Positions 1 to 37,910 are shown, numbered from the stretch's first letter. The stretch is DNA of 37,910 nt from a virus (IMGVR_UViG_3300017650_000008:1-37910), one strand, 5' to 3'. Numbers and translations are program-made. Notes: generated from the sequence alone by a model not told the origin.

Positions 1-123
1 CCTATCTGGCGGGCCGCGGCATTCCGATCGGCGACGTGAAAACGCTCGATCCGGCCACGTTCCGGGTCCATCCGCGCATGGAATACTGGCTCGGCGCCGA
101 TCGCGGCAACGGCCGCAAGCTGC
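1..123 (+). repeat. Terminal direct repeat (circular overlap), identical to 37788-37910
   Basis: cctatctggcgggccgcggc...cgcaagctgc is present at both ends, and the primase reading frame continues across the join. Confidence 0.97.
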
Positions 124-626
124 GCGACGGCCCTGTGTTTCCGGCGCTGATGACGGCGATGCGGGACGAAAAGGGCACGATGTGCGCGTTCCACGCCACC
201 TATGTTGACCCGACAGGGCACAGCAAGGCGCCAGTCGAGAAAGCCAAGATGATCTGGCCGCAGGCGATGGGCCTCGTCATCCGGGTGGCGCATGGCGCGA
301 GCGGGCTGGATCCGGAGGCGGCGGCCGAGGCGGGGATGCGCGGGCCGTGCGTGCTGGTGGAAGGCATCGAGGACGCGCTGTCGATCGCGCTGGCCGCGCC
401 GGAGCTGCGCGTGTGGGCGACCGGCAGCCTGTCGGGCCTGCTGCATGTCCATGACCATGCCTGCGCGGATAGCTGGCTGGTGTTTCGCGACCGCGACTGG
501 GGCAAGCGCCAGGCAGGCCTGCTGTTCGACCGCGCCATCGTGCGGCTTGAGGCGACGGGCAAGCCGGTGCGCGTCGAGGAAAGCTCTTTCGGGAAGGACA
601 TCAACGACATGCTGATCGGAGGGTGA
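1..626 (+). CDS. DNA primase, C-terminal part with TOPRIM domain (gene starts at 37334 and wraps; ~359 aa in total)
   Basis: TOPRIM motifs VLVEGIEDALS, VFRDRD and GKDINDML. In frame with the N-terminal part at 37334-37787. Confidence 0.88.
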   Translation, partial: YLAGRGIPIGDVKTLDPATFRVHPRMEYWLGADRGNGRKLRDGPVFPALMTAMRDEKGTMCAFHATYVDPTGHSKAPVEKAKMIWPQAMGLVIRVAHGASGLDPEAAAEAGMRGPCVLVEGIEDALSIALAAPELRVWATGSLSGLLHVHDHACADSWLVFRDRDWGKRQAGLLFDRAIVRLEATGKPVRVEESSFGKDINDMLIGG

Positions 627-627
627 G

Positions 628-828
628 ATGGCGGAAGCAAAGACCAGCGTCAGCGAAGTATTGGCGCTGCTGCGGCGGGAAGTGGTGGCATCGCAGGACA
701 ATGACGATGACCGCCGTTTTGCGGAGCAGATGTTCGATGTCGTGGAACAGGTGATCGGCGACCTGCGCAGGACGGCCGACGCGCTCGAAACACTGGTTTC
801 CGCGCAAGGAAAGGAGATCAAATCATGA
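628..828 (+). CDS. Hypothetical protein, 66 aa
   Basis: GGAGG RBS upstream; ATGA overlap with the next gene. Confidence 0.75.
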   Translation: MAEAKTSVSEVLALLRREVVASQDNDDDRRFAEQMFDVVEQVIGDLRRTADALETLVSAQGKEIKS

Positions 829-1529
829 GCGAAAGCGACGAAACACGGCTGATGATCGCGGCTGGCGTCGCCGCGAGCGCCGCGGCGATCGCGTTTATCA
901 GCGCTGTGGGCAGCGACGACGAAAAGGGCAGCGCCCTGGCTGACGAGCTTGCCGTATGGTGGTTCGCCGACGGTGTGTCGAGCGATGCCGATCCCGACCA
1001 GATCCTGCTCGATCTGACGCGCTACTGCCTGCGCGAGGGCGTGGTCGGCGAGACGCTGTTCCGCAAGGCGGCGGCGATGGGCCTGCACGGCCTGGCCGGC
1101 GATATTTGGCGCACAGCGCCGCCGCGCATGAAGTTCGCTTACGAGGTGTTTGCCCGCACCGCGCCGGTGGCGCACCGGGCGCGCGCCGAAAGCGAGCAGG
1201 CATTGGGCCTGGGCGACGGGACGCCGCCGGCACCGACCAAAATTCCCCTCGGAGACAGCATCTATGAGCGGGTCGGCCGGTCCGACGAGCGCGAGCCAGG
1301 CTCGGTCGAGGCCGCCAATGCGGCCGCCGCCCAGGCCGAGGCCGAGCGCCAGGCGGTGGCGAAGCGCAAGGCGGCCGACGCGGATCGCCAGCGCCAGCGC
1401 CGCGCCGAAAAGAAGCGGGCAGCCGAGGCGGCTGCTGCCCAGGCGGAAGCAGCCCGGACGGAAGCACCTGCATCCGAACCGGCCAAACCGAAACGGGCGG
1501 CCAAGCCGAGGCGCAAACCCGATGCCTGA
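825..1529 (+). CDS. Hypothetical protein, 234 aa, with an Ala/Lys/Arg-rich basic tail
   Basis: AAGGAG RBS, operon packing and GC-rich third codon positions. Confidence 0.75.
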   Translation: MSESDETRLMIAAGVAASAAAIAFISAVGSDDEKGSALADELAVWWFADGVSSDADPDQILLDLTRYCLREGVVGETLFRKAAAMGLHGLAGDIWRTAPPRMKFAYEVFARTAPVAHRARAESEQALGLGDGTPPAPTKIPLGDSIYERVGRSDEREPGSVEAANAAAAQAEAERQAVAKRKAADADRQRQRRAEKKRAAEAAAAQAEAARTEAPASEPAKPKRAAKPRRKPDA

Positions 1530-1677
1530 CAAGACGCCGGAGCATCTGGCCGTGGAGGCGGCGGCCTATCGGCGGGCGCAGGAAGCCAGCCTCAACCACG
1601 AAAACGGGCGCGCCGTGCGCGCGCTGAAAAAGCCGAAAACATTCGGGGCCCGATTGGCCGAGGAGGAGAGACGATGA
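1522..1677 (+). CDS. Small hypothetical protein, 51 aa (MPDKTPEHLAVEAA...)
   Basis: Fills the gap between two genes with short overlaps; its stop overlaps the next ATG. Confidence 0.55.
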   Translation: MPDKTPEHLAVEAAAYRRAQEASLNHENGRAVRALKKPKTFGARLAEEERR

Positions 1678-2141
1678 AAGAGGATGGATTTGATGGCGGG
1701 CCATATGGTGCAAGTCCGGGCATGCGCTCGCTGCGCGATGCCGCCGATCGGGCGTCGCGGCCGAGCCCGCTGGTGACGGGCCGTGCCGTCAATGGCCGCG
1801 ACCTGGTCAACGCGGTCGAGCGCGGCTTGGCGGTGGCGGATAGCTGCGACGCCGGCGGCGCGGGATGCCCCCCGGCGCCGGCGGCGCACGCCGTGCTGAC
1901 GGCGCATGAGGCCGAGCTTGGCGAGATGCTCGAGCAGCTGCGCGGCCTCAACCTGCGTCTGCATCTCGAGATGGCGAAAGTGCTGGGTCCGTCGCCGGCG
2001 CTGCAGCGGCTGCGGACGTTCGAAGCGACCACGGCCAGGGACATGCCGCTGGTCGACCGGCTGCAGGCCATGAACGGCGCGCTGCGGGAGCTGCTCGCCA
2101 TCGCCGAGGACGGCGTGGCTTGCGTGGAAAGGCTGGTGTGA
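1674..2141 (+). CDS. Hypothetical protein, 155 aa
   Basis: GAGGAG RBS; translationally coupled at both ends. Confidence 0.65.
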   Translation: MKEDGFDGGPYGASPGMRSLRDAADRASRPSPLVTGRAVNGRDLVNAVERGLAVADSCDAGGAGCPPAPAAHAVLTAHEAELGEMLEQLRGLNLRLHLEMAKVLGPSPALQRLRTFEATTARDMPLVDRLQAMNGALRELLAIAEDGVACVERLV

Positions 2142-2395
2142 TGGTCGAGGACGTGGCGGAAACCGGCGTCGCGGCCGAGGAATTGAAACAGTTCATCGAG
2201 CGCATTGAGCGGCTCGAGGAAGAAAAGAAGGCGCTCTCGGAAGACATTCGCGAAGTCTTTGCCGAGCTCAAGGGCCGCGGCTTCGATAGCAAGGCAATCC
2301 GGAAACTGGTGGCGATGCGCCGTCAGGACAAGTCCGAGCGCGAGGAGCAGGAATCGATCCTCGAGCTCTACATGCAAGCATTGGGGATGGCATGA
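2141..2395 (+). CDS. gapR: GapR/DUF2312 (UPF0335) family nucleoid-associated DNA-binding protein
   Basis: AAEELKQFIERIERLEEEKKALSEDIREVFAELKGRGFDSKAIRKLVAMR...ILELYMQALGM is the canonical DUF2312 pattern. Confidence 0.93.
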   Translation: MVEDVAETGVAAEELKQFIERIERLEEEKKALSEDIREVFAELKGRGFDSKAIRKLVAMRRQDKSEREEQESILELYMQALGMA

Positions 2396-2691
2396 TGTTG
2401 ACAGAACTCGAAAAAGAAATGTCGTTCAGCCAGGCGCTGTATCATGTCAAGGCTGGCGGTCGTGTCGCCCGTGAGGGCTGGAACGGGAAAGGTATGTTCC
2501 TGTTTCTGGTGCCGGGCTCGACTTTCAAGGTCAACCGGCCGCCATTACTCGGCATATACCCGGAAGGCACTGAAGTTCAGTACCACGCCCATATCGATAT
2601 GAGGACGGCGCAAGGTTACGTGGTGCCGTGGCTCGCCAGCCAGGCCGATCTATTGGCCGAGGACTGGATGATCGTCGAGGCCGGCGACTGA
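2392..2691 (+). CDS. tad2: DUF2829 / Thoeris anti-defence Tad2-family sponge protein
   Basis: MSFSQAL..VKAGGRVAREGWNGKGMFLFL and VVPWLASQADLLAEDW are the DUF2829 signature motifs. Confidence 0.85.
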   Translation: MMLTELEKEMSFSQALYHVKAGGRVAREGWNGKGMFLFLVPGSTFKVNRPPLLGIYPEGTEVQYHAHIDMRTAQGYVVPWLASQADLLAEDWMIVEAGD

Positions 2692-2732
2692 TAGCCGGCC
2701 GAGTGGCGCGCGCTGGGCGAACATAGGGCACC

Positions 2733-4592
2733 ATGACAGAAACGGGACGGAAGGCGGTTCGCTCGGCGGCGACGCAGGGCGCGGCGGCGCTCGCGCTGCG
2801 CGCCAGGCAGCAAGCGGTGCGGGACCCGGAAATCGGGGAGGCGCGCAACGGCGTGCGGCCGGGCGAATGGCGCGACACGCCCGGGCCGCTCGGCCTTCCG
2901 CCCGACTGTCCCGTGCAGCCGCTCGGCTTCGAGGGCGAGAATTACTTTTTCATTGACGCCCACGGCCAGTTGTTCGCGTCCGGCGACAAGGCTTTCGGGC
3001 AGGAACGCATTCAGAAACTGTTCGGCGATCGCCAGAAATATTTGTATTGGGCCTGGCCGCGCATGCGCGCCGGCGGCAAGGTCGACGCCTGGCGGGCCGA
3101 GAAAGTGCGCGAGGACCTGTTTTCGGCGGCCGCCAAAAAGGGGCCGTGGAAAAGTTTTGAGAAAGTGCGCGGCCTGGGCGCCTGGCGCGGCAAGGATGGC
3201 GCGCTGATCCTGCATTGCGGCGAGTTTCTGTGGTCGGATGGAAAACTCATGCCGACCGGCGAGCTCGACGGATATTTCTATCCGCGGCGCCCGAAAACCT
3301 TCCTGCCGTTTCAGGAGCCGGTGCGCCATGACGACAACCCGGCGCCGCGGTTGCTGCAGGCGTTCTCGACCTGGAATTTCGCGCGCGGCAAAGTTGATCC
3401 TTTCCTGCTGCTCGGCGGCATCGGCGCCATGCTGATCGGCGGCGCGCTGCCGTGGCGGCCGAGCCTTTTTCTGGTCGGCGATCGCGGCACCGGCAAATCC
3501 ACTTTGCAGGGCCTGGTGCGCGAGATCTTCGGCAGCGCGATCGTCGCGACCGCCGACACCACGCCGGCCGGCATCTATCAGCGCATCGGCAATGACGCGC
3601 TGCCGGTGGCGGTCGACGAGCTCGAGGCCGAGGCCGACAACCGGCGCGCCTCGGGCGTGCTGAAACTGGCGCGCATCGCCTCGTCCGGCGACGTCATGCT
3701 GCGCGGCGGCAAGGATCACGAGGGCGTCGAGTTTCAGGCGCGGTCGGTGTTCATGTTTTCCGCCATCATTCCGCCGCCGATGACGCCGGCGGAGGCCAGC
3801 CGCCTCGGCGTGCTGAATATTGGCAAACTCTCGGCCGAGGCGACGAAGGTGCCGCAAATACTTGAGGGCGCGATCGAGAGTTTTGGGCCGAAACTGCTGC
3901 GCCGCATGGCCGATGGCTGGGAACAGTTCGAAGGGCTCTATGAGGAGTTCCGCACCGTGCTGCGCGCCGGCGGCCATGACAGCCGCGGCCAGGACACCTA
4001 TGGCGTGCTGCTGACCTGCGCGCAGCTGCTGCTGGGCGACGAGGGCTGCGACGCGCTGGGCTATCCGATCGAAAGCCTCGAGCCGTGGAGCGAATGGCTG
4101 GCGGCCGAGACGATGCCGGAAATGGAGGATGCGCGCGAGAACTGGCGCGCCTGCCTGACGCAGCTCCTGACCTCGCGCGTGGAAGCCTGGCGCCAGGGCC
4201 AGCGCCAGACCGTGGGCGCGCTGCTCGACGAGATGGACCATGTGCGCACGCTGGACGGCGCGCCGCCGGCGGACGGGCAGGGAATATCGCCGATGCAGGC
4301 GCGCCAGATGCTGGCGCAAGCGGGCCTCGGCCTGGTCGATCCTGGCAAAATTCCCGGCTGCGAGGGTTTCGCGCTCGCCATTCCCAATTCAGGGCCGCTC
4401 GTCGCCGGCATGTTCCGCGGCACCGCCTGGGGCGGCGAGGGCCATGTCGGCGGGTGGAGCGGCAGCCTGCGCCAGGGGCCGCCGAGCGTGATCATCACCA
4501 ATAAACTGGTGAACAAGGTCAAGATCAACGGCGTGTCGCAGCGCTGCACGCTGGTTGATCTGAATGCATTCGAGAGACTGACCGGAGGGTAG
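2733..4592 (+). CDS. Replicative P-loop helicase (SF3/P4-alpha-like partner of the primase), 619 aa
   Basis: Walker A GDRGTGKS and Walker B PVAVDE; lies in the replication operon. Confidence 0.8.
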   Translation: MTETGRKAVRSAATQGAAALALRARQQAVRDPEIGEARNGVRPGEWRDTPGPLGLPPDCPVQPLGFEGENYFFIDAHGQLFASGDKAFGQERIQKLFGDRQKYLYWAWPRMRAGGKVDAWRAEKVREDLFSAAAKKGPWKSFEKVRGLGAWRGKDGALILHCGEFLWSDGKLMPTGELDGYFYPRRPKTFLPFQEPVRHDDNPAPRLLQAFSTWNFARGKVDPFLLLGGIGAMLIGGALPWRPSLFLVGDRGTGKSTLQGLVREIFGSAIVATADTTPAGIYQRIGNDALPVAVDELEAEADNRRASGVLKLARIASSGDVMLRGGKDHEGVEFQARSVFMFSAIIPPPMTPAEASRLGVLNIGKLSAEATKVPQILEGAIESFGPKLLRRMADGWEQFEGLYEEFRTVLRAGGHDSRGQDTYGVLLTCAQLLLGDEGCDALGYPIESLEPWSEWLAAETMPEMEDARENWRACLTQLLTSRVEAWRQGQRQTVGALLDEMDHVRTLDGAPPADGQGISPMQARQMLAQAGLGLVDPGKIPGCEGFALAIPNSGPLVAGMFRGTAWGGEGHVGGWSGSLRQGPPSVIITNKLVNKVKINGVSQRCTLVDLNAFERLTGG

Positions 4593-4596
4593 GAAG

Positions 4597-4827
4597 GTGA
4601 GCGACAATGAAAGCGAGATATCCCAACTGCCGGTCATCACGGTGACGGTGAAGTCTTCACGCGTCTGCGCCGGCCCGCAAACCGTGTTCCTGCACATGCT
4701 CGGCCGCGCCGGCGGCGAGCGCGTGCGCTGGGCGCTCACGCCGGTGCTGGCGCGCCAGACGGCCGAGCTGCTGTGGCTGTGGGCCGACGAGGCTGATGGT
4801 GATGCGCTGAACGGGATTTCCTCATGA
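4597..4827 (+). CDS. Hypothetical protein, 76 aa
   Basis: GTG start after a GGAGG/AGGA-rich stretch; stop overlaps the next ATG. Confidence 0.55.
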   Translation: MSDNESEISQLPVITVTVKSSRVCAGPQTVFLHMLGRAGGERVRWALTPVLARQTAELLWLWADEADGDALNGISS

Positions 4828-4979
4828 ACTGGTGGTTCGTGTTCTATGCGTGCCTGACGCTGTTCGGCCTGCAGGGCCTGGTCTATCACGCGCCGCGCCG
4901 CCCGGACCCGCCGCCGGAGATCCGGCCGCCGCCGCCGCGCATCATCGCGGTCGGCGAGCGGATCGAGCCCAGGCCCTAG
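4824..4979 (+). CDS. Small membrane protein, 51 aa (MNWWFVFYACLTLFGLQGLVYHAPRRPDPPP...)
   Basis: Read manually. ATGA overlap, N-terminal hydrophobic helix, Pro-rich tail, TAG at 4977-4979. Confidence 0.55.
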   Translation: MNWWFVFYACLTLFGLQGLVYHAPRRPDPPPEIRPPPPRIIAVGERIEPRP

Positions 4980-5299
4980 CGTTCGCGTCGCGCCTGGTTG
5001 CGCCTGGCGCGCTCGCCCTCGGTGATCTCGCCGAGGTCGATCTGCTCGCGCGGCCAGAACAGGTGATAGAGCTCGTTCGTCATAAGGATCAGGCTGATGT
5101 CCAGCCCGTCCGGCGGAACCGCGCCATGCACGGCGCGGACGATCTGCTCGCGTGACGGCTGGTGCAGCCATGCCTCGAGCGCCTGGATGATGAGCGCCAT
5201 CTGCGCAGGATGGCGGATGCACGCGCCTGTCTGCTCGCGCTTGCGCAGCTCGGTGATCAGCTTTTGGACGGTGTTGGGCGACGTGTACCAGGGGCGCAT
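4976..5299 (-). CDS. Orphan 107-aa protein under a LexA box; candidate SOS-induced antirepressor
   Basis: Only convincing minus-strand gene within 1-30200; has its own upstream TTGACC and SOS box. Function is inferred. Confidence 0.7.
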   Translation of the reverse strand: MRPWYTSPNTVQKLITELRKREQTGACIRHPAQMALIIQALEAWLHQPSREQIVRAVHGAVPPDGLDISLILMTNELYHLFWPREQIDLGEITEGERARRNQARRER

Positions 5300-5305
5300 G
5301 CCGCC

Positions 5306-5336
5306 ATAAATGTTCTCATTTTGTTCACATGGTCAA
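5306..5336 (-). promoter_or_regulatory. Promoter (TTGACC at 5336-5331) containing an alphaproteobacterial LexA box GAAC-N7-GAAC (5312-5326)
   Basis: Plus strand GTTC-TCATTTT-GTTC at 5312-5326, exact consensus, between the -35 element and the start codon at 5299. Confidence 0.82.
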
Positions 5337-5506
5337 GGGCAGGCCAGCGCGGCCCCGGCCCTTCTCGCGAACCCATTGAAACCGCTGAGTTGAGAGGATT
5401 TATCCCGCACCCCGCACCCAAGAGCTCAAAAGCGGACCGCCCCGTCTGGCGTGGCTGCTGCATGACCGCGCGTACCGCGCGGCAGCATCCGCGCCAGACG
5501 TTGCGG

Positions 5507-5537
5507 ACAGTTGACGCGGCCTGAGCCGTGGCACGGT
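5507..5537 (+). promoter_or_regulatory. Putative late promoter 1 (ACAGTTGACG-N15-CACGGT), upstream of terS
   Basis: Same motif and spacing as the copies at 8537, 11839 and 23593. Confidence 0.6.
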
Positions 5538-5576
5538 CGATCCGGCGCGGGATCTGGCTGCGCAGGCCGAGGGTTC

Positions 5577-5802
5577 GGGGGACACCTGAGAGGTGGTGTC
5601 CCCGCTGGTGTCCCCGGCTAAGCCTCTGAAATTGGACAGGATTGGCACTTGAGACACTTGGGACACCAAAGCTTCACGTCATACACGCGCGCGCACATGA
5701 CGAGAGATATAGGTGTCTCAAGTGTCTCAAGTGGAATTACTGAATAAATACAATGAGTTAATGGGGGACACCAGCGGGGACACCTCGCGCCAAGGTGTCC
5801 CC
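5577..5802. repeat. Nested imperfect palindrome with G(G/A)GACAC iterons; candidate replication origin
   Basis: Paired arms 5578-5586/5794-5802, 5595-5615/5764-5784 (perfect 21 bp), 5646-5667/5712-5733 (1 mismatch) and 5677-5682/5697-5702, all centred on ~5689.5. AT-rich IHF-like spacers. Confidence 0.8.
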
Positions 5803-5834
5803 GGATCGGCGGATAAAATATCGGGATTTCGGGC

Positions 5835-6341
5835 ATGGGCGTGGGTGAGCTGCCACTGACGGGCGAGGATGGCGCGGCGCTGGCGCCGGTGCCGCTGCGC
5901 AAGCGGGCGGGTCGGCCTTCCGGCGCGATGAACCGGAAAACCAAGGCGCTGGCCGACTACCTGACCGGGCTCGGCTACACCGACCCGGCGATCGTGCTGG
6001 CCGAAACCTATTCGCGGCCGGTGGATGAGCTCGCCGATGCGCTCGGCTGCGACAAGCTCGAGGCGTTCCAACTGCAGCAACGCGCGGCGGCCGAGCTGAT
6101 GCCCTACCTGCACGGCAAGATGCCGCTCGAGGTCAAGGTCACAGAGCAGCGCCTGCCGCTGCTGATCATGGATCTCGGCACCAACCAGCTCGAGCAGGCG
6201 GCGCTCGGACACGGGCCGCAGGCGCTGTCGATCGGCCGGCTGATCGAGGATGCGGAAACGTTGGAAAATGAGCAAATCTCGACGGGCGATGCGGGCGCGT
6301 CCCACGACGATGCGTCCCACGATGATGGCAAGCTGCTGTGA
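5835..6341 (+). CDS. terS: Putative terminase small subunit
   Basis: GRPSGAMNRKT and AAAELMPYLHGK motifs typical of TerS-like proteins; directly upstream of terL. Confidence 0.7.
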   Translation: MGVGELPLTGEDGAALAPVPLRKRAGRPSGAMNRKTKALADYLTGLGYTDPAIVLAETYSRPVDELADALGCDKLEAFQLQQRAAAELMPYLHGKMPLEVKVTEQRLPLLIMDLGTNQLEQAALGHGPQALSIGRLIEDAETLENEQISTGDAGASHDDASHDDGKLL

Positions 6342-6675
6342 ACGCTGCGCTTTCCGCCTCTCATGCCGGTGATCGGAAATCACCTGCTCAGCGCCTGGCA
6401 CCTCGGAGGCCGTCCCGGTCATTTGGCCGATCGGACGGTCGAGGTGGATCGTCACCGGATGGCCGATCGGCGCACGGCCTGGCCGCCTGGCGGGCCGCCG
6501 CCTCCAGACGGGCTTCCCCCGAGAGGGGGGTGGCCCCTCCTATAGGGGTGTCCGCTCACGCACCGATCCCGGTTTTGAGGGCAGGCGGAAAAATCGAAAA
6601 AATTCGAGCTTGCGGCGGCGGGCGTGGGGTGCGGCCGCCTCGCGGTCGGGCCGGGCGAGGGCAGGGGGTAGCGTG

Positions 6676-8289
6676 ATGCTCGAGGAGGATGCGATCGGCC
6701 GGGCGCTGGCGGCCGAATATGAGCGCGACGATGCGTTCGATCCGACGCGCTACATCCCGCCGGGGCCGGTGGCGCAGGCCTTCATCAACGATCGCTCGAT
6801 GTCGCCGTTCATCATGGGGCCGGTCGGCGGCGGCAAGACCACGGCGGCGATCTTCAAGCGCATCAAGGCCGCGACCATGATGCCGGCCTGCCGCGACGGC
6901 ACAATTCGCGATCGATGGGTAGTGGTGCGCTCGACCTATCGCGACGCCGAGAAAACCATCCTGGCGTCATGGCAGCAATCGTTCCCGAAGGGGTATCCGG
7001 GCTCAACCTGGTCCGGCGGCAATGACCGGCCCGCGATCCACACCCTGCGCTTCCGGCAGATCAACCCGCTGACGCGCGAAGAATGCGTCGTCGAGGCCGA
7101 AACCCATTTCATCGGCCTCAACGGCGAGCGGATCGAGGTCAAGCTGCGCGGCTGGGAGATCTCCGGTGCGCTGCTGAATGAGGCCGACCAGCACGACGAG
7201 GGTGCGCTGCGCTATCTCGAGCAGCGCACGGGCCGCTATCCACGCAAGCGCGACCTGCCGGACGGCGTCGAGCCATTCCGCCAGGTGATCGGAGATCTGA
7301 ACGCGCCGGATCTCGACAACTGGATCTACAAGCATTTCGTCGAGGAACGGCGTGCAGGGCGCAACCTGCATGTGCAGCCGTCCGGCCGGTCGGCGGAAGC
7401 CGAAAACCGCATCAATCTGCCCAAAGGCTACTACGAGCAGATGGTGGCGAGCGAGCCTGACTGGTATGTCCGCCGCTTCGTCGACAATGAGTTCGGCTAC
7501 AGCCGCGAAGGCAAGCCGGTCTATGAGGAGTTCAACGCCCGCGTTCACGTTGCGGGCGAGGAAATTCCGGTCGACCAGAATTTGCCGCTGCTGATCGGGA
7601 TGGATGCCGGGCTCACGCCCGCGGGAGTGCTCCTGCAGCCAACGCCGGACGGCCAGCTGCGCGGCGTCGGCGAGGTCGTGCCGGGGCATGGTTTTGGCGC
7701 CGGGCGGTTCGGGGAACTGCTCAACGAATACGTCGCGGCGCGCTTCCCTCGCGTGCCGTCGATCCGCGACTGGTGCGACCCGGCGGCGCAGTACGGCGCG
7801 GACAGGGAAGGCGGCGAGCTCGCCTGGATGGACACCGTCAGTTTGGCGATCGGGCGGCCGATCCAGCTGCCGGCTGGCGGCTCGAATGAGCTTGGCCTGC
7901 GGCTCGACGCGGTGCGGCGCGAGTTGCGCAGCACGCTCGACGGCCGGCGCCCGCGCCTGATCTACTGCCCGAAGCACTGCCCGATGCTGATCCGCGGCTT
8001 TGCCTCGAAATACCGTTATCGCAAGCGCGCCGCGGGCGCTGCGACTGACTACGAGATCGTGCCGGAAAAGAACGAATATTCGCATCCGCACGATGGCAAT
8101 CAGTACGTGATTTTGGGGTATCGCGGCCGCAACGCGGTGGTCAGCGCGGGCCGTCCGATCGGCGTCGACCGCGCGGCAGATCGCGCCGAGATGCGCAACC
8201 AGCTGCCGGCAAACACACCCTGGAACACCGGCCAGCGCGGCGGTTTCGACGTCCACAATCTCGGCGGGGGCGGCCGGGGATGGAGATAA
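6676..8289 (+). CDS. terL: Terminase large subunit
   Basis: Walker A GPVGGGKT, Walker B variant ALLNEAD, motif DLNAP, nuclease motifs LIGMDAG and HPHDGNQY. Confidence 0.92.
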   Translation: MLEEDAIGRALAAEYERDDAFDPTRYIPPGPVAQAFINDRSMSPFIMGPVGGGKTTAAIFKRIKAATMMPACRDGTIRDRWVVVRSTYRDAEKTILASWQQSFPKGYPGSTWSGGNDRPAIHTLRFRQINPLTREECVVEAETHFIGLNGERIEVKLRGWEISGALLNEADQHDEGALRYLEQRTGRYPRKRDLPDGVEPFRQVIGDLNAPDLDNWIYKHFVEERRAGRNLHVQPSGRSAEAENRINLPKGYYEQMVASEPDWYVRRFVDNEFGYSREGKPVYEEFNARVHVAGEEIPVDQNLPLLIGMDAGLTPAGVLLQPTPDGQLRGVGEVVPGHGFGAGRFGELLNEYVAARFPRVPSIRDWCDPAAQYGADREGGELAWMDTVSLAIGRPIQLPAGGSNELGLRLDAVRRELRSTLDGRRPRLIYCPKHCPMLIRGFASKYRYRKRAAGAATDYEIVPEKNEYSHPHDGNQYVILGYRGRNAVVSAGRPIGVDRAADRAEMRNQLPANTPWNTGQRGGFDVHNLGGGGRGWR

Positions 8290-8774
8290 CGACGCCGGCA
8301 CTCGTGACGGACCTGGCCGCGGCATTTGCCGGCGCCGGTCCGGTCGATCGATTTCTGTGGGCGCTGGCGCGCAAGCAAAGCGACGCCGCCTGCGGTGCGG
8401 AAACCTGGGCGGGGCGTGATCGGTTCGGGCGCACGGTCGCAGTGGCGGGGCTGTTTCCTGACGGCGAGCAGCTCGAGGCCTGGTTCAAGCCTGGGCCGCT
8501 GGCGTCGCGGAACATGCTCGGCATCGTGCGCGCGGTACGGTTGACCTTGGCGCAGCACCCGTACCGTGGCCCAATCCGAGCGGTGTTGCGGTCGGCGGCA
8601 GGGGTGCGGATCGCGCGTCTTGTCGGCTTCCGCCCGACCGGCGAGACGATCGACGGCTTAGAGGTGTGGGAATGGGCGAGCTTCTCGGAGGCGGAAACAG
8701 TGCCGCCAAACGTGCCGCGGCGCAGGCGCGGGCACAGGCGGAGGCATCGCAGCGCACCAATCTCGCCCAGCTAG
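8280..8774 (+). CDS. GNAT-like (acetyltransferase-fold) virion-module protein
   Basis: VAVAGL..EAWF and RIARLVGF motifs; lies between terL and portal. The C-terminus overlaps the next gene. Confidence 0.55.
   Translation: MEITTPALVTDLAAAFAGAGPVDRFLWALARKQSDAACGAETWAGRDRFGRTVAVAGLFPDGEQLEAWFKPGPLASRNMLGIVRAVRLTLAQHPYRGPIRAVLRSAAGVRIARLVGFRPTGETIDGLEVWEWASFSEAETVPPNVPRRRRGHRRRHRSAPISPS
8537..8567 (+). promoter_or_regulatory. Putative late promoter 2 (ACGGTTGACC-N15-TACCGT), upstream of the portal module
   Basis: Motif copy inside the GNAT gene, ~105 bp before the ATG at 8672. Confidence 0.6.
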
Positions 8775-8884
8775 CGTCGCAGCAGGCCGAAACCGACCAG
8801 CAGGCGTCGTCCTCGACGCCGCGGGCCAGGAAGGGCCGCCGGCTGCTGACCTTTCTCGGCGGCGAGCCGGAAACGGTCGGCTGA
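8672..8884 (+). CDS. Small Ala/Gln-rich virion protein preceding the portal
   Basis: GAGGTG RBS; MG..GGG start and GRRLL C-terminus typical of pre-portal small proteins in podoviruses. Confidence 0.7.
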   Translation: MGELLGGGNSAAKRAAAQARAQAEASQRTNLAQLASQQAETDQQASSSTPRARKGRRLLTFLGGEPETVG

Positions 8885-8887
8885 TCT

Positions 8888-10528
8888 GTGGCACGCAAGC
8901 CTCGCCTGAAACCGCCGGAGGATGGCCCGCCTGAAAAGGTGGTCGCGCCGGTTTCCTCGATCATCAAAAGCCTGAAGGGCCGGCGCCAGGTGGCGCAGGT
9001 CGAGCGCGACCAGTTCCAGCCGCTGCTCGACGAGGCTTATGATTACGCCATCCCCTATCGCAAGGGGGCCGGCGCGAAGACGGCTGGCCGCGGTGAAAAG
9101 CGGGTCGATCGCGCGTTCGACCAGACCGCGATCGTCTCGGCGTTCCGGTTCGCGGGCAAGGTGCAACAGGATCTCTGGCCGGCCGGGCAGGCCAATTTCA
9201 CGCTCGAGCCTGGCCCGGTCGCGAAGGCCACCGGCAATACCGACGATCTGGCCGCCGAGTTGCAGAAAATCGCGACCGTCGTCGGTTCGTTCTTCCTCGA
9301 CGGTTCTTGGGATCTCGCCTTTCACGAAATGGCGCTCGACCTGTCGGCCGGCACCGGCGCCATGCTCATGCTCGACGGCGACGAGGAGCAGCTGGCGCGC
9401 TTCGAAAGCGTGCCGATCAACGAATTGCTGCTCGAGGGCGGCCGCAAGCCGGGCATTTTCTGGTCGCGCTGCTATCCGCTGCGCGAAGTCGACGAGATGT
9501 GGCCCAAGGGTAATCTCGGCGAGATGGCCAAATATCTCGCCGACAAGCCCGAGGAAGAGATCGAGGTCCACCAGGATACGGTTTGGGACCCCAAAACGCG
9601 GCGCTGGAAGTTCGTGGCCTGGTCGGACAAATGCGGTGATCAACCGATCTGGGAAAGCGAATACGTCGCCTGCCCGTGGCTGACGCCGCGCTATTTCCGC
9701 GTGCCTGGCGAGACGTATGGCCGGGGTCCGGTCATGCTCGCGATGCCCACGATCAAGACCCTGAATACGGCGGCCAAGCTGCAGCTGCAGGCGGCCGCGA
9801 TCGCGATGCTCGGGATCTATACCGCGATCGATGATGGTGTGTTCAATCCGGCGGCGTCCCCGCTCGAGCCGGGCGTGTTCTGGAAGGTCGGCCGCAATGG
9901 CGGCGCGCTCGGCCCGACTGTGTCGCGGTTCCCTGATCCGCGGCTCGACCTGTCCAATCTGGTGTTGAGCGAGCTGCGCATGGGCGTTCAGTCGACCATG
10001 ATGGATCAGTCGCTGCCGGCCGATGGTGCCGCGGTGCGCTCGGCCACGGAAATCCTCGAGCGCGTCAAGCGCCTGGCGTCGGACCATCTCGGCGCGTTCG
10101 GCCGGCTGGTGCAGGAAATCGTCATTCCGGCCGTCAAGCGCGCGATCGAGATCGCCTGGCGCCGGAACCTGATCGCCCAGAACATCCCGATCGACCAGCT
10201 CCTGATCAAGGTCAAGGTCAATTCGCCGATGGCGATCGCGCGCGAGGCCGAGCGCGTCCAGAAAATCATTCAGTGGCTCACGATCGTGCTGCAGTTCATG
10301 GGGCCGCAGGCCGGCCGCGTCGCCAATATCGAGGCGATCCTGGCTGAGGCTGGGCGTGCGCTCGGCGTGCCCGAGGAGCTGATCGCCAACGAGGAACAGC
10401 GCGAGGAGTTCGACAAGCGCCAAGCCGCGATGGCCGCGGCCGCGCTCGCCGCGAAAATGGGTCACAACGGCGGGCCAGCGCTCGAGGAGGAGCCGGCCGC
10501 CGCGGTTCCGCCGGAAACAGTGGCATGA
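8888..10528 (+). CDS. Portal (head-to-tail connector, T7 gp8/BPP-1 type)
   Basis: 546 aa; motifs FDQTA, GETYGRGP and RSATEI; position in the module. Confidence 0.93.
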   Translation: MARKPRLKPPEDGPPEKVVAPVSSIIKSLKGRRQVAQVERDQFQPLLDEAYDYAIPYRKGAGAKTAGRGEKRVDRAFDQTAIVSAFRFAGKVQQDLWPAGQANFTLEPGPVAKATGNTDDLAAELQKIATVVGSFFLDGSWDLAFHEMALDLSAGTGAMLMLDGDEEQLARFESVPINELLLEGGRKPGIFWSRCYPLREVDEMWPKGNLGEMAKYLADKPEEEIEVHQDTVWDPKTRRWKFVAWSDKCGDQPIWESEYVACPWLTPRYFRVPGETYGRGPVMLAMPTIKTLNTAAKLQLQAAAIAMLGIYTAIDDGVFNPAASPLEPGVFWKVGRNGGALGPTVSRFPDPRLDLSNLVLSELRMGVQSTMMDQSLPADGAAVRSATEILERVKRLASDHLGAFGRLVQEIVIPAVKRAIEIAWRRNLIAQNIPIDQLLIKVKVNSPMAIAREAERVQKIIQWLTIVLQFMGPQAGRVANIEAILAEAGRALGVPEELIANEEQREEFDKRQAAMAAAALAAKMGHNGGPALEEEPAAAVPPETVA

Positions 10529-10968
10529 TCGGCGCGCCCTCGGTCGAGGACCTGATCTCGTCGGCGAAAAATGCCGATTGGAGCTGGTTCGAAAAGCTCG
10601 AAGTGCAGTTCGGCGGCGGTGCCGCCCGGGAAAAGCAGCTTGAGGTCGAGGCGCGGCGCCGCGAGCTCGCCGGCGCCGCTGCCCGCGTCTACGACACGCC
10701 GGATGGCCAGCTGCTTATCCAGTCCTTCGTCGACGCCACGCTGCTGCGCCAGGTGTTTGTTACGCAGCTCGGCGTCGATCCGATGCAGGCCTATGCCTAT
10801 GGCGCGTTTCGCGAGGGCGCCAACGCCTTCGTCACCCAACTTCTCAAGCTCATAGCCGAGGGCCAGTCTGAGCCGGCCCCACCATCTCGGGAGATCACCG
10901 ATGCACCTTTTGTGGCAACAGATCCTGCTGCGAAGTCCGGAAGACGGCGGAGCCGGCGGCGGGAATGA
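10525..10968 (+). CDS. Bbp19-like phage protein
   Basis: YDTPDGQLL...AFREGANAF pattern; lies between portal and scaffold. Confidence 0.65.
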   Translation: MIGAPSVEDLISSAKNADWSWFEKLEVQFGGGAAREKQLEVEARRRELAGAAARVYDTPDGQLLIQSFVDATLLRQVFVTQLGVDPMQAYAYGAFREGANAFVTQLLKLIAEGQSEPAPPSREITDAPFVATDPAAKSGRRRSRRRE

Positions 10969-11839
10969 CGGCGGCGCCGGCGGCGGCAAACTGGCCGCCG
11001 CGGCCGGTGGTGCGGGTGCCGGTGCCGGGGATGGTGGTGCAGGCGGGCAGGGCGGCGACGGGCAAAGTGGTTCCGGCGGCCAGGGCGATGGGCAGGGCAA
11101 TGGCGACGGGGCGCAGCCGTATTTTCCCAACGGCATGCCCGAACATCTGCGCGGCAAGGACGAAAAGGAAACGCTCGACAAACTGTTTGGCGCGTTCGAC
11201 GGCTATCGCCAGCGCGACGCCACGCGGGGCAAGGTGCCCGACAACGCGGACGGCTACACCTTCACGCCGAGCGAGGTCCTCAAGCCGTTTTTCGCCAACG
11301 AAAAGGACCCCGCGATGGCCAGCGCTCGCGCGGCCGCGCACAAGCATGGCATCACGGGTCCGCAATTCGAGGGCTTCGTCAATGACGTGTATACGCCGCT
11401 GGTCGAAAAGGGCCTGATCCCGAAACCGTATGATCCGCATGACGAGCTCGACAAGCTCGGCAAGGCGCTCGGCGTTTCCTATGACCGCACCAAACAGGGC
11501 GGCGCGGGCAATGAGCAAATCGCCCGTATTGCGACCGAGGCGCACGCGACCGCCACCAATCTCGTCGCCACGCTCGATCTGAAAGATAGCGCGGCCGCCC
11601 TGGTCGAAAGCTGGGCCGACGAGGCCGATGGCGTGCTGGTGCTCCGCGCCATTCAGGGCGCGTTCAAGGAGCGCGGCCTGCAGCTCGGCGGCCAGCCTGG
11701 CGGCGACGGCGGATGGACCAAGGACAAGCTGAAGCAGATGGACGGCGACCCGCGCATCGATCCGGACTCGCCCCGATACGACAAGGGCCTGCGCCAGCAA
11801 TATGACGACGCCTATAAGCGGATCTACGGCAGCCGTTAA
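10901..11839 (+). CDS. Capsid scaffolding/assembly protein
   Basis: Gly-rich N-terminus, VPDNADGY motif, C-terminal YKRIYG; directly before the capsid gene. Confidence 0.75.
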   Translation: MHLLWQQILLRSPEDGGAGGGNDGGAGGGKLAAAAGGAGAGAGDGGAGGQGGDGQSGSGGQGDGQGNGDGAQPYFPNGMPEHLRGKDEKETLDKLFGAFDGYRQRDATRGKVPDNADGYTFTPSEVLKPFFANEKDPAMASARAAAHKHGITGPQFEGFVNDVYTPLVEKGLIPKPYDPHDELDKLGKALGVSYDRTKQGGAGNEQIARIATEAHATATNLVATLDLKDSAAALVESWADEADGVLVLRAIQGAFKERGLQLGGQPGGDGGWTKDKLKQMDGDPRIDPDSPRYDKGLRQQYDDAYKRIYGSR

Positions 11840-11869
11840 CGGTTGACGGGCGCGCTGCGCCCGCATGCT
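11839..11869 (+). promoter_or_regulatory. Putative late promoter 3 (ACGGTTGACG-N15-CATGCT), upstream of the major capsid gene
   Basis: Intergenic motif copy. Confidence 0.65.
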
Positions 11870-11983
11870 CGACGCCGGCGAACAGGGCAGGACCTGCGCC
11901 GGCGGCGGCTATCCTCGGACCCGCTGGCCGCGCGGCAATCGGCCCGGTGACGCGATCCCCGCATCTTCACCGGATTACCGACA

Positions 11984-12868
11984 ATGGCAGCCGAAGTCCC
12001 GCAGTGGTTCCAGACCCAGTACAACAACCGCGTCATCGAGCTCTATCAGCGCAAGGGCAACCGCCTGCGCCCGACCGTGATGCCTGCCATGCGCATCACG
12101 GACAGCGAAAAAGCCGTGTTCATGAAGGCCAGCGGCAAAGGCAAGGCGCGGAAGAAAGTCCGAGGTCAGCGTGCGACGCCGATGAATATCGGGCGCACCA
12201 AGATCGAGGCGCCACTCGTGACCTGGGAGGCGTTCGACACGGTCGAGGAGTATGACGTCGACCGTATGGGCGTGAACGAGCGCGAGTTTATCGCCAATGA
12301 AGGATCGAACGCGCTCGGCCGCGCCACCGATGACGAGATCATCGATATCATTGACGCCGGCGCGCCCACGTCCGGTGCCCGGTTCGTCGACGCCAGCTCC
12401 GGCGCCTTCACCCTGGTCCATGCGATGGGCGTGATCGACGCGCTGCAGTCGGCGCGGGTGCCGTGGGACGGCCAGGTGTTTTGCCCGTTGCCCACGCGCG
12501 CCTGGAACCAATTCCTGTCCTACAAGCAGGTCAATTCGTCCGACCATGTCGGCCAGGATCTGCCGTTTGTGCGCGCCACCGACACGCGGTTTTGGGGTGG
12601 CGTCAACTGGTTCCTTTATCAGTCCGACCCTGACGACGCGGATGATCCGTTGCCGTCGCCGTCCAGCAACAAGCTCGACACCTTTGCCTGGCATCGCACG
12701 GCAGTCGGCTGGGGCAATCATACCGATCTCCGTTCGATCTGGGATTGGGACAATTACGAGAGCTGGTGGACCATCAACATGCAGGCCAAGGGTGTCGCAG
12801 TCGGGCTGCGGCCTGAGAGCTATGTGCGTCTGCGGGTATCCACGAACTCGGCGATCACGGTCAACTAA
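11984..12868 (+). CDS. Major capsid protein
   Basis: 294 aa; QWFQTQY..YQRKGNRLR N-terminus and ALGRATDDEII motif; position in the module. Confidence 0.9.
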   Translation: MAAEVPQWFQTQYNNRVIELYQRKGNRLRPTVMPAMRITDSEKAVFMKASGKGKARKKVRGQRATPMNIGRTKIEAPLVTWEAFDTVEEYDVDRMGVNEREFIANEGSNALGRATDDEIIDIIDAGAPTSGARFVDASSGAFTLVHAMGVIDALQSARVPWDGQVFCPLPTRAWNQFLSYKQVNSSDHVGQDLPFVRATDTRFWGGVNWFLYQSDPDDADDPLPSPSSNKLDTFAWHRTAVGWGNHTDLRSIWDWDNYESWWTINMQAKGVAVGLRPESYVRLRVSTNSAITVN

Positions 12869-12872
12869 TCCT

Positions 12873-12902
12873 GCGGGCGCGTCTTCGGGCGCGCCTGTAT
12901 TT
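12873..12902 (+). terminator. Hairpin with cUUCGg loop after the capsid gene (weak terminator or stabiliser)
   Basis: GCGGGCGCGTC-TTCG-GGCGCGCCTGT followed by ATTT. Confidence 0.6.
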
Positions 12903-12921
12903 CCCCAACGAGGATATATCG

Positions 12922-13200
12922 ATGTCTTTCGACTGGAACAATATTAAGCGCATGAGCCACGGTCCATCTGTAGGCGTCGGCGGAAGTTCTGTGAAGTCGC
13001 TCTGGATGTTCTCGAGCAACGACGATATTTCGGCCGTAGAAACCACTGGATACTTCAATACGGCCGTCAATGAGATGCGCGTCGGCGACATTATCATGGC
13101 GACGCTCGATCTCGATGGCACGCCGGTGGGTAAGAACTATCTCGTCAGCGCCAAGACGGCGACGGTCGTGACGATTAAGGGCTTCGAGGACGAGAGCTAG
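12922..13200 (+). CDS. Small capsid-associated (decoration-like) protein, 92 aa
   Basis: GAGGA RBS; VETTGYFN..MRVGDII motif; follows the capsid gene. Confidence 0.7.
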   Translation: MSFDWNNIKRMSHGPSVGVGGSSVKSLWMFSSNDDISAVETTGYFNTAVNEMRVGDIIMATLDLDGTPVGKNYLVSAKTATVVTIKGFEDES

Positions 13201-13232
13201 CGGGCAGATTTTCCTCCCGACCCGCTCACCTT

Positions 13233-13260
13233 GGCCCGGACTAGCAATCCGGGTCCTTTT
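13233..13260 (+). terminator. Rho-independent terminator candidate
   Basis: GGCCCGGA-CTAGCAA-TCCGGGTC followed by CTTTT. Confidence 0.55.
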
Positions 13261-13277
13261 GCCGACCGAGAGTTCCG

Positions 13278-13895
13278 ATGTCCGCGCTGCAACCGCTCGA
13301 TATGGTCAACCGCATGTGCGCCCGCATCGGCGAGATCCCGCCGCTGTCGCTCGACGACGACGTGCCTGGCGGCCAGGCGGCGCAGCTGATCTATAACGGC
13401 CTGGTCGAGGCTCTGGTCGGCATCTATCCGTTCAGTTTCGCGCGCAAATGGTGCCAGTTGCCGCGCCTGTCGGCGGCGCCGCTCGGCGGCTGGCAATATG
13501 CGTTCAAGCTGCCGCCGGAAGCGCTCGAGCCGCCGTTTCGCATCACCGACCGGCTGACCGATCCCGGCCGCGGCTTCTCGGCGTTCACGCTCAACGGCGG
13601 CGAGGTCTATTCCGACAGTCCGGAATTGCTGGCCGAGGTGCTGGTGCTGCCGCCGCCGCATATTTGGAGCGCGACGTTTCGCGAATGCGCGACCGTTGCC
13701 GGCGCTGCCGAATATGCGCTGGCCCGGGCCGCCGACCGGAACACCTGGGAGCGGCTGCGCGTGGTGGCGTTCGGCACGCCGCAGGAAAACATGCGCGGCG
13801 GGCTGATGCGGGTCGCGATCAGCAATGACGCGCAGGCAACGCCGGCGCTGGCGCTGCCGTCCGGCGGTCCCCTGATCAACGCCTGGCGCAGCTGA
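13278..13895 (+). CDS. Tail adaptor (tubular protein A, T7 gp11-like)
   Basis: NRMCARIGE, YPFSFARK and WQYAFKLP motifs. Confidence 0.82.
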   Translation: MSALQPLDMVNRMCARIGEIPPLSLDDDVPGGQAAQLIYNGLVEALVGIYPFSFARKWCQLPRLSAAPLGGWQYAFKLPPEALEPPFRITDRLTDPGRGFSAFTLNGGEVYSDSPELLAEVLVLPPPHIWSATFRECATVAGAAEYALARAADRNTWERLRVVAFGTPQENMRGGLMRVAISNDAQATPALALPSGGPLINAWRS

Positions 13896-15985
13896 TGGTG
13901 GCGCGTCCTGGCCGCGAGCAGGCCGCCTTCACCGCCGGCGAGCTCGACACCTTCCTTCATGCCCGAACCGAGTTGAAATATTACTCGAGTGGAATGTCGC
14001 GCGCGGAAAACATCCTGTGCCGTGCGCAGGGCGGTTTCGACCAGGCCGATGGCCTGCGCCGCCGCCGCGGCCTGCCGGCAGGCGCCAAGGCCGGCGTCGA
14101 TTTCACGGCGTCGAACGGCCAGGTCTATGATTTGATTTTCGATGCTGCCCTGATCCGGGTGATCGATGCCGACAACAATGAGGTCGACACCGTCGCCCAT
14201 CCGTACACGGCGGCGCAACTCGACGAGGTCACGTTCGCGCAGCGGCTCGACACCCTGCTGATCTTCCACCCCGACGTGCAGACGCGGCGACTGCGCGTGA
14301 CGCCGTCCGATTGGGTGCTCGACAACGCGCCGTTCTCGAACCTGATGAATGTCGACTACGGCGCGGTCTACAGCAACGGTGTGGCTGCCGTCTGGGAGAT
14401 TGAGTTCATCGGCTTCGGGCCGGCCGATGGCGACAATCCGGCGGTCGCCGACCGTGCTTTCGCCATCACGATTTCGCAGCAAGAAACCCGTGGCCTCAAA
14501 GGCGTAATGGGCACGGTCGACACCACGCGGATCGATTGGTCGGCGACGGCCCCGGTGGTGCAGGCCGCGCTGCTCGATCTGCCGAACATCGCGCCGGGCC
14601 TGACATGCACCTGGCCGGGCGCCGGCGAAAAACTGGTCATCACGTTTTCAGGCGCCGCCAATGCCGGCAACGATTGGGCTGTTTCCGGCCGCGTGCTCAA
14701 CAAGGCCGACGCTGCGATCCTGGCCTATCGATCGACACCCGGCGTCGCGCCCGGCGAGCCGGTGGCCTCGGCCCTGCGCGGCTGGCCGCGATGCGGCGTT
14801 TTTCACCAGCAACGGCTGGCGATCGGCGGGTTCCGATCGCAGCCCAATTCCTACGCCTGGTCCTCGGTCGGCGATTACTACAATTTTGACGACCGCCTCG
14901 ACCAGGCTAACGGCGCATTCTTGGTGCAGATGGACACGCCCGGCGGCGAAGCCGTCGAGCGCCTGGTGTCGTCGCAGAACCTGCTCGTCTTCACATCGGA
15001 GGCGGAATACTGGCTGTCCGAGCAACAGGTGTCGAAATCGACGCCGGCCAAGCACATTCAGGCCTCGCGCCACGGATCGCCACGGGCGGTTTCGATCGTC
15101 GAAAACGAGGGCGCCGCTCTGTTCGCGTATGCCAATCGCGGCATAATCGGCGAGTTCCGCTACACGGACACGCAGGGCAATTACATCACGTCCGACGTGT
15201 CGATCCTGGCCGGACGGCTGGTGCGTGGCACGACGGATCTTGCCCTGCGCCGCGCCACCGCCGATGCCGATGGCAACACGCTGGCGGTGCTGCTCGACGG
15301 TGGCGAGTTGCGCCTGGCGACGCTGCTGCGCGAGCAGGACGTCACCTCGTTTCACCGGCGCACGACCGATGGACGATTTCTGGCGATCTGGGCAAACGGC
15401 CGCAATGAACTGAATGCGATCGTCGAGCGGCCGGTCGGTGCCGGCGTCGAACGCTCGCTCGAGCGTTTCGAGCCAGGCCTGCTGCTCGATGGCGCCATCG
15501 ATGTCGCTCCGGCCGGCAACGCCATCGGCGGCCTGTCGATGCATGAGGGCCGGCCCGTTTGGGTGCTTGCCGATGGCGATGTGTTCGGTCCGATCGCCGT
15601 CGCCGGCGGCGTCATCGCCCTACCGATCGAGGCGGAAAGCGCCACTGTGGGGCGGTGGCGGCCGCCGGTTGCGAGCTCGTTGCCGCCGCGCCGTGACGTG
15701 GGGCCGAATATCGTCGTGCAGCGCCCGACCCGGATCGTGGCCGTCGACGTCGATGTCGAGGACACCACCTCGCTCGCGATCGCCACCAATGGCGGCCGTG
15801 CCTACGACCTGCCGCTCGATGCCTTCGGCCTCGAGGCGGACCGGCCCGAGCTCGGCCCTGGCCTAACCGGCCTGGTCGCGCAATCGGGCCTTGAGGGCTA
15901 CGCCGACCGGCCGGTGTTCACCGCCACGCAGGTGCGACCGGGTCGGTTGCGAGTCAAAAGCTGGAATATCAAGCTCAACATTTGA
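13895..15985 (+). CDS. Tail nozzle (tubular protein B, T7 gp12-like)
   Basis: QAAFTAGEL N-terminus; GWPRCGVFHQQRL, SSVGDYYNF and LLVFTSEAEY motifs. Confidence 0.85.
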   Translation: MVARPGREQAAFTAGELDTFLHARTELKYYSSGMSRAENILCRAQGGFDQADGLRRRRGLPAGAKAGVDFTASNGQVYDLIFDAALIRVIDADNNEVDTVAHPYTAAQLDEVTFAQRLDTLLIFHPDVQTRRLRVTPSDWVLDNAPFSNLMNVDYGAVYSNGVAAVWEIEFIGFGPADGDNPAVADRAFAITISQQETRGLKGVMGTVDTTRIDWSATAPVVQAALLDLPNIAPGLTCTWPGAGEKLVITFSGAANAGNDWAVSGRVLNKADAAILAYRSTPGVAPGEPVASALRGWPRCGVFHQQRLAIGGFRSQPNSYAWSSVGDYYNFDDRLDQANGAFLVQMDTPGGEAVERLVSSQNLLVFTSEAEYWLSEQQVSKSTPAKHIQASRHGSPRAVSIVENEGAALFAYANRGIIGEFRYTDTQGNYITSDVSILAGRLVRGTTDLALRRATADADGNTLAVLLDGGELRLATLLREQDVTSFHRRTTDGRFLAIWANGRNELNAIVERPVGAGVERSLERFEPGLLLDGAIDVAPAGNAIGGLSMHEGRPVWVLADGDVFGPIAVAGGVIALPIEAESATVGRWRPPVASSLPPRRDVGPNIVVQRPTRIVAVDVDVEDTTSLAIATNGGRAYDLPLDAFGLEADRPELGPGLTGLVAQSGLEGYADRPVFTATQVRPGRLRVKSWNIKLNI

Positions 15986-15994
15986 GGTCGGCGC

Positions 15995-16594
15995 ATGGAA
16001 ATCGCACTTTCGGCACTGGCCACGCTGGGCTCGACGGCCGCTGCCGCCGGTGGCACGGCCGCCGCTGCAGGTACGGCCGCGGCGGCTGGGACCGCAGTCG
16101 CCAGCGCGGGCGCGGCCGCTAGCACCGGCCTTGCCGGTTTCCTGTCGAGCTCGCCGGTGCTCGGCATCCTGCAGGGCGCAACCACGGTGTTCTCCGCGTT
16201 GTCGACACTGCAGGCCGGCAATGCCCAGGCGGACAGCCTGAACGCCCAGGCCGACATGGATGAGCTGAACGCCAAGCAGGAACAAAATCAGGGCCTGCAG
16301 CGCACCACCAAGCTCAAGCGCGAACTGCTGCGCGTGCTCGGCGAAAACGATGTCGCGTTCGCGGCCGCCGGTATCGACATTTCCAGCGGCCAGGCCGCCG
16401 ACGCGGCTGATGCCGCAACGCGCGAGGCTGACCAGGAAATCTCGATCGACCGCAGCACCACTGATCAGCGTGCGGCCCTGCAGCGGCAGCGGGCCGCCAT
16501 GAACCGGCAGCGCGCCAGCTCGGCCCGATCGGGGGCGCTGCTGTCGGCGCTCGGCCAGGGCGCGAGCGGCCTCCTCAAGCTGGCGAGCCGCTGA
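15995..16594 (+). CDS. Internal virion (ejection) protein 1, T7 gp14-like
   Basis: Ala/Gly-rich hydrophobic N-terminus, AAAGIDISSG motif; follows the nozzle gene. Confidence 0.75.
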   Translation: MEIALSALATLGSTAAAAGGTAAAAGTAAAAGTAVASAGAAASTGLAGFLSSSPVLGILQGATTVFSALSTLQAGNAQADSLNAQADMDELNAKQEQNQGLQRTTKLKRELLRVLGENDVAFAAAGIDISSGQAADAADAATREADQEISIDRSTTDQRAALQRQRAAMNRQRASSARSGALLSALGQGASGLLKLASR

Positions 16595-18615
16595 TGGCGC
16601 GGCGGGCACGCAGCGCGGGCGATCTCGCGCAGTTTCAGGGAACCGGCCAGGTTGCCGGCGACCTGCCGAGAATGCCGGTCGACGATGGCTCTGATTGGAC
16701 CAAAGTCGCCTCGGTGTTCGCGGGCCTGTCCAATCAGCTCGGTTCGCTCGCCGATGCCGCCGCGCTGCGCGAGGGCCAGGCCGAGGGGCTGGAAAAGGGC
16801 ATGAAGGCCAGCCTGCCCAATGCCGGCGGCGAGCCCGTGCCGCTGGCGTTGCGGCGCGACGGCACGATCTCCGGCGAGGCGTCCGACAAGGCTGCGATCG
16901 CGACCTTTGCGCAGCGGCTCGATATCGGGCTGCGGTCGGAAATCGCGGCAGCGCATGACAGCCTGAAAGGCGATCCGGCGGCGCTGATCGGGCGGCTGAA
17001 CGAAATTCAGGCGACTTATGACGCCGATATCAATGCAGGGTCCGACCCGCGGCTCCGCGCGGCGCTGCAGATGCGGTTCGAGCAGGCCACGGCGACCTAC
17101 AAGCTCGACGCCGCCTGGCAGCGTGAACGGGCGCTGATCCAAGAGCGTAACACCACGACGCGCACGGCGCTGGCGGGCCAGCGGCAGGATATCGAGCGCC
17201 AGGCCTATATCCTCGGCGCCAACCCGGCCGGCGACAAGCTGCTCGCGCAACAGGTCGAGCAAGGCGATCGCGAGGTCGATGCGGCTGCGGCCGAGGGCGT
17301 CATCACGCCGGCCGAGCAGGTCGAGGAAAAAGCCAGGCGGCGCACGGCGGCGCTGACCGCCAAGGTACGCGGTGCGTTCGATGCGATCGAGGACCCGGCC
17401 GCGCAGGAACGCTTCGCCGCCAAACTGTCCGAGGACTGGGAAAACAAAAAGGGCGCGATCTCTGTTCTGGACAAGGATACCGCCGACACCCTGGCAGGCG
17501 AGCTCATGACCACGGCGCGCCGGCGTCAGGCCGAGCGCCAGGCTGAAACCGGCATCTCGCGCGCGGATCTCGCGCGCAAGCTCGACCAGGACGTCGCTAA
17601 CCTTCGCGCCACCGGCCAGCCGATGGCGTTCGATGGCGGGCCGCTGCAGCCGGCAGACGTGGCCAGGGTGCTCGGCGCCGACCGCGCTGCGGAATGGGCG
17701 GTGGCCCGCAACCAGGCGCGCAAGGTCTATGCCGCCACGGCCGATTTCGGGTCCATGTCGGCCGAGGCGATCGCCGGGCGTCTCGCCGGCCTCGACGATG
17801 GCCGCAACCCGGAACTGGCGGCCGAGGTTCGGGCCGAGGCGGAGCGGGTGCTCGACGCCCGCCGGCGCGATCCGGCCGGCGCCGTCGACGGTGCGTTCAA
17901 CCAGGTGCAGGCCGCCAAGCTTGCGCTCAACCCGGAAAATCCCGCGACCTACCAGGCGCTGGCCGACGCCCGGGTGAACGCGCAGGAAGCGGTCGGCGTC
18001 CCCGACCTTGCCCGCCAGCCACTGACGGAAGCCGAGGCGCGGGCGCTGGTCGGCCCGGTTCTCGCGGCCGCGCCAGATCAACGTGTCAAGGTGCTGCAGG
18101 GCGTTCTGACGGATGTCGAGCGTCGCTATGGCCCGCATGCCGATGCGGTCACGGCGCAGCTGCTGCACCAGGCCGGCGTCGACAGTGGTAGCGCAACCGC
18201 CAGCGCCGGCCTGCTGCGCCGCATCGGCGCCGGCGGTCGGCCATCGGCGGCCGATGCGCGCGCCGTCGACGTAGCCACGGAAACCCGGATGGCGGAGCAG
18301 GCTTTCCTGGTCGGCCGGCTCGGTTCCGACCCGGTGCTCGACAGCGTCGACCCCGCGCCGCAGGCCGGCGCGATCGCGGCCCCGCAGACGCAATCGCCGG
18401 GCGCGGCTCCCGCCAAGCCCAAAGCGCTGCCGCCGCCGCGGCCGAGCAGCCGCGCGCTGGAGATGCTGCGGCAGCGGCCGGACCTGGCGCCGAAATTCGA
18501 TGAGATGTTCGGGGCGGGCCAAGCCGAATATTACCGCGGTATCATGTCGAACGTGCCCGCCGCTGCCGGTCGGACGACGATCAATCCAGACGGTTCGGAG
18601 AATTGGGAACCATGA
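16594..18615 (+). CDS. Internal virion (ejection) protein 2, T7 gp15-like, 673 aa
   Basis: Long Ala-rich helical protein in the ejectosome position. Confidence 0.7.
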   Translation: MARRARSAGDLAQFQGTGQVAGDLPRMPVDDGSDWTKVASVFAGLSNQLGSLADAAALREGQAEGLEKGMKASLPNAGGEPVPLALRRDGTISGEASDKAAIATFAQRLDIGLRSEIAAAHDSLKGDPAALIGRLNEIQATYDADINAGSDPRLRAALQMRFEQATATYKLDAAWQRERALIQERNTTTRTALAGQRQDIERQAYILGANPAGDKLLAQQVEQGDREVDAAAAEGVITPAEQVEEKARRRTAALTAKVRGAFDAIEDPAAQERFAAKLSEDWENKKGAISVLDKDTADTLAGELMTTARRRQAERQAETGISRADLARKLDQDVANLRATGQPMAFDGGPLQPADVARVLGADRAAEWAVARNQARKVYAATADFGSMSAEAIAGRLAGLDDGRNPELAAEVRAEAERVLDARRRDPAGAVDGAFNQVQAAKLALNPENPATYQALADARVNAQEAVGVPDLARQPLTEAEARALVGPVLAAAPDQRVKVLQGVLTDVERRYGPHADAVTAQLLHQAGVDSGSATASAGLLRRIGAGGRPSAADARAVDVATETRMAEQAFLVGRLGSDPVLDSVDPAPQAGAIAAPQTQSPGAAPAKPKALPPPRPSSRALEMLRQRPDLAPKFDEMFGAGQAEYYRGIMSNVPAAAGRTTINPDGSENWEP

Positions 18616-21600
18616 ACGGCGCGGAACCAAACCCGTTCGCGGATCTGGCCGAACCGGAGCAGAGCGCCGCCGGGCCGGCCGCGAAGGCGCCAGGCGCCAA
18701 TCCGTTCGCGGACCTGGTCGACACCACGCCCGGGCAGGATCTTCGCGCCAGCCCGACGCCGAGCATCTGGGCGGCTGCGTTCGGCGGCGGCGGGCAGGAT
18801 GATCCCGGCTCGCTCGGCGAGCGTTTCATGCTCAACATGGAAAGCGCGCAGCGTGGCGGCACGCTTGCCGGCGCGGTCGCGGACGGCCTGCAGCGCGTCG
18901 CCGGCGCCGAGCGCGAAGCATCCTTCAAGGCGCAATATGAAAACCTGACGCAATGGCAGACGCCGCTCGAGGGCGTGGTGGCGTTTTCGGGCCAGCTGTT
19001 CGGCGGCATGGCGGCGCCGGAGAATTTCGTGCCGATCGGCGCCGGCGCCAAGATCGTCGAAGCGGCCGGCGGCAAGATCACGGGCGTGCTCGCCAGGGTG
19101 TTCGCCGGCGCGACCGATGCCGCGATCACCAATGCCGTGATCGACACGGGCGTGCAGCTCACGCAGATGGCCACGGGCGGCCGCGAGGAATTTTCGCCGA
19201 AGCAGCTGGCACTCTCGACCGGCGCCGGCGTGGTTGCCGGCGGCGCGTTCGGCGCGGCGTTCGGCCGTGAGGGCTCCACTGCCGCGCGTGCCGCCGAAGC
19301 GGGCACGCCGGAACCGCGCCCTGCGCCGGAACGGCCGCCAGGCCTGCCGGATGATCCGGTGCCTGTCCCCGAGCCTGTGCTGGCATCGGTCGGTCGCGCG
19401 CCACCGCCCGAGGGCGTGACGATCGTCGCCGATGACACGCCGCTCGGTCCAGTTGCCGAAGGGTTTTCCGGCCGCTGGCGCGAGGCCGTGGACTGGTTGA
19501 AAGGCAATGAAGGCGGCGACGCCCGCGCCGCTCTAAACCATCCCGAAGTTGGGCCGATCGACGTGATCTGGGGGGATGAGCGGCTCGGGCTCGCCAAGAT
19601 CGTCGCCCGGCATCCCGAGGTGCTCGACGATCTGCCGGAGCGGCTGTCGCGCATGAAAGTCGAAAGCCGGTCCGACAACCGCATCATCCTGGATGACCCC
19701 GACACGCGGGCGGTGGTGCGGCTGGACTATGACGGCGAAGCCAAGACCTGGCTGATGACGGCTTATGATGTCAGTGCGCGTCGCCGGCGCACCGGGGGTA
19801 CTACCGAGCGCCCCGGTGGTCGCCAGGAAGACACGTCCTCCTCCTCGCCGGCGGACGATAATCTAGCGTCTGTGGCTCGAAACGTCGAGGCCTTGCCCGA
19901 TGATCTCGGCGGAACGCCGCGCGACTTCCTCGCATCCTCCATGACGTTCCGCCCTCGCGGCGCGCTGCGCAGGCCGGATGCCGGCATTGCCGCGCCGGAC
20001 GCCGAGCTGCCCGCGGCCGTGCGGCTGCGCGACGTCGGTAACGAGCTGGTGGCGGCGCTCGATCCGGCGGCCGTGCGGCAGGGGCGGTTCACAGTGCGCG
20101 GCGGCAAGGGCGGCAAGGTGATGGGCCAGTATTCGCCCGGCACCGGCGTGGTGCGCGTCCGCAATATCGACGATTTCGAGACTTTGACGCATGAGCTCGG
20201 CCACCATGTCGAGATCGCGATCGGCAAGCCGGTGCAGCAGCTGATGCAGACGCATGCCGCCGAGCTGCTGCCGATGGCCTATCCGGGCGCGGCGCCCAGG
20301 GCGAAGCTCAAAGAGGGTTTCGCGGAATATATGCGGCTGCGCGTAACAAATCCTCCCTACGCGGCCAAATACGCGCCGACCTTCAACGCTGCGCTCGATG
20401 CCCTGCTCGCCAAGGATCATGGCGACATGGCCGCGGCGCTGGCAAAGGCGAGCGAGGCCTATGGGCAATTTCTGCAGCAGCCGTCGCGGGCCGCGGTCGG
20501 CTCGACGATCGTCTCGAACAAGCGGCCGAGCTGGTGGGAGAAGGCCGGCGACGACTTCGAAACGCTGGGCGTGCGCGGCACGATCGCCGATTGGCTCGGC
20601 CGCGCCTACACCATGCTGGTCGATGATCTCAACCCGATGCAGCGCGGCGTGCGCATGCTGGCGGCGATCCACCAGGCCAATACCGGCCGAGCGCTCGATC
20701 TCAAGGTTGCCGACGATCCCTATAAGCTGCTGCGCATGATCCGCGGCGCCGGCGGCGCGGGGCATATGGACGTGATGTACGGCGTCCATTCCTATGGCTC
20801 CTTCCAGCCGGGCAGCGCCAGCCTGCGCGATGCGCTTGTCGAGGCGGTCGGCGCGCCCAGCATGTTCGGCAAGCTCGAGGATCAGGGCCTGAAAGACTTC
20901 GGCTCCTATCTGTGGTCACGCCGGGCACTCGGCGAATGGGAGCGGTTCCGCGCCGGCGAGATCCCCAATCCGCCGGATAAGCTGACCGCAGGCGATCACG
21001 CCGTCACCGTGGCCGAATTTGAAAAGTCAAACCCGGCCTTCGTCACGGCCGCCGAAAAGGTCCATGACTGGTCACGCGCGCTTTGGACCAAGAAATACCA
21101 GGCGGGCCTGATCTCGCGCGAGCAATGGGAAAACGGCCTCAACATCAAAGATTATGTGCCGGGCCTGCGCCATTTCGATCCGGAGGAAGCCGCCACCAAG
21201 GGTGGGCAACCGCGCTCGGCCAAGGCCGACCAGGTCAAGCGGTTTCGCGGTTCCTCGCGCGATGTCGTCAACCCGATTGAGAGCCTGCTGGCCGACGCCT
21301 ATGAAACGTCGATCGCGATTGCGCGCAATGACGCGGTGCGCGCGCTCGACCGCCTGGCGCGCCGTGCCGGCAATGGCAGCGGCCGCATCGCCGAGCGTAT
21401 TCCGAGCCACCAGCTCAAGGCCACGTCGGTCGATCCGCTCGAGGCGATCGACAGCGCCGGCAAAGCCGCGGGCCTATCGGCGATCGACCGCATCATGCTG
21501 CGCGACGCGGCCGAGGCCGGCCTGGGCGATGCCAAGGCCACCATCTTCCGCCCGGCCGTGATCAACGAAAAGGGCGAGCCGATCCTGTTCTTTCGCGATG

Positions 21601-23600
21601 GCGGCGAGCTGCGCGCGCTGCGCCTCGCCGATGGGGATTTCGGTCGCGAGATGCTGGTGAATTTCGAGATGGCGCCGGCCCGAGTGGCGGATATTTTCAT
21701 TCACGCCGGCGCCAAGGCATCGGGGCTGCTGCGCACGGGCATTACAACCTCGCCCGACTTCCTGATCGCCAATCTGGCGCGCGACGTCATGACGTCGATG
21801 ATCTTCTATGGCCGGCCGTTCCATCGCCTGGCGCAGACCGCGCGCGGGATGGGCGACGAGATCTTTTCCGGCGAGGCGGCCCGGCAGTACAATGCGGCCG
21901 CCGGCATCATGGGCGGCGCCAATACCGCGGCGTTGCGGGATGCCAGCCTGACGCGGGACCTGCAGGCGTTGTCGAAAAAGGGCTATGCCGCACAGCGCCT
22001 CACCAGCGCCAAAGGCCTGCTCGAGCTAACCGAGCTCGCCGAAACCGGCCAGCGCATTGGCCTGTTCAAGACCTTTGTCGACGAGGCCAAAGCGCGGGGG
22101 CTGTCCGAGCACGATGCCGTGCTCGAGGCGGCCTGGCGCGCCCGCGATTATATCGACTTCGATCGACATGGGTCGCAGCTCGATGCGTTCCGCCGCCTGG
22201 TCCCGTTCTTCAATGCCGCGATCCAGGGCTTCGACAAGGGCGCGCGCCAGATGATCGCGCCGCTGGTGCGCCGTGGTGAGAAACGTGTGCTGGCCGAAGA
22301 CAGTCGGGCGGCGGCCGAAGCGACCAAGGCGTGGGGCCGGTTGTCGGTGCTCGGCGGCGCCGGCTTCGCCTGGCATGCGCTGATGAGCCAGGATGAAGAT
22401 TATCGCGAGCTTTCGCCCTCAACGCGCGCCACCCATTGGGCGATCAAGATCGGCGGCAAGTTCGCGGTGATCCCCAAGCCTTACGAGGCGATCCCGTTCC
22501 TGTCGGCGCTCGAGGCGGGATGGGATGCGCTGGCGCTGCGCGATGCACGCTGGACGGAAAGCTTTCGCGAGGCACTGTTCACGGCCATGCCGCCCTCGGT
22601 GCTCGAGGGCAATCCGATCATCAAGACCTATTTCGAGCTGCAGGGAAACACCAACAGTTTCACCGGCGCGCCGATCGTGCCGGAAAACCTGCAGGGCCTC
22701 GAGCCCCGATTGCAATACACGGCGCGCACCTCGGCATTCGCCAAGGCGCTGGGCGGGGTGATCAACTGGCCGCCGGCCAAAATCGACCATGTGGTGATGA
22801 ACCATCTCGGCAGCTGGGGGCGCGGCCTGCTCGCGATGTCCGACCTCGCCAGCGGCGAAAAGCCGGCGCTCGGCTGGGACGATGCGCCGTTCACGCAGCG
22901 GTTCATCAAGGACGCCTCGAAGGGCAGCCGGTCGACCCGTGCCTTTTGGGATCAGATGTCGCAGAAAGGCGGGAAGTTCGAGCAGGCGGCGCAGAGCTAT
23001 CGCTATTTGATGAACGCCGGTGATGAGTCCGGCGCGAGCAGCTACCTCGCCAATCTCGAGGCGCCCGCGCGGGCCTATGTCGCCGTGTCGATGATGGATG
23101 CCTCGGTACGGCGCATGCACCCGATGGTGCGAGCGCGCGATGCCGTGACGGCGATCAGCGCGTTGCGGCGCGAGGTTTCGTTCAATCGAGCGCGCGGCGC
23201 CGATGGCGAGGTGACATTGACGCGCGCGCAGCGCCAGGCGGCCGACGACATTCTTGGCGATCTCTCGATGGCCGAGGCGCGCAATGCGCTTGTGGCGGTC
23301 AAGGAGCGGGGATATGGCAATCGGCAGCCCGTCGATACCTCGACCTATCTGCGCGAGCTCGAGGCGGTATCCCCGGAGCTGCTCGCCGTGCTTGGTGATC
23401 GATACACCACTGCCAAAGTCGCGCCGGGGGCGGCCGTCGCCGACGCCTGGCGGGAGCTTGAGCCGCGCGTGCTGCGCGATGGAACGGCCGCCCAGACGTT
23501 GGACTTGGTCCACCAGATGAATGTTGCCGGCTTCGAGCTTTCCGGGCGCCGCATAAAACCGCGGGCGAAGCCTGCCGTGCCCGGCCGCCCGAACGGTTGA
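18612..23600 (+). CDS. Large ejection/polyvalent protein (~1662 aa): PBECR-type RNase domain, HExxH zincin motif, C-terminal LPD38-like domain
   Basis: NPFADL repeated twice at the N-terminus. GPIDVIWG..GLAKIVARHPE..TWLMTAYD at ~19420-19770. THELGHH...EGFAE from ~20190. IPKPYE..NSFTGAPIVP..PAKIDH at ~22400-22920. Confidence 0.82.
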   Translation: MNGAEPNPFADLAEPEQSAAGPAAKAPGANPFADLVDTTPGQDLRASPTPSIWAAAFGGGGQDDPGSLGERFMLNMESAQRGGTLAGAVADGLQRVAGAEREASFKAQYENLTQWQTPLEGVVAFSGQLFGGMAAPENFVPIGAGAKIVEAAGGKITGVLARVFAGATDAAITNAVIDTGVQLTQMATGGREEFSPKQLALSTGAGVVAGGAFGAAFGREGSTAARAAEAGTPEPRPAPERPPGLPDDPVPVPEPVLASVGRAPPPEGVTIVADDTPLGPVAEGFSGRWREAVDWLKGNEGGDARAALNHPEVGPIDVIWGDERLGLAKIVARHPEVLDDLPERLSRMKVESRSDNRIILDDPDTRAVVRLDYDGEAKTWLMTAYDVSARRRRTGGTTERPGGRQEDTSSSSPADDNLASVARNVEALPDDLGGTPRDFLASSMTFRPRGALRRPDAGIAAPDAELPAAVRLRDVGNELVAALDPAAVRQGRFTVRGGKGGKVMGQYSPGTGVVRVRNIDDFETLTHELGHHVEIAIGKPVQQLMQTHAAELLPMAYPGAAPRAKLKEGFAEYMRLRVTNPPYAAKYAPTFNAALDALLAKDHGDMAAALAKASEAYGQFLQQPSRAAVGSTIVSNKRPSWWEKAGDDFETLGVRGTIADWLGRAYTMLVDDLNPMQRGVRMLAAIHQANTGRALDLKVADDPYKLLRMIRGAGGAGHMDVMYGVHSYGSFQPGSASLRDALVEAVGAPSMFGKLEDQGLKDFGSYLWSRRALGEWERFRAGEIPNPPDKLTAGDHAVTVAEFEKSNPAFVTAAEKVHDWSRALWTKKYQAGLISREQWENGLNIKDYVPGLRHFDPEEAATKGGQPRSAKADQVKRFRGSSRDVVNPIESLLADAYETSIAIARNDAVRALDRLARRAGNGSGRIAERIPSHQLKATSVDPLEAIDSAGKAAGLSAIDRIMLRDAAEAGLGDAKATIFRPAVINEKGEPILFFRDGGELRALRLADGDFGREMLVNFEMAPARVADIFIHAGAKASGLLRTGITTSPDFLIANLARDVMTSMIFYGRPFHRLAQTARGMGDEIFSGEAARQYNAAAGIMGGANTAALRDASLTRDLQALSKKGYAAQRLTSAKGLLELTELAETGQRIGLFKTFVDEAKARGLSEHDAVLEAAWRARDYIDFDRHGSQLDAFRRLVPFFNAAIQGFDKGARQMIAPLVRRGEKRVLAEDSRAAAEATKAWGRLSVLGGAGFAWHALMSQDEDYRELSPSTRATHWAIKIGGKFAVIPKPYEAIPFLSALEAGWDALALRDARWTESFREALFTAMPPSVLEGNPIIKTYFELQGNTNSFTGAPIVPENLQGLEPRLQYTARTSAFAKALGGVINWPPAKIDHVVMNHLGSWGRGLLAMSDLASGEKPALGWDDAPFTQRFIKDASKGSRSTRAFWDQMSQKGGKFEQAAQSYRYLMNAGDESGASSYLANLEAPARAYVAVSMMDASVRRMHPMVRARDAVTAISALRREVSFNRARGADGEVTLTRAQRQAADDILGDLSMAEARNALVAVKERGYGNRQPVDTSTYLRELEAVSPELLAVLGDRYTTAKVAPGAAVADAWRELEPRVLRDGTAAQTLDLVHQMNVAGFELSGRRIKPRAKPAVPGRPNG
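19780..19856 (-). ncRNA. Predicted ~75-nt antisense structured RNA (three-way junction) inside the polyvalent gene
   Basis: Outer stem 19780-19789/19846-19856; hairpins 19790-19797/19811-19818 and 19825-19831/19836-19842. The latter has a G-U pair only on the minus strand. A promoter lies immediately upstream. Confidence 0.55.
19860..19888 (-). promoter_or_regulatory. Sigma70-like antisense promoter TCGACG-N17-TAGATT
   Basis: -35 at 19888-19883 and -10 at 19865-19860. The predicted +1 (~19853) falls at the 5' arm of the RNA stem. Confidence 0.55.
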
Positions 23601-23623
23601 CCGGGGCCGGCGGCCGCCATCAT
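23593..23623 (+). promoter_or_regulatory. Putative late promoter 4 (ACGGTTGACC-N15-CATCAT); probably gives a leaderless tailspike mRNA
   Basis: Motif copy; 7 nt separate the -10 from ATG 23631, and there is no SD sequence. Confidence 0.65.
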
Positions 23624-23630
23624 CGGCGGC

Positions 23631-25397
23631 ATGTCGGCTATCCTGCCCATCACACCCAATCTGCGCGTCTCGGGGCCGTATACGGCAACCGCGGGGCAGA
23701 CCGTATTCAGCTACAATTTCCCGGTGCAGCTCGCCGAGGACGTGCTGGTGCGCCGCACGCGCGACGATGAGACGGTCGAGCTTGTTCGTGGCATTGACTA
23801 CGCCATCACGGGCATTTTCAACCCGGCCGGCGGCGCCATCGTGCTGGCCGACGAGGCCGAGGAAGACGACGAAATCGAGATCCGCGGCCATATCGTGCTG
23901 ACGCGGACCTCGAGCGTGGCGCGGGAAGGGCGCTTCAAGAGCCGCCCGGTCGACGATGATCTCGACCGCATCGTGATGGCACAGCAGGAAATCCGGCGCG
24001 ACATGCTGGATCTCGCCCTGGGCGATCTCAACGTGGTGCTGGCCACCGACCAGGACGCGGTCGATGGCGTCGGCGTTGGCCTGACGACGGCAGCCCAGGT
24101 CCGCAAGGCGATCGAGGGGCTGAACTTCCTGATTACAGGGGCGGTGTCGCCCAGCGACCTGCCCGACCTGATCGCGCGCCACGGCCTCACGCCCTATGAT
24201 TGCGGGGCAGTCGGCGCTGGCGCGGAGGAAAGCGGCTGCTTCAACGCGATGATCGACCGCCTGATTTCGAACGGCGGCGGCACAGCGATTATCCCGCCCG
24301 CGCAGTCCGGCCATGACTGGCGGGTCGGTCTGCCTATCGTCATGCACAAGTCCGGGCATGCGGGCTCGTACCTGAATTTCTATGGCCTTGGCGACAAGGT
24401 GCGCATTGCGCGCCCTGGTACGACCGGCGATGCATTCCAGATCGGCGACGGCACCAATCCGATCTATTACGTGCAGATCGCGAACGTTTATCTGTATTCG
24501 CCAGACGTTCGTGTATCCGGTATCGATTTTCGTTTGATCAAGGCCAACAAGGTCAAGCTTTCAAACATTGTTACAGACGGAACCTATTACGGATTGTACG
24601 GCGAGGATCTGAATACGGTCTACGGCGAGCGTATCGATTTCAATATGCCCAATCAGACCAATGGAGCGGGTCTGAAAGTATTTTCTGATCCGGGTGGTAG
24701 CGGGCGTACTGACATCGTCAAGTTCGATGAGCTCACAGTGCAGGCCTACAACGCCGGCTCGACGGGCATGATCATTGAGGGTCGCGTGGCCGGCTTTCAC
24801 GCGGACGGCGCCTACATGCTTGGCGTGGAGCGTGGCCTGCAACTCGTCTCCGAGAGCGACGCGCTCGCCGACATTCCGCAGTTTTGCGACTTCAACAAGC
24901 TGGAGGTCGACCGCGCCACTGATTGCTCGCTCGCGCTGGACAAGGGTTATCGTACGGAGTTCCGCCGCTGCGATCTGTCAAATACCTCGGGCGCAATGGA
25001 CGTACCTTATCCGCAGGGAAGCGAGGACGGTACGACAGCGCAGATCAACGAGGGGGCGATCGACACCAAGATCACGGCCGGCCGGATCGGCAATTCCCAG
25101 GAGGCGGCCCTGGCGTTCGCGGGCGACGGCCTGCGGGTAGTCGGTACGACCTTCAATGACGCTTCGAAGGCCGGGGTGGGTGATTTCCCGCTGATCTATA
25201 TCGGTGCCACGGCAAAGAACTTCGCTTTCCAGAGTGCGCTTTGCGAGGGTTACGACCGCACATCCCACGCATTTTCTATCGAGAGCGGCGCCAATACCGG
25301 CTGGATACTCGACACCTCCTACAAAGACATGGTGACGGGCTTCAACAATGGGACCGGCACCAACGTCACGATCTCCGGCCAAAAGGAGGCGCCATGA
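23631..25397 (+). CDS. Tail fibre/tailspike: T7 gp17-like N-terminal anchor plus beta-helix (pectin-lyase-like) body
   Basis: YTATAGQTVFSYNF and DDDLDRIVMAQQE anchor motifs; TPYDCGAVG...GGGTAIIP beta-helix entry motif. Confidence 0.85.
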   Translation: MSAILPITPNLRVSGPYTATAGQTVFSYNFPVQLAEDVLVRRTRDDETVELVRGIDYAITGIFNPAGGAIVLADEAEEDDEIEIRGHIVLTRTSSVAREGRFKSRPVDDDLDRIVMAQQEIRRDMLDLALGDLNVVLATDQDAVDGVGVGLTTAAQVRKAIEGLNFLITGAVSPSDLPDLIARHGLTPYDCGAVGAGAEESGCFNAMIDRLISNGGGTAIIPPAQSGHDWRVGLPIVMHKSGHAGSYLNFYGLGDKVRIARPGTTGDAFQIGDGTNPIYYVQIANVYLYSPDVRVSGIDFRLIKANKVKLSNIVTDGTYYGLYGEDLNTVYGERIDFNMPNQTNGAGLKVFSDPGGSGRTDIVKFDELTVQAYNAGSTGMIIEGRVAGFHADGAYMLGVERGLQLVSESDALADIPQFCDFNKLEVDRATDCSLALDKGYRTEFRRCDLSNTSGAMDVPYPQGSEDGTTAQINEGAIDTKITAGRIGNSQEAALAFAGDGLRVVGTTFNDASKAGVGDFPLIYIGATAKNFAFQSALCEGYDRTSHAFSIESGANTGWILDTSYKDMVTGFNNGTGTNVTISGQKEAP

Positions 25398-25831
25398 CAC
25401 GGATGATGTCCCGCGGCTCGGGCACTCGGGCATTCGAGTTCAAGCCGGAAACCACGGCCGCGATGGCCGCGCGTGAGGCAGCCACCCTGCCGCGTGCTCC
25501 CAAGCGTGCGCCCGGCCGCGACGTCCTGGTGGTGCGCGACGGTGTCGTGACCGGCATCAACTATGACTGTTCGGGCGATCCGGCCGAGGGCGAGCTTTAT
25601 CTGTCGCCGGCCGTCTACAGCGAGGCCGAGATCCGCCAGCCGCTGCCCTGGCCGCGTGCCTGGCGCGGTCGCCTGCTGGCCGAAACCGATTTCTGGGAGC
25701 TGCCCAGCGTGCGGGCGGCCGCCGGCTCGGTTCGCAACGAGGCCCGCGATGCCTGGCGCGCCGCGCTGCGCGATCTGCCGGAAACCTGCCCGGACCCGTG
25801 GGACGTCACTTTGCCGGAGCGGCCGGAATGA
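25394..25831 (+). CDS. Tail fibre assembly chaperone
   Basis: WRGRLLAETDF...AWRAALRDLP...VTLPERP motif; AAGGAGG RBS. Confidence 0.75.
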   Translation: MTRMMSRGSGTRAFEFKPETTAAMAAREAATLPRAPKRAPGRDVLVVRDGVVTGINYDCSGDPAEGELYLSPAVYSEAEIRQPLPWPRAWRGRLLAETDFWELPSVRAAAGSVRNEARDAWRAALRDLPETCPDPWDVTLPERPE

Positions 25832-26040
25832 AGCTCGCCGCCGACTGGCCGGAGATCGTCAAGCGCGCTTGGAGCTTCCGCATCGTGGCGGCTGCCGCGC
25901 TGCTGTCCGGGCTCGAGGTGGCGCTGCAGCTGATCGGCGAAAGCCTGCCGGTGTCGCGATGGCACCTGGCCGTCGTGATGTTCGGCGTCACAGCCTCGGC
26001 GCTGGTGGCGCGCGTGGTTGCGCAAAGGAACCTGGGCTGA
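25828..26040 (+). CDS. Putative holin (2 TM)
   Basis: MKLAADW..KRAWS..ARVVAQ pattern; directly before the endolysin. Confidence 0.75.
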   Translation: MKLAADWPEIVKRAWSFRIVAAAALLSGLEVALQLIGESLPVSRWHLAVVMFGVTASALVARVVAQRNLG

Positions 26041-26513
26041 TGGCCGGCAAACGCACGCTCGCCTCGATCGTGGGCGCCGGCGCGGCGGCGTCCCTGATCG
26101 TGCTCGTCCCGAAGTTCGAGGGCATGGTGTTGCGCGGCTATAAGGACCCGATCGGCATCGTCACGGCCTGCGCCGGGCATACCAAGACCGCGATCCTCGG
26201 GCGGGCCTACACGCTCAAGGAATGCAACGAGCTTCTCGACCAGGATCTGGCCGAGCACGCCGCGGCCACGATGGCCTGCATTCGCGTCGATACGACACCG
26301 AACGAACGGGCGGCCTACACCTCGGCGACCTATAACATCGGCGGCCCGGCCTGGTGCCGCTCGTCGATGGTGCGCCTGCTCAATGCTGGCGATCATCGCG
26401 GCGCTTGCGAGGCATTGCTGCGCTACGTGTATGGCGGCGGCCGTGTCCTCAAAGGTCTGGTCATCCGTCGACAGATCGAGCGCGATCTGTGCGTGCAGGG
26501 CCTGCCGACATGA
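26040..26513 (+). CDS. Endolysin, GH24 lysozyme with an N-terminal SAR-like anchor
   Basis: Catalytic E-x8-D-x5-T in FEGMVLRGYKDPIGIVTACAGHT; YNIG and GLVIRR motifs; Ala/Gly-rich hydrophobic N-terminus. Confidence 0.92.
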   Translation: MAGKRTLASIVGAGAAASLIVLVPKFEGMVLRGYKDPIGIVTACAGHTKTAILGRAYTLKECNELLDQDLAEHAAATMACIRVDTTPNERAAYTSATYNIGGPAWCRSSMVRLLNAGDHRGACEALLRYVYGGGRVLKGLVIRRQIERDLCVQGLPT

Positions 26514-26755
26514 TCGCCTGGCTCATTCTCAATTGGCGCGTGGTGGCCGTGGGCGCGGCGCTGGCGGCGATGCTCGGCTCGATGCTGGTGATCGACCAGC
26601 GTGGCTATGCGCGGGGCTATGCGGCCGCGCAGGCCGACCAGGCGCGCGTGGAAAGGGGCAAGGCCGATGCTGCGAACCGTGCTGATGAGGACAGCCGCCG
26701 TTGCGCTGCTGATCCCGAGTGCCGCCTGCGGAACGACGGCTTCCGTCGCGACTAG
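26510..26755 (+). CDS. Inner-membrane spanin (Rz-like)
   Basis: N-terminal TM segment plus short helical periplasmic part; follows the endolysin. Confidence 0.7.
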   Translation: MIAWLILNWRVVAVGAALAAMLGSMLVIDQRGYARGYAAAQADQARVERGKADAANRADEDSRRCAADPECRLRNDGFRRD

Positions 26756-26861
26756 CGTGTGCGGGGCCTGGCGCTCCGTCACCTGGTCGGTGGTCGACAC
26801 GCCGCAGACGATCGACGAGGTGAAGGGCAACAACGCGAGGCGGGCGGCATGGTGCCAGTGA
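26667..26861 (+). CDS. Outer-membrane spanin lipoprotein (Rz1-like), overlapping Rz in another frame
   Basis: Signal peptide ending in lipobox-like SAAC; C..W....WS..DT..T...V..NN.....WC pattern. Confidence 0.7.
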   Translation: MLRTVLMRTAAVALLIPSAACGTTASVATSVCGAWRSVTWSVVDTPQTIDEVKGNNARRAAWCQ

Positions 26862-27229
26862 ATGCAGCCAAAGTTGCCGAAAGGGGCGCGGCCGTGACGG
26901 GCGAATGGCAATGGTGGGCAGGCTTCCTGGTTACGGTCGCGGCGGCGTTCGGCGGCCTGGCCAAGTGGGTCGGCTCGATCGGCACGCGCGTCGACACCCT
27001 CGAAAAGAGTGACCAGGCCGCGGGCATCCAGCGTGCCGGCATGCAGGGCGAGATCACGCTGCTCGAGCGGCGCATCAATGACGAGGGGAAAGAGGCGGCG
27101 CGCACCTTCATCACGCGCGACGAGTTCGTGCGCTTCGATGACCGGATGGCCGAGGCGGTCAACCGCATTCACAGCCGCCTCGACGATCTGCCGCGCGCCC
27201 TGTTGGACGCGCTTCGCAGCCAGCGCTGA
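26858..27229 (+). CDS. Membrane-anchored coiled-coil protein, lysis-associated (start may be GTG 26894)
   Basis: One TM segment (WWAGFLVTVAAAFGGLAKWV) followed by a coiled coil with FITRDEF. Confidence 0.65.
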   Translation: MNAAKVAERGAAVTGEWQWWAGFLVTVAAAFGGLAKWVGSIGTRVDTLEKSDQAAGIQRAGMQGEITLLERRINDEGKEAARTFITRDEFVRFDDRMAEAVNRIHSRLDDLPRALLDALRSQR

Positions 27230-27240
27230 AAGGATCTCCG

Positions 27241-27630
27241 ATGCCGCGTGTCAGTCAGGATTATAACCAGGGCGCGAGCTACAGCGTGCCGGTCGGCGGG
27301 CTGTCGATCGCGGAGTTCGAGTTCGACGAAGCGGGTGACAGCGACCCCGTCTATCTGTCGGGGCGGTTTTGCATTCAGGTCACGGGCGACGCCACGGCCT
27401 TTGTGGCGGGCGTGGAGCGGTCTACCCGTGATCCGGCCGGTGGCTCGCCCAATTGGGCGCCCGCCGATGTAGAGGGTATTTCTGGCGATCTGACGGACGG
27501 TTTGACGCCGGTGCTCTATGACGAGCCGGGCGCGGCCTGGTGGCGTGTCTCGGTCGATACGCTGACCGGCGGCGCGGCGCTGGTGGTGTTCTCCGGCTCC
27601 GAGGTCAAGCCGGAGATCGACCCGGCATGA
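27241..27630 (+). CDS. Acidic beta-rich hypothetical protein, 129 aa (possible fibre/spike adaptor)
   Basis: AAGGA RBS; coupled (ATGA) to the glycosidase gene. Confidence 0.65.
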   Translation: MPRVSQDYNQGASYSVPVGGLSIAEFEFDEAGDSDPVYLSGRFCIQVTGDATAFVAGVERSTRDPAGGSPNWAPADVEGISGDLTDGLTPVLYDEPGAAWWRVSVDTLTGGAALVVFSGSEVKPEIDPA

Positions 27631-29612
27631 CGCTGCGCCTGCGAGGGCATCTGCGCGCCGCCAGCAGTTTGCGCGCCTCGGCCGACCTGCGCGTGCGGCC
27701 CGGCACCGCCGGCGGGCAGACGCCGCTGCCGCGCTGGATCGGCGGCAAGGGCTTCTCGTTCTCAAACACGTTCGGCTTTATCGACACATGGTCGGCCGGC
27801 CGCAACGAGGTGGTGACGGACCAGACGCTCACGGATCTCGCGGCCGCCGGCTGCTCGTTCGTGCGGATCCATACGCAGGCCACTTTCCTCTATGACGCGG
27901 CCGACCATGCCATGCGCCTGGCGCGGCTCGACGAGGTGTTTCTGCTGGTCGATCGGGTGCTGGCCGCCGGCATGAAGGTCATCGTCAATCATCGGCCGCC
28001 AATCGAGGGGCAGACGATCGACGCCGGCGCGGTGGTCGACGACTATGAAACCGAAGGGCCGAACTGGCTGCTGGATCTCGCGGTGCTCGACGCCTGGGCC
28101 GAACGGCTGCTGCCCTATGACCAGCGCGTCGCGTTCGAGGAGTTCAACGAAGTCGAAACCGATATCGATTTCATCACGGCGATGAAAGTGGCGCGCGTCG
28201 AGCGCTTCCGGGCCATCAATCAGTACACGACGGTGATCGTCGGCGGTGATGAATATGGCAACGCCTATGGCCTCGCCTCGCTCGATCCGCAGGCATTCGC
28301 CCATCTCGGCAATGTCATCTTCAAATTTTTCTTCTACGAGAGCGGCGTCTTCAAGGACGCCGGCGTCGACGGCCTGTTCAAGCACGTTAGCGGGTTGTCC
28401 TATCCGGTGGTGCCGTCCGAGAAGGATGCAGTCGTCGCGGCGGCGTTCGCCGGGATCGATGGCGATAGCGGCATATCGGACAAACAAGCGGCCAAGGACG
28501 CGCTGAGCTATTTCGATCCCGGTACGGAACAATGGGTCGGTTTCCTTGACTATTGGTTCGACGGCATCCTTGATCTGGGCTGGAAGCAATCGGTACTCGA
28601 TGTCGTGTCCAATTGGGCCGACCTCAACGACATCGAGCCTGCCACGCACGTGATCTGCATCGAGCACGGCACCAGCACGACGGGCGCCACCTCGAAACTA
28701 TCGCAGGTGGCGTTCCTGCTTGACGATCGTGTCGAGATGGAGCTGCGCGGCATCCGCATGCAGGGCGTCTGGAATTACGATGCTGCGCCCTACAGCATCG
28801 GGCTCGATCCGGATCTGTTGCTCGCGCTCGGCTTCACGCCTACCGATGCATTCGAGGCCGAAACGACGGCGCTGCTGGCTGAGCTCGCCAATCCGCTGAG
28901 CGCCTATGCGCAACAGGTCATCAACGCGGCGCATCGCCAGCTGATGGAGGCCGATGTTTGGGACAGCCTGGACCTGTGGTTGTTCATGCGCGGCGAAGAA
29001 AACACGCCCGATCTGCCCTACATCAACTGGCGGAATTATGCCGAGGTCGGCAATGTCGAGCTTGGCAACGCCACATGGGAACCGGCCGAAGACGGTCGAG
29101 GTTATGCGCTGTCTCTTGATGGGTCTACGCCCACGGTCATCAATACGCAGCATGCTATGAAGTCTGGCAGCGCCACTGCTGAAAGTTTCCATATTGGCGT
29201 TGAGCGCATCTCGGACGATGGGAAAGACATCGGGCGGGTCGACGTTCTCGACCAATGGTTTTCTTCCGGTGCTCGACCGGGCGCATTCTTCGCCTATGCG
29301 GGGAACCTCGGTGACCTGAATGTCCGCGCCGGTCCAGCCGAAATCATTCGGCATATCATGACCAACCGCGACAATGCGGACACCTTCGAGATTTACGACA
29401 ACGGCAGCCTAACCACGCAAGTCTCTCAGGCTACCGATGCCGGCAAGTTGGACGACAACGGGGAAAACAAGGTCATCATCGGCCAGTCCGGTTTCACCAT
29501 CGGCGGGCAGCTAGGTCTTGTCCACAAGGGCAGCGATCTTGACGAAAGCCAGCGCCATGCGCTTACGCGGGTTCGCTACATCCTCAATCGAGCTTGGCCG
29601 CAGGCGGCTTAG
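27627..29612 (+). CDS. GH5-like (cellulase family) glycoside hydrolase with a C-terminal ConA/LamG-like domain
   Basis: TIM-barrel motifs AGCSFVRI and GMKVIVNH; acid/base AFEEFNE (~28140); putative nucleophile ICIEHG (~28660). Confidence 0.75.
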   Translation: MTLRLRGHLRAASSLRASADLRVRPGTAGGQTPLPRWIGGKGFSFSNTFGFIDTWSAGRNEVVTDQTLTDLAAAGCSFVRIHTQATFLYDAADHAMRLARLDEVFLLVDRVLAAGMKVIVNHRPPIEGQTIDAGAVVDDYETEGPNWLLDLAVLDAWAERLLPYDQRVAFEEFNEVETDIDFITAMKVARVERFRAINQYTTVIVGGDEYGNAYGLASLDPQAFAHLGNVIFKFFFYESGVFKDAGVDGLFKHVSGLSYPVVPSEKDAVVAAAFAGIDGDSGISDKQAAKDALSYFDPGTEQWVGFLDYWFDGILDLGWKQSVLDVVSNWADLNDIEPATHVICIEHGTSTTGATSKLSQVAFLLDDRVEMELRGIRMQGVWNYDAAPYSIGLDPDLLLALGFTPTDAFEAETTALLAELANPLSAYAQQVINAAHRQLMEADVWDSLDLWLFMRGEENTPDLPYINWRNYAEVGNVELGNATWEPAEDGRGYALSLDGSTPTVINTQHAMKSGSATAESFHIGVERISDDGKDIGRVDVLDQWFSSGARPGAFFAYAGNLGDLNVRAGPAEIIRHIMTNRDNADTFEIYDNGSLTTQVSQATDAGKLDDNGENKVIIGQSGFTIGGQLGLVHKGSDLDESQRHALTRVRYILNRAWPQAA

Positions 29613-29699
29613 CGGGAGCGTGGGACAAATCATCGCAAATGGCCATTTCCGACCGTGGCCATTAACCATAAGTTGCTGAAATCTTTAGACGTTCGAATT

Positions 29700-29745
29700 A
29701 CTCTTAATCAGCGGGTCGCAGGTTCGAGCCCTGCTGCGCCCACCA
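29700..29745 (+). other. att core = 3' half of tRNA-Lys(CTT), from the anticodon loop to CCA
   Basis: ACTCTTAATCAGCGGGTCGCAGGTTCGAGCCCTGCTGCGCCCACCA contains the CTT anticodon, the GGTTCGA T-loop and CCA. The 5' half is absent. Confidence 0.9.
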
Positions 29746-29777
29746 AATATTTCAAGGACTTAGCGGAAAGTCCTGAA

Positions 29778-29792
29778 GAACGCAGGGAGAAC
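29778..29792. promoter_or_regulatory. LexA box GAAC-N7-GAAC abutting the arm-type repeats
   Basis: GAAC-GCAGGGA-GAAC, exact alphaproteobacterial consensus. Confidence 0.65.
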
Positions 29793-29824
29793 GTGGGACG
29801 ATATGGGACGTCCCACGTGGGACG

Positions 29825-29850
29825 GAACGGCCGATGTTCCGATGATGTTC
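29825..29850. promoter_or_regulatory. LexA box GTTC-N7-GTTC (29836-29850) with an extra GAAC half-site at the same 7-nt spacing
   Basis: GAAC-GGCCGAT-GTTC-CGATGAT-GTTC. Confidence 0.68.
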
Positions 29851-29872
29851 TCTTTGCGGATGGGGAGGGCGA

Positions 29873-30220
29873 ATGCGCGATTTCCTCCTGTTTCTGGGCA
29901 AGGTCGCCGGCGGCCTGGCCTTCATCATTGTAGGCAATCTGGTGATCGCGCTTGGCGTGATCTGGCTGTTCGGCTCGTCGCCCGGCCCATCGGGCGGCTT
30001 GGTCGCGGCTGCCTCGCTCGACCGCCAGTTCGGCGGCTTTGACTGCTCGGATGATTGTTCGGGCCATGCGGCCGGCTATCGCTGGGCGCAGCGGCGCGGC
30101 GTCACGGCGGCGGCCGAGTGCGACAATCCGTCCGCATCATTTCGTGAGGGGTGCCTGACCTTCATCGACGATCCGTCGCGCGGCGCCGATGAAGACGATG
30201 CCGGCGAGGAGATCGACTAG
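29873..30220 (+). CDS. Membrane-anchored Cys-rich protein, 115 aa (moron between attP and int)
   Basis: GGGGAGGG RBS; N-terminal TM segment; FGGFDCSDDCSGHAAGYRWA...C...SFREGC motif. Confidence 0.75.
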   Translation: MRDFLLFLGKVAGGLAFIIVGNLVIALGVIWLFGSSPGPSGGLVAAASLDRQFGGFDCSDDCSGHAAGYRWAQRRGVTAAAECDNPSASFREGCLTFIDDPSRGADEDDAGEEID

Positions 30221-31455
30221 AGCTCCACGCCCTGCGCCTCGAGCCATCTGGCGAGGTTGCTCATGGCACCTTTGGCGAGGTGCTCGTCCAGCTGCAGATA
30301 GTGTTTCAGGATGGTGACAATCGATCCCGGCGTGTGCCCGCTGATCGAGGCGATCTCCGGAATGGTGCAGCCGGAGCGGGCGAGCCAGGTGATGGCCGTA
30401 TCGCGCAGATCCTGAAAATTCAGCGTGGCTACCGAGGGGCACGGCGGCAGGCCATGCTCGTTCGATCCCGCCACGGCCAGCGCCCGTACATCGGCGTAGC
30501 GATGCCGGAAATTGCTGGCGCCCCAGGCCTGGCCGGTGGCCTCGCACACCACGATCGCCTCCGGAATGACTTTGCGCGCTCGGCGGCGATCGTCGGCCAG
30601 GCGCATGCGCGCGATCAGCTGCGGCACGGCGAAGATCGACACCTTTGCCCGCGTCTTGGCCTGCTCCACCACGAACGCCTCACCGGCCGCCATGACGTCG
30701 ACCAGGCTGCGATTGCGATCGCGCGGTTCGACCAGCGCCAGAATGTCGCCCTGGCGCTGGCCGGACAGCAGGCCGAGGAAAACGGCATCGCCGATCGACG
30801 GCATGGCGAGCGCGTCGGCGGCCGCAACCAAAGCGCGGATCTCGGCATCGGTGGCAATGCGGACCCGGGGTGGCGGCAGCGGCAAATCGAGATCGTGGCA
30901 GGGATTGGCTTTCAGGCGCCAATCCGTCGACATCGTGCCCCAGGTCCACGCGGCCGACAGCACCATGATCGCACCGCGCGCCATCGCCAGGCTGCGAGCC
31001 TTGCGCATATATTCGAACATGGCTTTCACGGCCGGCTTGTCGATGACGGCCACGGGCGCCTTGGCAAACAGCTCCCATTCCTGGGGTTTCTTTTTGGCCA
31101 CTTCCTCGCGGGTGCGTGGCTTGAAGCGGATGGCGGCCGCCTTCTTCCTGTAGTCGGCCTGGGTGTTCGGCCGTTTCGACAGGAAGTCGTTGGACTTGAA
31201 ATACGCCTCGAGCAGATCGTCGATGGCGCGGCCGCGCTGCGCGATGGTTTTGGGTGCCTTGCTGCTGCCGGCGGCGGCCACGTCCTGGTTGAGCGCCGCG
31301 GCGGCCGCGCAGGCCTGCTCGAACGGCAGCCAGTGGCCGAGCTCGTCTTTCAGGTCGCGGCCCTTCCAGCCCAGCACGCGCAGCCGCGGGCCTGGATGCC
31401 AGCGCGGCCGGCCGCCGCGCCAGAGCATGAATTGGGGGATCTGAGCCTTGGCCAT
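30217..31455 (-). CDS. int: Tyrosine recombinase (phage integrase)
   Basis: Catalytic motifs GQRQGD, QAKT, FQDLRDT, SGHT and LKHY; adjacent to attP. Start taken at MAKAQIP. Confidence 0.95.
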   Translation of the reverse strand: MAKAQIPQFMLWRGGRPRWHPGPRLRVLGWKGRDLKDELGHWLPFEQACAAAAALNQDVAAAGSSKAPKTIAQRGRAIDDLLEAYFKSNDFLSKRPNTQADYRKKAAAIRFKPRTREEVAKKKPQEWELFAKAPVAVIDKPAVKAMFEYMRKARSLAMARGAIMVLSAAWTWGTMSTDWRLKANPCHDLDLPLPPPRVRIATDAEIRALVAAADALAMPSIGDAVFLGLLSGQRQGDILALVEPRDRNRSLVDVMAAGEAFVVEQAKTRAKVSIFAVPQLIARMRLADDRRRARKVIPEAIVVCEATGQAWGASNFRHRYADVRALAVAGSNEHGLPPCPSVATLNFQDLRDTAITWLARSGCTIPEIASISGHTPGSIVTILKHYLQLDEHLAKGAMSNLARWLEAQGVEL

Positions 31456-31466
31456 AACGGCGCTTC

Positions 31467-31988
31467 CTAGAGTTGTGCCAAGCCTTTGGCGACGAGGAGA
31501 ACACCTAAGATGAAGCAAAGCAGCGAGGCGAGGCCGCACAACAGGGCAAGGATGAACGTTGCGGTGATGATGCGAGTAGATTCAGGCGCCGGCTCACTTA
31601 GGAACCCTATCCAGCCGTTTAGATCCCGGAACTGCATATGGTCATGCTGCTGATACATAAAATTTAAATAGGCGAGCGTTGAACAAACTACGGCCATCAC
31701 TAGACCAACGGCAAACACTAGAAATGCAGATAAAAACGCGGATATCTTGATGCCTGTTGTGTCTTGACGATATAGCGCTGCGAGGAATGAAAGTAGTGCA
31801 ATTGGGGCTGCGCCATTCAACAGGAAAAGCGATCGGATAGATGCTTTTCCATATTCGACTGAAGCTGAGGCTGCAGTCTTAAAACTCTCGGTATTCCGAG
31901 CGATCAGAGCTTTCATGCCCTCATCGTAATATTTAATCCTTACTTCGAGCGGCAGCTCGGCTAGCTCGTCTCGCGCAGGCTTGGTCAT
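31467..31988 (-). CDS. AT-rich multi-pass membrane protein (moron)
   Basis: About three hydrophobic helices and an LLNGAA motif; visibly lower GC than the flanks. Confidence 0.75.
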   Translation of the reverse strand: MTKPARDELAELPLEVRIKYYDEGMKALIARNTESFKTAASASVEYGKASIRSLFLLNGAAPIALLSFLAALYRQDTTGIKISAFLSAFLVFAVGLVMAVVCSTLAYLNFMYQQHDHMQFRDLNGWIGFLSEPAPESTRIITATFILALLCGLASLLCFILGVLLVAKGLAQL

Positions 31989-32018
31989 GGTTAAGATACC
32001 CCCCCGACGCATTCTTGC

Positions 32019-32447
32019 TCACGTCCGCTGCTCCTTCAAGGCGGCGCGGATAGCAGCCGCAACGGAGTGACAGGTGTCGGGCTCCAATGCGAAGAACCCG
32101 AGCTTTCCGCGACACGGGATCAACGGCAGCGGGAAGGCGTCAGCCAGGACGAAGCCGTAACGGCCGAAAAACCAGCGACTGTCCATTTCAGTGACGCAAT
32201 CGACGATGCGCGCCATGCCGACCACGCCGCCGCGCGGCAGCTCCATTTGATCGTCGTCCAGCTCGGACTTCGACACGCCGGCATGGACGATGAACCAGCC
32301 CCGGCCCTTGGTAGGCCAATCGCGGTTTTCCACGTCCTTCCCGTCGTGGAAGACGTGATGCGGATATGGCTGCTTGATGCTGAGCGCTTTGATCAGGCCG
32401 GCCTCAACTCGATCTGCCAGCCCCTCGCTCATCTTCGCCGGCGTCAT
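32019..32447 (-). CDS. ASCH domain protein
   Basis: KALSIKQPY...GKDVENRDW...IVHAG and IPCRGKLGFF signature. Confidence 0.9.
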   Translation of the reverse strand: MTPAKMSEGLADRVEAGLIKALSIKQPYPHHVFHDGKDVENRDWPTKGRGWFIVHAGVSKSELDDDQMELPRGGVVGMARIVDCVTEMDSRWFFGRYGFVLADAFPLPLIPCRGKLGFFALEPDTCHSVAAAIRAALKEQRT

Positions 32448-32683
32448 GGCACCAGCTCTTTCATGCTGACGTTGAGGGCTTCGGCGAAGCGAGCGAGTGT
32501 TCTGATCGGCATATCGCTGCGGCCGATTTCGATGTTCGCGATCTGAGAGCGCGACATGCCGATGAGCTTCCCCAGATCCTCCTGGGTCATAGCCCGCGCT
32601 CGGCGCATCGACAGGATCATGGTGCCGACGTGGACCTGCTCGGCTTGAAGTTCGCCGGTCCCGTTGCAGTGCGGGCATTTCAT
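32444..32683 (-). CDS. XRE-family HTH regulator with an N-terminal CxxC (CPHCNGTG)
   Basis: MTQEDLGKLIGMSRSQIANIEIGR HTH. Confidence 0.85.
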   Translation of the reverse strand: MKCPHCNGTGELQAEQVHVGTMILSMRRARAMTQEDLGKLIGMSRSQIANIEIGRSDMPIRTLARFAEALNVSMKELVP

Positions 32684-32829
32684 TGCGCGGCCCTTTCGTC
32701 GGGGGAGAGGGCGGAGGCGCGGGAAGTGGCCTCATGAACCACGGCCGCCAGCTGTCGGTCCCAGGCACGGAAAGCGGCGGCGATCCGGGCCTCGATCGCG
32801 GCCAGCTCCTTTTCCTGTTCGGGCGTCAT
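32680..32829 (-). CDS. Hypothetical protein, 49 aa
   Basis: ATGA-coupled chain in the early operon. Confidence 0.5.
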   Translation of the reverse strand: MTPEQEKELAAIEARIAAAFRAWDRQLAAVVHEATSRASALSPDERAAQ

Positions 32830-33104
32830 GGCCGACTTCCGACATTGGCAAGCGCGGCGTCGATCATCGCCAGGTGCCGCTCGATCTCCTCGACGTGCTT
32901 GCGCTCCTCGGGGTCGATTGTTTCGCGGATCGGCTCGAGGGTCTCCCTGTCCAGGACGCAGACGCATTCGAGAGTGCCGTGGAGATGGTCCGCCACATAG
33001 GCTCGCGCAGCGCTAAGGGCGGCAGTGAGTGCCCTCGTCCGAAGCCGCACCTCATTCTCCACCGCCTCGCGAAACATCGGCGTGTGCTGAATGCTCGCGA
33101 TCAT
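32826..33104 (-). CDS. Hypothetical protein, 92 aa
   Basis: GAGGTG RBS; ATGA coupling at both ends. Confidence 0.65.
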   Translation of the reverse strand: MIASIQHTPMFREAVENEVRLRTRALTAALSAARAYVADHLHGTLECVCVLDRETLEPIRETIDPEERKHVEEIERHLAMIDAALANVGSRP

Positions 33105-33211
33105 TGCGGCACCTCGGCGAGCAGCGCGAACCAGTAGGATGCGCCGATCACGAAGGCGGCGACGGTGGCGAGCTCGAGCAGCTCGCGGGCGATGCGGAGC
33201 GTCTTCGTCAT
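33101..33211 (-). CDS. Small membrane peptide, 36 aa (MTKTLRIARELLELATVAAFVIGASYWFALLAEVPQ)
   Basis: Read manually. GGAGG RBS and ATGA coupling on both sides. Confidence 0.6.
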   Translation of the reverse strand: MTKTLRIARELLELATVAAFVIGASYWFALLAEVPQ

Positions 33212-33699
33212 GCGTGCCTCCCGTAGTGCTGGCCCAGCATGGCCCGCCAGGCGTCGGTTTCGTCGACGGCCTGGACGTCCTGCTCCGGGCCGGCGATGTC
33301 GTCGTCATTGGCGGCGCGGCTGGCGGGCGCCAGCGGGTGGTTTTTCTGGAACCAGGCGCGCACCGATTGCGGGTCCCAGAGCGGCCGGCCGAGCGCGCAG
33401 ACCGGCTGCGGAAAGCCCTGGTCGAACAGGTCGGCGCGGTGTTTCAGGAACCAGCCGCGCGTGCGGCCGAACCGGGCCGCCACCTGGCCGGCGTCCCAGC
33501 ACGCCTCGATCGAGAGCAGGCGTTTCTCGCGGGCATACCATTCCGGAAGCACGGCGATCGCCGGCGTCCAGCGCGCCACCAAATGCAGTTGCAGCGTGAC
33601 GCGGCGGCGATCGGCCGTCATGACGGCCAGGCCGCCGCCCTGTCTCGAGGCGGCGCGCAGCGGCACCTCGACCAGGCGTGGCAGCGGATCGTGGATCAT
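33208..33699 (-). CDS. AlpA/Xis-like winged-HTH protein (probable excisionase)
   Basis: DAGQVAARFGRTRGWF...GFPQPV....PLWDPQSVRAW pattern; same operon as int. Confidence 0.7.
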   Translation of the reverse strand: MIHDPLPRLVEVPLRAASRQGGGLAVMTADRRRVTLQLHLVARWTPAIAVLPEWYAREKRLLSIEACWDAGQVAARFGRTRGWFLKHRADLFDQGFPQPVCALGRPLWDPQSVRAWFQKNHPLAPASRAANDDDIAGPEQDVQAVDETDAWRAMLGQHYGRHA

Positions 33700-34046
33700 C
33701 GCGGGCCTCCCGGCATGAGAATGCGGGGCTGCACCACGGCGGCGGGTTTCAGTTCCTGCAGGCGGTGCAGCGCGTGGCGCTCGACATGCATGGCCATGAG
33801 GTACATCGAGCCGCGCAGATAGGCCTCGTTGCCGGGGTGGCTAGCGGCCACCTGGCCGAGCAGCTCGCCCATGACGGTACAGCCGAGGTTCATGAGGCGG
33901 GCGCGCACGTCGCGCAGCGGCACGTCGTCGAGGCTCCATTGCTGGGCAGCGTCATCGGCCAGGCGCATCATGGCTTTCGCCAGGTCCGCGACCGGGTCGG
34001 CTTCGGGTGCGCCTTCGGGCGCCGTGGTTTCGGGGGCGCCGTTCAT
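33696..34046 (-). CDS. Hypothetical protein, 116 aa
   Basis: GGAGG RBS; ATGA coupling. Confidence 0.65.
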   Translation of the reverse strand: MNGAPETTAPEGAPEADPVADLAKAMMRLADDAAQQWSLDDVPLRDVRARLMNLGCTVMGELLGQVAASHPGNEAYLRGSMYLMAMHVERHALHRLQELKPAAVVQPRILMPGGPR

Positions 34047-34264
34047 GCCGCGCCTCCGCGGCTGAGAGCGAGCAGTTCCTGGTCGAACGCCTCGTTCAGG
34101 GCCGCGTCGTTCAGCGTCTCGATCTGCCGGCGCAGGCCGGACACGACGTCGGCCAGTTTCTCGCCGGTCATGCTGACGTCGACCGAATGGCGATCGTTCT
34201 GCAGCTGGAAGCGGCCGAGAATTTTGCCGGTGAAAAGATCGGGGCCGATGGCGAGATTGCTCAT
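34043..34264 (-). CDS. Hypothetical protein, 73 aa
   Basis: GGAGG RBS; ATGA coupling. Confidence 0.65.
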   Translation of the reverse strand: MSNLAIGPDLFTGKILGRFQLQNDRHSVDVSMTGEKLADVVSGLRRQIETLNDAALNEAFDQELLALSRGGAA

Positions 34265-34686
34265 GCCACGCCTCCCGCCGGCTGGTCGCGCCAATCCGCG
34301 TCGCGGAGATGTGCGCCTGTCGGGCCGCGCTCGAGCACGACGCCCTGCTTGTGATGATCGCGGACCGTGGCATGGGCAGCGTTGTGAATGGCGTCGACAG
34401 TGCTGCAGATAATTTCGTCGACTGGAAACTTGCCGTCCGTCATGCCGCTCACGGCTTCGGCCGTCAGTGCGAACATGAAACCAATGGCTTCAACCCCGCC
34501 GTGAAGGATCTCGCCCGGGTTGATCCCTTCGACCATCATTTCCGTGAGAGCGCGACGAAAACTGGCGAGCGCCGCCAGCTTCAAGCGGGCCTCCACGCGG
34601 CAATGTTCCGGCGCCGTGCGGTCGGCCGCCAACGTTTCGAGCTCGCTGCGCTCGCGGGCCTCGGCCTTCTCTAATTCTGGTGTCAT
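34261..34686 (-). CDS. Hypothetical protein, 141 aa; first gene of the leftward early operon
   Basis: GGGGA RBS upstream of ATG 34686. Confidence 0.7.
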   Translation of the reverse strand: MTPELEKAEARERSELETLAADRTAPEHCRVEARLKLAALASFRRALTEMMVEGINPGEILHGGVEAIGFMFALTAEAVSGMTDGKFPVDEIICSTVDAIHNAAHATVRDHHKQGVVLERGPTGAHLRDADWRDQPAGGVA

Positions 34687-34729
34687 GTGTGCATCCCCGT
34701 GCACGTCGCAAATCAGCGACGCGGCCACG

Positions 34730-34768
34730 AGGTTATTGAAGCACTTTGAAATGTGCAAGTATGCACAT
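34730..34768 (-). promoter_or_regulatory. PL-like promoter TTGCAC-N17-TAACCT overlapped by the operator ATGTGCAAGTATGCACAT (34751-34768)
   Basis: The dyad TGTGC-N6-GCACA covers the -35 element and nearly matches the site at 35555. Confidence 0.65.
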
Positions 34769-34809
34769 CAAAATGTCGTCAGATGCCCGTTAACCCTGCG
34801 AAAAGTTGA

Positions 34810-35445
34810 CTACGCAACGCGCCTCGGGCGGACTAGGCCGACGACCACGCCCTTGATCGCGGCGGCGTCGTCCCGGTGCGGTTTTCGCAGTGCGGGATCG
34901 GCCGAAGCGGCGACCAAATAGGGCGGTTCATAGATGCGCCATATGGTGTCGGCGCGCATGCGCTGGATGTCGTAGATCTGGGCGCAGACCACGTCGCCAG
35001 CCTTTGCCTCGATGCCGAGATCGAGCACCACAATATCACCGGGCAGGTAGCCGGCGAGTTCAAGCGCGCGGGTGCGCAGCACCCAAGCGTCGGCGTTCTC
35101 CCGGCAACCGACCAAAGCGCGAATGGCTTCTTCCTCCTCGGCGCCACCCACCTGGTGCCGGAAAGGGTCGGCTTCTTCCTCGCGGAAGCCGCGGGCCGGA
35201 TCGGCCAATGGCGCGACCGGTGGCGGAAAGCCTGTTTCGGCGACGATGCGATTGATCGTTTCGCTGGACAGGAGCCGGTTGCGCTTGCCGGCGATGAAGC
35301 CGGTCAGCGTGGTGTGCACGAGCTCGCTTTTCCGGGCCAGCTCGGTCGGCGTGATGCCGAGCGAGCTAAGGATGCGGTCAAGCCATTCGAGCTGGGCGGC
35401 GCGGAGCTGCTCCTGCGCCTCTGTTCGTGATGATGTTCGCGGCAT
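34810..35445 (-). CDS. cI: CI-like repressor: XRE HTH plus degenerate S24 (LexA-like) C-terminal domain
   Basis: ITPTELARKSELVHTTLT HTH; GYLPGDIVVLD...GDVVCA...IKGVVV S24 fold motifs; divergent from cro. Confidence 0.85.
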   Translation of the reverse strand: MPRTSSRTEAQEQLRAAQLEWLDRILSSLGITPTELARKSELVHTTLTGFIAGKRNRLLSSETINRIVAETGFPPPVAPLADPARGFREEEADPFRHQVGGAEEEEAIRALVGCRENADAWVLRTRALELAGYLPGDIVVLDLGIEAKAGDVVCAQIYDIQRMRADTIWRIYEPPYLVAASADPALRKPHRDDAAAIKGVVVGLVRPRRVA

Positions 35446-35552
35446 GTGATGCCCACTCCAACGAACCTTCCGGTTCGTCAAATTGTGCGCTCGCGAAATA
35501 TCCACTGCGACGTTAAACATAGCTCTTGACGATGGGCCGCAAATCAGGTCGG

Positions 35553-35572
35553 CGTGTGCAAGAAAGCACACG
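35553..35572. promoter_or_regulatory. Operator CGTGTGCAAGAAAGCACACG upstream of cro
   Basis: Inverted repeat; its 16-bp core differs at 2 positions from the core at 34752-34767. Confidence 0.65.
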
Positions 35573-35601
35573 TAACGGGACATCCTGTACCGGAGATCAT
35601 G

Positions 35602-35841
35602 ATGAACGGCAAGGAATTGCTGCAGCGGCGGCGGCGGATCGGCTTGCCTGTCAAGGCCTTGGCGGCTTTGGCGGGCGTCGACCAGCACGTCGTTACCCGT
35701 CTGCAGCGCGGCACATCCGATCCACGACGCTCCACTGTCGAGCGCGTTACGCAGGCACTTGAGCAGCACGAGCGCCAGGTGTTGCGCGAGCTGATCGTGC
35801 TGCATCCGGATCTGGTCGAGCAGCGGCGGGCGGCCGAATGA
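35602..35841 (+). CDS. cro: Cro-like XRE HTH protein
   Basis: RRRIGLPVKALAALAGVDQHVVTRLQRGTSDPRRST; GGAG RBS; divergent from cI. Confidence 0.85.
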   Translation: MNGKELLQRRRRIGLPVKALAALAGVDQHVVTRLQRGTSDPRRSTVERVTQALEQHERQVLRELIVLHPDLVEQRRAAE

Positions 35842-36155
35842 GCGAGCAAAGCTGGACGGTGCTGGCGTCGTCGCCGGTGGAGGCGGGCAAGCCGCAGCGG
35901 CATATCGCCATGCGCGTCGTCGAGGATCGGCGGCGGCCGGTCTATGCCGTGCTCGAGCAAAGCGGGGATGACGTCATCCTGGCCGGCCCGGTGCTGGATT
36001 GGGCCGCCGGCGTGAAAATGGCGCGGATGGTGGTCGAGGGCAATCCGCGCGCGGTGGGCCACCCGCAGGCGCTGCTCGCGCTCGCCAGCGTCATTCTGGG
36101 CTTTCAGGCCGAGGTCGAGGGCGCGGCGCAGGCGCCGGAAGGCGACCCGGTATGA
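35838..36155 (+). CDS. Hypothetical protein, 105 aa
   Basis: ATGA coupling on both sides. Confidence 0.65.
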   Translation: MSEQSWTVLASSPVEAGKPQRHIAMRVVEDRRRPVYAVLEQSGDDVILAGPVLDWAAGVKMARMVVEGNPRAVGHPQALLALASVILGFQAEVEGAAQAPEGDPV

Positions 36156-36733
36156 CGCATGCGCTCGCCTTCACCCGTGATGACGCGTTGGCGGCGACTG
36201 CGATCGCGGCTGCGATGGCCCGCCTGGACGCCGTCGAAACCCGCCGGAAAGCCATCAAGCTTTCGCAATCAGATCTTTGTGCGCGCGCATTCGTCAACTG
36301 TTCGACGTACCGTCGCGCGCTAGGCGGCCAAATTCTTTCGGCCCCTGCGACCCTGCAAAAACTTGAGCGGGCGATCGCGGAGGCGGAGCGGTCCGCCCAG
36401 GTCGCGGCGCGCACGCCGCTTTCGGCGCTGTTCCGGTCGGTGCTCGCCACCGTGTGCCTGGCCGCCGGCGCGGAGCTCGACGCCGTGATGGCGGCCGACC
36501 CGCACGACAACCGGCCGCGCAACCCGCAATGGCTGGCGGCGATGCGCCTGCGGGCGGCGGCGCTGCACTTCCTCGTCACGGAATATGACGTGGCGATCGC
36601 CGCGGCCGCGCGCGCCGCCGGCGTCTCCAAGCAGGCGGCCTCGAAGGCGCTGCGCCAGGTCGAGGACCGGCGCGACGACCCGGCCTTCGACGCGCTGATG
36701 TCCAAACTCTCCAACGCGATGGTGCGGCGATGA
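36152..36733 (+). CDS. Two-domain regulator: XRE HTH plus DnaA-C-terminal-like HTH
   Basis: RRKAIKLSQSDLCARAFV, and RAAALHFL...GVSKQAASKALRQVEDRRDDPAFDAL. Confidence 0.7.
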   Translation: MTHALAFTRDDALAATAIAAAMARLDAVETRRKAIKLSQSDLCARAFVNCSTYRRALGGQILSAPATLQKLERAIAEAERSAQVAARTPLSALFRSVLATVCLAAGAELDAVMAADPHDNRPRNPQWLAAMRLRAAALHFLVTEYDVAIAAAARAAGVSKQAASKALRQVEDRRDDPAFDALMSKLSNAMVRR

Positions 36734-37074
36734 CAGTAAAGGCGATGGTAGAGCGCGATTTCTATTCCGAGGATTTCCGGCTCTACATCAAGATCGACCG
36801 TTTGGACGGATCATCATTCGTCGTCACGGCGTTGCAAGTCAGCGAATACACGCGCTATGCGCCGACGCCTCCGTTTCAGGTGCCGGACGGCGCAGGCTGG
36901 TCGACGCGGGATCTGCTGCAGGCCGTGCTCGATGCCGCCTGGGACGTGGGGCTGCGGCCAATGGCAAGCGCCAGCCAAACAGACACACTTGAGGCGACGC
37001 GGCTTCATCTCGCCGACATGCGGGCGATGGCGTTCGCCCATGCCGACGTCAAGCCGCCGGAGGCGCCGCGATGA
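36730..37074 (+). CDS. Hypothetical protein, 114 aa
   Basis: ATGA coupling on both sides. Confidence 0.7.
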   Translation: MTVKAMVERDFYSEDFRLYIKIDRLDGSSFVVTALQVSEYTRYAPTPPFQVPDGAGWSTRDLLQAVLDAAWDVGLRPMASASQTDTLEATRLHLADMRAMAFAHADVKPPEAPR

Positions 37075-37337
37075 CAGGGCGCGAAATCAGCGAAAACTCC
37101 GAACGCATGTTTGATGCGATGGCGGCCATGTTCGATGGCGTCGACTGCGACGAGGTGATCGACGCGGTGATGAACATGTTCGCGCGTGTGCTCATGCAGA
37201 TGAGCGCCGAAAAGGATGAAGCGATCCGCCGGGCCGAGGGAAATCATGCCGTCGTCCTCGAAATTATCGAGGACAATTTTGACGTTCTGCTGCGCGAGCG
37301 CGCGGTGCGCGCCGAGGCGGAGCGGCGGCTGCGATGA
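37071..37337 (+). CDS. Hypothetical protein, 88 aa
   Basis: GGAGG RBS; ATGA coupling. Confidence 0.7.
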   Translation: MTGREISENSERMFDAMAAMFDGVDCDEVIDAVMNMFARVLMQMSAEKDEAIRRAEGNHAVVLEIIEDNFDVLLRERAVRAEAERRLR

Positions 37338-37910
37338 GCCGGATCGCGACCGCCAAGCTGAAACTGCTCGATGACCTGCCGAACCTGGTCGCGGAGCTGG
37401 TGCCCGGCGGCAAGCGGACCGGCAATGTCTACTCCGCCAAAAATCCGACCCGGACCGACCGCCATGCCGGCTCGTTCGTGGTGTGGCTGGCCGGCCCGGC
37501 GATGGGCGGGTGGAAGGATTATGCCAGCGACGAGAAGGGCGACGTGCTCGACCTGGTCGCGCTGGTGATGACGGGCGGCGACCGCGCCGGCGCGCTGCGC
37601 TGGGCCGAGGACCGCTTCGGGCTGCGCTCGATCGAGCAGGCCGAGCGCGACCGGCTGGCGGCCCAGGCGGTGGCGCGCAAGCGCGAGAACGAAGCGCGGC
37701 AAAACCTGATCCTGGCCGACAAGCGGGCGCGTGCCTTCAAGCTGTTTCTCGAGGCCTCGCCCGCGATCGCGGGCACGCCGGTGGAAACCTATCTGGCGGG
37801 CCGCGGCATTCCGATCGGCGACGTGAAAACGCTCGATCCGGCCACGTTCCGGGTCCATCCGCGCATGGAATACTGGCTCGGCGCCGATCGCGGCAACGGC
37901 CGCAAGCTGC
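37334..37910 (+). CDS. DNA primase, N-terminal part (P4-alpha-like Zn-ribbon-type domain); continues through 1-626
   Basis: Read manually: MSRIATAKLKLL...NPTRTDRHAGSF...GGWKDYASDEKGDVLDL...GTPVETYLAGRGI. Open to the contig end. Confidence 0.85.
   Translation, partial: MSRIATAKLKLLDDLPNLVAELVPGGKRTGNVYSAKNPTRTDRHAGSFVVWLAGPAMGGWKDYASDEKGDVLDLVALVMTGGDRAGALRWAEDRFGLRSIEQAERDRLAAQAVARKRENEARQNLILADKRARAFKLFLEASPAIAGTPVETYLAGRGIPIGDVKTLDPATFRVHPRMEYWLGADRGNGRKL
37788..37910 (+). repeat. Terminal direct repeat, identical to 1-123
   Basis: Direct sequence identity. Confidence 0.97.

Follow-up and report, generated by a model that had tools for sequence, protein, structure and literature searches.

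A conserved minus-strand promoter signature and a covarying three-helix RNA fold lie behind the PBECR1-like domain of a phage polyvalent protein gene, and their conservation behind homologous domains is confirmed by comparison of 83 non-redundant loci. The gene is part of the viral record IMGVR_UViG_3300017650_000008, all 37,910 nucleotides of which were analyzed (the window). The window by itself shows little, and it is the relatives that carry the case. The RNA family is real, widespread and apparently undescribed. Here we present the features of the unit in the window, its conservation and mobility, and the functions that may be proposed for it.

The polyvalent gene and its predicted RNase domain

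The phage record (37.9 kb) contains terminase, portal, capsid, tail-tube, endolysin and integrase genes, and its source is therefore likely a temperate podophage. The polyvalent gene is the third of three between the tail-tube and tail-fibre genes (PHROG and Pfam neighbours). The gene order matches bbp13-bbp9 of Bordetella phage BPP-1, with the window gene at the place of bbp10, after the internal virion genes. Because of this position, shared with bbp10, the product is likely an internal virion protein that is ejected into the host. The HELGH motif of its scaffold is a candidate for freeing the PBECR1-like domain after injection, a release role proposed in PMC5512222. The coordinates of all features are shown in Table 1.

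Table 1. Features of the polyvalent gene and of the antisense unit, in positions of the window
Feature	Position	Strand	Basis and remarks
Polyvalent protein gene	18603..23600	+	ORF and translation; 1665 aa from TTG; ATG at 18612
PBECR1-like domain, predicted BECR-fold RNase	19470..19769	+	Residues 290-389; Pfam PF18809
His337, candidate catalytic histidine of the N-terminal helix	19611..19613	+	His in 66/70 readable representative loci
Thr386, candidate active-site Thr of the last strand (WLMTAY)	19758..19760	+	Invariant in alignment A1
Predicted -35 box TCGACG	19888-19883	-	Sequence; TTG at the same spacing in relatives
Predicted -10 box TAGATT	19865-19860	-	Sequence; TAnnnT peak in relatives
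P1 5' arm CGCCGGCG	19853-19846	-	Pairs with 19789-19782; 7th nt after the -10 box
P2 hairpin AGGAGGA/UCUUCCU	19845-19825	-	7 bp, loop GGACGUG, one G-U
Junction J2/3	19819..19824	-	Folds and alignment; optional extra hairpin in many relatives
P3 hairpin CACCGGGG/CCCCGGUG	19818-19790	-	8 bp, 13-nt loop
Conserved 13-nt P3 loop	19810-19798	-	Family pattern GUCNRUMSU
P1 3' arm	19789-19782	-	Partner of 19853-19846
HELGH metallopeptidase-type motif of the scaffold (HEXXH)	20190..20204	+	H530, E531 and H534 invariant in 26 orthologues
LPD38 domain of the scaffold	22392..22895	+	Pfam PF18857, E 3e-36

Up to 26% of polyvalent proteins contain PBECR domains (PMC5512222). The PBECR1-like domain of the window is internal to its protein, with 1276 residues after it, and matches the PF18809 profile at E 6e-4 (20.8 bits, below the curated cut-off of 27.6); relatives with 45-59% identity to it pass that cut-off. 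The structural model of the domain (pLDDT 92) consists of helices (40-61) and then a four-strand meander sheet, and thus has the BECR-type layout, in which a sheet of four to five strands comes after an N-terminal helix. The model comes closest, with weak scores (Z 3.8-5.0), to solved chains that are for the most part BECR toxins (CdiA-CT, RelE, a colicin-type RNase and colicin D); a Foldseek search of the PDB with the model yielded no match at E 0.001. The 50 matches listed by a wide structural search contain no MazF/ToxN-type chain, from which no exclusion follows. The histidine motif was readable in 70 of the 83 representative loci and unreadable in 13. His337, the putative catalytic histidine, and Thr386 fit the pattern given for PBECR active sites in section 19 of PMC5512222, with His in the helix and Ser or Thr in the last strand. 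From sequence and model the domain is predicted to be an RNase.

The predicted antisense promoter and the three-helix fold

The predicted promoter of the window has its boxes 17 nt apart with 8 of 12 consensus matches, and P1 starts 6 nt past the -10 box, at the predicted 5' end of the RNA. The coordinates that the initial annotation had given for TCGACG-N17-TAGATT on the minus strand and for the fold are all correct, and the imperfect pair of P2 is indeed G-U on the minus strand and A-C on the plus strand. In standard scans the promoter fell below the cut-off and was unlisted, and no terminator was called at the unit; the U-rich tail common in relatives is missing from the window, where 2 A stand in the first 12 nt behind the domain. 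With a matrix built from the relatives (window left out), the promoter was one of two antisense matches in the 5-kb gene; the other, a -10-like match near residue 575, has a poor -35 and no model match. At the peptide level, the promoter signature is specific and insensitive.

Ensemble probabilities in the window are about 0.56 for P1, 0.42 for P2 and above 0.9 for P3, and the minimum-energy structure of the single sequence shifts with the ends chosen. Against dinucleotide shuffles the fold scored z -1.62 on the minus strand and -0.87 on the plus strand. The P1 arm is palindromic only in the window, the relatives having ordinary inverted arms. The initial annotation had also named folding energy no better than codon-preserving shuffles as an outcome that would speak against the unit, and this is what the window gave (z 0.04 against synonymous-codon shuffles). 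The covariation across relatives, given below, outweighs this failure, and the observation is therefore judged confirmed.

A total of 154 domain loci including the window were gathered, of which two with less than 200 nt downstream were dropped; after removal of redundancy at 80% identity in the 150-nt stretch that follows the domain, 83 of the remaining 152 were kept. Genome searches contributed little, one giving two loci and another 3 of 401 genomes. On the minus strand TAnnnT was present in 41 of the 83 loci in the +80 bin and in 28 in the +100 bin (1-19 in 33 other bins), and on the plus strand in 16 and 6, respectively, which places the -10 box 80-119 nt behind the domain on the minus strand. 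A plausible best -10, picked blind to the upstream sequence, was obtained for 70/83 loci, 57 of them sigma-70 type; TTG stood exactly 17 nt upstream in 30 of these 57 (0-4 at other offsets). TAnnTTTG, which we take to be the Bacteroidota promoter consensus, was found in 11/83 loci within one bin (0-3 in other bins). Together with the TGTG[CG]TA type of Helicobacter (see below), these two types indicate that the promoter form follows lineage. The -10 box falls in all three frames (46/17/7). The reverse-strand 150 nt behind homologous domains, proposed at the outset as the place to look, hence has a conserved promoter position and spacing.

For the structure, a 9-nt loop motif found by sequence alone anchored 63 of the 83 loci, some of them wrongly. 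The best of the 72 axes tried was the helix closing the 13-nt loop (P3), with 82% of cells paired, compared with 50% when partners were swapped between loci (sd 2.2, maximum 58% in 2000). Its strand asymmetry, 47 G-U versus 17 A-C cells, favours the minus strand. RNAalifold recovered P3 unaided from a plain MAFFT alignment of 36 hand-picked loci, and only P3, because indels misalign P1 and P2. The P1 duplex with its own partner had a mean of -12.8 kcal/mol versus -7.3 kcal/mol with permuted partners (54 loci), a difference that base-composition matching inflates somewhat. When the window structure was laid on a MAFFT alignment of 17 hand-picked loci, 92.9% of cells were paired (slid controls 40-49%), and 20 of the 23 pairs showed changes on both sides (P1, 7/8; P2, 5/7). 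When 66 hits, of which 3 were plus-strand mirrors, were aligned by fitting to the model, the value was 93.4%, which is biased toward the model. The covariation sought across homologues by the initial annotation is thus present as three helices with compensatory changes.

The P3 loop measures 13 nt in 61 of 63 model-aligned rows, and the P2 loop of relatives 6-13 nt, often AGCUGUGUCA. The P3 loop motif is spread over three frames (53/6/4 of 63), and in loci L111 and L112, where a stop codon follows 6-7 codons after the domain, the unit is kept almost wholly past the stop; the constraint therefore acts on nucleotides, not protein. In the codon-shuffle test for the family, 17/70 loci were below z -2 versus 5/63 controls (p 0.015), a modest effect. 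Model R2 gave a minus-strand match at most 200 nt from the domain at E 0.1 or better in 54/83 loci, 26 of them outside the training set. The other 29 had no match at E 0.1, and several of these fold correctly by eye. No unit was seen in L138, L140, L144 and L148 or in a few short AT-rich remnants, and L160 and L161, from the genome search, had no R2 match.

Two explanations that dispense with a functional RNA have to be weighed at this point. The G-T asymmetry would fit single-stranded DNA too, and a mobile cassette might carry a recombination or processing site for domain movement; likewise, the window transcript has AGGAGG followed by a GTG that opens a 23-codon frame, as in a short antisense peptide gene. 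That the unit is either of these, with the promoter incidental, is highly improbable, as a lineage-matched promoter stops exactly at the first helix; the small-peptide reading was rejected, since no conserved antisense peptide was found (GTG in only 32/70 loci, with frames of 3 to at least 155 codons). Chance, with GC-rich linker codons that happen to fold and an Asn-Ile dipeptide read as a -10 box, would accommodate the z of 0.04 and the modest family effect, but is barely credible in view of covariation far beyond the controls, a -10 box in three frames, a unit kept in non-coding DNA, and its joint gain and loss with the domain.

The domain and the antisense unit are one mobile cassette

The PBECR1-like domain and the antisense promoter-fold unit are gained or lost together. 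Behind the domain, the unit turns up whether the scaffold is of LPD38, LPD22, ParB, helicase-methylase or glycoside-hydrolase type, and orthologues without the domain lack it, which bears out the earlier suggestion of one mobile module. Of 120 orthologues of the window scaffold, 27 carry the domain; a tail-peptide profile built from these 27 matched one of the 93 others (P0198, four times). At the DNA level, 23 orthologous genes were compared, none used in training and one (L246) perhaps short of the insertion site: the domain occurs in L264 alone, as do the promoter and the RNA, the latter in two copies. PBECR1 immediately precedes every one of the 20 R2 hits in 508 kb of long loci, two hits being plus-strand mirrors.

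Two to four tail-peptide copies are present in 10 of the 27 domain-carrying orthologues. The extra copies are 41-80% alike and most have their own promoter; the window has one unit. In six multi-copy DNA loci, 11/13 units resembled one from a different locus more than the adjacent one, a result that is the best of about 60 comparisons and is favoured by this choice. L145 retains three units behind broken domain ends, and units behind decayed domains show the same persistence as orphan immunity genes. In a quick domain tree of 74/84 rows (short ones omitted), which with 5/71 strong branches serves for clustering only, domains that lie close together carry a mixture of the P2 loop types A and B (3 changes over the 3 rows of type A); specificity, if any, is therefore not set by the P2 loop alone.

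In four long TAnnTTTG genes, an antisense box lies 65-155 nt behind 4/4 PBECR1, 1/1 PBECR2, 2/2 MuF-C and 3/3 LPD3 domains and behind 0/20 ParB, pyrophosphatase, methylase, helicase, kinase, ART and other LPD domains (one partial PBECR5 match excluded; motif antisense 23 times in 63 kb). The RNA shape differs between the PBECR1, PBECR2, MuF-C and LPD3 families. Among the domains examined, units are restricted to BECR-type and LPD3 domains, the latter not shown to be BECR.

Four Helicobacter prophage genes contain TGTG[CG]TAnnnT nine times antisense and never sense, each time 73-169 nt behind a PBECR domain. The motif covers 8/15 PBECR domains and 0/5 ParB or ART domains, with 7/15 PBECR domains lacking it in its strict form. 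As it was picked after two genes, the independent hits are the two in an H. pylori phage gene, with none in H. acinonychis. One H. pylori phage hit has a three-helix fold with a 13-nt loop beginning GUGUC; model R2 matched none of the Helicobacter units.

The overall position of the unit, 65-169 nt behind BECR-type domains, bears on the possibility that the RNA acts as a decoy against a nuclease of the host or of a rival, comparable to pseudo-ToxI in anti-defence, and only travels along in an RNA-warfare cassette. Phage RNA mimics of antitoxins are known (PMC5086642) and orphan copies of the unit exist, but a decoy would leave unexplained both this fixed position and the lack of units anywhere else in 508 kb, and we consider it improbable.

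Proposed function and comparison with known systems

For the reading that we prefer, the chances appear evenly balanced: the predicted RNA of about 72 nt would be the cognate inhibitor of the virion-delivered predicted RNase, an antidote inside the gene of its own toxin. The role of antitoxin, decoy or substrate that the initial annotation had suggested is the best candidate, and its interpretation as a whole is partly borne out. Host RNA polymerase would transcribe it from the prophage and from incoming phage DNA, and its GU-rich conserved 13-nt loop would be offered to the active site as a substrate mimic. RNA binding would keep the RNase quiet during mass production of the virion protein and render lysogens immune. 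The virion protein, packaged without the RNA, would attack the RNA of a new host until the phage genome supplies the antidote. As a domain internal to a polyprotein leaves no room for a downstream immunity gene of the kind that accompanies C-terminal MuF toxins, an overprinted antisense RNA would take that place.

Several points count against an inhibitor. Linked DNA is co-inherited whatever its function. The mixture of P2 loop types among close domains is contrary to strict one-to-one pairing via that loop. MuF-C carries a unit here and is predicted to be inactive in phage Mu (PMC5512222). Moreover, 29/83 loci have no R2 match, the window has no terminator and does not exceed its codon shuffles, and the RNase activity of PBECR is itself predicted, with weak fold matches (Z at most 5.0).

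The same cassette evidence, the family-specific shapes and the units behind the MuF-C domains would suit an RNA that serves as activating partner or specificity factor, in a ribonucleoprotein whose loops choose the target. It might also be a designated substrate that times expression or reports superinfection; a BECR RNase that cleaves phage RNA is known from T4 (RegB, PMC5512222). We regard this pair of roles as unlikely. The loops are conserved, unlike variable guides, and a naive cell would hold no RNA for a freshly injected protein. Orphan units behind decayed domains and units in arrays suit protection better than a cofactor, and protection is therefore favoured over activation.

Ordinary cis-antisense control would silence leaky expression of the toxic domain or block superinfecting kin by base pairing, as proposed for STnc6030 or as in a type I antitoxin. 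The precedent lies in a phage DNA-injection gene (PMC7067206); in addition, the H. pylori RNAs described below are catalogued as antisense RNAs, and perfect complementarity is automatic from position. A cis-antisense RNA is, however, complementary whatever its sequence; it has no need of a 13-nt loop held constant between lineages and frames, or of a separate shape for each domain family, and these features therefore point to recognition by protein. Base pairing also does not account for the unit almost wholly beyond the stop codon in L111 and L112, and units are missing behind ART, kinase and ParB domains, which are likely toxic as well. Such control is, in our estimate, distinctly unlikely.

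A broader form of the inhibitor reading, which we think doubtful as a whole, is that tailed phages inject a panel of BECR RNases, each with an overprinted RNA antidote. The cell would be spared only if the phage DNA is transcribed, so that destruction of the phage genome is punished; lysogens would be immune to kin, and orphan arrays would be immunity libraries against rivals.

PMC5512222, in the text available, names neither the targets of PBECR domains nor the way in which a phage survives while making them, and the unit gives each domain a short, precise and clonable partner. The words 'antisense' and 'noncoding' are absent from its main text as available, and its section 19 proposes no partner RNA for PBECR. 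A literature search, with most subscription papers and several supplements beyond its reach, turned up no report of a partner RNA for PBECR domains. The 'low-complexity linkers' of polyvalent proteins are recast as RNA genes invisible to intergenic screens, a blind spot stated in the Minerva preprint (10.64898/2026.09.22.753630). If the RNA inhibits the enzyme, RNA antitoxins would be extended to virion-delivered toxins and to the BECR fold, which in the sources available has so far been paired with protein antidotes.

Among known systems, AbiF/RCd22 of a Clostridioides difficile prophage resembles the present arrangement in that a structured non-coding RNA binds and neutralises a prophage toxin in cis and in trans (10.1101/2025.04.15.648962), but AbiF is a stand-alone defence gene of the Abi_2 family and not a virion domain with an overprinted antisense RNA. 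The MuF polymorphic toxins likewise have an exchangeable toxin domain, which is carried by a head protein of the phage and proposed to be delivered along with the DNA, and a neighbouring immunity gene protects the lysogen (PMC5576092); there, a predicted small immunity protein follows a C-terminal toxin, whereas here an internal domain stands next to a predicted RNA. STnc6030 of Salmonella prophage BTP1 is likewise an antisense RNA, expressed in the lysogen, in late genes over a DNA-injection gene. It has 786 nt and is proposed to act by base pairing, and the available text of PMC7067206 describes no conserved compact fold and no link to an RNase domain.

The likening of the module to a type III toxin-antitoxin pair holds as an analogy. 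In ToxIN, CptIN and TenpIN an endoribonuclease adjoins a small structured RNA, with one RNA type per toxin family, and the antitoxin is proposed to occupy the active site of the toxin (PMC5086642). The defining features differ. A type III toxin has the MazF/Kid-like ToxN fold; its counterpart here, which forms part of a virion protein, is PBECR1-like in sequence and modelled as helices plus a meander sheet. The type III antitoxin lies upstream on the same strand with a terminator between, as a co-transcribed array of pseudoknot repeats processed to monomers; the RNA described here is a three-helix junction, encoded antisense within the ORF and downstream of the domain, with a promoter of its own and, in the window, a single unit. 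The description of the RNA as tRNA-like was not borne out either: ARAGORN made no tRNA call at the site, Rfam 15 gave no match at gathering score in the window (two chance-level hits in 19600-20100 are both off the unit), the loop has 13 and not 7 nt, and neither a T-loop nor CCA is present. In a pseudoknot test, which ignores kinship among loci, the longest loop-loop complementary run was 3.19 versus 2.99 in shuffled sequences (4/300 as high).

Two H. pylori genes, HP1116 and HP0488, are presumably paralogues. A table in PMC8322730, based on the data of Sharma 2010, lists the antisense RNAs HPnc5970 and HPnc6000 in HP1116 and HPnc2240 and HPnc2250 in HP0488. HP1116 is jhp1044 (PMC549213), which represents a PBECR-rich polyvalent gene family and has four PBECR domains (PMC5512222). 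The likeness is that antisense RNAs have been detected inside a PBECR gene; they differ in being uncharacterised, and the table gives no domain link. The HP1116 antisense RNAs may be expressed members of this design.

RNA units at decayed or absent domains

The gene at locus L145 is decayed, its domain ends broken or truncated, yet three promoter-bearing RNA units are kept (see table); at this locus the RNA persists longer than the nuclease. At the protein level, P0198, an orthologue of the window's polyvalent-protein scaffold, repeats the RNA-encoding tail peptide so that it occurs four times (residues 619-687 and 981-1052), with no detectable PBECR1 domain, and these copies possibly represent an orphan array. 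At L187, the promoter and stem follow a stretch without Pfam match and may flag a BECR-type domain so far unrecognised; RNA units could be used for finding domains.

Features on the minus or plus strand of the window and its relatives
Feature	Location	Strand	Remarks
RNA unit with promoter, copy 1	L145:531-613	minus	behind broken or truncated domain end
RNA unit with promoter, copy 2	L145:1185-1267	minus	behind broken or truncated domain end
RNA unit with promoter, copy 3	L145:1323-1408	minus	behind broken or truncated domain end
Strong TAnnTTTG promoter and long stem	L187:8275-8371	minus	
Second antisense -10-like box, TATATT	window, about 20325 (residue 575 of large gene)	minus	poor -35
tRNA-Gly call (ARAGORN)	window 31228-31310	plus	opposite strand to integrase
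690-aa gene	window 27540-29612	plus	matches glycoside hydrolase family 5 (E 3e-12)

Variant arrangements and public annotation

Locus L267 carries PBECR1 twice, in near-identical copies (at 4685 and 6533) each followed by PBECR2; neither PBECR1 copy has its own RNA unit, which is placed behind the second domain of each pair. In L138 and L140 the domain is reduced to a short remnant; in place of the antisense unit, the region 20-170 nt behind this remnant holds a plus-strand TTGCAA-N17-TA box and a conserved stretch common to both loci. A possible exception is the partial PBECR5 match at L194:11204-11500, which lacks a TAnnTTTG box in its vicinity. Public records of two phages show likely gaps in annotation: in PBC5 the PBECR1 match (L002:601-924) falls in no annotated CDS, and in Itty13 it (L005:601-915) lies opposite two annotated CDSs.

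Other features of the window

The RNA model gave no match at the second antisense box. The tRNA-Gly call is GC-rich, has no clear T loop and is probably false; it lies inside the integrase CDS. The 690-aa gene, located between the lysis genes and the integrase, is a cargo gene.
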